Positions 1-64,000 of a stretch of DNA of 64,000 bases are shown here, piece after piece. Within the stretch, counting starts at the first letter, position 1; the number at the start of each line of letters is the position of its first letter. This DNA comes from Microcoleus sp. Lineage in GTDB: Bacteria > Cyanobacteriota > Cyanobacteriia > Cyanobacteriales > Microcoleaceae. The position numbers and the translations under genes were made by a program. The notes beneath the pieces were generated by a model. The model worked only from the letters and a program-made list of their open reading frames with translations, did not search any database and had not been told where the DNA came from. The DNA lies in assembly GCA_042408215.1 (NCBI GenBank), contig JAYFMW010000006.1, positions 480,001 to 544,000 on the forward strand, read 5' to 3'.

Positions 1-292
1 GCGGTGCAATTCCATCCTCATTCCACTGCTGATAAGAACCCCGATCGCCCTTCGGTCTACCAAATGCTACCATCACATCCGGTGCATTAACAATATTGTT
101 GCGTCCCTCTACCGGATACCAAAGCAAATCGCCCGCCACAAATACATTTTGGTCATTGGCATACATTGCTTCTATATTCTGCTCAACGACGAAAATCCAG
201 CGAAACTGCTTGGTATTATTTGCCATCGGTTGACCATCACTTTCGGGATAAATAACTTCTGGTTGGGTTGGAGATTGAATTTGAGAAACCAT
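1..292 (-). CDS. Uma2 (DUF820) family endonuclease-like protein, 3' end outside window
   Basis: Manual translation from ATG at 292: MVSQIQSPTQPEVIYPESDGQPMANNTKQFRWI...VFVAGDLLWYPVEG...APDVMVAFGRPKGDRGSYQQWNE, typical of cyanobacterial Uma2 proteins. Not in the ORF track because it runs off the edge. Confidence 0.85.
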   Translation of the reverse strand, partial: MVSQIQSPTQPEVIYPESDGQPMANNTKQFRWIFVVEQNIEAMYANDQNVFVAGDLLWYPVEGRNNIVNAPDVMVAFGRPKGDRGSYQQWNEDGIAP

Positions 293-364
293 AGCATCAA
301 AGGAACTTTGCCTAGGGATATTTTAATTTTAGCACAAAGCTAATAGATTAGTTTTGAGATAGAA

Positions 365-452
365 TATAGCCTTTCTCAGTAACAGTGCGGTGCACGCTTG
401 ATATAGGGCATAGGGCATAGGGCATACCTCACCAAGATTGAGAACTGCTATA
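365..452. mobile_element. Small MITE-like element with TATAGC..TTCTCA / TGAGAACTGCTATA ends carrying TAGGGCA heptamers
   Basis: Imperfect terminal inverted repeats enclose three TAGGGCA units. Confidence 0.5.
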
Positions 453-491
453 GATGCGATCGCGATCGGCTCAATTTACCGCTCTCAATTT

Positions 492-2135
492 TCAAAGCTC
501 TTTAATCATCCAGTAAGTCAGCATTTTCCCTTTGCCTTTCACTTCGATCATCCCCCGTTCCTCAAAAATAAATTGTTCCTTCAAACGCTCATAAGTCGCC
601 CCCGTAACTTGAATTTTCCCCGGCATTCCGTTCGACTCCATCCGCGAAGCAACATTAACAGTATCCCCCCACAAATCATAGCTAAACTTGCTAATTCCAA
701 TAATTCCAGCCACCACAGAACCGCTGTGAATGCCAATCCGCAATTGAAAAGTTTCTCCGATTTTGAGATTAAACTGAGTCAAAGCCGATTGCATCTCCAA
801 AGCCAAAAGTGCGATCGCCTGTGCATGATCTTCCCGCGCAGTAGGCAACCCTCCAACTACCATGTAAGCATCCCCAATAGTCTTAATTTTTTCCAACCCG
901 TGGGACTCAGACAACCTATCAAACTCACAAAAAATCCCATTCAAAATTTCCACCAACTGAGTCGGAGTTTTGCGGGCAGAAAACTCCGTAAAACCCACCA
1001 AATCCGCAAACAAAACGCTCACTTCATCAAAATGATCCGCGATCAGTTTTTGCTCTTTTTGCAAGCGCTCCGCAATCGGTTTCGGTAAAATATTCAGCAG
1101 CAATCTCTCTGTTTGTTTTTGCTGCAATCTCAGCGATTCCTCAGCTTGCTTGCGCTGAATCAACGCACCTAGCTGAGTCGCAACAGCACTCACTAATTCC
1201 AACAATCGTGGCTGACATTCAAGATTTTGATCGCGATAAAAAATCAAAACAGCTAGCACCTGATTGTCAGCCAAAATCGGCACCCCGAAAGCTGCTTTCA
1301 ACCCCACATTAGCTGCTATTTGCGATCGCAAAAAAACCTGTTCCGGTGCGGTAGAAACATCATCGATCCATTCAGACTGCTGTCCAAGCCAAATCCTCCC
1401 CGGCATTCCCACACCAGGCTGGAAACTTAACTGACAACTTGTCTGTCTGAATTCCGAGAAACTCAAATCGCTAGCATACCTGCCTAGAGCGCATTTTAAG
1501 ACTTGGCCGTCACTGCTGGGAATCCAAGCTTCGCCCAAATTCCATTCAATTGTTTCGCAAATCAACCTTAAAATCAAATCTATAGCAGACTCAAAATTTT
1601 CAGATTTGCTAATAGCTTGAGTAGCTCTCAGCAGCAATCTAGTTTCCATTTCAACCTGTCTGCGTTCGGCAATTTCCTGATGCAGTTGGACATTTTGTTC
1701 AGTCAGTTTTTGATTCTTTTCTTGCAATTGTATTTGCAAGGAACGCACAGCAAGTTGATTGCTAACTCGCGCCAATACTTCCTTCATCTGAAAAGGTTTT
1801 GTGATGTAATCAGAACCCCCAACTTCAAAGGCTTTTGCCTTGTTTATTCCTTCTTCAATGGCGCTGAGAAAAATAATCGGGATCTGGCTAAATTGCGGCT
1901 CTGCTTTCAATTGTTGACAAAGCTCATAGCCGTCTAGATCGGGCATCATAATATCCAGCAAAATCAAATCTGGAGGGCTAGATTGAATCGCCTCTAAAGC
2001 TGAAAAACCGTTAGTAACAGGTCTCACTTTGTAGCCCTGTTTTTGCAAGATTCTAATCAACAAACGCAAGTTATCTGGCGTATCGTCAACTACTAAAATA
2101 TCCGCTTGATAGTGTTCATTTTGTTCTGCCATCAT
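492..2135 (-). CDS. Class III adenylate cyclase (REC-GAF-cyclase)
   Basis: N-terminal REC (ILVVDD...LLDIMMP...KP), central GAF, and cyclase motifs VLFADLVGFT, EKIKTIGDAYM and YDLWGDTVNVASRMES. The K/D specificity residues indicate ATP as substrate. Confidence 0.9.
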   Translation of the reverse strand: MMAEQNEHYQADILVVDDTPDNLRLLIRILQKQGYKVRPVTNGFSALEAIQSSPPDLILLDIMMPDLDGYELCQQLKAEPQFSQIPIIFLSAIEEGINKAKAFEVGGSDYITKPFQMKEVLARVSNQLAVRSLQIQLQEKNQKLTEQNVQLHQEIAERRQVEMETRLLLRATQAISKSENFESAIDLILRLICETIEWNLGEAWIPSSDGQVLKCALGRYASDLSFSEFRQTSCQLSFQPGVGMPGRIWLGQQSEWIDDVSTAPEQVFLRSQIAANVGLKAAFGVPILADNQVLAVLIFYRDQNLECQPRLLELVSAVATQLGALIQRKQAEESLRLQQKQTERLLLNILPKPIAERLQKEQKLIADHFDEVSVLFADLVGFTEFSARKTPTQLVEILNGIFCEFDRLSESHGLEKIKTIGDAYMVVGGLPTAREDHAQAIALLALEMQSALTQFNLKIGETFQLRIGIHSGSVVAGIIGISKFSYDLWGDTVNVASRMESNGMPGKIQVTGATYERLKEQFIFEERGMIEVKGKGKMLTYWMIKEL

Positions 2136-2145
2136 CTGAGTTATT

Positions 2146-4653
2146 TTAGTTTTCCGCCTCGCTAATTAAAATGAGAATTTTCTGGTAATCAAAATTATCT
2201 AGATGACCCTGGAGGAGTTCGGAAAATGCCGGATTTTCACTCCAGATTTCCTCTATTGTCCTAGCAATTAAGTCAAAGTCTGCGTTGCGGATTACCTGCT
2301 TCATTTTGCCGATCCATTCTGCGGGCAGTTTGGACGCAGAAGTAAGTGTAAAAGTTGAGGTAGAGTCAGATAGCTGCGGACGATCGCAACTTGAGCAAGA
2401 GTAAGTGTAATTCACCCCCAAATGTCTGTTGAGCGTATCAAATATATCTGTTTTGCGGAAAGGTTTGCAGATCAAATCGTCACAACCCACAAATAAAACA
2501 AAAGCTGGTTTTTCGGCAATTGTACTAGCTGTCAAGGCAATAATCTTCGGAATAGGGCATTCTATAAGGGAAACGTTCATTTCCTTGCCCCCTGCTTGCT
2601 CTCTCTCCCTCTGCTGTACTCTAGCTCTAATTTCTCTAGTAGCTTCATAGCCATCCATGACGGGCATTCGCAGATCCATTAAGATTAAGTGCGGCTGCCA
2701 ATTTTCCCATATTTCTACTGCTTCGCGGCCGTTGCTGGCTTCTTCGACTGCGAAACCAATGGGATAAAGCATTTTTACTAACAGTTGACGGTTGTCTTCG
2801 CGATCGTCCACAATTAAAATCCGATAGCGGGGTTGATGGGGTTGCAAACCAGTAACTTCGCGATCGATTTGCGGAGCAAGTATGGCGATCGGATCGACTA
2901 CACTGAGTGGAATCTCGAATTTAAAAGTAGTGCCCTGTTCGAGTTGGCTTTCCACGGTGATCTGGCCACCCATTAGGAGTACAAATTGCCGGCTAATAGT
3001 TAATCCCAAACCCGTGCCTTTCTGCGTTTTTTGACCGGATGATGTTTGCACGAAGGCTTGAAAAACATGGCTTAATTCTTCGGGGGAAATGCCAACTCCG
3101 GTATCTTGAATTTCAAAGCTCAGGGAGAAATCAGAACTTGTTTGATTTTCCGATAAACTGACAATTGCATCTTCTGACTTCTTGCTTCTGACTTCTTGCT
3201 TCTGACTTCTATCCGTTACATCCGTTACAGAATCCGTTGCCGAACTTCCTTCTTCCTTCTTCTTAACTCTGACTGACACCGTACCTATCGGCGTAAATTT
3301 AATTGCATTACTGAGGAGATTGATCAGCACTTGCCGCAGTTTGACAGCATCGGTTTGCACGTACTGGGGAACGTCAGCAGCGCGCTGGAAAAGTAACTCT
3401 ACTTGTTGATTTTGCGATCGCAGTTGAAACATATCTTCCAACTCGTCTAGCAAGCGGTAGAGGTCAAAGTTTGTAGAATCGAGCGTCATCCGCCCAGCTT
3501 CTATTTTTGATAAGTCTAAAGCTTGATTGATCAGGGTAAGCAAGTGTTCGCCACTGCGGTGAATAATTCTGAGACTTTCTCGGTTTTCGCGAGTAAGATT
3601 GGGGCTGGGTTCCATGATTTGAGCAAAGCCCAGTATGGCGTTGAGGGGAGTACGCAACTCGTGGCTCATGTTGGCCAGGAATGTACTTTTAGCTTTGTTT
3701 GCTGCTTCGGCAATTAATGCGGCTTGTTGCAGTTGTTCTGTACGTTCAACAATTTCCGATTCTAAGGTGCGCTGGTAATCTGCTACTATTTTTTCGGCTT
3801 GTTTGCGTCCACTAATATCTTGAAAAGCCGCGATCGCATAAACAATATTTCCGCTGCTATCAAAAATTGGCGTGGTAGTTATCTCCAGGGCAATTATCTT
3901 GCCATTCGGGCGGATTTCTACGTCATCAACCATGACAAATTCCCCCCTCAGTGCCCGCAAAATCGGCAGATTATCCGGCGGGTATAGCTCATCACTATTG
4001 GCTACATAAAGTTGATAAGTTGCAGCTAATTGTTCCGCAGTGCTTTCCGGGATAGTATCAGCACCCAGCAACTGCCGCGCCCTGTCATTAAAATAGGCGA
4101 TCGTACCATCAGGATTGTAAACAGATACCCCCACCGGCAAAGCTTCTAAAAATTGATTTAGCCTACTTTCACTGGCAGACAGCGCCTGATTTACTCGCCT
4201 CAACTCCTCGTTTGCTTCTTGTCGCTTCAGGATTTCATCTGTTAACTTTTGATCTTGCAAGTAACTATGAACTGCTTCTACCACTGTTAATTTTAAATCT
4301 TCATTGTGCCAAGGTTTAGGAATGTAACGATATAACTTAGCATACTTAATCGCATTGCTCAGGGCTTCTAAATCTGCTTGACCCGTCAGCATAATAGTTA
4401 ACGTCTCGGGAGATCTTTCGTGAATTTGTCTCAGCAGTTCATCTCCTTTAATATCTGGCATAATATAATCGGAAAGCACTAAGGCAATTTCATATTCATC
4501 AGCCTGTAAATCAGCCAGTAAATCTAAAGCATCTTGTCCCCCTTCTGCCGTTTCAATAATACAGCGATCGCCGATCGCCTTTTTCAGTTCAATCTTTAAA
4601 CTGTTCAAAACATCAGGTTCATCATCAATGCAAACAATCACAGGTTTTTTCAT
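2146..4653 (-). CDS. Hybrid histidine kinase (REC-PAS-HisKA-HATPase-REC)
   Basis: Motifs FLANMSHELRTPLN, NLLSNAIKFT, DTGVGI, GTGLGL, plus two REC domains. Likely start MKKPVIV at 4653 overlaps the upstream stop (ATGA), rather than the ORF-track start at 4704. Confidence 0.9.
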   Translation of the reverse strand: MKKPVIVCIDDEPDVLNSLKIELKKAIGDRCIIETAEGGQDALDLLADLQADEYEIALVLSDYIMPDIKGDELLRQIHERSPETLTIMLTGQADLEALSNAIKYAKLYRYIPKPWHNEDLKLTVVEAVHSYLQDQKLTDEILKRQEANEELRRVNQALSASESRLNQFLEALPVGVSVYNPDGTIAYFNDRARQLLGADTIPESTAEQLAATYQLYVANSDELYPPDNLPILRALRGEFVMVDDVEIRPNGKIIALEITTTPIFDSSGNIVYAIAAFQDISGRKQAEKIVADYQRTLESEIVERTEQLQQAALIAEAANKAKSTFLANMSHELRTPLNAILGFAQIMEPSPNLTRENRESLRIIHRSGEHLLTLINQALDLSKIEAGRMTLDSTNFDLYRLLDELEDMFQLRSQNQQVELLFQRAADVPQYVQTDAVKLRQVLINLLSNAIKFTPIGTVSVRVKKKEEGSSATDSVTDVTDRSQKQEVRSKKSEDAIVSLSENQTSSDFSLSFEIQDTGVGISPEELSHVFQAFVQTSSGQKTQKGTGLGLTISRQFVLLMGGQITVESQLEQGTTFKFEIPLSVVDPIAILAPQIDREVTGLQPHQPRYRILIVDDREDNRQLLVKMLYPIGFAVEEASNGREAVEIWENWQPHLILMDLRMPVMDGYEATREIRARVQQREREQAGGKEMNVSLIECPIPKIIALTASTIAEKPAFVLFVGCDDLICKPFRKTDIFDTLNRHLGVNYTYSCSSCDRPQLSDSTSTFTLTSASKLPAEWIGKMKQVIRNADFDLIARTIEEIWSENPAFSELLQGHLDNFDYQKILILISEAEN

Positions 4654-5042
4654 AACTTTGCTAGCCCCGATTTTATCGTCTCTATTAACTCTTCGCGATT
4701 CCACGGTTTGTACAGACAGCAGTATAAATCTGCTTGAGTTACAGCTCGTTCAACTGCTGCTACATCTGCTTGACCCGTCAACATCACTTTCACCATCTTA
4801 GGATATTTTTGGTGAATTTTGATTAAAAGTTCATCACCTTTAATTCCCGGCATCAGCCAATCAGAAACAACCACAACCACTCGCTCGTCCTCTGAGAAAT
4901 CTGCAATTAACTCTAAAGCTTCATCACCACTTTCAGCTAATTCATAAAAATAATTATCTTTAAACTCATTTTTAAGTTGGATTTTGAGAGTATGCAAGAT
5001 ATCTGGTTCATCGTCAACGCAAAGAATTATAGGTTTATTCAT
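4650..5042 (-). CDS. Single-domain response regulator
   Basis: 130 aa REC domain only: ILCVDDE, SDWLMP, MLTG, YKPW. Confidence 0.9.
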   Translation of the reverse strand: MNKPIILCVDDEPDILHTLKIQLKNEFKDNYFYELAESGDEALELIADFSEDERVVVVVSDWLMPGIKGDELLIKIHQKYPKMVKVMLTGQADVAAVERAVTQADLYCCLYKPWNREELIETIKSGLAKL

Positions 5043-5061
5043 TTTCTCTTCCTACTTGAGT

Positions 5062-6486
5062 TTAACCGATTGGCAGCGAGACTGTAAATGTTGTCTCCCC
5101 CGGAACCGACTCTACCGTAACATTTCCTTCATGTTTATCTACAATTTTTCTGACAATATCTAATCCCAAACCGCTGCCTTCCCCAGTAGATTTAGTTGTA
5201 AAAAATGGCTGAAAAATCTTCGGAATAACGTCTGGGGGAATACCTTTGCCACTGTCGGTAAATCTGAGGAATATCCTCCCCTCTTTTTGCAGAGTTTCAA
5301 TAGTTAAAGTTCCGTGATAATCCATAGCTTGCAAAGCATTATGAATTAAATTTGTCCACACTTGATTTAGGTCATCTGGATAGCAGATAATTTTGGGTAA
5401 ATTCCCATATTTTCTAATTACCTCCATACCGTGCTTTAGTTGATTTTGATAAAGCGTTAAAACCGTTTCAATACCTTCGTGCAAGTTAGCTTCCACTTTG
5501 GATTGCTGGTTATCGAAATGAGCGTAGCTTTTCAAGGCAAACACTACTTTACCCGACTTCGCTGTTGCTCTTTGAATCAAGCTAATACTTTTTTTAAAGC
5601 TAGCAAACTGGTAAGCAGTATTTAAAACTTTTTCCCAGTCAGATAATTTAAAAAGTGGCAACAAGTCTTCTATGTTCTCGTAAATTTCCATATCAACTAA
5701 AGTGTCAGCTATATCCTCACACTCAGCTATTTCTTCTGCTTTTAAATAGCTGATTAAATGCTGTTTAAATTGACGCTTTTCTTTGCTTGTTAGGAGATTT
5801 ACTTGATGATTTGATCTGTTCATTAACAGCGAAAAATAAGCTTTGCTTTCTGAAGAAATTTCTTGGAAAAATTCCGGTAATTTTTCCAAATTAGCGTCCC
5901 AAAAATTAGCAATGTTCTCAATAGACGAACCAATAATGCCCAGGGGCGTATTGATTTCGTGGGCAATGCCAGCAATCAGTTGTCCGAGGGCGGCCATTTT
6001 TTCCGATTGAATCAAATGCTCTTGAGTTGTTTGCAGTTGTAGGATCGCAGTTGCTAAATCTTGATTTTTTTCTTGCAAACTCTGTTGCAGCGAACAAATT
6101 TTTAAGTGCGTTTCGATGCGAGCTAAAACTTCTTCAACCTGAAAGGGTTTGGTGATAAAATCAACTCCCCCAACTGCAAAAGCTTTAACTTTATCCAGCA
6201 CGTCATTGATCGCACTAATAAAAATCACAGGAATGTCTTTTGTAATTTCAGAAGCTTTGAGTTGCTGGCAAACTTGATAGCCGTCCATTTCCGGCATCAT
6301 AATATCCAGCAGCACTAAATCTGGGGGTATTTTTTGGGCAGCAGAGAGTGCTAGCTTGCCATTGGGTACGGGGCGAACTTGATAGCCTTTTTCGCTGAGA
6401 ATTCCTGCGAGCAGGCGGAGGTTTTCTGGCGTGTCGTCAACTACTAAAATGTTGCCTTGATGGGTTTTTGGTAAAGTAGAAATCAT
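5062..6486 (-). CDS. REC-histidine kinase (NtrB-like)
   Basis: REC domain followed by AGIAHEINTPL, NLIHNALQAM, DSGKGI, FFTTK..GEGSGLGL. Confidence 0.9.
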   Translation of the reverse strand: MISTLPKTHQGNILVVDDTPENLRLLAGILSEKGYQVRPVPNGKLALSAAQKIPPDLVLLDIMMPEMDGYQVCQQLKASEITKDIPVIFISAINDVLDKVKAFAVGGVDFITKPFQVEEVLARIETHLKICSLQQSLQEKNQDLATAILQLQTTQEHLIQSEKMAALGQLIAGIAHEINTPLGIIGSSIENIANFWDANLEKLPEFFQEISSESKAYFSLLMNRSNHQVNLLTSKEKRQFKQHLISYLKAEEIAECEDIADTLVDMEIYENIEDLLPLFKLSDWEKVLNTAYQFASFKKSISLIQRATAKSGKVVFALKSYAHFDNQQSKVEANLHEGIETVLTLYQNQLKHGMEVIRKYGNLPKIICYPDDLNQVWTNLIHNALQAMDYHGTLTIETLQKEGRIFLRFTDSGKGIPPDVIPKIFQPFFTTKSTGEGSGLGLDIVRKIVDKHEGNVTVESVPGETTFTVSLPIG

Positions 6487-6494
6487 TTAGGGCT

Positions 6495-9400
6495 TTACTG
6501 CTCCTCGCTTTTAGCAATTACACTCAAAATGCGATCGTATTCAAAATTATCAATGCAATCTAGGAGTGTGTCAGCAAGCTCAGGGTTGACAGTGCCGATT
6601 TGTGCGATCGAACTGGCGATCGCCTCCATATCCACACTCAAAATAGTTTGCTTGAATGCAGCTACCCAGTCGGGAGCAAGAGAGGCGATCGCCCCTGGTG
6701 TCAGGAAGTCATGACTTGACTCCCCCGTAGCTGCCAGACTAGCTGCTGTTGGATCTTCATAAATATAGCGTACTCCTAAATGTTTGCCCATTGTTGCAAA
6801 AATATCTTCCTCTCGGAACGGTTTCCGCATAAAATCATCGCAACCCGTCGAAAGAATCACCGCCCGTTCTTCCTCCAAAACACTAGCAGTCAAAGCTATA
6901 ATCGCAGTTGCTTGTCCTTGAGTAGTAGTTTTAATCTGTTTTGTTGCCTCATACCCATCCATTACAGGCATCCTCATATCCATCCAAATCAAGTGTGGCT
7001 CCCACTCCGCACAAATATCCACCGCTTCCTGGCCATTATTCGCTTCTCTCAATTCAAACCCCAGGGGGTTCAGAAGTTTTACCAACAGTAGGCGATTCAG
7101 GGGTTTATCGTCCACAATCAGCAAGCGGTAGCAGGGCTGATTCGGTTCGAGAGCAATAACTCGAAGTTGGGGTTTTTTGCTCTGAATATCGGCAGCTTCA
7201 ACCAGATTAACTTGAATATCAAACTGAAATATTGCACCCTGACCAACCTCGCTACTAATGGTAATTTCTCCTCCCATCAATTGCACAAACTGGCGGCTGA
7301 TCGCTAAACCTAAACCCGTTCCTTCCTGAGAATCTTTCCCGGTTTTTGTCTGTACAAATGCTTCAAACAACTGATTAATTTCGTCAGCATCAATACCTGC
7401 ACCGGTATCTTGCACTTCAAAATGTACTGAGTAGCGATCGGGTACTTGGGAATTGCTATTGTTGTGTTTCTTCCCTAAGCCCCCTCTAACTTGCACTGAA
7501 ACTCCCCCTGATGAAGTAAATTTAATTGCATTGTTAAGCAAGTTAATTAAGACTTGGCGCAACTTGACTTCATCGGTGCAAATATAGTGAGGCACTTCCG
7601 CATCCCGAACGAATAGTAACTGCAAGCCTTTTTCCTCAGCTTTCAGAGCAAACATATCTTCCAAATCGTCCAGCAGTCGATACAAATCAAAGTTTTTTTC
7701 ATTGATTGTACTGCGTCCAGCTTCAATTTTTGACAAGTCTAAAACTTGGTTAATTAAAGTCAGTAAATGTTCGCCACTCCGCAGGATGATTCCCACATTT
7801 TCTTGATTTTCTGAAGAGAGAGTTTTACTGCGAATCAAGACTTGAGCAAAGCCGATAACAGCATTCAGCGGAGAGCGCAATTCGTGGCTCATATTTGCGA
7901 GGAAGATACTTTTAGCTTTGTTAGCTGCTTCCGCTGCTTCTTTTGCCCGCTGCATTTGGATTTCGGCTTGTTTGCTAGCAGTAATATCTTTAATAAAACC
8001 TTCATAGTAGAGTAGATTGTTTTCGCGATCGCCCACAGCGCGGGAATTTTCAGAAATCCAAACAATACTGCCATCTTTTCTGTAAATTTGCGATTCAAAA
8101 TTTGACAGTATCCCGTACTTATTCATCAGTTCTACAAATTCATCGTGGCGCTTGGGATTCACGTAAAGCTGATTATGGAAATTCGGCTGCGCTGCTATTA
8201 ATTCTGCTGTCGATTCGTACCCGTAGATAGTAGCTAAAGCGGGGTTAGCGCTGATGTATTTTCCGTCAACAGCAGTCTGAAAAATGCCATTTAAAGCATT
8301 TTCATAAATGTTGCGGTACTTTTCTTCGGCTTCCCGCAGGGCGGTTTCTGCTTTTTGGCGATCGGTAATATCACTAGAAATCGACAAAAAACAAGCTTGT
8401 CCGTCAATATCAATAGTTTCGATGGACAGCAGCGCTGCTCTTTCTGTACCGCTTTTATTGCGAAACCTCAGCTCGTAATTGTGAAGAGCTGTTTTATTTT
8501 TTAACATTTGAATCATGCGATCTCGCTCTGCCAAAGTAGCCCAAAAATTGAGTTCTACCGCTGTTTTGCCAATAATTTCTGCGTGACTGTAGCCGATCAT
8601 CTGGCAAAAACTTTCATTGACCTCTATATGGCAACCATCGCTAATTCTCGTCAGGGTAATCGCATTAGGACTTAAACGAAAAGCTTTAGAAAACTTTTCT
8701 TGTGCTTTGGCAATTTCTGCGGTACGTTTGGCAACTTGTGATTCTAAATTTTGCTTGTATTCTCTTGACAGTTGCTCCGCTAATTTGCGTTCTGTAATAT
8801 TTTGAAAAGCACACATCCCGTAAATAATATTCCCTTGCTCGTCATAAATAGGAGTTCCCGAAACTTCCAGGGGAACAGCTTCGTTGAGCAGGAACACTTC
8901 CAGGTCGTCAACAGTTACACTTTTGCCCTGCAAAGCATTCAAAATTGGGTCGCGCTCTGCCGGATAAATTTGCTCAGTTCCAGCTAAATAAATGCGGTAG
9001 GAATTGCGTAAATTTTCAGCATCTGATTCCAAAATGCCTTGACCTAAAAGTTGCTCTCCAGCAGGATTAATGTAATAGGGTTTGCCTTGTGTATCGACAA
9101 TAAAAATACCGAGGGGAATAGCATTTAGAAACTGTTTAAGTCGGCTCTCACTTGACCTGAGCGATGTAAATGAATGCTGCAATTGCTCGGCCATGCTGTT
9201 AAAAGAATCGGCAAGTTCTCCGAGTTCGTCTTCCCGATCGATCGTTACTTTTGTATCCCATTCATTCCTCGCCAAAGCTTTCGCCGCCGCGTTCAATCTT
9301 AAAATCGGCCGCACCACCCATCTAGCAGTAATAATGCCCAGAATTGTCGCTGCGATCAAAGCTGCCACCGACAGGAAAATAGTGGTGCGGCTGTTGGCGT

Positions 9401-10439
9401 TAATTTGCTCCATAAAGTCCGACTCTGGAACAACTACCACAATCAGCCAATCCAATCCTCGCTCGTCTTTAAAAGGAGTTACCTGAAGAAAGTTGCGCTT
9501 TCCCTCAACTTCAAAAGTAAGCTGTTGAGAATTATTAATTTTGTCTAAGTTGCCGTATAATTTATCTAAATACAGTGCCGTTTGGCTCAGGACTGCGTTG
9601 TTGCTTTCTGAAGCCTTGATGCGCTTTACTTGTTTACCTTCAACTGCAAATTCGGGATTTTCAGTGGAAGTTGCGATCAACATTCCAGAGCGTTCCATCA
9701 CAAAAGTTTGTCCCGATTTGCCAATTTTGATGGTGCCGAGAAATTCCTTGATTCGGGAAAACAACAAATCGCAGCCAGCTACTCCTAACAAATTGCCGCT
9801 GTCATCGTAGATAGGCATAGCGGCAGTAATTGCCAAGTCTCTAGTTAAAAAATCAGTATAAATTTGACTCCAAATAGGTTTTTTTGCTGCCGCTGCTGCG
9901 ATGTACCAAGGTCGAGTTCGCGGGTCGTAAATATCGGGTGATATTTGCACTAATTTGACACGGTTTCCTTGAGAGTCGGCAGTATATCGAGCTAATTTAT
10001 TGTTAGTCGAACTGTCAGCAGCAGATATCAGAGTTCGATCTTTAGCTTGGAACGCTCCTGAGTGTTCTCCATTTTCCTTGCCTACATAAATGATGCTGAT
10101 CGAATCAAAATATTGAATTTGTTTGAGGAAATGGAGTTCTAGTTTTTGTGTTTCTTCTAGGTTCAACTGCCCCAATTTTAAGCTTTGAACATTGAGGTGA
10201 TTGACAATGTGAGGAATTGACATATAAGTTTGAATTTTGTCTTTAATCCGCTCAGTAATTTCTCCTCGCAACTGAGCGGCAACATCATTGACATCCCGCT
10301 GACCGTTTTGAAATGATAGCCAACCTACAACTCCGACAGTGCCAACAATTTGTACTAAAAAAGGAACTATAAGGACTGTTTGTAAGGGAGCTTTGCCGAT
10401 TATTTTAGTAGCCCAGCGATAGAGTTGTTTAGGAAACAT
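6495..10439 (-). CDS. Membrane hybrid sensor kinase (dCache-HAMP-3xPAS-HK-REC)
   Basis: Two TM segments, Cache motif YDPRTRPWY, HAMP DELGELADSFNSM, three PAS repeats, SHELRSPLN and a REC domain. Start placed at MFPKQ (10439); the upstream ORF extension is heptamer repeat. Confidence 0.9.
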   Translation of the reverse strand: MFPKQLYRWATKIIGKAPLQTVLIVPFLVQIVGTVGVVGWLSFQNGQRDVNDVAAQLRGEITERIKDKIQTYMSIPHIVNHLNVQSLKLGQLNLEETQKLELHFLKQIQYFDSISIIYVGKENGEHSGAFQAKDRTLISAADSSTNNKLARYTADSQGNRVKLVQISPDIYDPRTRPWYIAAAAAKKPIWSQIYTDFLTRDLAITAAMPIYDDSGNLLGVAGCDLLFSRIKEFLGTIKIGKSGQTFVMERSGMLIATSTENPEFAVEGKQVKRIKASESNNAVLSQTALYLDKLYGNLDKINNSQQLTFEVEGKRNFLQVTPFKDERGLDWLIVVVVPESDFMEQINANSRTTIFLSVAALIAATILGIITARWVVRPILRLNAAAKALARNEWDTKVTIDREDELGELADSFNSMAEQLQHSFTSLRSSESRLKQFLNAIPLGIFIVDTQGKPYYINPAGEQLLGQGILESDAENLRNSYRIYLAGTEQIYPAERDPILNALQGKSVTVDDLEVFLLNEAVPLEVSGTPIYDEQGNIIYGMCAFQNITERKLAEQLSREYKQNLESQVAKRTAEIAKAQEKFSKAFRLSPNAITLTRISDGCHIEVNESFCQMIGYSHAEIIGKTAVELNFWATLAERDRMIQMLKNKTALHNYELRFRNKSGTERAALLSIETIDIDGQACFLSISSDITDRQKAETALREAEEKYRNIYENALNGIFQTAVDGKYISANPALATIYGYESTAELIAAQPNFHNQLYVNPKRHDEFVELMNKYGILSNFESQIYRKDGSIVWISENSRAVGDRENNLLYYEGFIKDITASKQAEIQMQRAKEAAEAANKAKSIFLANMSHELRSPLNAVIGFAQVLIRSKTLSSENQENVGIILRSGEHLLTLINQVLDLSKIEAGRSTINEKNFDLYRLLDDLEDMFALKAEEKGLQLLFVRDAEVPHYICTDEVKLRQVLINLLNNAIKFTSSGGVSVQVRGGLGKKHNNSNSQVPDRYSVHFEVQDTGAGIDADEINQLFEAFVQTKTGKDSQEGTGLGLAISRQFVQLMGGEITISSEVGQGAIFQFDIQVNLVEAADIQSKKPQLRVIALEPNQPCYRLLIVDDKPLNRLLLVKLLNPLGFELREANNGQEAVDICAEWEPHLIWMDMRMPVMDGYEATKQIKTTTQGQATAIIALTASVLEEERAVILSTGCDDFMRKPFREEDIFATMGKHLGVRYIYEDPTAASLAATGESSHDFLTPGAIASLAPDWVAAFKQTILSVDMEAIASSIAQIGTVNPELADTLLDCIDNFEYDRILSVIAKSEEQ

Positions 10440-10455
10440 ATTAATCCTAAGAGTA

Positions 10456-10513
10456 ATTGGGAATGGGGCATTGGGAATGGGGCATTGGGAATGGGGCATT
10501 GGAAATTGGGAAT
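10456..10513. repeat. Heptameric short tandem repeat (STRR-like TTGGGAA/TGGGGCA)
   Basis: Direct reading. The same family occurs at 35438-35527, 57053-57160 and 57670-57820. Confidence 0.85.
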
Positions 10514-10737
10514 AGTTTTGAGTTTTGATTGGAAATTCCCTTGCCTTTCCCCTTCTGCGTGCTGTAGTTTACTGACAACAGTACAGTCAATTAATTTAAA
10601 TTAATATAGCGTATTTATGCTGAGAGTTTTTCGTAACTACTGATAAAGATGATATCGTTTCCGCGCTTCATCCGAATCATATCTAATCCGGTAGCATCGG
10701 AATTAATATTACTCACAGCCAGGACACTCCAAGATCC

Positions 10738-10968
10738 CATTGGTGTCAACTTAAGCCTGAAACAATTGATAAATCTCGCTTTTAGCTGAGTCTAGATCCC
10801 CCTAAATCCCCCTTAAGAAGGGGAGTAGGGGTTGACTTTGATCCGACTCTTGTCCCCCCCTTGTTAAGGGGAGTAGGGGTTGAGTAGGGGGCAAGAATGC
10901 GGGGGGATCTGGCCTTAATAGTCAAACAGCAGTCTCTGACTGGGCTTGAAGTTAAGTTGACACCTATG
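10738..10968. mobile_element. MITE copy A (TIR CATWGGTGTCAACTTAA; IS4/IS231-like ends)
   Basis: CATTGGTGTCAACTTAAG...TTAAGTTGACACCTATG with an internal CCCCCTAAATCCCCCTTAAGAAGGGG hairpin; separated from copy B by GGCACTGCC. Confidence 0.85.
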
Positions 10969-10977
10969 GGCACTGCC

Positions 10978-11174
10978 CATTAGTGTCAACTTAAGCCTGA
11001 AAGCCTTTGTATCTCTCGTTCATAGCTGAGTCTAGATCCCCCTAAATCCCCCTTAAGAAGGGGGACTTTGAGAAGATTCCTGTCCCCCCCTTAAGAAGGG
11101 GGGCTAGGGGGGATCTGGCCTTAATAGTCAAACAGCAGTCTCTGACTGGGCTTGAAGTTAAGTTGACACCTATG
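10978..11174. mobile_element. MITE copy B, tandem with copy A
   Basis: CATTAGTGTCAACTTAAG...TTAAGTTGACACCTATG with an interior highly similar to copy A. Confidence 0.85.
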
Positions 11175-11253
11175 GGCTCTTGGAGTGTCCCTACAATGTA
11201 TCATTCCGATGGATGGTGCGCGGACTAAGACCGATCGCCCCAAAAACCTGCAT

Positions 11254-14076
11254 TTACCTGGGATTCAACTCCACCCTTTCGCCGTAACGCAATAGCATCT
11301 CCAAACTCTCCAAGCGATTTTGCCAAGTTTGCACCTGATAGCTATTTTCCCCAGAATGCAGCCGCATCGAAGATGGAAATTGAGATTGAAAGCTCGCCAG
11401 CAAATTTTTAGCTGTTTCTAAATTTTCAGTAGTTGGAGTAGCAGCCAATTTGCTCAAAGCTTGCGCCAATTCATCCGATCGACTTTGCAAAACTTTCAGA
11501 TCAGATTCCGACACCCGCAACTGATTGCTAGCCAACAAAAAACTCCATTCCTGCTTGAGAGCAGTATATCGCGAAACCGCCGCCGCAAAAGGCTGTCGGT
11601 AAGGAATCGGCTCCGAAGCAGAAGTCGTTAGCGAAGCCCTCGCAGAGGATTGCATCGGTCGCCCTTGAGTGCGGTTAAAAAATCCCTGCATCCCGCTGCT
11701 AATACTTTCCACCGCAAAAATAGCATAACCCCCAGTCGGCAAATCCCGCAAAGCCTGAATTTGGTCGATCGCCACAACTTCCGGGAGAGTCAACAACTTA
11801 ACCGACGGAGAAATCAAAGCCGAACCGAGCATTTGTTCCTTAGCCAGCGGCTGTGTAATTCGCTGAAGTCGGTTAGTATCCAAAGCATAAGTCATCGGCA
11901 CAATCAAATCCACAATTCCCTGACGAGCCCAAACTTCCCAATTCTGCTGAATTTTGTAAATCCGCTGACTTGGAGGGTGCGGAAACACCGCCACCGACAA
12001 AATTGTACGCGGATAATTCCGTCGCAACAACTGAGAAACTTCGCTAACAAAAGTATTAATTTGATTAGTTTTAAACTCCACCCACTGCCGCCACAAATTG
12101 CCATCACTGGGCGAAATATTCACCGGATCGGCGCCAGTTAACTGCTGGAATTGCTGTCTCGCCGCCGCACCGTAACCGTAAGTAAAACCTGCATTGTCAT
12201 CTTGAAAAGGATAGCGAATGTAGTCAAGTTGCAGCCCGTCAACTTGGTAGCGGCTGGCAATTTCGTTGATAATTTCCAGCAAATAACTGCGCGCTTCTTT
12301 ATTAGCTGGATCGAGATAAAATTTACCATCATTGACGTGCTGCCTGCGTCCTTTGTTGTCAATATTTGCCCAATCTGGATGGGCAGAAAGCACCGGACCT
12401 GGGTCGGAATTCGACTTGCCAATTAGAGTATTGTGGCGCTTATTTCCGGTGGCAAAAACCCAAATCCAAGCGTGCAATTCCATGCCTCGCTCGTGGGCTA
12501 ATTTAACCGCAGATTCCAGCGGGTCCCAGCCAACTGTGAGGGGGTTTTGTTGGGGTGCAACTTGACTGGGATAAATAGGATATCCGGCATTTAAAGTTTC
12601 AAAGAAAACTGTATTGATCCCGGCGGCGGCGAGGCGATCGAAAACTGCTGCTAAACCTTGTTCCGATCGCGCTGCGACGATCGTCCCGCGATCGAGCCAA
12701 ACCGCCCGAATTTCAGCCCCCACCCGCTCTCCTTCCTTGGGGTAATTTTGCCACAGAAGCAGTCGCGCTTCCACCCACTGCTGTCTAGCCTCCGCGTAGT
12801 TTTGCTCAGCCAGGAGTTGATCGAAACTTTGCAAAACCTGCCGCGCGATCGCGATCGCCCGCGTCGTGGCCCCTTGCATAATCGGCGGGCGAATAGCAGC
12901 CGGGGCGCCACCACTGTTGCTTCCAGCCACCAGTTGAACTCTGTTAGCAGCATTGAGATTGACAGGGGTATTAGCTGAATTAGCGGCTGTCAGGGCGCTT
13001 TCAAACCTACCGAGGAGGTTGGTCAGTTCTTGGCGCATCAAATACGCTTCAATGCTGACGATCGGCTTATTAGAATTTGCCTGCACATCCAAACCCGCCG
13101 GCGCCGACTGATCTGAAGGGTCTGTAAAAGTTGCTGGTACTGGGTCTGGAAGGGGGGGAGAGGGAGAAAGTCGGCTCAGTGGGGTATTACGCGGCCCTGG
13201 AGGGGTGTTTCGAGTAACTGTGGAGGGGGGAGCGGGATTGGGGGTAGCGGGTCTTGGGGGTGCGATCGCTGTTGGCGGTGGCAGAGGCGAACTGACATTG
13301 CCTCCCCAGCGGGCGATCGAGGCCCGCAGCCAAGCCTTGTCTACATTTGCCGAACCGTTGCTACCCCAGCGCCAGCCGAGATAGGTAGCGCGATCGGTGG
13401 CGATCGCAGCCGAGGAACCGGAACTGTCCTTCCAGGTAGCAATAGTTTGACTGTTCGCATTAGCGGGAATCAAGACACCGCCTTGAACCGAGCTATTTTT
13501 CTGTTCCGCAGGCACCCAATTGCTAGAAGTAGTGCAAGCAAGATCTCGACAGCGGGTGCGGGGTTGAGGTGCCGCCGGCTGAGTCAACGGAAAAGCCCAA
13601 TAGGCCCCAAGGAGCGATCGCAAAGATTGACGAACCAAAGCCGGAGAACTGCGGCCCACGGGCCCGGAAGCAATCAACCGGCCGCCCTGGGAAGCCCAAG
13701 CTTCTAAAACTTTAATTTGCGCCGGAGTCAAAGTTTCAATATTCGGCAGAAACAGAACATTAACGCCCGCTAAATCCGCCGTACTTTTAATTTGTTCGAG
13801 ATTAATTGGTTGGTAAGCAATACCGCTTTCCCAGAGCCGCGTGGTAATCTTTACCCAGTCGGGAGAATTTTCCGAACTGCGAACTACTCCTAGAACCACT
13901 TGGGCGAAACTTGGAGAGGGAAACAGGATAAAGAGATTGAGTAATGTACTCGCTAGTGTTCCAATTAACACTCTTTGCAAGAAAGTGAAAAAGCGAATTT
14001 TTTGAGCCTGGGAGCAAGCATCAGGAATTCGATCGGGCTTTTTGATTTGTTGCATTGACACAAGAATTACCCACAC
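11254..14076 (-). CDS. Glycosyl hydrolase-like family 10 (GHL10/DUF187, YddW-like) protein with Pro-rich linker
   Basis: EIRAVWLD, GMELHAWIW, YLDPAN, VDGLQLDYIRYP, VDLIVPMTY; signal-like segment ending SFA-Q. Start codon uncertain. Confidence 0.85.
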   Translation of the reverse strand: MWVILVSMQQIKKPDRIPDACSQAQKIRFFTFLQRVLIGTLASTLLNLFILFPSPSFAQVVLGVVRSSENSPDWVKITTRLWESGIAYQPINLEQIKSTADLAGVNVLFLPNIETLTPAQIKVLEAWASQGGRLIASGPVGRSSPALVRQSLRSLLGAYWAFPLTQPAAPQPRTRCRDLACTTSSNWVPAEQKNSSVQGGVLIPANANSQTIATWKDSSGSSAAIATDRATYLGWRWGSNGSANVDKAWLRASIARWGGNVSSPLPPPTAIAPPRPATPNPAPPSTVTRNTPPGPRNTPLSRLSPSPPLPDPVPATFTDPSDQSAPAGLDVQANSNKPIVSIEAYLMRQELTNLLGRFESALTAANSANTPVNLNAANRVQLVAGSNSGGAPAAIRPPIMQGATTRAIAIARQVLQSFDQLLAEQNYAEARQQWVEARLLLWQNYPKEGERVGAEIRAVWLDRGTIVAARSEQGLAAVFDRLAAAGINTVFFETLNAGYPIYPSQVAPQQNPLTVGWDPLESAVKLAHERGMELHAWIWVFATGNKRHNTLIGKSNSDPGPVLSAHPDWANIDNKGRRQHVNDGKFYLDPANKEARSYLLEIINEIASRYQVDGLQLDYIRYPFQDDNAGFTYGYGAAARQQFQQLTGADPVNISPSDGNLWRQWVEFKTNQINTFVSEVSQLLRRNYPRTILSVAVFPHPPSQRIYKIQQNWEVWARQGIVDLIVPMTYALDTNRLQRITQPLAKEQMLGSALISPSVKLLTLPEVVAIDQIQALRDLPTGGYAIFAVESISSGMQGFFNRTQGRPMQSSARASLTTSASEPIPYRQPFAAAVSRYTALKQEWSFLLASNQLRVSESDLKVLQSRSDELAQALSKLAATPTTENLETAKNLLASFQSQFPSSMRLHSGENSYQVQTWQNRLESLEMLLRYGERVELNPR

Positions 14077-14165
14077 ACCACAAGGGGAAAAATTTCAATA
14101 ATATCAATTCCGATGCAACCGGAATGATAGGCAACTGATCTCAATTCCGGTTGCACCCGAATGAT

Positions 14166-14685
14166 ATAGAGGAAACGGCACTGCCGTATCCCTACCTGAT
14201 TAATTGTAGGGAAACGGCACTGCCGTATCCCTACCTGATTAATTGTAGGGAAACGGCACTGCCGTATCCCTACCCTGATTAATTGTAGGGAAACGGCACT
14301 GCCGTATCCCTACCCTGATTAATTGTAGGGAAACGGCACTGCCCTGTCCCTACCCTGATTAATTGTAGGGAAACGGCACTGCCCTGTCCCTACCCTGATT
14401 AATTGTAGGGAAACGGCACTGCCTATTGGTGTCAACTTAACGTGAAACCCAGTCACAGAATGCTGTTTGACCATTAAGCCTAGATCCCCCCTAGCCCCCC
14501 TTAAGAAGGGGGGGATAAGAGTTCGATCAAAGTCACCCCCTACTCCCCTTCTTAAGGGGGATTTAGGGGGATCTAGACTCAGGTAACAGCGAGATTTCTC
14601 AGGGGTTTCAGGCTTAAGTTGACACCAATGGGCACTGCCGTATCCCTACCCTGATTAATTGTAGGGAAACGGCACTGCCGTATCC
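14166..14685. repeat. Tandem array of about 8 GTAG-type REP palindromes (39-40 bp unit), one interrupted by a MITE
   Basis: Unit GTAGGGAAACGGCACTGCCGTATCCCTACCCTGATTAATT at about 14166, 14206, 14245, 14285, 14325, 14365, 14405 and 14661. Confidence 0.9.
14424..14630. mobile_element. MITE copy C, inserted in a REP with 9-bp direct repeat GGCACTGCC
   Basis: GGCACTGCC (14415-14423) | TATTGGTGTCAAC...GTTGACACCAATG | GGCACTGCC (14631-14639). Confidence 0.9.
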
Positions 14686-14715
14686 TGAGCGTAGTCGAAG
14701 CGTGTCAACAATTTT

Positions 14716-17454
14716 TCAATTAGCAGCTTCATTCACCGGGAAACGATCGATTAACTGCATCGCCCGACAAGCATTCCTCCGCAAAGAATCAGAAACATGA
14801 GGAACATGAGGAATCTGAGACAAGAAATCCAAAGTCCGGCGCAAAATCCGCACCACATCCCCTTCATCCAAACTCGTATGACTAACCAATTCCAGCCATT
14901 CCACACCCAGAGCCCACTGCTCAACCAAAGTCACTATATCCCGTTCCAGCCAAATCGGGATAGCAGCCTCATGCCGATACTGCACTTGAAACAGCCTGCG
15001 CCTTAGCCCTTTTTGGAGATTATCCAAAGGTGCCAAAACTTCCGGTGACAGCGAATAGTGAGTCCAACTATCGGGCCTCGAAACTTCCGTAACCAAAGCC
15101 GCGCAAGCAGCCGCGAGGTGGTGGGGGTCAAGTTCGTCAAATTCCGCTGACATCAGGGACAAACCCAACCAGAGTTCATTATCGCCACGAATGGCGGCGC
15201 AAGCTTGGCCCAATTCCGTAGGAACTAATCTGTCCGAGGTATCAGTTCCCTCCACCTTGAGGGATACTACTCTTTCCAAGCAGCCGAAATTGAGCAAAAT
15301 GTCAATTAAGTTGATAAATTCTTCCCAGTAGCGGGCTCGCTGCTTTTCTAAGTCTTGCAAGCATCTGCGTATTTCCTTTTGCAACTCTATCCTGCGTCGC
15401 TGGCGTTTGAGCAAAGTACCGGGATTGCCCCATTCTAAAACAGGGTGAATTTCTAGCTTAGCTTCTATGGCTGCGATTTTTTGTAGTTGGTCGATCGCCT
15501 CGCGAGTCGGTTCCGGTGCCGGCAATTCTGGGATTGATTGGGCGATAGAAAGGGTTTCCTCGGTTCCCAAACGGCATTGGCCCAGTCTCATCGGCATTTC
15601 CGGTGGCGGGTTCAAGGTATCTACTGCCGGCAAGCGGGGTAATTGAGCGTGGAGGGTTGCCACATCGCTAATGGCGACGATATACCAGCGGTTGTCTTTG
15701 CCCAAACATACCAAATTTGGTGCTTGGCCGGAACCTGCGATTTTGGCAACCAGTACAGCGGGTATGGGAGATGTGTGCGATCGTTTAGCAGTAGGAACGT
15801 GCTTACCTTTGAGGCTGACAATAGTTCCCAGCACCGCAAAAGCCACAGCCACCGACATATCCTTAATCCGGGCTTCTTCAGCTTGCTGCAATAAAGTTTT
15901 CAGCAGGCGTTTATCTTCTTTGAGTCTTCCCTGCAACTTTTCATAATGAGCGAGCTGTTTTTCCAGGTTGGCGACATCGCCACCAGCAGCCAGAGACTCC
16001 TCCAAAACCGCCAATTCTGCCATCAGCCGGTCTACTTCCGCTTGCTGCGGCTGCAAGTACAAGGTAGAAAGATATTGGCCAAAACTGCGCTCTACTAACT
16101 CTTGAGCTTCTTCGAGAGTGTGAGTTTGCAACAAATTCAGCACCATCCCGTAGCTGGGAGTGAACTGACTGGCGAGGGGGTCGGCTTTTGCTGTTGCCAA
16201 ATAGGAGGCTTCTTTTGCCCCTTCAAACCGCGTCTGAACTGCCACAACGTGCCCCAGCTCGTCCATGCCCCGCCGACCTGCTCTACCGGCCATTTGGAGG
16301 AATTCTGAAGCATTTAGCAGTCGGTGTCCCTTGTCCGTGCGCTTGGAAAGGGTGGAAATAACTGTGGTGCGGGCGGGCATATTAATCCCGGCGGCTAGGG
16401 TTTCGGTGGCAAATACGACTTTAATTAAACCTTTGCCGAAGAGTTCTTCTACTAAACCTTTCCAAGCGGGTAAAATGCCTGCGTGGTGGGCTGCGATGCC
16501 TTTTAAAAGTGCTTCTTTTTGACCGAAGCGTTCTGCTTCTGGATTCCGCTGTAAAAAGTCGTCAATAATGCGTTTGAGTTCGGCGGTTTCGGCTTCGTTA
16601 ACTAGGGAGAAATTCCCAACATCTGCTACTGCTCGATCGCACCCACGGCGGCTGAAGATGAAGTAGATTGCTGGTAGCATATCGCGATCGTCCAACCGAG
16701 ACAAAACATCAGTCAAACTGGGAACCGGGATACTACCTCTTTCTACTTTTTGCTGCTTTTTTTTGGGGATGAGTCGCAGGTTGGCTTTTTGGCCGCTGTC
16801 ATCGAGTAGGGGAAATATCCCTTTTTGATTGGCGAAGTGAAATTGCAGCGGCACGGGGCGGAAGTCGGAGTATACTAACTCCGTGGGCCCGTGGACTTTG
16901 TTAATCCAGTCCGTGAGTTGTCCGCTGTTAGCAACGGTTGCTGAGAGGGCGAGTAATTGAATTTCGCCGGAACAGTAGATAATTGACTCTTCCCAAACGG
17001 TGCCCCGCTGTTTGTCGTTCATGTAGTGACACTCATCGAGAACTACTGTTTCGACTCCGGTTAAGGAAGCGCCCACAGCTCCGATCGGCGTACCATAGAG
17101 CATATTGCGAAAAATTTCGGTAGTCATCACCAAAATCGGAGCATCCCGGTTAATAGAGATGTCGCCCGTCAGCAAGCCCACCATCTCAGTCCCAAATTGC
17201 TGGCGGAAGTCGCGCAGCTTTTGGTTGGATAGAGCTTTGAGGGGAGTGGTGTAGAAGACGCGGCGCCCCCGTGAGAGTGCTTGGTGGATGGCGTATTCGC
17301 CGATTAAGGTTTTCCCGGAGCCTGTGGGGGCGCACACGACAACGGATTTACCTGCATCGAGGGCGACGATCGCCTCTCTTTGAAAGTTATCTAGCTCGAA
17401 TGGGAATATGGTCTTCAGATCCAGCTCTGGGCGGTTCTGGGATTTATCTGGCAC
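14716..17454 (-). CDS. Ski2/HelY-like DEAD/DEAH-box RNA helicase
   Basis: APTGSGKT, DECH, LSAT, HHAG, ATETLAAGINMPA, QMAGRAGRRG and a DSHCT-like C-terminus. Confidence 0.9.
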   Translation of the reverse strand: MPDKSQNRPELDLKTIFPFELDNFQREAIVALDAGKSVVVCAPTGSGKTLIGEYAIHQALSRGRRVFYTTPLKALSNQKLRDFRQQFGTEMVGLLTGDISINRDAPILVMTTEIFRNMLYGTPIGAVGASLTGVETVVLDECHYMNDKQRGTVWEESIIYCSGEIQLLALSATVANSGQLTDWINKVHGPTELVYSDFRPVPLQFHFANQKGIFPLLDDSGQKANLRLIPKKKQQKVERGSIPVPSLTDVLSRLDDRDMLPAIYFIFSRRGCDRAVADVGNFSLVNEAETAELKRIIDDFLQRNPEAERFGQKEALLKGIAAHHAGILPAWKGLVEELFGKGLIKVVFATETLAAGINMPARTTVISTLSKRTDKGHRLLNASEFLQMAGRAGRRGMDELGHVVAVQTRFEGAKEASYLATAKADPLASQFTPSYGMVLNLLQTHTLEEAQELVERSFGQYLSTLYLQPQQAEVDRLMAELAVLEESLAAGGDVANLEKQLAHYEKLQGRLKEDKRLLKTLLQQAEEARIKDMSVAVAFAVLGTIVSLKGKHVPTAKRSHTSPIPAVLVAKIAGSGQAPNLVCLGKDNRWYIVAISDVATLHAQLPRLPAVDTLNPPPEMPMRLGQCRLGTEETLSIAQSIPELPAPEPTREAIDQLQKIAAIEAKLEIHPVLEWGNPGTLLKRQRRRIELQKEIRRCLQDLEKQRARYWEEFINLIDILLNFGCLERVVSLKVEGTDTSDRLVPTELGQACAAIRGDNELWLGLSLMSAEFDELDPHHLAAACAALVTEVSRPDSWTHYSLSPEVLAPLDNLQKGLRRRLFQVQYRHEAAIPIWLERDIVTLVEQWALGVEWLELVSHTSLDEGDVVRILRRTLDFLSQIPHVPHVSDSLRRNACRAMQLIDRFPVNEAAN

Positions 17455-17991
17455 AAGAATTATTATAAGGTTGCAGAGTAGGTGTGCTTCAATCTTGCTT
17501 ACAGCAAGGCAGCAGAGGACTGTATTGATTTTAAACCGATACTTTTTTTGCTAACATTTGCTAACAAATATATAAGCCGAGACATACTCTGGGCCTAGGG
17601 GTATCAGCCAATGCTCGTAGAAATCTCTACAAGCACTTATATTTTTGCGTTCAGCTTGGTTCTCGCTGACAGCAATTAACCGATCTGATTATTTGCTTTG
17701 ATAATGTAGAGGCTACTTATTCCTATAGAGGCAACATACTATCAAGGTTTTTCACCTAAATCCGACGAACGGCTAAATTCATTCTATATGACATCAAGAC
17801 ATCTCGCAAATTTGAGTGGTTAGTGGTGCAGCTTGCTTCGGGCGATCGGCTTTCACCGATCAAATGATTTTGGGGTATAAAAATTCGGTGAAAACATATT
17901 ACGCGCTGGCTGGTGGGTAATTGACGGGCGAGTGTAATTGGGGAGTTTTGTCAAAAAGGGCGATCGAGTCGATCGAATTCTCAGCTTTAAC

Positions 17992-18165
17992 AAAATTATG
18001 TAGGGGCGGGTTTTACCAAAAATCTCAGCCTAAGACCAATAATCTCATAAACCCACCCCCACCCAACTGTAAATCTCAAAATTATGTAGGGGCGGGTTTT
18101 ACCAAAAATCTCAGCCTAAGACCAATAATCTCATAAACCCGCCCCCACCCAACTGTAAATCTCAA
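17992..18165. repeat. Tandem duplication (~86 bp) of a GTAGGGGCGGGTTT...AAACCCGCCCC REP doublet
   Basis: Two near-identical units; an inverted relative lies at 57161-57228. Confidence 0.85.
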
Positions 18166-18311
18166 TCTACCTTTTACAAGATACAAGTTACACCCTGGTG
18201 GTTGAGCGAAGCGGCGCACGCTCGCGTAGTCGAAGTGTCGAAACCCTGTGGCGAGCATCCCCCGGATCAATCCACGATTTTTCGGAGAAACCAGTTTTTT
18301 TTGCGTAACTC

Positions 18312-18657
18312 CTAACTATTTAATAGCGCTTGTTTAAATTCCGCCGCATTTTTATAATAAATATCGGGATTGTCAACTAAAGCGCGATCGATCGCTGTAG
18401 CTAACGGTTGAGGAATCGCAGAAGTGCGATCGCGAATCGGAACCGCAGCATTATCCAAAACAGCACGAAACGGGTCTAATCCCACAAAATTGCGCGGGGA
18501 AAATCCCGCGATCGTTACATACAAACAAGCCGCCGCAGCCCAAACATCAACCTCCGGTTTCGCATACTTATAATCAAGCACTTGTTGTCGCGGCATAAAA
18601 GATGGCGTACCCACAGCATTACCCGTCATCGTTTGGCCACTTAAACCCGCTCGATCA
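18312..18657 (-). pseudogene. C-terminal fragment of a Ser/Thr protein kinase
   Basis: DRAGLSGQTMTGNAVGTPSFMPRQQ...EVDVWAAAACLY covers subdomains VIII-XI only; no N-lobe or catalytic loop. Confidence 0.8.
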
Positions 18658-18912
18658 AGTGTTTCGGCTGTTAGGTAACTACTACCACAGTGAGGACAGC
18701 TTATTATATCAAATCCGGTAGCATCGGAATTATTCATCTCTCTCTTCTCTCCCTCTGCGCCCTCTGCGCCCTCTGCGGTTAAATCATTCCGATGCAACCG
18801 GAAACGATATTACCGGAATGTTTTCTATAACTAGCAAATCTTTGCCTTTACCGTAGGTTCTGGGAATTCGGCGAACTCGCACACCTTCTGTTCCGCAAAT
18901 ATCACATACCAT
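18658..18912 (-). pseudogene. YgiT/MqsA-type zinc-finger (antitoxin-like) gene interrupted by a MITE and 3'-truncated
   Basis: Removing 18707-18812 restores MVCDICGTEGVRVRRIPRTYGKGKDLLVIENIPVISCPHCGSSYLTAETL (two CxxC motifs). Confidence 0.8.
18707..18809. mobile_element. 103-bp MITE (TIR TATCNWWTCCGGTWGCATCGGAAT) with 3-bp TTA target duplication
   Basis: TTA|TATCAAATCCGGTAGCATCGGAAT...ATTCCGATGCAACCGGAAACGATA|TTA; cargo is CTCTGCGCC repeats. Confidence 0.85.
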
Positions 18913-19024
18913 TTACTAAGTCTCCTTACTTAAGGGAAGTATATCGATTTTGGATTAATTGGTCAGGTGCGTCAGCAGAAATAAACTTAACAATTGAAAT
19001 AACACAATCTGACGCACCCTACTA

Positions 19025-19863
19025 TTACTTTGTTCTCGCCCACAGATTCAGTAAAAACCCGGTTTCTTGAGTCGAAGTGCATAAGTTCAGAAACCGGGTT
19101 TTTTACGACAATACTTTGTTCCCGCCGACAGATTCAGTAAAAACCCGGTTTCTTGAGTCGAAGTGCATAAGTTCAGAAACCGGGTTTTTTACGACAATAC
19201 TTTGTTCCCGCCGACAGATTCAGTAAAAACCCGGTTTCTTTGGCCACAGTGGGTCTTAGTCCGCGGTGGACTTCGTTTGTGTAGTAGCGGTTTCAACCGC
19301 CGAATAACTTGTCGCATCTGCAAACACAATATACCGGGGTTAATTCCCATCTATCGCGAGGTGAATTGGTTTCTATATATCGTTTAACCAAACCATCAGC
19401 AGCTAGTTTTTTTTTAAGATAACCATCATGTCAGGTTCTCGCGGTACATCTCGGTGAGGATGTTTAGATAATCGCAGAAACCCGGTTTCTTGGGGCTTTG
19501 GATGAGGTTGAGAAACCGGGTTTTTTCGGAGTTTTTGGGTGGTAGTTGGGTCGGGTCGAAAAAACCCGGTTTCTTGGGGCTTTGAATGAGGTTGAGAAAC
19601 CGGGGTTTTTCGGAGTTTTTGGGTGGTAGTTGGGTCGGGTCGAAAAAACCCGGATGAGGTTGAAAAACCGGGGTTTTTCGGAGTTTTTGGGTGGTAGTTG
19701 GGTCGGGTCGAAAAAACCCGGATGAGGTTGAGAAACCGGGGGTTTTCGGAGTTTTTGGGTGGTAGTTGGGTCGGGTCGAAAAAACCCGGATGAGATTGAG
19801 AAACCGGGTTTTTTCGGAGTTTTTGGGTGGTAGTTGGGTCGGGTCGAAAAAACCCGGTTTCTT
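19025..19863. repeat. Arrays of AGAAACCGGGTTTTT...AAAAACCCGGTTTCT inverted-arm repeats
   Basis: Two clusters: 19025-19240 (~87 bp unit) and 19476-19863. Confidence 0.85.
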
Positions 19864-19897
19864 ACCGCCGAATTAATGACCGATTTTTCTACCAAAC

Positions 19898-22102
19898 TTA
19901 TGGTTGAATGAAAATACCGATCGCATTATGAACTCTCGCAGCCGTTGACAAAGGTCGATCGAGCAAACTCCCTCCCAAATACAAACTTGTCGAACTTCCC
20001 CCATCCAAGTTTAAAGCCTCCACAGCACCCATTTGCTGCAATATCTGCGCGAGTTCGGCGAAATTTGGCCCGGCCCCGCCCGCGCGATTGTGCACGGCTA
20101 CAATCAGCAAATTCCCCGCAGTATTTCGCCCGATCGCACTTCTAATCGCTGTCTGTCTAACATAGCCATCGCTAAACCCTTCCGCCTTCGCATCCAGCAC
20201 AACTTGACTGTTTTGGACTAACACCGGCCCGCCGCCTAAAATGTAAGGAAAACGGTTGAAATCCGCCGGAATTGTGTTAGTTTCTACGCGCAATAAAGTG
20301 CCCGGTGTCAGTTGAGGGGCGATCGACAAATCGGAACGCAATGCTAAAATATAACCGTTGGCTGGAACCGGAAAAGCTGTTTTTTCCGTCTCACCTGCGG
20401 GAGATTGGCTGATAACCCGCGCGGCGAAGCTATCCCGTAGAGAATCGCCTACAACAGTCACAACTATTTCATTGTCCGAAAACGGAGTATAAGTTGTTCC
20501 CCAATCGGGATTGTAGCGGCCGATTCCCGCTTCCACGTAGGCGCTATTGAGATGAGAAATAGGCCAACTTTGCCCCGTAGGAGTTATCATAGTTTCTTGC
20601 AAAGTCAAACGGGCGATCGCAAATTCGCCCCGATCGTTCCAGCCGATCGCCCCGCGATTCAAAATCGGCCCGGAAAGCCATTTATTGTCCCGCCGAATTG
20701 CTCCTAAAGCTAACCGATTTATCCGATTAAAAAAGCCGGCGTTAATCGCCGCAGCTACTCCCGAAAGTTCGGCTGTTTGTAATAGAGGTGCAGTGCCTTT
20801 GTCTGTCGGCGGATTGCTGAGAAGTGGTCGAATTTTTACTCCGGCTTGGCGCGGATTCACTTCTAACCAAACTACTGGAAAACGCGCTGTTCCTAAGTTT
20901 TGATACTGTTGCCGCCACCGGACTCCCTCGGCCCAAAGAATGTCTTTTTCTACTAAGGAATCTGGCCGAATATCAATCACTAATCTATTGGGATTTCCCA
21001 GGCTGAAAACTTGCGGTCGCCAACCTAAAGGTATTGTTACTTTGACTCTGGTTTGAGTGTCGGTTGGTTCGATTTTTAGTGATAGTAATTGTTGGCTGGT
21101 TTGAAAAGTGCCCTGAATTAAGGCGGGTGCGATTTTGGCATCGATCGCGATCGACCATTCTTGACCGATTATTGGCTGTAAGGGCGCTATCGGGAGCGGG
21201 AGGGCGGGTTTGGTCGGGTCGTCTGGTGTTTCGAGGTTTGGCGCTGTGGGGGTTCTCGCCTGCGAAATAGTGGGCTTTGTGGGGTCGTCTGGGGTGTCTC
21301 TGGGTGCGGGTGTGGGCGATCGGCTCGGTGTATCGACAATGTTAACTTGCCACGGGGCGGCGCGATCGAGGTCTACAACTATGCGATCGCCCCATTCTCT
21401 CTCTGCTTGCTGAATTCCAGTCACATTTGCCACGGGAGATGTGATTCTCAGAACATTACCATCGGCTGATATCTGCCAACCCGCAAGTCTGGCAAAATCC
21501 GTGACATCTAAGTAACGATACTGACCTGTCGCTCGCGCTGGTATACTTTGAGCTTCTGTTAAAGATAGGTCAAACCACTGTAGCGGTTGTTTGGTGCTGT
21601 CGGCGGTGTTGAGCAAATCGACTCCGGCAGATTGCATTAAGCCAATGTCGGCAATCCAAGTTCGGATGTTGGCAGAATTGCTGTTTGTTGGCTGTTGAGT
21701 CCAAGCAGCGGGAAGGATGCGATCGTTTAAAGATACTTGGCGACCTTGTTTGATTGTGGAAGAGGGCGGTAGGGATTGAGTCATATCAATTCCGGTTGTA
21801 CCGGAATGATAGGTCGGACACGGCAGTGCCGTTTCCCTACCCCGATTAATTGTAGGGACACGGCACTGCCGTGTCCTGACTGTGGGTAACATTAATTCCG
21901 ATGCTACCGGATTTGATCTCAAAAAGTTATAGTCCGCCAGGGAATGAATTCCCTGGTGGGCTGTGGAAGCATCCATCAGTCTAGCCCTCTCACTCTCTGC
22001 TTTCCCCGCAAGATTCGAGACTAAACATAGTGCGATCGCCAGTATGGGCGAAATCGAGACTCTACTGTGCATTTTTTTTACTGAGTGCCAACTTAAAACC
22101 AT
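19898..22102 (-). CDS. Phosphodiester glycosidase family protein (NAGPA/DUF2233) with AMIN-like region
   Basis: AAINAGFF, LGGGPVLV, RSAIG and ALNLDGGSST motifs; N-terminal signal peptide. Start may be 22072. Confidence 0.85.
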   Translation of the reverse strand: MVLSWHSVKKMHSRVSISPILAIALCLVSNLAGKAESERARLMDASTAHQGIHSLADYNFLRSNPVASELMLPTVRTRQCRVPTINRGRETALPCPTYHSGTTGIDMTQSLPPSSTIKQGRQVSLNDRILPAAWTQQPTNSNSANIRTWIADIGLMQSAGVDLLNTADSTKQPLQWFDLSLTEAQSIPARATGQYRYLDVTDFARLAGWQISADGNVLRITSPVANVTGIQQAEREWGDRIVVDLDRAAPWQVNIVDTPSRSPTPAPRDTPDDPTKPTISQARTPTAPNLETPDDPTKPALPLPIAPLQPIIGQEWSIAIDAKIAPALIQGTFQTSQQLLSLKIEPTDTQTRVKVTIPLGWRPQVFSLGNPNRLVIDIRPDSLVEKDILWAEGVRWRQQYQNLGTARFPVVWLEVNPRQAGVKIRPLLSNPPTDKGTAPLLQTAELSGVAAAINAGFFNRINRLALGAIRRDNKWLSGPILNRGAIGWNDRGEFAIARLTLQETMITPTGQSWPISHLNSAYVEAGIGRYNPDWGTTYTPFSDNEIVVTVVGDSLRDSFAARVISQSPAGETEKTAFPVPANGYILALRSDLSIAPQLTPGTLLRVETNTIPADFNRFPYILGGGPVLVQNSQVVLDAKAEGFSDGYVRQTAIRSAIGRNTAGNLLIVAVHNRAGGAGPNFAELAQILQQMGAVEALNLDGGSSTSLYLGGSLLDRPLSTAARVHNAIGIFIQP
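21784..21918. mobile_element. 135-bp TATC-family MITE carrying a REP doublet, in frame inside the glycosidase gene; TCA duplication
   Basis: TCA|TATCAATTCCGGTTGTACCGGAAT...ATTCCGATGCTACCGGATTTGATC|TCA; 135+3=138 nt (46 codons). Confidence 0.85.
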
Positions 22103-22569
22103 TAACCGTCAAAAACGCCATACAGCACAATGGTGAAAATTTCTAATTTTATCGATCAACTTCATTTCCTTGGCTGTGTAGTTGGCTGTAGTTAGCTGCA
22201 TAATATTAAGGCAGGGTTTCATTGGTTGTGCAGCGCTGCAAGACCGATGGAGGGGACTCAGTAAAAAAAACACAAAACTCGATCGCCTGCAATTTACCTG
22301 GTTGCAAGGCAGCGATTTTCCTGAGAATAACTGTGTTTTTTAACAGCAGTGTATTCTTTGACACATCTCGGAGGCGATTCGATCGAGATAATTAAGCATC
22401 TGCAAACAGAGTTTCAGAGCTAGGTACTGGCAGCATCAATGTAAATTTTTATCAAATCTGCTGGCTTTTTGCTGTTTGAAAGTTTACCAGATTCCCACAG
22501 ATGGGCGGCCTTCTGTTTTCAAGCTATAGCGAATCAACCACACAATCACCAAAATAGTATTCAATCAAC

Positions 22570-25500
22570 ATGGGCAACACGAGCGATCAAAATCAAAATC
22601 AGGGTCATCGAGGAATTCCTTATGCCGGTCAAAACTGGCTAATCGAAGAAAGAGACGCCTGCGGCGTTGGCTTTATTGCCAACCAAAACGGCAAAGCTAC
22701 TCACTCCTTAATTCAAAAAGCTTTACCAGCCTTAACTTGTCTGGAACATCGCGGCGGTTGCAGCGCTGACCAAGATTCCGGCGACGGCGCTGGTTTGATG
22801 ACGGCAATTCCTTGGGAATTGTTGGATTCTTGGTTTGCAGAACAGGGAATTGTGCCTCCCGCCCAGGAAAACTGCGGAGTCGGAATGCTGTTTCTGTCCA
22901 GGGATGAAAACCAAGCGGCGATCGCGCGGTATATGGTTGAGGAAATCCTGTTAGAACGCGGGCTGACACTGCTGGGATGGCGAAAAGTTCCCGTGGATGC
23001 GTCAGTTTTGGGCCCGCAAGCGCGAGAAAATCAACCTCAAATCGAACAAGTAATCGTTAGTTCACCGCAATTACAGGGCGACGAACTCGATCGCCAGTTA
23101 TTTCTGACTCGCCGCGCGATCGGACACGCATTATCCCATCGCCCCGACTTCACTCGCCAAGACTTTTACTCTTGCTCTTTTTCCAGCCGCACGATCGTCT
23201 ACAAAGGAATGCTGCGATCGGCCGTACTGGGAGAATTTTACCTCGACCTCAAAAATCCCGCCTACAAAAGCGCTTTTGCCGTATATCACCGGCGCTTCAG
23301 CACCAACACCATGCCCCGCTGGCACTTAGCTCAACCGATGCGCTTGCTGGGACACAACGGCGAAATCAACACGCTCTTGGGCAATATTACCTGGATGAGG
23401 GCGCGACAAGCCAATTTAGCTCACCCCAATTGGAGTCAAGCCGATCTCAACACGTTCAACCCAATTGTCAATTCTGACAGCAGCGATTCGGCCAACTTGG
23501 ACAATGTGATGGAGTTGTTGGTGCACTCCGGCCGTTCTCCCCTAGAATCCTTGACTATTCTGGTTCCTGAAGCTTACAAAAATCAGCCGGATTTGGCACC
23601 CTATCCCGAAATTGTCGATTTTTATGAGTATTACAGCGCCATTCAAGAACCTTGGGATGGCCCCGCATTGCTGGTATTTAGCGACGGGAAACAAGTAGGT
23701 GCTACTCTCGATCGCAACGGTTTACGCCCGGCCCGTTACTGCATTACTAAAGACGGTTTGGTAATTGTGGCTTCCGAAGCCGGTGTAGTCGATATCGACG
23801 AAGCCGATATCATCGAAAAAGGCCGTTTGGGGCCTGGACAAATGATCGCAGTCGATCTACAAAGTCACGAAATTCTCAAAAATTGGCAACTCAAACAGCG
23901 GATTGCGAAGCGACATCCCTACGGTGAATGGTTGCAAAAAAACCGCGAAACCTTGGAACCACAACCTTTTGCCGAAACCGCAACCCTCGACTCTCAAACG
24001 CTGTTAGCCAGTCAAATTGCTTTTGGCTACACCGCCGAAGATTTGGATATGGTAATCGTCGAGATGGCGAGTTCCGGGAAAGAACCGACTTTCTGCATGG
24101 GAGACGACATTCCCTTGGCTGTATTGTCCCAAAAGCCTCAGTTGCTGTACAACTATTTCAAACAGCGGTTTGCTCAAGTCACAAATCCGCCCATCGACCC
24201 CCTGCGCGAGGGGATGGTGATGTCTCTGACGGTGAATGTCGGGCTGCGGGGTAATTTATTGCAAGCAGTGCCGGAAAATGCCAAGCTACTGAAAATAGAT
24301 TCTCCTGTACTCAACGACGCTGAACTGTCTTTCTTGAAGGAACAAAAGTCTTTCCCCGCAGAGGTTCTATCAACGGTTTACAAAATTGATGGCGGCCCGG
24401 AAGGTCTTAAATCCGCAGTAGCTCAACTTTGTCAAAAAGCAGCCGATTCAGTGCGATCGGGCGCTAAGATTTTGATTCTGAGCGATCGACAAGAAAGCGA
24501 ATTTTCTGCTCCTGGTTTGAGTGCAGAATGCACTTATATTCCACCTTTCCTAGCAATTGGTGCCGTTCACCACCACTTGATCCAGGAAGGGCTGCGGATG
24601 CAAACTTCCCTAATTGTCGATACCGCCCAGTGTTGGAGCACTCACCACTTTGCTTGTTTAATCGGTTACGGTGCGGCTGCTGTTTGCCCCTATTTGGCCT
24701 TTGAGAGCGTGCGCGGCTGGTGGGCTGACAGCAAGACTCAAAACTTGATGAAACATGGCAAAGTTCCCAATATTACGGTGACGGCGGCTCAAGCTCAATA
24801 CCGCAAAGCGGTGGAAAATGGGCTGTTGAAGATTATGTCAAAAATGGGGATTTCCCTGTTGTCCAGCTATCAAGCGGCCCAAATCTTTGAGGCGATCGGG
24901 ATTGGCGGCGATCTGCTAGATTTGGGCTTCAAAGGAACTGTGTCTCGGATTGGCGGTTTGACTGTGGCGGAACTAGCCCAGGAAGTGATGTCCTTCCACT
25001 CTCAGGCTTTCCCGGAATTGAACGCTAAGAAGCTGGAAAATTACGGCTTTGTTCAATATCGGCGCGGTGGCGAATATCACATGAACAGCCCGGAAATGGC
25101 CAAGGCTTTACACAAGGCTGTGACTAGCTTTAAGCTGCAAACTAATGGTAACGGCAAAAATGCCGAACCAGAAATGACACCAATTGGTGACAAAAATTCC
25201 GAAACGGCTTACGATCACTACGAGGTTTACAAGCAACAGCTTGAAACTCGCCCGGTGACTGCTTTACGGGATTTACTGGATTTTGCGAGCGATCGCCCTT
25301 CGATTCCCATTGAAGAAGTAGAATCTGTAGCAGATGTTGTCAAGCGGTTCGCCACTGGCGGAATGTCCCTCGGTGCTCTATCCCCCGAAGCCCACGAAAC
25401 TTTGGCGATCGCGATGAACCGCATCGGCGGCAAATCCAACTCCGGCGAAGGCGGCGAAGACCCGAAACGATACAATGTGCTAAACGATGTGAGTGAGGCT

Positions 25501-27285
25501 GGCTTCTCACAAACTCTACCTCACTTGAAGGGTTTGCAAAACGGCGATACCGCATCGAGTGCCATCAAACAGGTAGCTTCAGGGCGTTTCGGCGTGACTC
25601 CAGAGTACCTGATGAGCGCCCAACAAATTGAAATCAAAGTGGCCCAAGGTGCGAAACCGGGAGAAGGTGGCCAATTACCAGGGCCGAAAGTGAGCGAGTA
25701 CATTGCTTACTTGCGCCGATCGAAACCGGGTGTCACACTGATTTCGCCACCTCCTCACCACGACATTTATTCGATCGAGGATTTGGCCCAGTTGATTTTT
25801 GACTTGCATCAAATCAATCCCAAAGCGGGAGTTTCCGTCAAGTTGGTATCCGAAGTCGGTATCGGTACTGTCGCCGCCGGTGTTGCGAAGGCCAATGCTG
25901 ATGTGATTCAAATTTCCGGCCACGACGGCGGCACCGGCGCATCTCCACTTAGTTCGATTAAGCACGCAGGTTCTCCGTGGGAACTCGGATTGACAGAAGT
26001 TCACCGGGTATTGATGGAAAACAAATTGCGCGATCGAGTTTTACTCCGCGTTGACGGTGGCTTCAAAACAGGCTGGGACGTGATTGTAGGCGCTTTGATG
26101 GGAGCCGAAGAGTACGGGTTTGGCACCGTGGCGATGATTGCAGAAGGCTGCATTATGGCCCGCGTTTGCCACATGAATACTTGTCCTGTCGGTGTTACCA
26201 CGCAGAAGGAAGAGTTGCGGAAGCGTTTCCCTGGTACACCGGAACACGTAGTCAATTTCTTCTACTTCGTCGCCCAAGAAGTGCGGAGTTTGTTGGCAAA
26301 ATTGGGTTACAAGTCGATCGCAGATATCATTGGGCGCGGCGATTTGCTGACAATGCGCGCAGGGGTAAAGTTGACCAAAACTCAAGAGATTAATTTGGAC
26401 TGTTTGACCAAGTTACCGGATACTAAGACCGATCGCTCTTTCTTGATCCACGGCGACGTACACACCAACGGGCCAGTGTTAGACGATGATTTGTTGGCGG
26501 ATGCTGAGATTCAAAGTGCGATCGCCAATCAAACCAGTGTTAGCAAGAGTGTAAAATTGGCGAATACCGATCGCACTGTAGGCGCAAGAATCAGTGGTGC
26601 GATCGCCAAGCAATACGGTAACACCGGTTTTACTGGACAAATTACCCTCAACTTTACAGGTACTGCGGGTCAAAGTTTCGGCGCATTCAACTTACCGGGG
26701 ATGACTTTGGTACTGGATGGCCAAGCCAATGATTACGTTGGTAAGGGAATGCACGGCGGCGAAATTGCGATCAAACCGCCGGTTGATGCGACTTATGATG
26801 CTTCCGAAAATGCGATCGTTGGTAACACTTGTTTGTACGGCGCGACAGGGGGAACTCTGTTGGCGGCGGGTAAAGCGGGCGAACGGTTTGCGGTTCGCAA
26901 CTCAATGGCGAAAGCAGTCATTGAGGGTGCGGGAGATCACTGCTGCGAGTACATGACTGGCGGCGCGATCGTCGTGTTAGGAAAAGTCGGCCGCAACGTC
27001 GGCGCTGGAATGACTGGCGGCTTGGGTTATTTCCTCGATGAAGATGGCAATTTCCCAGCTCACGTCAACGGGGAGATTGTCAAGATGCAGCGCGTTTGTA
27101 CGGCCGCTGGGGAAGCGCAATTGAAGGAGTTGATTGAGGCTCAGCGCGATCGGACGGGCAGCAAGAAAGCTGAGAAGATTTTAGCAAATTGGGCTGAATA
27201 TTTGCCGAAATTCTGGCAAGTTGTGCCGCCGAGTGAAGCAAATTCGCCGGAGGCTTCCGAACAAAAGATAGCTGTGGAAGTTTAA
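22570..27285 (+). CDS. glsF: Ferredoxin-dependent glutamate synthase (Fd-GOGAT)
   Basis: [39 protein letters not shown] and [15 protein letters not shown]; no adjacent gltD. Confidence 0.92.
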
Positions 27286-27395
27286 TTTTGTAGCTGGTCA
27301 CTGAGCGTAGTCGAAGTGTCGGTTTTATGACCGCATTTCGACCCATCGACGATGAGGGGCGACGCGAGTTTTGCCCCTTTTTTTGACTCTAGTTA

Positions 27396-27480
27396 TATCA
27401 AATCCGGTAGCATCGAAATTATTCATCTCTCTCTTCCCTTCCTCTGCGTCCTCTGCGCCCTCTGCGGTTTAATAATTCCG
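27396..27480. mobile_element. Truncated TATC-family MITE (CTCTGCG cargo)
   Basis: Matches 18707-18809, right end degraded. A further degenerate copy lies at 35580-35684. Confidence 0.7.
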
Positions 27481-27518
27481 AAACATCGGCTTTCCTCTTT
27501 TAACCGTTGTTTTATTAA

Positions 27519-27917
27519 TCACCAGATAACAGAAATTACACCGGAAGCGGTAATATTTCCATCACAGGTCAATAGCGCAACTGTTTCACCTTGATTTTGC
27601 AAAATCATTGCAGTTGCTACAATTTGACGATCGTGCATTTCATGGATGCTCAATAAGCTGAGCGTTTGATTGATGATGGTTCTATCGAGTGGATAAACTG
27701 CGATCCTGGAATCGCTATTAATCGCATTGAACAACGCATTCACAGATGGAATTGATGTTTTTCCTCGTTCTACAATCCATGCAGCTTCAGCCAAGGCGAT
27801 CGCAGGTAGAACAAGCTGACTGGTCAAATTGGAGAGAATTGCTTGGGCTTGAGTCCCCAATCTTTGATTTCCTTCGAGAAACCAGATCAGCGCGTGGGTA
27901 TCGATTACATATTTCAT
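27519..27917 (-). CDS. PIN-domain VapC-like toxin
   Basis: YVIDTHALIW, AE, HDRQIVATA and LLTCD acidic PIN motifs. Confidence 0.88.
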   Translation of the reverse strand: MKYVIDTHALIWFLEGNQRLGTQAQAILSNLTSQLVLPAIALAEAAWIVERGKTSIPSVNALFNAINSDSRIAVYPLDRTIINQTLSLLSIHEMHDRQIVATAMILQNQGETVALLTCDGNITASGVISVIW

Positions 27918-27923
27918 CAGCAG

Positions 27924-28157
27924 CTATGACCAATCTAATTCATCGTCTGTATCTCCTTGAAACTGGGCAATCTCGAAATCGTCTGCGGTGGATTGTTGAG
28001 TACCAGCAAACATTCCAAACTGGATAAATATAGGCGTTCGAGGAATGGATGGCGCAGCCAAAAAAGTAATCACCACGCGGCTTTCATAAATGTTTTCAGG
28101 AAATTCTAAAAGTTCGATAACTCCATTTCTGTAAATTCCTTCAAATGCTTGGAGCAT
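27924..28157 (-). CDS. Putative antitoxin (DUF104-like)
   Basis: 77 aa, FEGIYRNGVIEL N-terminus, acidic C-terminus, 6 bp upstream of the PIN gene. Confidence 0.7.
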   Translation of the reverse strand: MLQAFEGIYRNGVIELLEFPENIYESRVVITFLAAPSIPRTPIFIQFGMFAGTQQSTADDFEIAQFQGDTDDELDWS

Positions 28158-28280
28158 AATGATTCACCTCGCGTACAAAGTATGGTCTATCGACTCACTA
28201 GCTAACAATCCCAGTCTAACAAATCTTCCCCCAAAAACACAAATCTTTGATATAATAGTTTCAGCCAATATAACATTAGA

Positions 28281-31200
28281 TCAAATCTGTCTCGCGATCG
28301 GCATTCGCGGCGGCGCTGTTTTCCACATCAAATCTATCTCTTCCGGTGTCAATCCATAAGCTTGATTAACTAAATCGGATAAACGGTGTTCGAGTCTCAA
28401 CGCTTCAGCCTTGCGAGATTGAATCGGTGGTGCATACTCATTATAAGTTTCGCGGACAGCTTTTAGTCCCGCAACGCCGAGAGGATCGGAGGATTTAGTT
28501 TTCGGCATTCGCTTTCTAATTTCTTCTACAAACTCCTGAAAGGAAAGACTAGAAAAGTCTTCTATTTTTTGTCCGAGTTTCTCTATTTTATAAGTAAGTT
28601 GCAACCATTGCAGGACATCTTGATGAGTTGCTTGATTAATTTTGGTAATTTCAATTAAACGGCTGACAATGGGTTCGACTTCGGCACGAATTTGGTCAGT
28701 TGGCGGTGCGATCGGGAAATCAACAATTAAATCGCTGCGAGGAGTAACAGCATCTCCTATCATTTTAGGGAATAATTGATGAGCAATCCACCATCCAATA
28801 GGGGAATTTAAACAGCCACAAGTATATAATTTAAAATGCGGTAGAAAGAATACTTTATTGTTTATAAAATAACCATCAAAGTCTGCGGCATAAGCGGGAA
28901 AAGTGTTGATTTCCTGATAAACAATTTTCGGGTCTTCAAAAGTGCTGTAGTAAGCACAGCTACGCATTTCCCACCAATAACGCCCTTTGTCGGAACGCTT
29001 AGACAGTTTTTCTTGCATCGGCTTCATATACTTATATACCGATGGAAAAGTTTGTGCAAATACTTCCTCTGCTTTATCGTTTGCTGTACTCCACGGCCAA
29101 ACACTATCGCTATCACTGCTAGATTTCAGCAAAATAATCCATAAATTAGCCCACTCAGGACTCCAGCGTTTAATATCTTGACCTCGCAAATAAGGCTTGA
29201 TGATTTCAGCAGATTTAGGGTCAGCTTGAACCAGACTATTTTTAGTAGCTTCATCAATAAAAAAAGCTTCATTAAATCCTGTTTTTATACCATATAAAGG
29301 CTTAACACCCGCAAAATCTTTGAGCGGAACTCCCACTTGTTTAATTTTTTGCATCAAGTCATCCACAGCCGGAGGTTCCAGACTCCAAGCATCAGCCGTA
29401 AAACGCGATCTCGAAATTTGATAACCGTGTTCTTGAACGTATTGTATAAGGTTGATATTAGCAAGTTCCTCACGCGGAACCGGACAAACAATCACAGACG
29501 AATTAGGTTCAGATTTACCTTGCTCAATCTCGCTTTCTGTTTCAGAGATGGATGGAGATAGGTTAGGTTTTCTGACTGCGATAATACAGGGAAAAGTATC
29601 AGCATCCTCAAAAATTGGGGCGTGTCCGAAATCAATAATTTGCTCTAGTAAACCTTGACAAGCAAAAAACCTACGAAGTGGTTCGCCATATCCCGATCGC
29701 AGCCATTTATTCGTGACAATATAGGAAAGTAAGCCACCCGGTTTGAGAATCCTTAACCCGATTTCATAAAAGTAAGTATAAAGGTCAGCTACACCGTCAT
29801 AGGATTCATAATTAGCTTTTAAATAAGGCTTAATTGGTGACAGCAACTCCTGTCGAACGTAAGGCGGATTTCCGATCGCAACATCAAAACCGCCATCAGC
29901 AAAAATATCGGGAAACTCCGCTTCCCAATTAAACGCTCGCTCTACTAAACTAGAGTCAGCGACAATCGAATTACCCACCTTAATATTATCATCCAAATAA
30001 GTCAGAGTTTTACCCGGTTCGGCCGTCTTCAACCACAGCGAAAGCTTGGTAATTTCTACCGACTCCGACAGCAAATCTACACCGTAAAGATTGTTACTTA
30101 AAATGCTTCTGTCAAACTCAAGCAATTTGCCATCATTTAGCATACATCCCAAAGCATTCAATTCTCGATCTACTCGTTCATACTGCTGCATCAAATAATC
30201 AAAAGCCGCAATCAAAAAAGCTCCCGAACCGCAAGCCGGATCGATCACCCGCGTTTTTTGCAACACCTCATCTCGATAAGTTTCCCAAAACTTAATTGAT
30301 ATTTTCTTTTGCTGTTGATTTGACGCTGACAAAACTTCATCTATGCGGAAAAAATGCCGCAATTCTTGCTCTCGCCGATTCAAATAGCCGCCCAGAGAAA
30401 CCTCAACGATATACTGAGTAATAAAAGCAGGCGTGTAAAACACCCCTTGAGTTTTTCGCTTACCCTTTTTCTGATTGTATTCCTGTCCGGCAGTTTCAGC
30501 ATTTAACTCTTCCAAATCCGTAACAGACTGCTCGAAAATATGCCCTAAAATCTTGACAGAAACTTCCGTATCAAAATCAAATCTAGTCAACTGATTAAGC
30601 TGACTGCACAGCAGATTTGGCACAGTCAATTGTGCATCTAAAATCGAATCGAATTTAAATAAACCGCCATTGTATCCCGGTACAGGCGGGTCATCATTTC
30701 CCACATCAACCCAGCGAAATACTGCTAGATAATTTTCCCAAATCGTTCGCGGATTGTAAATGTCTTGGCTATCGTGAGCGTTGTTAATAGTTTTGGCTGG
30801 CAGCAATCCTTTGTCTTCACAAAAAGCAATGAATAATATGCGGTCTAAAGTTTTTTGAGCTTTTTCAATTAACACTCTGTCTCGGTTGGGGATATCCTGC
30901 GGCCCAGCAAACCGAAAATGCTTGACGAGAGCGAGTCGAATTGCTTTATATTCTTGATAGAGTCGATTGGTAATTTCTTCTTGAGCGACTTCAGAATCTT
31001 TTAACAACCTGTCAATGGCAGAAATCGCTGCGGGTTTGTTCTGTGGTGGCAAAAAGTTGCTGCGACACAGCAGGAAGTAAAACCGTTTAAATGCTTCTAA
31101 ATCTACCAGTTCTGTAAGTAAAAAGCTTTCGTAATATGCGGGAGTTTTGTTAGTTTGATAAAGTCGCAATTCTCGATAATTAGAAACAATAATCCAACGA

Positions 31201-31691
31201 CAATCTGGTGTATAATTAGCATAGCGCCAACCTTGGTCAACTGCTGACTCAGTTCGACCGGGTGCGGGCCGATCTAAATCGTTTTTCGCCCCTTTGAGTT
31301 CAATGGGAGCAATTACTTTGCCTTGCAGTTTAACTTTGCCTTTAGCATTTTCAGTAGCAGTAAAAAAGCCGATCGCCCCGTCAGCAGCACCGCCGCCATC
31401 TGATATAGTTTGCTCTGCGTGAATTTCCCAGGATTTACCCGCACCTTGAATCACCGATCGATATCCCAAAACATCCTGAAAAATGTCATTGAGAAAACTA
31501 CCATGCAGCGAAACTTCTTTCACCTCATCTAAAGTCCCCGTTTGCAGTGCAGCAATCCACATTGCCAGTTTTTGATGGCGTGCTTCCATATCTTGCGGAA
31601 AGCTAAATGCACGCAGGGCTATGTTGAGAGTTTTGGTATGAAAAAGGTTGCGAGTAGAGCGATTTGTCATCTTTTCAAGCAGATTAATCAA
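28281..31691 (-). CDS. Type IIG restriction-modification enzyme (Eco57I-like fused nuclease/N6-MTase/TRD)
   Basis: AD..IELK..Q..Y nuclease motif, GVFYTP, DPACGSGAF, IGNPPYVR and a TaqI_C-like region. Start may be 31670. Confidence 0.88.
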   Translation of the reverse strand: MINLLEKMTNRSTRNLFHTKTLNIALRAFSFPQDMEARHQKLAMWIAALQTGTLDEVKEVSLHGSFLNDIFQDVLGYRSVIQGAGKSWEIHAEQTISDGGGAADGAIGFFTATENAKGKVKLQGKVIAPIELKGAKNDLDRPAPGRTESAVDQGWRYANYTPDCRWIIVSNYRELRLYQTNKTPAYYESFLLTELVDLEAFKRFYFLLCRSNFLPPQNKPAAISAIDRLLKDSEVAQEEITNRLYQEYKAIRLALVKHFRFAGPQDIPNRDRVLIEKAQKTLDRILFIAFCEDKGLLPAKTINNAHDSQDIYNPRTIWENYLAVFRWVDVGNDDPPVPGYNGGLFKFDSILDAQLTVPNLLCSQLNQLTRFDFDTEVSVKILGHIFEQSVTDLEELNAETAGQEYNQKKGKRKTQGVFYTPAFITQYIVEVSLGGYLNRREQELRHFFRIDEVLSASNQQQKKISIKFWETYRDEVLQKTRVIDPACGSGAFLIAAFDYLMQQYERVDRELNALGCMLNDGKLLEFDRSILSNNLYGVDLLSESVEITKLSLWLKTAEPGKTLTYLDDNIKVGNSIVADSSLVERAFNWEAEFPDIFADGGFDVAIGNPPYVRQELLSPIKPYLKANYESYDGVADLYTYFYEIGLRILKPGGLLSYIVTNKWLRSGYGEPLRRFFACQGLLEQIIDFGHAPIFEDADTFPCIIAVRKPNLSPSISETESEIEQGKSEPNSSVIVCPVPREELANINLIQYVQEHGYQISRSRFTADAWSLEPPAVDDLMQKIKQVGVPLKDFAGVKPLYGIKTGFNEAFFIDEATKNSLVQADPKSAEIIKPYLRGQDIKRWSPEWANLWIILLKSSSDSDSVWPWSTANDKAEEVFAQTFPSVYKYMKPMQEKLSKRSDKGRYWWEMRSCAYYSTFEDPKIVYQEINTFPAYAADFDGYFINNKVFFLPHFKLYTCGCLNSPIGWWIAHQLFPKMIGDAVTPRSDLIVDFPIAPPTDQIRAEVEPIVSRLIEITKINQATHQDVLQWLQLTYKIEKLGQKIEDFSSLSFQEFVEEIRKRMPKTKSSDPLGVAGLKAVRETYNEYAPPIQSRKAEALRLEHRLSDLVNQAYGLTPEEIDLMWKTAPPRMPIARQI

Positions 31692-32021
31692 GTTAATTTT
31701 ACAGCATCCAAGTGCAACAGCGACCCAGACCTTCTGCTATCAAATCAGTTATACTCACAGAGCGATCGCGCCCTTCCCCCTCAAAACAGGCGCGAAGCTT
31801 GCCCTAAGCATCGCCCATTTCGAGGTCAAAACCGCCTCTCAAAAGCTGAGCTAGCTCTCATCTACTTTGCATATCGTAATTATTAAGAAAATCTATCATT
31901 TTTTCTCCTAGGTTTTCGCTGCTCCCCGTGCGTTCAACAGCAATACTTAAATAGCTATGAGCTTATCTGCACTGAGCGAAAAGTTTTGTTACAATAGGTG
32001 GGCTGTTACAAAACGTAACTT

Positions 32022-32225
32022 ATGCTGGTTTCTATTTTAATAATTGACGTTGCCCTAGTTGCCTGGTCTTTGCACTTAATGCAGGAGGCGATCGCACAAC
32101 GGGAATTTTCTCTAGTGCTAGCCGGCACCCTAGTTGCGGTCTCAGCCGCAGCCTTGATAGTCGTCTACTTCCTCATGGGGTCTTGTCTGAGTCATTTAAG
32201 CGAAATATCCCAACACACATATTAA
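32022..32225 (+). CDS. Small two-TM hypothetical protein
   Basis: 67 aa with two hydrophobic helices; ATG start; contains HIP1. Confidence 0.65.
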   Translation: MLVSILIIDVALVAWSLHLMQEAIAQREFSLVLAGTLVAVSAAALIVVYFLMGSCLSHLSEISQHTY

Positions 32226-32376
32226 TAATAGTAGGGATTGAGAATTGTTCTTAAGCGAGGAGCCGTTTTTTGACAAAAAGCCGAAAGCCTTGCCAGTCGA
32301 AGGCTCCAAACTAATTTTGCCAAAAGGCTTGACAAACATCGGTAAGTTAAGGCATGATTGAGAGCGCGAAACGAAA

Positions 32377-32449
32377 GGGGAATTAGCTCAGTTGGTAGAG
32401 CACTACGATGGCATTGTAGGGGTCAGCGGTTCGAGCCCGCTATTCTCCA
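32377..32449 (+). tRNA. tRNA-Ala(GGC)
   Basis: Acceptor stem GGGGAAT/ATTCTCC-A with G3:U70, D arm AGCTCAGTTGGTAGAGC, anticodon loop ATGGCAT, T arm GGTTCGAGCC. TTGACA at about 32329 upstream. Confidence 0.95.
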
Positions 32450-32497
32450 TAAAACGGCAACAAAGACTAGGCGATACCGTAGGGAAACGGCACTGCC

Positions 32498-32705
32498 CAT
32501 AGGTGTCAACTTAAGCCTGAAAGCCTTGATAAATCTCGTTTTTACCTGAGTCTAGATCCCCCTAAATCCCCCTTAAGAAGGGGAGTAGGGGGTGACTTTG
32601 ATCGGACTCCTGTCCCCCCCTTCTTAAGGGGGGCTAGGGGGGATCTAGATTTAATAGTCTTGCCAACAGTCTGTGACAGGGTTTGACCTTAAGTTGACAC
32701 CAATG
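32498..32705. mobile_element. MITE copy D, inserted in a REP with 9-bp GGCACTGCC duplication
   Basis: GTAGGGAAAC GGCACTGCC|CATAGGTGTCAACTTAAG...CTTAAGTTGACACCAATG|GGCACTGCC GTGTCC. Confidence 0.9.
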
Positions 32706-32813
32706 GGCACTGCCGTGTCCTCTTTCGATGGTGACTTCGATGGTGGCGATCGCATCAAAAAAACCAATGTTTGGTAAAATCAGAACAGTCTACCCACAAC
32801 CAAGGGGCTACCT

Positions 32814-33965
32814 GTGGCAAAGTCAACTGAATCCAACAATCCAGAGAGGCCGAGTCAACTTGCCCGCACGCCTCTACACGACCTATCATTAGAACTCAAA
32901 GCTCGGATCGTGCCCTTTTCCGGGTGGGAGATGGCGGTGCAGTACAGCGGTCTGAGCAGCGAACATCAAGCAGTGCGATCGCAAGTAGGAATGTTCGACA
33001 TTTCCCACATGGGAAAATTTGGTTTGAGAGGGAAACAATTAAGAGAAAAATTTCAACTCTTAGTACCCTCCGACTTGAGTCGATTGCAACCTGGTCAAGC
33101 TCAATATACAGTATTGTTAAACGCCAAAGGCTGCATCTTAGACGACATTATTTTCTACTACCAAAAACCCGACACCACCACTAGCGAAGAACGTGCAGTA
33201 ATCATAGTTAATGCGGCCACTCGCATCCGAGACAAAGCTTGGATAGCCGCCCATTTAGAATTAAGCGGTATTAGTTTTACAGACATTTCCCCCGAAAAAG
33301 TTTTAATCGCAATTCAAGGCCCGGAAGCAGTCAATTATCTCCAGCCTTTAGTTACAGACAACCTCACCCCAATTAAAGCCTTCGGACACTTAGAAACAAA
33401 CCTATTGGGACAGCCAAGTTTTATCGCTAGAACTGGTTACACGGGGGAAGACGGGTTTGAGATAATGGTCGATGCAGAAATAGGAAAAGAACTGTGGAAA
33501 AAACTATTAGCTGCTGGCGTTGTACCCTGCGGTTTGGGTGCGAGAGATACCTTGCGTTTAGAAGCAGCAATGGCACTTTACGGTCAAGATATTGACTATA
33601 ATACGACACCTTTAGAAGCTGGACTAGGTTGGGTTGTTCACCTCGATAGCAAAGGCGATTTTATTGGCCGCGAGGTTTTGGAACAGCAGAAAGCGAGTGG
33701 AGTTTCCAAGCGGTTAGTAGGGTTAGAAATGCAGGGGCGACACATTGCTCGTCACGGCTATCCGGTAATCTTTGAAAGTGAAAAAGTAGGAGAAGTTACT
33801 AGCGGTACGTTGTCACCGACTTTGAATAAACCGATCGCCCTTGCCTATGTTCCCACAAAATTAGCTAAAATTGGTCAGGAATTACAAGTCGAAATTCGCG
33901 GCAAAAACTATCCGGCTACTGTGGTGAAAAAACCATTTTATCGATCGCCAAACCGACCGAGTTAA
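32814..33965 (+). CDS. gcvT: Glycine cleavage system aminomethyltransferase T
   Basis: [36 protein letters not shown]. Confidence 0.95.
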
Positions 33966-33974
33966 ATTAAGTAA

Positions 33975-34155
33975 GTTAGGATTAATTCAGGGGCGGGCTA
34001 GAAGCCCAACCCCTACTCCCCACAATAAAATGTATTTCTTCTTGTGGAACGGGCTTCTAGCCCGTTAGGATTAATTCAGGGGCGGGCTAGAAGCCCAACC
34101 CCTACTCCCCACAATAAAATGTATTTCTTCTTGTGGAACGGGCTTCTAGCCCGTT
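33975..34155. repeat. Tandem duplication (~89 bp) of a GGGCTAGAAGCCC...GGGCTTCTAGCCC palindromic element
   Basis: Two identical units between convergent genes. Confidence 0.85.
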
Positions 34156-34157
34156 GC

Positions 34158-34995
34158 TCATAATTTTGGTAGAGAAGATTCATCGACTAGCTTAGCAAAT
34201 TTTCGCAAAGTTTCAGCATAGCGATCGCCCGCCACATCCATCAAATCATTGTGACCGGCCCCATCAACCCAAAAATTCAGTTTCGGCTCCTTGGCGGCCG
34301 CAAACAACTGCTCTCCATGCCAAAAATGCACCACCTCATCAGCCTTACCGTGAATCACCAAAACAGGCGATCGAACTTTGCCAATCTTATCAATATTCAC
34401 AAACTTGTCAAAGGGTAAAATCGGAATCCGCGTCAACACCCGAAAAGCCGAAACAAACGAACTTTCAACCACCGACAGATTGTCGCGAAGCCAAATCAAT
34501 TGCCGGCCCACCGCCCACAGAACGCCCGTAAACAATAATTTGCTTAGCAGGTACTCCCAACTGTTGCGTTAAATAATTGTAAGCAGCCTCAATATCACGA
34601 TAAGTATTATACTCAGAAGGCTTTCCCTGACTGGTGCCGTAACCTTGATAATCATAGGCAAACACAGCAAAACCGCTATCTCGAATCTCTCTGAGTACCC
34701 ACAAAATCCCGTCCAAATCTTCCGCATTCCCATGACTGTAAAGTATGGTATATTTAGCTTGCGGGTTAGGAAAATGAACAGCAGAAATTTTCATGCCATT
34801 AGCTGAGCCAACTTTGATCGCTTCCCTGCTATCACTCTGACTAGATGGGGGAGATTGAAAAATTAGCCCTTCTGAAAAAAAGCAAGCGTAAAAACACAAA
34901 AATGCGTAAATAAAAATTATAGAGCGCATAAGTCGTTTCCAAGAAAATTCTCCGAAAAGCAAGCGTTTAATATTTTTTCGGTTCCAGTTAGCCAT
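34158..34995 (-). pseudogene. Alpha/beta hydrolase (ABHD17-like), frameshifted near 34465
   Basis: 5' ORF has YSHGNAED, YDYQGYG and GRSVGG, then stops. A second frame continues VVESSFVSAFRV...IHGKADEVV...GAGHND. Confidence 0.85.
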
Positions 34996-35055
34996 CACTA
35001 AACACCCATAGTTCACTAAGATTTAATTGATACTTTGTTAATTGCGAGAAAAGAC

Positions 35056-35445
35056 ATGGCACTAAAATACCCCGATGACTTGAAATACCTAGACACCCAC
35101 GAATACATCCGACTCGAAGGCGAAATTGCCACCATCGGCATCAGCGCCTTTGCCGTGGATCAACTAGGTGATATCGTATTTCTGGAATTGCCAGAAGTCG
35201 GTTCAACGGTGGAAAAGGGCGAAACTTTCGGTACTGTCGAGTCAGTGAAAGCCGTTGAAGACTTGAAAGCGCCCGTTACCGGCACTGTCGTAGAACGCAA
35301 TGATGCCATTGTAGAGTCTCCTGAGAATTTGGCGGAAGACCCCTACGCCGAAGGGTGGCTGCTGAAAGTGCGCGTTGACAATCCCAGGGAAGTCGATGAT
35401 GCTTTGTCAGTCGAAGACTATCACCTAATGGTGGAAGGGAAATAG
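35056..35445 (+). CDS. gcvH: Glycine cleavage system H protein
   Basis: [15 protein letters not shown] and VESVKAV lipoyl motif; start at MALKY. Confidence 0.95.
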
Positions 35446-35779
35446 GGAATAGGGAATAGGGCATGGGGAATAGGGCATAGGGCATGGGGCATGGGGCATA
35501 GGGCATGGGGCCGAAAGCATTGGGCATTCGTAGCCATCTCTCCCACTCTCCCCTCTCCCCTCCTCCTTCTATCAAGTTATATCAATTCCGGTTGCATCGG
35601 AATGATTTAACCGCAGAGAACGCAGAGAACGCAGAGGGAGATTCAGAGAGAGATGAATAATTCCGCTGAAGAGAGGATTTGATCTACATCCGTTAAATCC
35701 GCTACAAAATCCGCTGCCGAACCTCCTCCTATCCGCTACATCCGTTAAATCCGTTACAAAATCCGTTGCCGAACTTCCT

Positions 35780-38700
35780 TTGCAAAATGTTACAAACAAA
35801 GAAGCAAAAGTCTATTCAGGAGAATCCGCCTTGGTACTCTACAGTTCTGAAATTGAGTCAAATCAACAACAAAACCTTACTCCCATAGATGGTTTTGCGC
35901 GCCGGCACATTGGCCCGACACCAAGCGAAATCCAGCAAATGCTCGATGTTTTGGGCATTGACAGCCTCGATGATTTGATTGACAAAACGGTTCCGGCGGC
36001 GATTCGCCTCCCGCATCCTCTCGAACTGCTTGCTGCAAAAAGCGAGTATGCTGCATTGGCAGAATTGAAAGAAATTGCGACAAAAAATCAGGTATTGCGA
36101 TCGTACATCGGCACTGGATATCACGACTGCATCACACCCCCGGTAATTGGGCGCAATATCCTAGAAAATCCCGGCTGGTATACAGCTTACACTCCCTACC
36201 AAGCTGAAATTGCCCAAGGGCGATTAGAAGCTTTGCTAAATTTCCAAACCATGATAATTGACCTCACGGGTTTGGAAATTGCCAACGCTTCTTTGCTGGA
36301 TGAAGGAACAGCAGCAGCGGAAGCGATGACAGTAAGTTATGGTGTCTCTAAGAATAAGGGAAAAGCGTTTTTTGTGGCTCAAGATTGCCATCCTCAAACT
36401 ATTGAAGTGGTGCAAACTCGCGCTAAGCCCCTGGGAATTGATGTGATTGTGGGCGACCATCGAGACTTTAAATGCGATCGCACAATCTTCGGTGCCCTGC
36501 TACAATACCCTGCAACAGACGGCGCAATTTACGACTACACAGATTTTATCGCATCAGCCCACGAAGTCGGCGCATTAGTCACAGTTGCCGCCGATATTTT
36601 GAGCCTTTGCGTGCTCACACCCCCAGGCGAATTCGGCGCTGACATAGCCGTAGGAAGCACCCAGCGCTTCGGAATTCCGATGGGATTCGGGGGGCCTCAC
36701 GCAGCCTATTTCGCCACGCGAGAAGAGTTTAAACGGCAAGTTCCAGGGCGAATTGTGGGAGTATCAAAAGATGCTAACGGCAAATCAGCTTTACGTTTGG
36801 CATTGCAAACTCGCGAACAGCACATCCGCCGCGAAAAAGCAACGAGCAATATTTGTACTGCTCAAGTTTTGCTAGCAGTAATGGCGGGTATGTATGCTGT
36901 TTATCACGGTCCCCAGGGGCTAAAACAAATTGCGGAACAAGTACGCAGTTTAACTGCAATCTTGGCCTCCGGTTTGCAAGGCTTCGGATACAAAATTGGT
37001 GCTGAACCTTTCTTCGATACTCTGCGGGTAGAATTGGGAGATAGACAATTAGCTGAAATTTTAGAATCTGCTCAAAATTACCAGATTAATCTCCGGGTTT
37101 TTGATGAAAAAACCGTGGGAATTAGTCTGGATGAAACTGTAACTGCGGCCGATGTAAAAAAGTTGTTGGCAATTTTTGCAGAGAAGAAAGATGTTATCAA
37201 TGCTGATGGCGACATTTTTGTGAGTATGTCGCTAGATGCAGATGATTTTACCTCATCTTTAGTGTATCCGGCTTTTTGCGATCGCACCAGCGGCTATCTC
37301 ACTCATCCAGTCTTTAACAGCTACCACTCGGAAACCGAACTTTTGCGCTATATGCACCGATTGGAAGCCAAGGATTTATCGCTGAATACATCGATGATTC
37401 CCTTGGGTTCCTGTACGATGAAATTGAATGCAACTGCGGAAATGTTGCCGGTGAGTTGGCCAGAATTTAGCAAGATTCATCCCTTCGCACCCAGCCATCA
37501 AACTCGTGGCTATCAAATGATGTTTGTGCAACTCGAACAATGGCTGGCAGAAATCACAGGTTTTGCCGGAATTTCCTTACAACCAAACGCAGGTTCCCAA
37601 GGCGAATATGCGGGTTTGTTAGTAATTCGTCAATACCACGAAAATCGCGGCGAATCTCACCGCAATATTTGTTTGATTCCCCAGTCAGCCCACGGTACAA
37701 ATCCAGCCAGCGCGGTGATGGCTGGGATGAAAGTAGTTGCGGTTGATTGCGATTCTCAGGGAAATATTGATGTTTCTGACTTGCAAAAAAAAGCCGAAAA
37801 GCACAAAAATGAACTAGCTGCTTTGATGGTAACATATCCATCTACCCACGGCGTTTTTGAAGCAGAAATTAAAGAGATTTGCGAGATTGTCCATCAAGCC
37901 GGCGGACAGGTTTATATGGACGGGGCTAATATGAATGCTCAAGTTGGTTTGTGTCGCCCTGGTGATTTTGGTGCTGATGTTTGTCACTTGAATTTGCACA
38001 AAACTTTCTGCATTCCCCACGGTGGCGGCGGCCCAGGAATGGGGCCGATTGGGGTGATGTCTCATTTGGTGGAATTTTTGCCTGATGTGTCGGTCGATCC
38101 CCCCCAGCCCCCCTTAACAAGGGGGGGGCAAGAGTTAGCTAATCAATCGATAGAACCTCCAAGAAATGGGGGGCAAGAGTTGGCTAATCAATCGATAGAA
38201 CCTCCAACAACTGGGGGGCAAGAGTTGGCTAATCAATCGATAGAACCTCCAACAACTGGGGGGCAAGAGTTGGCTAATCAATCGATAGAACCTCCAACAA
38301 CTGGGGGGCAAGAGTTGGCTAATCAATCGATAGAACCTCCAATAAATGGGGATAAAGATAGCAATTCTATAGGTGCTGTTTCGGCTGCGCCTTGGGGAAG
38401 TGCCAGCATTTTGACTATTTCTTGGATGTACATTCGGATGATGGGAGGAGTGGGTTTAACTGAGGCGACAAAAGTTGCAATTCTTAATGCTAATTACATG
38501 GCAAAACGGTTAGAATCCTATTATCCGGTTTTGTACAAAGGGAAATCGGGTTTGGTGGCGCATGAGTGTATTTTGGATTTGCGACTTCTCAAGAAAACCG
38601 CAGGTATTGAAGTGGAAGATATTGCCAAACGCCTGATGGATTACGGCTATCACGCGCCGACGGTTTCTTGGCCAGTCGCCGGTACGGTGATGGTGGAACC

Positions 38701-39007
38701 GACGGAAAGCGAATCAAAGCAGGAATTAGACCGTTTTTGCGATGCGATGATTGCGATTCGAGCGGAAATTGCGGAGATTGAAAACGGCAATGTTGACGCG
38801 CAAAATAACGTCTTGAAAAATGCACCGCACACCGCAGAATCTCTGATGGTTGATGAGTGGAATCATCCTTATACTCGCGCGCAAGCCGCTTATCCGACAG
38901 CTTGGACTCGCGAATATAAGTTTTGGCCTGCGGTGGGTAGGATAGATAATGCTTTTGGCGATCGCAATTTTGTCTGTTCTTGTTTACCAATGGAGGCTTA
39001 CACTTAA
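35780..39007 (+). CDS. gcvP: Glycine dehydrogenase (decarboxylating) P protein with a repeat insertion
   Basis: [51 protein letters not shown]. Start uncertain (possibly TTG at 35831). Confidence 0.95.
38123..38347 (+). repeat. Coding 45-bp tandem repeat x5 ([15 protein letters not shown]) in gcvP
   Basis: Direct reading; preceded by a CCCCCCAGCCCCCCTTAACAAGGGGGG hairpin seed. Confidence 0.95.
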
Positions 39008-39012
39008 GGTTG

Positions 39013-39750
39013 AAACCGGGTTTTTTGCCCAAATTAAAACTGTTACCTAAATCTCGGAAAAAACCCGGTTTCTGAACCTCACCTAAAGCCCCCAAGAAAC
39101 CGGGTTTTTGCGACAATACTTAATCACAACCCAAAATCTCGGAAAAAACCCGGTTTCTCAGCCCACGCGAAGACTCCAAGAAACCGGGTTTCTACGAGTA
39201 TCTAAACATCCTCACGCCCGATTTAGGAAGAAACCCGGTTTCTGAGCACCGTGCTACATCCAAGAAACCGGGTTTCTGCGATAATTTATGTATCATCACC
39301 CAGATTCAGGAAGAAACCCGGTTTCTACCTCCCCACCAACAGCCTCCAAACTCCATAAGCACCGCGAAGACTCCAAGAAACCGGGTTTCTACGAGTATCT
39401 AAACATCCTCACGCCCGATTTAGGAAGAAACCCGGTTTCTGAGCACCGTGCTACATCCAAGAAACCGGGTTTCTGCGATAATTTATGTATCATCACCCAG
39501 ATTCAGGAAGAAACCCGGTTTCTACCTCCCCACCAACAGCCTCCAAACTCCATAAGCACCGCGAAGACTCCAAGAAACCGGGTTTCTACGAGTATCTAAA
39601 CATCCTCACGCCCGATTTAGGAAGAAACCCGGTTTCTGAGCACCGTGCTACATCCAAGAAACCGGGTTTCTGCGATAATTTATGTATCATCACCCAGATT
39701 CAGGAAGAAACCTGGTTTCTACCTCCCCACCAACAGCCTCCAAACTCCAT
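39013..39750. repeat. AAACCGGGTTT/AAACCCGGTTT array with a 197-bp higher-order unit (about x3)
   Basis: Identical blocks recur at 39288, 39485 and 39682. Confidence 0.9.
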
Positions 39751-39963
39751 AACTTAGAAACAAAATTTGTAGTTTGCATTAACAACCAAGACTATCCAGC
39801 ATCATTGGAAGTGCGAAAAATCTACCAAATAATCCCGGATAATCGCGGTGGGGAACATCAATTGATCCGAGTTATTGATGAATCTGGCGAAGATTATTTG
39901 TATCCAGTTGCATATTTTGTACCCATCGCATTGCCGCAAGCTGTAGCAGCCGTATTTGCCTAG
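39751..39963 (+). pseudogene. Conserved small hypothetical protein whose 5' end is overrun by repeats
   Basis: KFVVCINNQDYPASLEVRKIYQIIPD...IRVIDESGEDYLYP is protein-like, but its only start codon lies inside the repeat array. Confidence 0.6.
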
Positions 39964-39981
39964 TAGAAACTATCAATTCTA

Positions 39982-40925
39982 TTACGCACTTCGACTAAAG
40001 AAACCGGGTTTTTACTGAAGCTGTCGGTGGGAACGAAATATTGTCGTAAAAAACCCGGTTTCTGAGCTTACGCACTTCGACTAAAGAAACCGGGTTTTTA
40101 CTGAAGCTGTCGGTGGGAACGAAATATTGTCGTAAAAAACCCGGTTTCTGAGCTTACGCACTTCGACTAAAGAAACCGGGTTTTTACTGAAGCTGTCGGT
40201 GGGAAGGAAATATTGTCGTAAAAAACCCGGTTTCTGAGCTTACCCACTTCGACTAAAGAAACCGGGTTTTTACTGAAGCTGTTGGTGGGAAGGAAATATT
40301 GTCGTAAAAAACCCGGTTTCTGAGCTTACCCACTTCGACTAAAGAAACCGGGTTTTTACTGAAGCTGTTGGTGGGAAGGAAATATTGTCGTAAAAAACCC
40401 GGTTTCTGAGCTTACCCACTTCGACTAAAGAAACCGGGTTTTTACTGAAGCTGTTGGTGGGAAGGAAATATTGTCGTAAAAAACCCGGTTTCTGAGCTTA
40501 CCCACTTCGACTAAAGAAACCGGGTTTTTACTGAAGCTGTTGGTGGGAAGGAAATATTGTCGTAAAAAACCCGGTTTCTGAGCTTACCCACTTCGACTAA
40601 AGAAACCGGGTTTTTACTGAAGCTGTTGGTGGGAAGGAAATATTGTCGTAAAAAACCCGGTTTCTGAGCTTACCCACTTCGACTAAAGAAACCGGGTTTT
40701 TACTGAAGCTGTTGGTGGGAAGGAAATATTGTCGTAAAAAACCCGGTTTCTGAGCACCATGCTACATCCAAGAAACCGGGTTTTTACTGAAGCTGTCGGT
40801 GGGAAGGAAATATTGTCGTAAAAAACCCGGTTTCTGAGCTTACCCACTTCGACTAAAGAAACCGGGTTTTTACTGAAGCTGTTGGTGGGAAGGAAATATT
40901 GTCGTAAAAAACCCGGTTTCTGAGT
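39982..40925. repeat. 86-bp tandem array (about 11 units) of inverted-arm repeat
   Basis: Unit TTACCCACTTCGACTAAAGAAACCGGGTTTTTACTGAAGCTGTTGGTGGGAAGGAAATATTGTCGTAAAAAACCCGGTTTCTGAGC. Confidence 0.95.
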
Positions 40926-40930
40926 CAATC

Positions 40931-41335
40931 TCAAGGAGTAAGCTGTTGTGCATTTAAATCGTCCTCAGCATCCAAGTGTGTCAGGGGACAAATACAACTC
41001 TCCTTTCCCAGCCACTGCGATCCTACTTGATGCAAGGCGGCCATCACTGGTTGAATTTGGCGACCTTTGGGCGTGAGGGAATATTCTACACGGGGTGGAA
41101 TCTCGGCATACACTCGGCGATCGACTAACCCTTGAGCTTCCAACTCTCGGAGGCGCTGAGTCAGGGTTTTGGTGCTGATTCCCGGAAGCGCTGCGAGTAA
41201 TTCGTGGGTACGCCGATCGCCACCAAACAGTTCGCGTAGAACCAAAATTGACCATTTATTGTCCAACAAATCCAGCACAAATTGAATCGGACATTTAATC
41301 TCTATGCACTGACTGGGTTCCAGCATAAACTCCAT
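40931..41335 (-). CDS. chlR: HxlR/MarR-type winged-helix regulator, probable ChlR
   Basis: CPIQFVLDLLDNKW, KTLTQRLRELE, PPRVEYSLT; four Cys; divergent from acsF-ho2-hemN. Confidence 0.78.
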   Translation of the reverse strand: MEFMLEPSQCIEIKCPIQFVLDLLDNKWSILVLRELFGGDRRTHELLAALPGISTKTLTQRLRELEAQGLVDRRVYAEIPPRVEYSLTPKGRQIQPVMAALHQVGSQWLGKESCICPLTHLDAEDDLNAQQLTP

Positions 41336-41407
41336 TCAAATTTGCCTCCATGATAATTTCCATATTTCCTTTAGAAATGGCTCAAGCGTCCTATGGGCTT
41401 CTATGCT

Positions 41408-41440
41408 TTACTTTTAGTAACTATAGGATACCACTGGTAA
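41408..41440. promoter_or_regulatory. Two tandem palindromes, candidate ChlR operator
   Basis: TTACT-TTT-AGTAA (41408-41420) and ATACC-ACT-GGTAA (41428-41440); similar to the ChlR motif TTMCC-N3/4-GGWAA as recalled. Confidence 0.6.
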
Positions 41441-41516
41441 CTGACTTGTGGGCGATCGCGGATTCAGGAACAATTGGCGCACAGCGATCAATCCTGAACA
41501 ATCCACTCTTCACTCT

Positions 41517-42593
41517 ATGGTCAGTTCAACTACTAAATCGGAGTCGGCTGGTCTACCATCCGGCATTAAAGCACCCGTTCAAGAAACTCTGTTAACACCC
41601 CGGTTTTACACCACAAATTTTGATGCCGTCGCTGAGATGGATTTGTCTGAGCAACAAGCGGAATTAGAAGCAGTTGTAGCAGAATTGCGCGCCGACTATA
41701 ACCGCCACCATTTTGTCCGCAATCAAGAGTTTGAGCAATGCTGGGACAACATTGATGGCGAAACACGACAGGCGTTTATTGACTTTCTAGAACGCTCCTG
41801 TACCTCGGAATTTTCGGGTTTTCTGTTGTTCAAAGAACTCTCCCGCAAACTTAAGAATCGCCAACCTTTGTTATCGGAAGCGTTTAGCTTACTGGCACGG
41901 GATGAAGCGCGTCATGCTGGTTTCTTGAATAAGGCGATGACGGATTTTGGGTTGTCTCTGGATCTCGGCTATTTAACAAAAAATCGTACCTACACATTCT
42001 TCCCTCCAGAATGGGTGATCTATACGGTTTATCTGTCGGAAAAAATTGGCTACTGGCGCTATATTTTGGTGTTTCGCCATCTTGAACAACATCCAGAACA
42101 TCGAATTTATCCCCTGTTTCGCTACTTCGATAATTGGTGCCAGGACGAAAATCGGCATGGGGATTTCTTTAAGGCTTTGTTGCGATCGCAGCCCCAACTC
42201 TGGAATAGCTGGAAGGCAAGACTCTGGGCCCGCTTTTTCCTACTGACGGTGTTTGCCACCCACACCATGACGGTGTTGGAACGCTCTACATTTTATGACT
42301 CGATCGGCATCGACCCCCAGGAGTATAACAAGCAGGTCATTCATCACACCAACGCAACTGCCAAAGGGGCGTTTCCCAGTATTTTAGATACTCACCATCC
42401 AGAATTCTTTCCCCGTTTGGAGCAATGCGCGATCGCCAATCAAAAGTTGGCAGAAATCTCAAGTAACCAGCGCCCTGCCGCCATCCAATTTTGCCAAAAA
42501 TTACCCTGGATTGCTGCGATCGCGTGGCAGTTGTTGCGCCTTTATTTACTGCCCTCGATTAATGCTGAAACGTCCAGAACCGTGATTAATTAG
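41517..42593 (+). CDS. acsF: Mg-protoporphyrin IX monomethyl ester oxidative cyclase (low-O2 paralog, chlAII/acsF2)
   Basis: ETLLTPRFYTT, SCTSEFSG, and DEARHAG and DENRHG diiron motifs; ATG at 41517. Confidence 0.93.
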   Translation: MVSSTTKSESAGLPSGIKAPVQETLLTPRFYTTNFDAVAEMDLSEQQAELEAVVAELRADYNRHHFVRNQEFEQCWDNIDGETRQAFIDFLERSCTSEFSGFLLFKELSRKLKNRQPLLSEAFSLLARDEARHAGFLNKAMTDFGLSLDLGYLTKNRTYTFFPPEWVIYTVYLSEKIGYWRYILVFRHLEQHPEHRIYPLFRYFDNWCQDENRHGDFFKALLRSQPQLWNSWKARLWARFFLLTVFATHTMTVLERSTFYDSIGIDPQEYNKQVIHHTNATAKGAFPSILDTHHPEFFPRLEQCAIANQKLAEISSNQRPAAIQFCQKLPWIAAIAWQLLRLYLLPSINAETSRTVIN

Positions 42594-42604
42594 GAGATAC
42601 GATC

Positions 42605-43351
42605 ATGACTAATCTATCGACACGCCTCCGAGAAGGCACGATGCAATCCCACACCACATCCGAAAATACGGCATTTATGAAATGCTTTCTGAAAGGCATT
42701 GTGGAACGGGAACCCTTGCGTAAACTATTAGCCGATTTGTACTTTGTCTACAGCACCCTAGAAACGGCTTTGCAGAGCCATGTCAACCACCCGATCGTCG
42801 GGGCCCTCTATTTCCCTGAGTTAAATAGGGCTGAGAATCTGGCTCGCGATTTAGCGTTTTATTACGGTGAAAATTGGCGGGAGCAAATTACGGCTTCGCC
42901 AGCGGGTTGTGTGTATCGCGATCGCATTCAAACCCTCTCAGAAACCGATCCGGCGTTGCTGATTGCCCATGCTTACACCCGCTACATGGGTGATTTATCC
43001 GGCGGACAAAGCTTGAAAAACGTGATTCGAGCGGCACTATCTTTGCCATCAAATCAAGGCACTGACTTCTATGAATTTGACCAAATCTCGACACCGGAAG
43101 CAAGGCGAGTATTTAAGGAACGCTATCGCCAAACCTTGGATGAGTTTCCGGTGGATGCTGACACGATCGAGCGAATTGTCGCAGAAGCAAATGCGGCATT
43201 TGCCCTCAATCGGGATGTGATGCATGAACTCGAAGCTGATGTGAAAGCGGCGATCGGAGAGCATACCTTTGATTTGCTGACTCGGCAAGATCGCCCCGGC
43301 AGCACAGAACGCCGCGGGCATGGGGCTGAGCGAGAATCTGTCGCGAAATAG
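42605..43351 (+). CDS. ho2: Heme oxygenase 2 (biliverdin-producing)
   Basis: LREGT..SH, AHAYTRYMGDLSGGQ, EANAAFALN; C-terminal extension and gene context fit HO2. Confidence 0.9.
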   Translation: MTNLSTRLREGTMQSHTTSENTAFMKCFLKGIVEREPLRKLLADLYFVYSTLETALQSHVNHPIVGALYFPELNRAENLARDLAFYYGENWREQITASPAGCVYRDRIQTLSETDPALLIAHAYTRYMGDLSGGQSLKNVIRAALSLPSNQGTDFYEFDQISTPEARRVFKERYRQTLDEFPVDADTIERIVAEANAAFALNRDVMHELEADVKAAIGEHTFDLLTRQDRPGSTERRGHGAERESVAK

Positions 43352-43409
43352 AGCGCCCAAGGAAAACAAGATCGATCGTATCTTTACAGCAATACGGTTC
43401 AGTTAAGTT

Positions 43410-43494
43410 CGATCCCCCCTAGCCCCCCTTACAAAGGGGGGGACAAGAACTTGACTCAAAGTCCCCCTTTTTAAGGGGGATTTAGGGGGATCTC
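43410..43494. repeat. CCCCCTAGCCCCCCTT..AAGGGGG double-hairpin dispersed repeat
   Basis: Same sequence family as the cargo of MITE copies A-D, here without their TIRs. Confidence 0.8.
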
Positions 43495-43548
43495 CGGGTT
43501 TGATGCAAAGTTTGAAAACACGCCCTAACACCTAACACCTACAGTTTC

Positions 43549-44946
43549 ATGAAACAGTTATCACAAGCGGTTGAATTTGATGCTGCATTGTTGAATAAAT
43601 ACAATCAGCCTTTACCCCGCTATACCAGCTATCCACCCGCTACGGAATTAAGCACTGAATTCGATCGCAACGCATTTAGAACCGCGATCGCCGTCGGCAA
43701 TCATAAACAAACCCCCTTATCGCTTTACTGCCATATCCCGTTTTGTGAAACGCCTTGTTATTTCTGTGGCTGCAATACCATCATCACCCAGCGCAAGGAG
43801 GTGGTAGAACCCTATTTAGGCTATCTCGATCGCCAAATTCGCCAACTTGCCAGTTTGGTGGATGCCGATCGGCTGGTGCATCAGTTGCACTGGGGCGGTG
43901 GCACCCCCAACTATCTCGATCGGAGTCAGGTAGAGTTTCTCTGGAACCAGTTAAATCGGCATTTTCGGTTCGATGACGCAGCAGAAATATCGATCGAAAT
44001 TAATCCTAGCTATATCGATCGCGAATATATTCTATTTCTGCGACAATTAGGCTTTAATCGGATTAGCTTTGGCATTCAAGACTTTAATCCCACCGTGCAG
44101 GAAGCAATCAATCGGGTGCAGCCCGAAGCGATGTTGTTTGATGTGATGGATTGGATGCGGGAAGCAGGGTTTGAAAGTGTCAATGTAGATTTGATTTACG
44201 GCTTACCTTTCCAGACACAAGCAACGTTCGAGGAAACGGTGCAGAAGACTTTGCAATTAAATCCCGATCGCATTGCCGTCTTTAATTTTGCCTATGTTCC
44301 CTGGCTCAAACCGGTTCAGAAACGGATGCCGGAATCCGCCTTGCCGACTGCTGGCGAAAAGCTGAAGATTCTGCAAAACACGATCGCCCAACTGACGCAA
44401 AATAACTATGTGTTTATTGGTATGGATCACTTTGCTAAGCCCAATGATGAACTGGCGATCGCGCAACAAGCTGGGCAACTCCATCGTAATTTTCAGGGTT
44501 ATACAACTAAGCCGGAATCGGATCTGTTGGGCTTTGGCATGACTTCCATCAGTATGTTGCAGGATGTGTATACCCAAAACCACAAGCGATTGAAAGACTT
44601 TTATCAGGCGATCGATGGGAAGGAATTGCCGATCGAAAAAGGCGTTCGACTCAATCAGGACGATCTGATTCGGCGCACAGTAATCATGGAATTGATGTGT
44701 CAATTCCAACTGTCGGTGCCGGATTTGGAAGAAAAATACCATCTCGGCTTCGATCTCGATTTCAATGACTATTTCGCCCAGGTATTGCCACAACTTGATG
44801 CCTTAGAAGCCGATGGGTTAATCAAACGTTGGGGTGATGGCATTGAAGTAACTGCGATCGGGCGATTGCTAATTCGCAATATTGCCTCCGTGTTTGATAC
44901 CTATCTCATACCCCAATCCAGCAAACGGTTTTCCAAGTCCCTGTAA
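43549..44946 (+). CDS. hemN: Oxygen-independent coproporphyrinogen III oxidase
   Basis: PRYTSYP, HIPFCETPCYFCGC radical-SAM motif, HWGGGTP, RNFQGY. Confidence 0.95.
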   Translation: MKQLSQAVEFDAALLNKYNQPLPRYTSYPPATELSTEFDRNAFRTAIAVGNHKQTPLSLYCHIPFCETPCYFCGCNTIITQRKEVVEPYLGYLDRQIRQLASLVDADRLVHQLHWGGGTPNYLDRSQVEFLWNQLNRHFRFDDAAEISIEINPSYIDREYILFLRQLGFNRISFGIQDFNPTVQEAINRVQPEAMLFDVMDWMREAGFESVNVDLIYGLPFQTQATFEETVQKTLQLNPDRIAVFNFAYVPWLKPVQKRMPESALPTAGEKLKILQNTIAQLTQNNYVFIGMDHFAKPNDELAIAQQAGQLHRNFQGYTTKPESDLLGFGMTSISMLQDVYTQNHKRLKDFYQAIDGKELPIEKGVRLNQDDLIRRTVIMELMCQFQLSVPDLEEKYHLGFDLDFNDYFAQVLPQLDALEADGLIKRWGDGIEVTAIGRLLIRNIASVFDTYLIPQSSKRFSKSL

Positions 44947-45042
44947 ATCGTCCTCAGAGTTGTTAACATAGTCCTGGACGCATAAATACCTTCATAACCG
45001 GGTTTTTGCGTAAGTCAAAACCAATACAACCAGGAAAAAATC

Positions 45043-46692
45043 ATGTTTTGCGAACAATGCGAACAAACAGCCAGCGGACAGGGATGCCATCAGTTTGGCG
45101 CTTGCGGGAAAAGTCCCCAGGTGAATGCTATCCAAGATTTGGTGATTTATTATCTGCGCGGGTTGGCTCCGATCGCCCTGAAAGCCAAGGAATTAGGCAT
45201 TGATACTCATACCGTGGATGTCTTCACCTGCGAAGCCATCTTTGCCACCATGACCAATGTCAACTTTTCCGAAAAGCGGTTTGTTGAGTATCTCCATGAA
45301 GCGATCGCCCATCGCGCCAACCTCAAGGCTCAAGTGCAGCAAGCAACAGACAATCCACCCACTTGGGCTGAAATTTCCAACTGGGAACCCAACTTTGAGG
45401 ACAGCCTGGTTGAGCAGGGTGAGCAGATTTCCCTCCAGTTCCTCAGTCAGTCTGCCTCGAATGTGGATATTTTCTCACTCAAACTCACCGTACTATACGG
45501 CGTTAAGGGTCTTGCCTCCTACACCTTCCACGCCTACGAAGTTGGACAGGAAGACGAGCGGGTGTATCGTTTCATTTACGAGGCACTTGTCGCTCTCGAT
45601 AACCCAACCTTGGGCTTGCAGGAGTGGGTGAATCTTGCTCTTGAGGTGGGAGCCATTAATTTGCGATCGATGGAACTGTTGGATACCGCACATACCAGTA
45701 CCTATGGACACCCAATTCCCACGCCTGTTCCCCTCAATCCACGCCAAGGGAAGGCGATTCTGGTTTCAGGACATGACATCAAACAACTCGAAGGCTTACT
45801 GAAGCAAACCGCAGCCACTGGAATTACGGTTTACACCCACGGCGAACTTCTACCAGCCCACGGCTATCCCAAACTCAAACAGCAGTACCCCCATCTCTAT
45901 GGTCACTACGGCACCGCTTGGCAGAACCAAACTAAGGATTTTGCCAAGTTCCCCGGTGCGATCGTGATTACGACCAACTGCTTAATGCCAACCCATTCCT
46001 ATTATGAAGATAAACTCTTTAGCGTTGGCCCAGTCGGCTATCCCGGCATTATTAACTTGAGTGCGATCGACAATGGCGCACCCGATTTTACTCCCGTTAT
46101 CTCGATCGCACTGGCACTTCCCGGCTTTACTGAAGATGCACCCCCCAGGGAAGTCAAAGTTGGTTTTGCCCACAATACGGTCTTGGGGGTGGCAGATAAA
46201 GTAATTGACGCTGTGAAACAGGGTAAAATCCGCCATTTCTTCCTGGTGGGGGGCTGTGATGGAGCCAAACCCGATCGCAACTACTACACCGAGTTCGTCG
46301 AAAAGGTGCCTGATGATTGTGTCGTGCTCACCCTAGCTTGCGGTAAGTTTCGGTTCTTCGATCAAGATCTCGGAGAGATTGACGGACTCCCCCGCCTGAT
46401 GGATCTCGGTCAGTGCAACGATGCCTACTCCGCGATTAAGATTGCTGTAGCACTAGCCAATGCCTTTGAGGTCGGTGTCAACGATATACCCCTGTCCATG
46501 ATTCTGTCCTGGTATGAACAGAAGGCCGTAGCCGTCTTGCTAACTCTCTTGCATCTGGGGATTAAAAACATTCGCCTAGGGCCGACATTACCGGCATTTA
46601 TTTCTCCGAATGTATTCAAGCTACTGTCGGAGCAATACAACTTGCAGGCCATTACCACCCCTGATGCCGATCTGGCAGCTTGCTTGAGCTGA
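45043..46692 (+). CDS. hcp: Hybrid cluster protein (hydroxylamine/NO reductase)
   Basis: MFCEQCEQT..GC...GACGK, SGHD, YTHGE, TTNC, VGGCDG, GQCND, SWYEQKA. Confidence 0.95.
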   Translation: MFCEQCEQTASGQGCHQFGACGKSPQVNAIQDLVIYYLRGLAPIALKAKELGIDTHTVDVFTCEAIFATMTNVNFSEKRFVEYLHEAIAHRANLKAQVQQATDNPPTWAEISNWEPNFEDSLVEQGEQISLQFLSQSASNVDIFSLKLTVLYGVKGLASYTFHAYEVGQEDERVYRFIYEALVALDNPTLGLQEWVNLALEVGAINLRSMELLDTAHTSTYGHPIPTPVPLNPRQGKAILVSGHDIKQLEGLLKQTAATGITVYTHGELLPAHGYPKLKQQYPHLYGHYGTAWQNQTKDFAKFPGAIVITTNCLMPTHSYYEDKLFSVGPVGYPGIINLSAIDNGAPDFTPVISIALALPGFTEDAPPREVKVGFAHNTVLGVADKVIDAVKQGKIRHFFLVGGCDGAKPDRNYYTEFVEKVPDDCVVLTLACGKFRFFDQDLGEIDGLPRLMDLGQCNDAYSAIKIAVALANAFEVGVNDIPLSMILSWYEQKAVAVLLTLLHLGIKNIRLGPTLPAFISPNVFKLLSEQYNLQAITTPDADLAACLS

Positions 46693-46706
46693 TTAGCAGT
46701 CATTCG

Positions 46707-46846
46707 CTAAGGAATGAGAATTAAATAACTTAGAATTTTGATGGTTCTTGTGGGATGGGCGTCCCGCCCGTCCAGAAAGGGCGGGCTATAAGCCCAACCC
46801 CTACTCCCCACCAACTTGTGTAAATTATTTAATTCGCGATCCTAAG
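46707..46846. mobile_element. MITE-like element (CTAAGGA..GAATTAAATAA / TTATTTAATTC..TCCTAAG) carrying a REP-like doublet
   Basis: Imperfect TIRs around a GTGGGATGGGCGTCCCGCCCGTCC...GGGCGGGCTATAAGCCC cargo related to 33975-34155. Confidence 0.6.
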
Positions 46847-46998
46847 TCTATTCAGAGGGATTCATCTGCGTTAATCTGTGTTTATCTGCGGTGAAAAAAA
46901 GAGAATGTATTAACCGCCCCGGACAAGGGATTGACGCTGATTCACGCAGAGGTCGAGAATAGAGATAGGAATGGGCGAGCGATCGGATGGATATTCAT

Positions 46999-47354
46999 AA
47001 AAAAGCTCGGTAAGTGGGAAACTCAGAGTCTTTAGACCTGAGAGGGAAACGACGCGGGTGGTTTTAACCACCGTGAATCCCCTTGCGGGGTGGAGGGTAT
47101 GGTTGCCCCTCCGGTTTTCTCTTGCGAGTAATGTTAGCTTCGCCAAAGTTATCAGGGCTTGTTAGGGTAACAACACTGTAAAGCGTGACTTTAGAACTGT
47201 TTAATTGCTACCGACAGAGCAGGGGACTAGCTTCGCATCCAAGCGGGTGTCGTGACCCAAATAACGTAGTCAGTTAAGACTGAGGCTGGTCAGAATAGCT
47301 TGCTTCGAGACTTGCTCTTACAAGCGAGCGTGTCTTTAGACCTGAGTTCCTGAC
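46999..47354 (-). ncRNA. Stand-alone HEARO / IscB omega-RNA in a non-autonomous IS200/IS605-like element
   Basis: Minus strand reads GTCAGGAACTCAGGTCTAAAGAC...GCTTG...CAAGC.TGACCAGCCTCAG..GACTACGTT..GTCACGACACC..GATGCGAAGCTAGTCCCCTGCTCTGTC..TTAAACAG..CAGTG..AACAAGC..TAACTTTGGCGAAGCTAACATTAC, the HEARO motif order. A second CTCAGGTCTAAAGAC hairpin sits at the other end; no iscB ORF. Confidence 0.85.
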
Positions 47355-47437
47355 ATTCTCAAAGAAGGCAGTCGGATTTTTACAGGCTACCGGGGTCAAA
47401 TGAATCTCGCTGAGTCGGAGTTATGAACCCGATCGCA

Positions 47438-48310
47438 TTAAGCATCGAGCATCCAAGCAACACACTGTTGCATTTGCTCGTGCATTGTTTCTCTGTCAGC
47501 ATTATACCTGCGGCCGTGTCCCGGCAACACCCACTCAAACTCATAATTAGCCAAATTCTGCATCGATTGGATTTGTTCCGCCCAAGAGTACCAGCAGACT
47601 TGGCGAAAAGCAATTAGCTGCTGCAAATTATCCGACCAAGCCAGATGATCGCCACTCAACAAAAACTTATTATTGTAAAGTAAAACTGTGTGACCTTTCG
47701 TGTGCCCCGGTACAGAAATAATCAACAAGTCATCTGCTATTTGATGCGGTTCGTGGCCCGACAATTGAATTTCTACACTGCGAGTATCCGCATTAATTTC
47801 GTCAGTATGAAGAATGCGATCGCACCCAAAATGGTCTCGGTATTGTTGATGATCTGCCACATCATCGCGGTGAGTCAAGTACAAATAGCGAAGGCCGCCC
47901 ATTGCTTCTATATTTTTAACTAGCGGCGGCACAAAACGAGGAGAATCAACCAAAATATTGCCCTCTGGGCGGACTATTAAATAGCTAGCTGCGCCGTAGG
48001 ATTTCTCTGAATGGTAGCCACAGTGGTAAATATTTTCTGTTACGATTGCGGGCAAACTTTGCTGAACTTCCTTGATATTTTTCGGTTTGTCAACAGTGCC
48101 GATCGAACTTGTGGGACAAGACAAAAGAGCCGCGAGCGATCGCCTTTCTGCCCTATCATCAGTTGGCTGCTGGTAAACCGCCGACTGTTCTCCCACTTCA
48201 ACAAATACTTCCGGTGCCATCCACCGACAAGTATCGCAGCTAATGCAGGTACTATCTACATAAAAATTACCACTAATATTTTCAGTACGCCGCCGATTAA
48301 TGTGAGCCAT
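47438..48310 (-). CDS. MBL-fold metallo-hydrolase with N-terminal ferredoxin-like domain
   Basis: CISCDTC...CP, THRDDVADH, PGHTKGH, SGD, LPGHG. Start MAHIN at 48310; the ORF-track extension is repeat. Confidence 0.88.
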   Translation of the reverse strand: MAHINRRRTENISGNFYVDSTCISCDTCRWMAPEVFVEVGEQSAVYQQPTDDRAERRSLAALLSCPTSSIGTVDKPKNIKEVQQSLPAIVTENIYHCGYHSEKSYGAASYLIVRPEGNILVDSPRFVPPLVKNIEAMGGLRYLYLTHRDDVADHQQYRDHFGCDRILHTDEINADTRSVEIQLSGHEPHQIADDLLIISVPGHTKGHTVLLYNNKFLLSGDHLAWSDNLQQLIAFRQVCWYSWAEQIQSMQNLANYEFEWVLPGHGRRYNADRETMHEQMQQCVAWMLDA

Positions 48311-48360
48311 TTTTCTCCCTCTTAATAACAAATATAAATCCTTGTAAATTATACCAATAG

Positions 48361-49072
48361 GACTTACGCATGGGGGTTCAGAAACCGGGTTTTTTCGAGA
48401 ATACTTGGTTGTGGCGCGCTGATTCGGTAAAAAACCCGGTTTCTTTGAGGACTTACGCATGGGGGTTCAGAAACCGGGTTTTTACAGAGAATACTTGGTT
48501 GTGGCGCGCTGATTCGGTAAAAAACCCGGTTTCTTTGAGGACTTACGCACGGGGGTTCAGAAACCGGGTTTTTACAGAGAATACTTGGTTGTGGCGCGCT
48601 GATTCGGTAAAAAACCCGGTTTCTTTGAGGACTTACGCACGGGGGTTCAGAAACCGGGTTTTTACAGAGAATACTTGGTTGTGGCGCGCTGATTCGGTAA
48701 AAAACCCGGTTTCTTTGAGGACTTACGCACGGGTGGTCAGAAACCGGGTTTTTACAGAGAATACTTGGTTGTGGCGCGCTGATTCGGTAAAAAACCCGGT
48801 TTCTTTGAGGACTTACGCACGGGTGGTCAGAAACCGGGTTTTTTCGAGAATACTTGGTTGTGGCGCGCTGATTCGGTAAAAAACCCGGTTTCTTTGAGGA
48901 CTTACGCATGGGTGGTCAGAAACCGGGTTTTTTCGAGAATACTTGGTTGTGGCGCGCTGATTCGGTAAAAAACCCGGTTTCTTTGAGGACTTACGCATGG
49001 GTGGTCAGAAACCGGGTTTTTACAGAGAAGACGCGTTGTGGCGCGCTGATTCGGTAAAAAACCCGGTTTCTT
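48361..49072. repeat. 89-90-bp tandem array (8 units) of inverted-arm repeat
   Basis: Unit GACTTACGCAYGGG.G.TCAGAAACCGGGTTTTT..GAGAATACTTGGTTGTGGCGCGCTGATTCGGTAAAAAACCCGGTTTCTTTGAG. Confidence 0.95.
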
Positions 49073-49085
49073 TGTCGGAGAGGTT

Positions 49086-50387
49086 CTACCGCTGCTGAGT
49101 CGCTGGAAAAGCACCAGCTTTCACGGCCACAGTCACAACTTGTCCGCCACGGCTCAATTCAAGCTGCATATCGTTACCAACTTTACTTTTCTCCACAATT
49201 TGCTGTACGCTGCCAGCATCGCTCACCTCTTGACCATTAATTTTCTTAATCACATCAGCAACGCTAACTCCAGCTTTGGCCGCCGGAGAATTTTTCGCAA
49301 CTCCCAAAACTAACACACCTTTATCTTCAGTCAACCTCAATTTGGTGTTCGGATTTCTATTGAATTCTGCCTTGACTTCGGGAGTAATACTCAACATCCG
49401 AACCCCCAAATAAGGATGGTCGGCTTTCCCTGTTGATACTAACTGATCGGCAATTTGTTGAGCGCGATCGATCGGAATTGCAAAACCCAATCCTTGAGCA
49501 CCTTGAATAATCGCCGTATTCATGCCGATAACTTGACCGCGCTGATTCAGCAATGGGCCACCGGAATTTCCCGGATTAATCGCAGCATCCGTTTGAATAA
49601 AGCTGACGCGCTTGTCGGGAACGCCCACATCAGCGCTGGAACGACCTGTAGCGCTAATAATGCCCACAGTAACAGTATTGTCCAAACCGAGGGGATTGCC
49701 GATCGCGATCGCCCATTCTCCCGGCTGTAACTCTTCCGATTTACCCAAACTAACCACAGGCAAATTGTTAGCTTCAACCTTAACAACAGCCACATCTGTA
49801 ACTGTATCTATACCTAAAACTTTGCCCACAAATTCCCGGCCATCTTTCAGTTTTACCGTCACCGTATCCGCACCATCAACAACGTGAGCGTTAGTCAAAA
49901 TGCGGCCGTCGGAACCAAAAACAAAACCCGAACCTGAACCCTTTTCTACTCGATTTTCCGGCAGAATCGGAGATTCTGAGCCAAAGAAGCGGCGGAAAAA
50001 CGGGTCTTCTAAAACATCAGGCTGTTGGCTGTGAACTGTGCGAGACGAATTAATCCGTACCACCGCCGGCCCGACTTGCTGCACTACTTTTGTCACAAAA
50101 TTAGAGTCTTGAGAAGGCAGTATATTGATAGGTGCTGCTGCAATTGGCGCTGGACTTGAGGGTTCAGCTTTGATCGCATTAGAAGTTCCCGGCGCTTGGG
50201 AAGTTAGGGCGTTGCACCCAACCATTGCGGTGGAGCCCAGCAAAACTAGGTATAAACAAGCAAGTTTTTTCGGCAAAGATAAAGTGCGATGATGCTGAGT
50301 TTGATTAGGCATATTTTTGCTTTCCGTAATATTGATTTGGTGGGAGTCAGAGCGAGAATTATAATTATGGTTTTTCATTTGTAACAC
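49086..50387 (-). CDS. HtrA/HhoA/HhoB serine protease with PDZ domain
   Basis: [32 protein letters not shown]; lipobox-like MVGC. Start may be 50312. Confidence 0.93.
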
Positions 50388-50597
50388 CTATTTAATTAAG
50401 TTAGAACCAAAGGCTCTTTAAGTTAAATAGAAGCATTTTTTAGATGTGTTCGCCTGGTGGGATTTACCCTACACCGTGGGGTAGAAACCGTGCTATCTAA
50501 AACAGATTGTTGATTTGCTTCATGCTAACAAAGACTACGGCCCCAGGCCTGGATATTCCGCATTAACCCTGAAGTTTTTACACTTTTGACAACGAAA

Positions 50598-51689
50598 TTA
50601 GCAATTTTCTCGATCGGCAGACTCAACAGAAACTCCAGAATTGCCCTCCCTCGACTGATTCCTCGAAATTCCCAAAGCATCAACAGTATTTTTAATAAAA
50701 CCCGCCATCGGCACCGCAACCAACAAACCAACTACTCCACCCACCCTGATTCCCACCAGCAGCGAAACTAAAATCCACACGGGATTGAGACCGATAAAAC
50801 TCCCCATCAGCCGAGGAGCCACCGCATTTTCAATTACTTGATCGATGACTGTAGCGACAGCCAAAACAGTCACCCCAAGCCAAAAATTGTTCAGCGTTAT
50901 TAGCAAACTGACAATCCAAATACTAAAAGGTGCTCCAAAGGGAATTAGAGTCATTACACCCACGCCCAAACCAAACAATAGACCAAAGGGAACTCGCAAA
51001 ATTAAAAAGGCAACAGTCATGGAAAGTCCCATCAAAGTTGCTAAAATAGCCTGCCCAACGAAGTAGTTGTGGAAGCTTCGCGGCAGCAATGCCCGCAATT
51101 GGACACTCAGCTTGGGGGGGAACCACTTAAACAAGCCTTCCCACACTCGATCGCCATGTAATAGCAAATAGAATGTCAGAACTATTGTGAGCAGGAAGTT
51201 CAAAAGACTGTCTGCCGCACCTAAGCCAAATTTGAGGATTTCGCCACTTAGAGACTGCAATTGAGCCGAAAGTCGATCGCTCAATTGAGTTGTCAAACCG
51301 CTAACATCAATGCGTAGATTACGATTTTCCGCCCACTTGTGGAACGCTTCAATCTGTTCGGTTCCAGAAACGATCCAAGTCGGCAGTCGAGTTGCAAGTT
51401 CGGTGAGTTGATTGAGCAGAATGGGAGCGAGAGTGAGGCCTAAAACCACCAGTACGAATAAAGTAACAAATAATACTGACAAAATTGCTCGATCGCGCTT
51501 CATCCCATACTTGCACAGAAAGCGGACTGGGTAATCTAGCAAAAAAGACAGCACTGTAGCGACGACCAAAACAGTAATCAGGGCGCGAAAATATTCAAAG
51601 ATTAGGAGAGCTAACCAGCAGTTGAGTACCGCTAGGGGAAATAACAGTCCATAAGTCCACCAGTGCGGCAGTTTCGTGAAAGGTCTCAT
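50598..51689 (-). CDS. AI-2E family transporter
   Basis: Multi-TM protein with LIPFGA, ENAVAPRLMG, GLNPVWIL and GLLVAVP. Confidence 0.88.
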   Translation of the reverse strand: MRPFTKLPHWWTYGLLFPLAVLNCWLALLIFEYFRALITVLVVATVLSFLLDYPVRFLCKYGMKRDRAILSVLFVTLFVLVVLGLTLAPILLNQLTELATRLPTWIVSGTEQIEAFHKWAENRNLRIDVSGLTTQLSDRLSAQLQSLSGEILKFGLGAADSLLNFLLTIVLTFYLLLHGDRVWEGLFKWFPPKLSVQLRALLPRSFHNYFVGQAILATLMGLSMTVAFLILRVPFGLLFGLGVGVMTLIPFGAPFSIWIVSLLITLNNFWLGVTVLAVATVIDQVIENAVAPRLMGSFIGLNPVWILVSLLVGIRVGGVVGLLVAVPMAGFIKNTVDALGISRNQSREGNSGVSVESADRENC

Positions 51690-51950
51690 TTAAGTTAACG
51701 GATTTAAAGCTTGAGATTTTAGGGTTAAGATTAACCCTAATGTTAGCCGATCGCCTTTCGCCATCTTATTGTGCACTTATTTATACCCACCCACTGAAAA
51801 TTGCCAGTTGCCGATCGGACCAGAAGAATTTGGTTGTAGGCAGACACTGCCTGCTATTACCATATTATCTCGTTTCCGCAGGTAAGGATATATAACCTGC
51901 GGAATAATTTATTTTTTGCTGTTGGTAGTTCGCGGTTTAAGGTTGGCGAT

Positions 51951-53024
51951 TCAAGATTTCTCCCCGTGTCTTTCTAAAGCCAATTGAATTAAACGGTCTA
52001 CTAATTCCGGGAAAGAAATGCCCGAAGCTTCCCAAAGTTGGGGATACATACTGGTAGCCGTGAAGCCGGGAAAAGTGTTAATTTCATTAATCAAAACCTC
52101 CCCTGTAGATTCAACATAAAAAAAGTCTACTCGCCCTAGACCTGCTCCATCTATGGCTAAAAATGCTTGCACTGCCATTTCTTGAATTTTTGAGATTATG
52201 GCACTACTAACTTTTGCCGGAATTGACAAATCTGCTTGCCCTTGAGTATACTTAGTTTCGTAGTCGTAGAAATCGCTATTAAAACTAATTTCTCCCACCG
52301 TGGAAGCTTGGGGATTGTCATTACCCAAAACAGCACATTCTAATTCTCTAGCTATCACACCCGCTTCCACAATTATCCGGCGATCGTAACTAGCGGCGCT
52401 GTCGAGAGCAGCTTCTAATTCAGCGCGCGATCGCACTTTAGAAATTCCCACAGACGAACCCAAATTCGCAGGTTTCACAAAGCAAGGATAACCCAAAGAT
52501 TCCTCAATTTTGTCGCACAGTTTCGGGAAAACACAAGGATTAGACCAGATTTCAGAACGGTTGACAGCGATGTATTGTACCTGCGGCAAACCTGCGTGAG
52601 CAAAAGCCATTTTCATCGCAATTTTATCCATTCCCATCGCCGAACCCAAAACCCCGGAACCGACAAAAGGAATTTGCATTAATTTCAGCAACCCTTGCAC
52701 CGTACCGTCTTCGCCATTGGGCCCGTGCAGAACCGGGAACCAAACATCTACAGCATTAAAATTAGGAAACTGTCTAGATGTGGAAGAGTCATCTTGTCCT
52801 GCTTGTTGCTCTATTTCCAGAGGTTTTCCGGTGGATAAGACTTGTTGAGGTATTGTTCCCGACAACCAGCGACCGTCTTTTTGGATATAGAATGGGTGAA
52901 CCTCGTATTTAGTGGCATTTTCGTCAGAAGCGAGGGCTCCCGCGATCGCCCTAGCCGAACTAATTGAGACTTCGTGTTCCCCCGATCGCCCGCCGAATAA
53001 AAGCCCTATCCGCATCTTCGTCAT
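51951..53024 (-). CDS. ddl: D-alanine--D-alanine ligase
   Basis: [45 protein letters not shown]. Confidence 0.95.
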
Positions 53025-53439
53025 TTTTCAAGACTCCCGGTACTTTTTAACAAATATCTTTTACAATACTTGGAATTAGCGCAGCTAACACAGAGAAGAA
53101 CCATTTTAAAAGTATTTATATCCTCCCCTCCACTCTTCCTCTGTGTCCTCTGCGCTCTCTGCGGTAAAAAAAAATATATTTTGTTAGAAGAGTTCACGAG
53201 TAAGCCATCTCTAGCCAATATTATCTATATTGTTGGTCATGTGATTGAGAATCTCTTGATTCCAATTATAATCCCAGAACAAGTGAAAAGTCGATCGAGG
53301 CTATCCGAGTAGTGGCTGATTTTATGCAAAATCGGGAATTCCCACGCGGTGTAAAAAACCCAGTTTCTACCTCAATATCTCTCGGTTCAATGCACGATAT
53401 TTCGGAGAAACCAGGTTTTTTGCCTAATTACGAAACTAT

Positions 53440-54780
53440 TTAAAGCATTTCCCCAGTCAAACTGAAAGCGCGAATATCAGTAATTTTAACCCGCACTATT
53501 TGACCAGCCAATTCAGCAATATCGCCCTTAAAAAAAGTAAGACGATTGCCGCGAGTGCGCCCCATCACCTGACTGGAATCTTTGAGATTTTGGAGTTCCA
53601 CCAAAACCTCTTCAACACGTCCGAAATAGCGCTGCGATCGCTCCATAGCAGTTGTTGTCACCACATGATTGATCCGTTGTAGGCGATCGGCCTTCACATC
53701 CTCACTCAACTGATTATCCCACAAAGCCGCCGGCGTTCCAGGCCGTGGCGAATAAGCCGCCGTATTCACCAAATCGAAACCAACATCTTCGATTAATTTT
53801 AAAGTCTTTTCAAACTGCGCTTCCGTCTCCCCAGGAAAACCGACAATCGCATCAGCCGTAATCGAAGCATCCGGCATATAACGGCGAATTGTATCAATAA
53901 TCCGCAGGTATTTCTCCTGAGTATAACCCCGCGACATCGCCTTCAAAATATCATTATCGCCCGACTGAAAAGGAATATGAAAATGTTCGCAAACCTGCGG
54001 CAATTCAGCACAAGCCTTAATTAACCGTTCCGTAAAATAGCGCGGGTGGCTAGTAGCAAATCTCAGGCGATCGACCCCAGGAACATCCCTCACAAAATAA
54101 AGCAAATCCGTCAAAGTATGCTGATGACTGCCATTAGATTTAGTCCCAGGCAAATCTCTGCCATAAGCATCAATATTTTGCCCCAACAAAGTTACTTCCT
54201 TGTAACCTTGACGACCCAAATCCTCCATTTCTGCCCGAATTGCCTCCGGTGTTCGCGACTGTTCAACGCCGCGCACATTCGGCACAACACAATAAGTACA
54301 GCGTTCATTGCAGCCATAAATTACATTCACCCAAGCCGTCACCGGACTATCGCGGCGAGGCTTAGTAATATCCTCCATAATCTCAACAGCTTCAGTCGCC
54401 ACAACTTGATTTCCCTGAAAAACTTGTTCCAGCAAATCTTCAAGCCGATTAGCGTGTTGTGGCCCCATTACCAAGTCCAATTCCGGCACACGTCGCAGCA
54501 GTGCTTCACCTTCTTGCTGGGCCACGCATCCCGCTACAATTAGAGTTAAACCCGGCTCCTTGCGCTTGCGGTGAGCCTGTCTTCCCAGATTAGAATAAAC
54601 TCTTTGTTCGGCATTGTCTCGAATAGTGCAAGTATTGTAGAGAATCAAGCTAGCTTCGTTGGGGTCTTCCGAGAACTCGAAGCCCATATTTTCCAGAATG
54701 CCGGCCATCCGTTCGGAGTCGGCTTTATTCATCTGGCATCCGAAAGTGGTAATGTGATAGCGGCGGGGTTTAACAGTCAT
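53440..54780 (-). CDS. miaB: tRNA-i6A37 methylthiotransferase
   Basis: [38 protein letters not shown] and a TRAM domain. Confidence 0.95.
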
Positions 54781-54979
54781 GGACAGTAAAGATAATTTTT
54801 CAGTGCAGGCTGGTTTTGCCGTGGTAAATTTTTCAACAGCAGAGATATTCTCAACCCGTTTTTACATTATACGATCGTTCTTGCTTAAGAAACTGCTGCA
54901 TTTTTGACTGCGGGGACATATATTGCTTGTTTTCCTAACACCTGAGTAACAACTTATATTTTATAGCGGTGAACTAAAA

Positions 54980-55852
54980 ATGGTTAATTATACTGAGTGG
55001 TTTACAGAACGCACAAATGGTAAAATTCAGATTAATAGTACAGCAATCTACAGATATTTATCTCTCGAAGTAGTCGAGAGATTAGATAGTAATTTATCTG
55101 TTAATGAAATTATTGACTGGATTAGAAATAAGACACGAGAAGCCTTTAGCACTATCTATGGCAAAAATCCTGAAGTGGGTGCTCTTAACAACGCTACGGG
55201 AAGATGGAATGAATTTATAGCAACTAGCTTGTTGTCAGAAATTGTATTAGACATAAATAAAGATAATGATGCTTGTAGCGCAGTATTTTCTTTGCCCAAC
55301 TCACAGTCACAAAAAGAAGGAGCCGAGGAAGCTTCTTCAAAATTTATAAGTTTATTCAAAAGTATTGAGTTTGCATCTGGACAACCTCTAGCTAAACTTG
55401 CTCCTTTTAAAGACTATATTTTTATGCCAAGTCCTGATTATATTATCGTTGTACTTGGTAAGAGTGATGTTGCAACATCTATTAACTATCTTTTAGAACA
55501 ACAAGTAAAAAATCCCGATAGCTTGGCATTGTATAATTTTTTAAAAGGAAAATTACAATTAGAACAAGTAAAAGCGGCAGCATCTCTTAAAACTTCAAAC
55601 CGTCCAGATCGCCGATATCAACCTTTATTCGAGGCGGCGATGATTAAAGCAATGGGATATGTGCTGGATCAAAATTGGCAATATTATATGGTTGCCAGTG
55701 AATTAAGCTCGGCGGATAGGACTATATTTAGAACAGCAGTTGCTCCTCATAGTATAGCACTCGAACAAAACTTCAAGCTTGTAGATGGTACATACCTATA
55801 CGCCAGAAAAACAGATTTAATACCTTTAGTTGAATCTGCTATTACACAATAG
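54980..55852 (+). CDS. Cfr10I/Bse634I-family type II restriction endonuclease (CCGG-core)
   Basis: GRWNE, PSPD and SLKTSNRPDRRYQPLFE motifs; AT-rich; convergent with a C5 MTase. Confidence 0.8.
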   Translation: MVNYTEWFTERTNGKIQINSTAIYRYLSLEVVERLDSNLSVNEIIDWIRNKTREAFSTIYGKNPEVGALNNATGRWNEFIATSLLSEIVLDINKDNDACSAVFSLPNSQSQKEGAEEASSKFISLFKSIEFASGQPLAKLAPFKDYIFMPSPDYIIVVLGKSDVATSINYLLEQQVKNPDSLALYNFLKGKLQLEQVKAAASLKTSNRPDRRYQPLFEAAMIKAMGYVLDQNWQYYMVASELSSADRTIFRTAVAPHSIALEQNFKLVDGTYLYARKTDLIPLVESAITQ

Positions 55853-55867
55853 CTAAGTGTAAGTGTT

Positions 55868-57151
55868 TTAAAAAAACTTCAAAGGTAACTCTAACTGTTT
55901 ATTAATAGGCAGCTTATAATGCCATTCTGTTGTTGCTAAAAATTTAATAATTGTTTGAGCAATACCTTTAGATGCTAAGTAAGGAACCCCATTTCCCACT
56001 GTTTTAAACATATTACTTAATGTCATATTTTCTGGCAGCGCAAACTTTTTAGGCAGAGACTGAATAGCCAACGTTTCTGCAACAGAAAGCCTGCGAACTT
56101 TGTAAGGGTGCAAATGAACTTCATTATTGCCGTAACAAGCAGTCGGGGAATAGCGCCACCTGTGCAAACGCTTGTAAGATTTTTTAGAATCATCTCCCTC
56201 ATCGACAGCAGCAAACCTTTTAATCCCCGCTCTTGGTTGAAAATAATGTTTCGCATTCGGATGGTTTACAACATCATTTTTGTGGAACCAAAACTGTACT
56301 GTTAACTCTTTGGGAATACCATCAGGGCAAGGCAACAAACTATCACATCCAAACGCATTCCTCTCAGGCCAAGGATTAGAAAAAACTTCTGATTTGGGAT
56401 ACAAAATCTGACTCTGCCAAGGAAATATACTTTCGGGCAACATTTGGCTGTTTTGCTCTAAACAAATGCCCATATCTTTGACCATATTTTTTCGGAAACC
56501 GATTAAAATAATCCGATCTCTATCTTGCGGCACGCCGTATTCGATCGCATTTATCAAACGTTCCACAAATACGTATCCTGCGTCAGCCAACTTATTTTTA
56601 AGTTCGTCATAAAAAGCTTTATGTTTTTTGGTTCTCCACAAACCTTTGACATTTTCAAACAAAAAGAAATCCGGCTGCTGTTGGCAAATCAATTCAATGT
56701 AGGAATCTGAAAGTTTGCCTTTATCTCCTTCCCCACCTCGGTTTTTGCCGCCTATTGAAAAGTCTGGACAAGGCGGCCCGGCAATAAATCCAATAATATC
56801 GTGTTTCTTGCGAGCATCTTGGATCAATTCCCGCAAATGAAGTGCTGGTTTTCCCTCTACAAGTCGAGTCACATCTGCTTCCTCTCCTTCGCAGTGTCCG
56901 TATTCTGGCTGCGGTAAATTCAGACACTGGCGAGAGTGACGGTATGCTTGGATGAATGGCGAGAAAATTTCATTTACATAAACTATATTAAAGCCGATGG
57001 ATTCAAAACCCAAATCGAGGAAGCCTGAACCTGAAAAAAATGAGAATATACAGGGGATTGGGAATTGGGCATGGGGAATTGGGCATGGGGAATTGGGCAT
57101 GGGGAATTGGGCGAAGCGAAGCGGAGGGATGGGGAATTGGGAATTGGTCAT
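55868..57151 (-). CDS. DNA (cytosine-5) methyltransferase, cognate of the REase
   Basis: [24 protein letters not shown] and GNGV motifs; the N-terminus is encoded by heptamer repeats. Confidence 0.93.
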
Positions 57152-57235
57152 TGGTAATTGGTAGACCGGGGCGGGTTTATGAGATTATTGGTCTTAGGCA
57201 CAGATTGTCTGTAAAACCCGCCCCTACAGGTATTA

Positions 57236-57664
57236 TTACAACCATTGGCCGCCTCGGAAGCGCCAGTAGGGAAACAATATCCGCATGAGTGTTTGCGATG
57301 CCAGATAAATTGCCAGCCATACTAAACTGTAATGCAGGGCAAAAGCTCCCAAGTCAAACTCTGACTGCGGTATTCCGGGTAAACCGACTCTTTGTATCAA
57401 TAATACCACAAAAAGTGCTTCCCAAATCCCAGCGAGCAATTGAAATGCGCCGGGCCAATCTCGATCCCAGCGGAATTGCTGTATGTAGATATATAAGGCA
57501 TCCCAGCCGATGCCAAAAATCGCTATATACCCTAAAATCCAGAAAAAGATTGAGCCGGATTTAGAGGTGATTAAACCTAGAAAAAATGGTAGTGTTACTA
57601 AAACGCCTACTGTTGCAAATAATAATATTCGAGTTTGCCAGCGACCAAATAAGGTGGGAGTCAT
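57236..57664 (-). CDS. Four-TM hypothetical membrane protein
   Basis: [12 protein letters not shown]...QFRWDRDWP...[11 protein letters not shown]. Start at 57664; the upstream extension is heptamer repeat. Confidence 0.8.
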
Positions 57665-57669
57665 AATAA

Positions 57670-57856
57670 ATTGGGAATTGGGAATTGGGAATTGGGAATT
57701 GGGAATTGGGCATTGGGCATTGGGCATTGGGCATTGGGAATTGGGAATTGGGCATTGGGCATTGGGCATTTAGAATTGGGCATTGGGCATTGGGAATTGG
57801 GAATTGGGCATTGGGCATTGATCACAAATAACAAATAACAAATAACTAATAACTAA
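57670..57856. repeat. Heptamer tandem repeats (TTGGGAA/TTGGGCA, about x21; then ACAAATA-type)
   Basis: Direct reading. Confidence 0.95.
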
Positions 57857-59866
57857 TCAACCTGGAGATAGATTTAAAATCCACTTTAACCACTGTACTA
57901 AAGATCGCCAAATACTCAATTTGCGGACACCAGCAGCTTTGGCTTTGGCTAGACTCTCAACCGATCGCAATCCTGCATATTGCAAGCCCAAAAAACTGTC
58001 CACCGGCGCGTAAGGCCCGCCCAAAGTAATCGCCCCCGCCGCGTACACCCGCCCCTCCCGCCCTTCCCCGTTGCTGGGAGAGTTTCGCATTTCTAGCAGT
58101 TCAAAATCATTGTTAACGCTGAAGCGTCCCAACCCGTTGAGGGTAAGATTGTATTGAACTACCAAATCATCGAGTAGAGGACTGGTTTTCACCTTAGCGT
58201 CCAAACCGGTAGCGTCAATGATAAAGTCAGCCTCCAATTTAATTTGCCCTTTCAACTTCTTCTCTCGAATATAAGTCACCGTGCGGTTTTGACTGTCGCG
58301 CTCGACTCGCTCGACTTCCCCGAAAGAAATCTGATACCATCCCTGACTCAAACCTTCTTTGACAATGCGCCGCCAGTCGCTGCGGTGGGCGGTAGTGGTG
58401 CCGCCCCAGTCTGTCAGTAACTGCGGGCGAAATTCTAGGGGGGCTTTTTCCAAAACTTCGCGCAATTCCCCGCCCCAGCAAGCTTTTGGCCAATTGAATG
58501 GTTGAAATTCGTAGTGATTTTCGACGCTGCGCTGGGCCCGATCGAATTTGTTACCCAGGGGTTTGGGCGATCGCATCAAATGCAATACTTGAATGTCGGG
58601 GTTTTGCTGTCTGGCTTCGTAAAGTCGCTGCACCACCCGCGAAGCCACAATTCCCCGCCCTCGCAACAATACACTGCCGCCCCTCGCTTCCAACTTTTGG
58701 TAAACGCTGTCGTGGCTTTCGTAAGCATTGACAACGGACTGAAAATCCTGGGTTTTTTCGCGGTAGGCTTGCAAGTCTGGCAAAAATTGAATGGCGGGAT
58801 AGCCAGTGGCTATATGCAGGTATTTCGCGATCAAAAAAGCGTGGTCTCGATGGTCGGCATTCGATCGAGAATAAGCGATCGCGTACCGGCCGTCATCTGT
58901 TTTGCGAATTCCCCGCACTCTACCGTAGCGAAACATCTCTTGCCACCCAATACGGAGAGTTTCCCTGTCAATAGAATCAAAAACCTTCCCGGCGCGGGGC
59001 GTATAAGTTTCGGCAAAAGTGGGCTCGGCAAACACCTGCCACATCAATTTTAGCGACTCCCCCAACCGACCTTTCCACAATTCCTGCCAAGCTTCCCGCA
59101 CAGCATAGGGAGGCCAACCCCAAATGTTGTCTGGACAAGAGTCAGAATTCGATCGTAGCCGTTCGTGTAGGGGAATTTGAGAATTTAGGCATAACCGACG
59201 GTAGCGGGCGTAAGGCTGATTTTCCAGGCCCAAAACCGCAATTCGATCGGCCTTCACGCCACAAATTCTCAGCAAATCCACCCAAATAAAGCTGCCCAAA
59301 CCGCCGCCAATTGCTGTCCAATCAATTTCTGTAACGGGTATTCCCATAGATAGGAGCGATCGCATTGTCACCTCTGAAGCTTGCATAAATGCGATCGGCG
59401 GAAACTCGCCTTTACTAGCTGTTTGAGAAGGTGGCGACACCAAAGACGGGAGAATGGCGGGATCGGGGAGATTTGTCTGGGGGTTGAAGAAAATGTGAGA
59501 ATTTACAGACTGGGTTTCTGTGGAGAGTGCAGCAACAGAAATACCGATCGCGTAGGGCCCAATTTGCAGCATATCCCCATTTGCCAGCACGCACCGAGTT
59601 TGGCAAACACCGTTGACAAAAGTACCATTGCGGCTGCCCATGTCAGTGAGTACGATACTGTCGCCTTCGGAGGTAATCACCGCGTGGAAGCGAGAAACTT
59701 GACTGCTGTTGAGGGCAATTCGAGAAACTCGTTCTCCGTTGATGGTGGGGGGCATATTCCCAAACATTCGTCCCAAAGCGATGGGCAAGTCTAAGATCGG
59801 GGATCGGCAATCCCCCGTAGCTGTATCATTCCAAGTGAGTCGCAGGCGCAAGGGTTTAGGATTCAT
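57857..59866 (-). CDS. FHA domain fused to an FAD/NAD(P)-binding oxidoreductase-like domain
   Basis: FHA motifs LGR..VSRFHA..GSRNGTFVNG; then IGGGLGS, HIATGY, RGRGIVAS and IDATG. Start uncertain (59866 or 60007). Confidence 0.85.
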   Translation of the reverse strand: MNPKPLRLRLTWNDTATGDCRSPILDLPIALGRMFGNMPPTINGERVSRIALNSSQVSRFHAVITSEGDSIVLTDMGSRNGTFVNGVCQTRCVLANGDMLQIGPYAIGISVAALSTETQSVNSHIFFNPQTNLPDPAILPSLVSPPSQTASKGEFPPIAFMQASEVTMRSLLSMGIPVTEIDWTAIGGGLGSFIWVDLLRICGVKADRIAVLGLENQPYARYRRLCLNSQIPLHERLRSNSDSCPDNIWGWPPYAVREAWQELWKGRLGESLKLMWQVFAEPTFAETYTPRAGKVFDSIDRETLRIGWQEMFRYGRVRGIRKTDDGRYAIAYSRSNADHRDHAFLIAKYLHIATGYPAIQFLPDLQAYREKTQDFQSVVNAYESHDSVYQKLEARGGSVLLRGRGIVASRVVQRLYEARQQNPDIQVLHLMRSPKPLGNKFDRAQRSVENHYEFQPFNWPKACWGGELREVLEKAPLEFRPQLLTDWGGTTTAHRSDWRRIVKEGLSQGWYQISFGEVERVERDSQNRTVTYIREKKLKGQIKLEADFIIDATGLDAKVKTSPLLDDLVVQYNLTLNGLGRFSVNNDFELLEMRNSPSNGEGREGRVYAAGAITLGGPYAPVDSFLGLQYAGLRSVESLAKAKAAGVRKLSIWRSLVQWLKWILNLSPG

Positions 59867-60277
59867 TTTCAGGTCAACACTTCGACTACGCTCAGTGAGC
59901 ACTGTAGGATGCTCATGGCACACCTTACCCGTTCTAAAAGAGTGTCGAATTTTTGCATTTTGGTGTTTTTTTGGTGCTTGAAATTGAACTATCCTAGCAT
60001 CAGCCATTGTTTAATTTTAAGTAGGTCGCGCTGTTATATCCCCGACTTCTTTAAGAAGTCGGGGATCTGGGTATTTCCGCATCTCAACCCGCATCACGGC
60101 GATAGCACCACACTCGCCGCCGCCGCCAAAGAAGTGCCGCACCACGCACACCGCTCTGAAAAACTTACCCAAAACCAGACAAACCCCGACCAACCGGATC
60201 TTAAATAGTTTTAGTGTTTTCTTCCTGCTTCTCACGGTCGGTAATCCGATCCCATCCACAGGCCGATCGCCCGTAAG

Positions 60278-61397
60278 CTACGGGCTGTACAAGGAAAGTC
60301 TTAAAACTCTTAAACCTTCATGTTTTAAATTAACGGCGGCATTTTCATCCCGATCTTGAACATGACCGCAATTTTCACACTTATATACTCTATCAGCAAG
60401 AGTCAAATCTTGTTTATGTCCACAATTAGAACATGATTTAGAAGACGGATACCAGCGGTCAACTATTACTAAATGTGAACCATACAACTGGCATTTATAT
60501 TCCAACTGTCTTCGGAATTCAAACAAACCTAAATCGGCTATAGCGCGAAGCTCATTTAGGGTTTTTCAGCATCCCTTTAACGTTTAAATCTTCAATACAG
60601 ATCGCATCAAAAGTTTTGGCCAGCCATGTAGTTAATTTGTGCAGATAGTCTTTTCTGATATTCGCAACGTGCGAATGAAACCGTCCTAATTTAATCTTTG
60701 CTTCCTGATAAGAGCCTGTTCCTTTTTGCTTGCGACTCAGTGACATAGACAACTGCCTAAGCCTTCCTAGCGCCGCTTTCAGAGGTTTTATATTAGGGAT
60801 AACTTGACCATTGCTCAACGTAGCCAGTGATTTAATTCCCAGATCAACACCTACAACTTCGATTGGTTCTCTCATTGGCTGTGACGGTGTTTCTCTCTTG
60901 AAACTTACAAACCACTTATCTGCTTTTTTACTAATGGTGAAACTTTTAACTTTTCCCAAAGCTGGTAATTTCTCAAAAGTTCTGACCTTACCAATATTAG
61001 GAATCTGTACCCAAGTAGAACCCACAATTGTGGAACCATCACAAGTAAAACTATCGTGAAATCCTTTCTTTTTGAAGTTGGGAAATCCCTTTTCTGGTTG
61101 TTTAAAGAAATTGTTTAAAGCATCTCTAACATGGCGGGTAGCATAATTATGACATCCTTTCGACACTTCATAAGTCCAAGGGTTTTCTGATTTTACCTCA
61201 GCCGTAAATCGCTTATTCAGATCTATGGCAGTTGGTAATTTAATTTGGTTTTCTGGTTGAGTTTTATGATGTTCTAAGCTGGTAATTAAAACTTGAAGTC
61301 CCCAATTATAAGCATATCTAGCTACCCCTGCTGATTTAGCCAGCAAAGTACGTTGTTTATTGTTGGGGTTAAGTTCGGTTTTAAAACCTAGCAGCAT
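60278..61397 (-). pseudogene. tnpB: RNA-guided nuclease TnpB, disrupted near 60550
   Basis: MLLGFKTELNPNNKQR, VGVDLGIK (RuvC-I) and CIEDLNV (RuvC-II), then a stop/frameshift. A second frame gives FEFRRQLEYK..PSSKSCSNCG..CENCG..DRDENAAVNL. Confidence 0.92.
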
Positions 61398-61428
61398 TTT
61401 ACGAACTGTCAAAGCGAATGCTAATTTC

Positions 61429-61457
61429 AGTTTAATGCTTGTATTATGGTTTGTCAA
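61429..61457 (-). promoter_or_regulatory. Sigma70-like promoter upstream of tnpB
   Basis: TTGACA-N17-TAAACT about 30 nt upstream of the ATG at 61397. Confidence 0.6.
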
Positions 61458-61932
61458 TCAACTATAAATGTGTTCTCGTAGCTTTGTCGGAAAAAGTCCA
61501 GAATGTCTGGGTAATTTACGTCCTGGACCATACCCTCACTCAATTTTGCCTCGGTGGAGGCGAGAATTTTTCCGTCTACCACCGGCAGATTGCTTTGACG
61601 CAAATTCCCCAGCCTAAATTCCTGCAATTCGTGATTAAAAAAATATTTCGACGTGCAACCCAGATACGCTTGGATGCGACAATACTAGATCGCACTTGGT
61701 CTGGTCGCGGCCGATTCTTACCGTTCCGGGATTTTTGCTAGGCTGTCCGTTTTGAATCGTCTGAGTTTGAGCCACGCCAGCCTCAGTCCATTTTAAAGTG
61801 AGCTGGTTTGTCATCCTAAATTTCCTAAAATATAGAGAAATATTACTGATATTATCGATTTTTTGGCTCGCTCCCTAGGAAAAAATATTTTTTATATTCC
61901 TAAAAAAAAAGCCCCGACTTGAGAGCTTTTGG

Positions 61933-61969
61933 TGCGCGAATCTACTGTTTTTTAAACAGTGATTCGCGC
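61933..61969. terminator. Long hairpin downstream of the KGG gene
   Basis: GCGCGAATC(T)ACTGTTT-TT-AAACAGTGATTCGCGC. No clear U-tract, so terminator function is uncertain. Confidence 0.35.
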
Positions 61970-62096
61970 TTTCGAGAGTTATTAGACATAGTGCGATCGC
62001 ACTGAATTGAGAAGTGCGATCGCACTACAGTTACCGAATGCTGGCCGTCCAACTCCTTGGATGGTGCGATCGGTTGTTGCTCTCTTGTTGAGAAAC

Positions 62097-62324
62097 TTAT
62101 TCGCTTTTGCGGCTTTTCCGACCACCTTCGCGACCAATTTGAGCCATGTGTTCCCGATTTCTGCTGACAGCTTCGCCGCCTTTTTGACCGGCTTCTCTGG
62201 CTTCCTCTGAGGTAAATTCGTGCGCTGTTCCTTTCTCGTGTGCAGCTTTTCCGCCTTTGCTAGCAATAGCGCGCTGTTTTTCTGCGTCCATAGAGGCGAA
62301 TCCGCGTTTGCTTTTTTCAGCCAT
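62097..62324 (-). CDS. KGG-repeat general stress protein
   Basis: RGFASMD..KQRAIASKGG, EAREAGQKGG, MAQIGREGG; GGAGA RBS upstream. Confidence 0.9.
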   Translation of the reverse strand: MAEKSKRGFASMDAEKQRAIASKGGKAAHEKGTAHEFTSEEAREAGQKGGEAVSRNREHMAQIGREGGRKSRKSE

Positions 62325-62787
62325 GATACTGTCTCCTTGTTTTTTTCTGATGTTTTAGCTCGATCGTACCCTCGTATCCCACTGTAGTTGGTACTCTAAG
62401 TCAGTGGCGAGATCTCATGCGGTAATTATCAAACTTCATCTTACCCCTTTAAACCCTAGGTTTAAGCGGCAGGATGAGAAGTTCATAATTTACCAATGTG
62501 AACTAAAAAATAGTTCACCAGTTGACCTGTAGTTTTGATGACTCTTTCTTTAACCAGGTCACTGTCTTTGAATCATTTTAGAAACCCCCCAACTTTTATA
62601 CCTCTTTCTCAGGTATAGTCATTCTTTATTTCGCTGGAAGGATGAAACCGAAATCCGATCGGCGATCGAGTCAGAGGATTTTTTGAACCCAACTGCGACA
62701 CCTCAAACATTCCAAGTCAAAAGTCAAAAGAGGGATGTTTTTTGTCTTTTTACTTGGGATTTTTTTGAGACATTCCTGGCTTGCTAG

Positions 62788-63442
62788 TTATCCCGATGTC
62801 AGTTGGTCAGCCGATCGATTTGTTTCTGGCAAGCGATATTTCGGGGCGCAGCGCAGCACATATTCGATCGCCACTGTCAAGTTTACTTGATGACCGATCG
62901 AAACATAAATCGGTTTTACTCCTGTTTGCGTCCTCAGTGCTGCACCGACGGTTTGTCCGCAATCCTGCAAGGGCTGCCAACTCCCTCGATCGAAACCTAC
63001 TTCTGAATGTTCTCCAATAAATCGAGTTTTAGCAACTCCGATGGTCGCGATTCTCGTCAGAACTCCCAAATGGCAGGCAAGACCGAACCTACGGGGATGG
63101 GCGATTCCTTGACCGTCGCACAATATCAAGTCTGGCAACAAGCTGATTTTTGCTCCCATCGTCGAGGAATGCCGGCACTTCTCGAAAAGACAGGAAACCC
63201 GGAACATAAGCAAAAGCGGTGGGACGGCGCACTGCTACAGCCTGCTGTAACTGCAAATCGGGAAAGCTCAGAACTGTTACAGCAGCCCGCGAAACGGCAT
63301 CTGAAATGTCCTAGCCTACATCTACGCCTGCGACGTACCGAACTGTTGACCGTTGGTTTTCGGTAATTACCTGTTACCGGAGTTGTTCTTGAATGGCGAT
63401 CGCCTCTTCAATTGTCTGCGGCCAAGGGTGTCGCTGTGGCAT
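62788..63442 (-). pseudogene. nfi: Endonuclease V pseudogene
   Basis: [39 protein letters not shown], frameshift, then [36 protein letters not shown]. Confidence 0.9.
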
Positions 63443-63876
63443 TTTGCTCTCACTTCAACCGTTCTCATCTAACCTTAACCTATTTTGTGACATTTTTAAA
63501 CTATTGATTTTTATCGTTTGTCGCGATCAATTCGTTTGGCTCCTGACGCGATCGCCTCTTTACCTAAAATCATCTCGTTTGTCCAGCATTTGAAACATTT
63601 ATTAATTAATCTCAACAAAGCAGAAGTGCCATTTTTGAGGCGGGTTAATTTATATAGCGAGAGTTTTTTTTCTCTGTGACTCTAGAGGTGAGTTTATACA
63701 CTCAAAATCCTCTGACTTTGATGCATCAAATAAATGAATTTATGAGTTGTTATACCCTAAATGGCAAGTTATTATATTAGATGAGAGCGATCGATCGCCT
63801 ACAACACTTCGACACATTCGACTACGCGAGCGTGCGACGCTTCGCTCAGTGACCAAATTAGTTGAAAAAGTTTCCC

Positions 63877-64000
63877 ATGAAAACATCTCGATACAACCTG
63901 AGTCTCTATATCGTCGGCGGCATCGTCCTAGTCATCGCCGCCATCATCTTAAAGCCTTTTGCCATCGTCGGTGCAGGTGAACGCGGCGTCATGATGCGCT
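63877..64000 (+). CDS. Prohibitin/SPFH family protein, 5' part
   Basis: MKTSRYNLSLYIVGGIVLVIAAIILKPFAIVGAGERGVMMR: a TM segment followed by the AGERGV motif; runs off the window. Confidence 0.75.
   Translation, partial: MKTSRYNLSLYIVGGIVLVIAAIILKPFAIVGAGERGVMMR

Follow-up and report, generated by a model that had tools for sequence, protein, structure and literature searches.

A protein-free IscB omegaRNA mini-element in a Microcoleus genome and the start-codon pattern of its relatives

How does a mobile element that carries a guide RNA and no protein gene come to stand at one exact site, and what keeps it there? The question is raised by a short element in a 64,000-nucleotide stretch of Microcoleus sp. 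DNA (the window), which is part of a 7.36-Mb cyanobacterial genome (G000; bare C-numbers below refer to this genome). The original prediction described an orphan IscB omegaRNA element with both ends and no nuclease gene. Its main interpretation is supported overall, with three corrections, which concern the names of the ends, an apparent ribosome-binding site and the way in which iscB went missing. The locus has a match to the RNA family, both ends and an empty site in relatives; candidate helper genes with matching ends occur in the genome, and the family is biased to sense-transcribed sites. We give a probability of roughly 0.6 to the reading that the element was pasted in ready-made by a TnpA from elsewhere and has been kept by a read-through guide and a borrowed IscB.

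An element of 356 bp at an ATGA site

The features of the locus, with coordinates counted in the window, are listed below.

46995..46998, minus: ATGA target and predicted TAM, outside the element; TCAT on the IS top strand, and ATGAA with the next base
46999..47354, minus: the whole protein-free IS200/IS605 mini-element, 356 bp, as defined by empty alleles, a 356-base skip and sibling ends
47018..47042, plus: left-end DNA guide GAAA (47018-47021) and subterminal hairpin (47022-47042); predicted TnpA site, from the DNA fold
47079..47112, minus: filler of type I occupying the place of iscB; CAACCATA-loop hairpin (47112-47092) and small GC hairpin (47090-47079)
47128..47354, minus: HEARO / IscB omegaRNA scaffold (RF02033), its 5' end being the transposon right end
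47321..47354, plus: right-end CAAG (47321-47324), hairpin (47325-47346) and cleavage motif TGAC (47351-47354), from the sequence and sister ends
47355..47374, minus: predicted guide in the host flank 5' of the scaffold, from empty alleles and the geometry of Meers et al.; length predicted
47355..47423, plus: remnant of an NrdG-like radical-SAM gene, comprising its last 23 codons (tblastn, 95.7% over residues 208-230)
47438..48310, minus: ferredoxin-domain / metallo-beta-lactamase-fold (MBL-fold) gene (ORF, PF13370, weak PF14597); predicted source of read-through

The omegaRNA scaffold had been predicted on the minus strand from 47354, with a covariance-model search as the check. The Rfam HEARO model (RF02033) matches the minus strand from 47354 to 47128 over its full length (positions 1-211 of 211) at 120.3 bits (E 2.6e-24), the gathering score being 83 bits. 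HEARO is the only Rfam family found at the element, whose 129 nt outside HEARO were included in a check for a group I intron or IStron; RNA folding of the whole element was uninformative (z -1.6). No IscB-like sequence was found 3' of the omegaRNA in the 356-bp element, in line with the predicted lack of a nuclease gene. A small hidden protein, in the element or after the ATGA, was considered and rejected: the ATGA frame has 18 codons and runs antisense to the gene relic.

The predicted length of about 356 bp, the second hairpin and the terminal ATGA are all present. The element stops at 46999, the ATGA at 46998-46995 comes next, and there is no target duplication. A 15-nt direct repeat with a small hairpin occupies 47332-47346 and 47028-47042. 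Both ends had been recognized correctly, but their naming is changed here: following published usage, the right end is the one that carries the omegaRNA and the left end the one next to ATGA, with the TAM written as TCAT on the IS top strand. On this strand, which is the plus strand of the window, the order is TCAT, left end, right end, TGAC.

Related strains had been expected to carry the flanks joined precisely at the ATGA, and they do. The locus of the MBL-fold gene was compared in 19 relative loci, four of which join the flanks exactly at ATGA; one has a GTGA joint, one is deleted over the site, and 13 hold unrelated DNA. Across 79 genus genomes the flank pattern has 17 exact matches, comprising 15 empty sites with ATGA, one with GTGA and one filled site, in G000 only. 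In contigs of two other public runs, exactly 356 bases are missing at 46998/47355, and the contigs of one public run, which may be the source sample itself, span both filled junctions without differences. The expectation that sister copies in the genome share both boundaries also holds. A chance match or an assembly artefact is ruled out by the RF02033 score, the public contigs and the empty alleles of the genus genomes. Because it retains both transposon ends and its empty site is on record, the element is a mobile unit rather than a mere orphan RNA. Among the sites without the element, GTGA is found in L035 (genome G007) and ATGG at G044:C96:26945; these alleles would escape insertion and cutting alike.

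The element sits in the remains of a gene. In eight relatives an intact frame of 226-230 codons on the opposite strand runs through the empty site and stops 22-23 codons further on. The NrdG-like protein that it encodes matches TIGR02491 at 109.5 bits (below cut-off) and PF13353, and has a paralogue (80%) in G000 at C3:134621-135235. About ten further relic codons lie across the element; G000 has lost the remainder of the gene. The gene body is also absent from G003 and G007, yet their site is empty, so the deletion preceded the insertion; the insertion therefore breaks nothing.

The guide had been predicted to match the element's own empty site joined to ATGA. As the target is not duplicated, the predicted guide is identical to what stands 5' of the ATGA in the empty allele, and the empty alleles agree with it. 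Another ATGA-adjacent target for the guide was sought in G000, where the best match reached 12/16 (4 mismatches). The NrdG-like paralogue was rejected as a trans target, as it differs at the TAM-adjacent base and has GTGA.

The MBL-fold gene ends 83 nt upstream of the element on the same strand, close to the distance of about 84 nt given originally. A consensus scan of the minus strand found no terminator-like site from this stop to the element or inside the element. We infer that the window copy is transcribed by read-through from this gene. In public RNA libraries, the depth of the element relative to its flank is no higher than in DNA runs, a comparison that uses contigs only and sums all copies. 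Upstream of the MBL-fold gene, positions 48364-49114 hold tandem repeats of about 120 bp, which are multi-copy in public contigs and give rise to spurious ORFs and a false N-terminal extension. Positions 41448-46692 carry four co-oriented genes, the last encoding a hydroxylamine reductase/hybrid-cluster protein; the first three we take to be an aerobic cyclase, a heme oxygenase and HemN, of a low-oxygen cluster.

Candidate helpers and the origin of the copy

The GAAA 5' of the left-end hairpin recurs at nearly all of the 46 sister ends and in three TnpA-bearing IS605 copies, and the first 30 nt of the element are identical to those of an intact iscB element at C3:407065. By the position rule for such guides, GAAA would fit TCAT and CAAG would fit TGAC. 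The right end of the IS605 helper in G000 has the guide GAAT with the motif TCAA. For IS608, PMC3201880 describes pairing between such guides and the cleavage sites (AAAG with TTAC), the other motif being TCAA.

An iscB-containing relative had been thought to exist in the genome, and two intact elements with the same ends encode a 423-aa IscB (C3:407065-408660 and C8:38568-36976); both have the left-end type of the window element. The C3 IscB scores 462 bits against NF040563 and has the RuvC and HNH motifs. Five further intact iscB elements in G000 (C20:210900, C17:708317, C3:80886, C5:298108 and C10:171009) have a different left end, purine-rich just before the ATGA, and were left out of the counts. 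TnpA has 20 matches in G000; among 13 loci inspected, three (C13, C30 and C17) adjoin a like left end followed by ATGA. The TnpA frame is open in C13 and C30 and contains a stop in C17, and the HUH and Tyr residues of the candidate helper are present. Judging from these sequences, the C13/C30 TnpA would mobilize the 356-bp element. The scaffold would load into an IscB of the C3/C8 type, and that IscB would use an ATGA(A) TAM. At C8:71450-73284 (L198), a recombinase-like ORF and a TnpB come after an A-type left end; the ORF is presumably serine-recombinase-like, as if an IS607 were nested inside IS605-type ends.

The slot of iscB is taken by the filler. A ribosome-binding site followed by ATA had been seen there; the letters GGAGG and ATA are present (47112-47098), but they are now read as part of a covarying hairpin and not as a ribosome-binding site, which may still be the ancestry of the hairpin. 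In an alignment of 40 rows (the window and 39 of 44 motif hits, with four off-target hits and one row excluded), 94.5% of the hairpin cells are paired and four of the five pairs changed two-sidedly. The covariation score is reached by none of 500 shuffles, which is support rather than proof, as the rows were chosen by their loop and are mutually related. The CAACCATA-loop hairpin usually occurs twice in sisters, and the window copy has one of the two. A second filler type (II), of about 110 nt, is also found among the sisters.

The window copy has a mosaic structure: it shares 93.7% identity over its first 238 nt and 98.9% over its last 89 nt with the sister at C5:490874, which has a type II filler where the window copy has type I. 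The best whole-length identity in G000 is 79%, so no close twin is seen there, and a search of the other 78 genus genomes did not turn up the exact filler. The last 129 nt are identical at 126 of 129 positions to a mini-element at the sodB start codon of an unrelated record (L153), and because this tail recurs there, the architecture moves as a unit. The element had been called iscB-deleted; the absence of iscB stands, and its loss in place probably does not, given this tail at the other site. The copy was probably a mini-element already when it arrived. In-place decay, in which a full iscB element was inserted here and lost its gene later, could draw on the filler start, purine-rich like the leader of the intact C3 element, and on the last 81 nt, which resemble the stretch after the iscB stop in C3 and C8. 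However, none of the IscB-like residues are left, the same tail stands at an unrelated site in another genome, and both types of filler are found again at dozens of unrelated sites, which together make such decay highly improbable.

Start codons, read-in and the TnpB-type comparison

There are 70 HEARO matches in G000, 64 of them above cut-off; 25 have IscB sequence behind them and 45 do not. A far end was recognized in 46 of the 70 copies (42 minis and four iscB elements), and ATGA follows every one, with the proviso that two of the three far-end motifs demanded an ATG-like start. When the end motif was used without ATG in 141 related loci, it was followed by ATGA in 136, GTGA in one and ATAT in one, with three unplaced; named records with the same end motif are mostly from Microcoleus and kin. 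A fifth base A, needed by the Geobacillus IscB, is found in only 22 of the 46 G000 copies. An extended target preference around the ATGA was also looked for, and none was clear in 128 distinct sites compared with 1,493 ATGA starts.

The sites of these elements are far from random. In G000, 27 of the 46 elements stand on the first ATG of an ORF of at least 100 codons (p 4e-12); the null under a crude ORF model is 4.5% of all 50,012 ATGA sites and 14.4% of the non-disruptive ones. Among 80 ORFs of relatives, Pfam identifies as hosts the beta clamp, EF-G, L19, L36, trigger factor and SecG, together with ArgG, Psb27, PetM and SodB. At least seven of 13 sites shared with G000 carry a different subtype in the other genome, twice with a different left end (at psb27, ftrV, a speA-like gene, fusA, pntA, rplS and one unnamed gene), which points to repeated insertion.

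The window copy is atypical, most of its sisters being on host start codons. In the 13 non-start copies, including the window copy, the upstream gene is co-oriented in 10 (null 51%) and the downstream gene in 11. At C7:188858 the copy is flanked by convergent genes, and no read-in is evident. The window copy could be a neutral passenger, a mini-element moved by TnpA into dead DNA and left to drift, its omegaRNA neither made nor used here. A gene relic as the site, an insertion in one of 79 genomes, public RNA contigs that give no expression support either way, and a mosaic copy with one of two filler hairpins lost all suit this alternative. It fits less well with a complete scaffold scoring well above cut-off, with two intact end guides and with an orientation that follows the family bias (the 10 of 13, small numbers), and we regard it as unlikely, though worth keeping in mind.

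The TnpB-type elements of the genus (IS605 and their minis) share the ATGA target and the GAAA guide with the omegaRNA elements, and their hairpins are related. In relatives, 45 of 64 distinct omegaRNA mini sites (two undetermined ones excluded, and frames open to the end of short loci scored as long) lie before an ORF of at least 100 codons, compared with 10 of 60 TnpB-type sites (p 1e-9). The TnpB-type set comprises all 63 usable end-motif matches in relatives, two contig-edge matches being left out, and no HEARO was found in these 63. Its start-codon rate does not depart from the 14.4% null (p 0.58), and the interior-verified subset gives 7/34. With singletons only, the counts are 27/40 for omegaRNA minis and 10/58 for the TnpB type; in G000, 6 of 23 hand-collected TnpB-type sites and 29 of 46 omegaRNA sites precede such ORFs (p 0.005). 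Gene calls in these comparisons follow crude ORF rules, and the p values overstate the case because related genomes are not independent, even with the sites de-duplicated. The TAM-side gene is co-oriented in a ratio of 46:3 for the minis versus 30:26 for the TnpB type, and of 8:2 versus 21:25 after removal of start-codon sites (p 0.08). Age was rejected as the cause of the contrast, since the TnpB-type copies of relatives are 72-98% like the G000 references and singletons keep it. Five apparently identical 405-bp TnpB-type minis with the ATGA target (C5:73348, C5:494024, C11:18899, C17:90706 and C28:101751) form a recent burst in G000, none of them on a start codon.

The contrast favours retention by a borrowed IscB with a host-transcribed guide over transposase targeting. 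The competing explanation is that the bias comes from insertion preference or host tolerance: TnpA or the IscB-RNA complex would favour translation starts, or the U-rich left end would be harmless only there. Hot spots do exist, because shared start codons carry different subtypes (the at least seven of 13 above) far more often than the roughly 0.8 coincidences expected. Moreover, IS608 favours highly transcribed genes according to PMC5027513, and solo left ends persist in front of hisG and other genes. The TnpB-type elements, however, share the TAM and the GAAA guide and have related hairpins, yet they are not enriched at start codons (10/60) and have no orientation bias; no extra target bases surround the ATGA, and tolerance alone cannot lift start codons above intergenic sites. 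We therefore consider preference or tolerance improbable as the source of the bias. On the retention reading, omegaRNA mini copies likely last only where host transcription makes the guide RNA.

Several further observations concern the left end next to host genes. Its role as a strong ribosome-binding site was rejected: a 4-base Shine-Dalgarno match occurs in 5/33 start-codon copies versus 9/33 native leaders, so a replacement Shine-Dalgarno sequence is not general, and the A-type left end offers at most GAG and a U run, a weak match. Solo left-end remnants, some shorter than 30 nt, precede host start codons in G000 (C6:923550, C20:689448 and C30:395191) and elsewhere (L067, L084, L133 and L170, including one site in eight loci and a Nostoc record); hisG is preceded by one in both G000 and a relative. 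They look as if kept as leaders after loss of the omegaRNA. Some elements are compound, with two successive left ends; they occur in G000 at C28:196133, C30:557027, C4:3999, C30:231181 and C12:73846, and their outer end has GAGG about five bases before the ATG, a good Shine-Dalgarno match. A mini-element at C17:266821-267192, shared with another genome (L147), is inserted in frame into a 700-codon gene, seven codons from its stop. A frameshifted iscB element at C23:22798-24418 has a 1,500-nt upstream flank identical to one in C28 (255097-257911). There, the same 16-nt guide match followed by ATGA makes a perfect self target for the C23 element, and 191 further bases lead to a second ATGA, the start of a response regulator; in C23 these bases are replaced by the element. 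The pair may reflect a left end that moved to the downstream ATGA with the native leader lost, or the assembly of two variants.

The course of events that we propose begins with a TnpA encoded elsewhere in the genome, which would insert the ready-made mini-element exactly 5' of the ATGA in the gene relic. Transcription from the promoter of the MBL-fold gene would read into the guide and scaffold, and a borrowed IscB with this guide RNA would cut any chromosome copy without the element; repair from a filled sister chromosome would then restore it. For the family at large, the shared transposase would put both kinds of element at ATGA, and only omegaRNA copies on host promoters would be restored or driven. 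The omegaRNA minis would pile up under host promoter read-in, above all at ATG-A start codons, and the TnpB-type RNA, made inside the element, would leave start-codon landings at the chance rate.

Significance and comparison with known systems

Taken by itself, the window copy is unremarkable: it has clear boundaries and belongs to a kind already described. The insertion is strain-specific, its empty allele is known, its guide is unique, and candidates for IscB and TnpA are present in the same genome, which makes it a test case of whether protein-free omegaRNA elements borrow their nuclease in nature. The TnpB contrast turns RNA-guided retention, so far a matter of E. coli assays, into a prediction on accumulation in wild genomes. 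A wider reading, which we put forward tentatively and at slightly less than even odds, is that guide-RNA-only elements of cyanobacteria form a gene drive on host promoters, with a shared IscB and multiple chromosome copies. If this were true, copies on start codons (even of dnaN, fusA, rplS and rpmJ) or in 3' trailers would get their guide from the host, and the left end would stay behind as the new leader of the host gene. The TnpB-type sisters would be a natural negative control, and the pattern would give population-level evidence for stand-alone omegaRNAs working in trans in the wild. It would also explain the hundreds of bases of structured RNA ahead of essential cyanobacterial genes.

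Stand-alone omegaRNAs work with IscB (Hirano et al., PMC9581776, citing Altae-Tran et al. 2021). The window element resembles these RNAs and the RF02033 family in its full-length family match, a guide outside the element 5' of the scaffold and the lack of a linked protein. Unlike them, it keeps both transposon ends and has a documented empty site, its function in trans being predicted.

For ISC elements, the target N|ATGA is given by Kapitonov et al. (2016; PMC4810608) for ISC1-1_MA of Microcystis and its TnpB partner IS605B-1_MA; the main text of that paper has no occurrence of 'start codon'. With this pair the window element shares the 5'-GT terminus and insertion just before ATGA without duplication. 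As in ISC1-1_MA, the end is shared with a TnpB-type IS605 and TnpA would act in trans, here from a candidate gene. It differs from ISC1-1_MA in having a small structured filler instead of iscB or isrB. With no IscB-like bases downstream, it falls outside the iscB-encoding ISC elements and is an ISC derivative rather than ISC proper, because iscB is absent.

In the ISGst5 system of Geobacillus stearothermophilus, as presented by Meers et al. (bioRxiv 10.1101/2023.03.14.532601), IscB omegaRNAs require transcription from outside the element, and iscB elements, unlike tnpB elements, have a bias to a co-oriented upstream gene. IscB cuts the empty donor joint there, and without the nuclease excision loses the element. 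The window element is similar in its right-end omegaRNA in need of read-in and in its predicted TAM, TTCAT for the Geobacillus IscB being ATGAA here. It shares the protein-free state of the PATE-like ISGst5 derivatives, which would need nucleases in trans, and its family shows the same orientation bias of the iscB type and not of the tnpB type. In contrast to ISGst5, the present family is cyanobacterial, its minis outnumber full elements (45 vs 25 in G000), its target has four bases and it crowds at start codons, a feature not seen in the sections of Meers et al. compared here.

IS608 and PATE elements, with their single-strand transposition in the account of He et al. (2011; PMC3201880), are similar in their subterminal hairpins, in the four-base guides 5' of each foot and in keeping the target at the donor joint. 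The motifs differ, with a TCAT target and a TGAC right motif here versus TTAC and TCAA, and so does the distance from the left cut to the hairpin (23 nt here versus 19).

PATEs bearing omegaRNA are already in print. Start-codon crowding and the TnpB contrast have no account in the literature searched, from which Weinberg 2009 and Altae-Tran 2021 were outside. The window element has hairpins with four-base DNA guides at both ends, a fixed short left-end target without duplication, a precise empty site, no protein gene and dispersed copies with common ends. In conclusion, it belongs with the PATE-like IS200/IS605 derivatives and would work like the ISGst5-type IscB elements; the kind of element is known, and the control comparison with TnpB-type elements is the new part.
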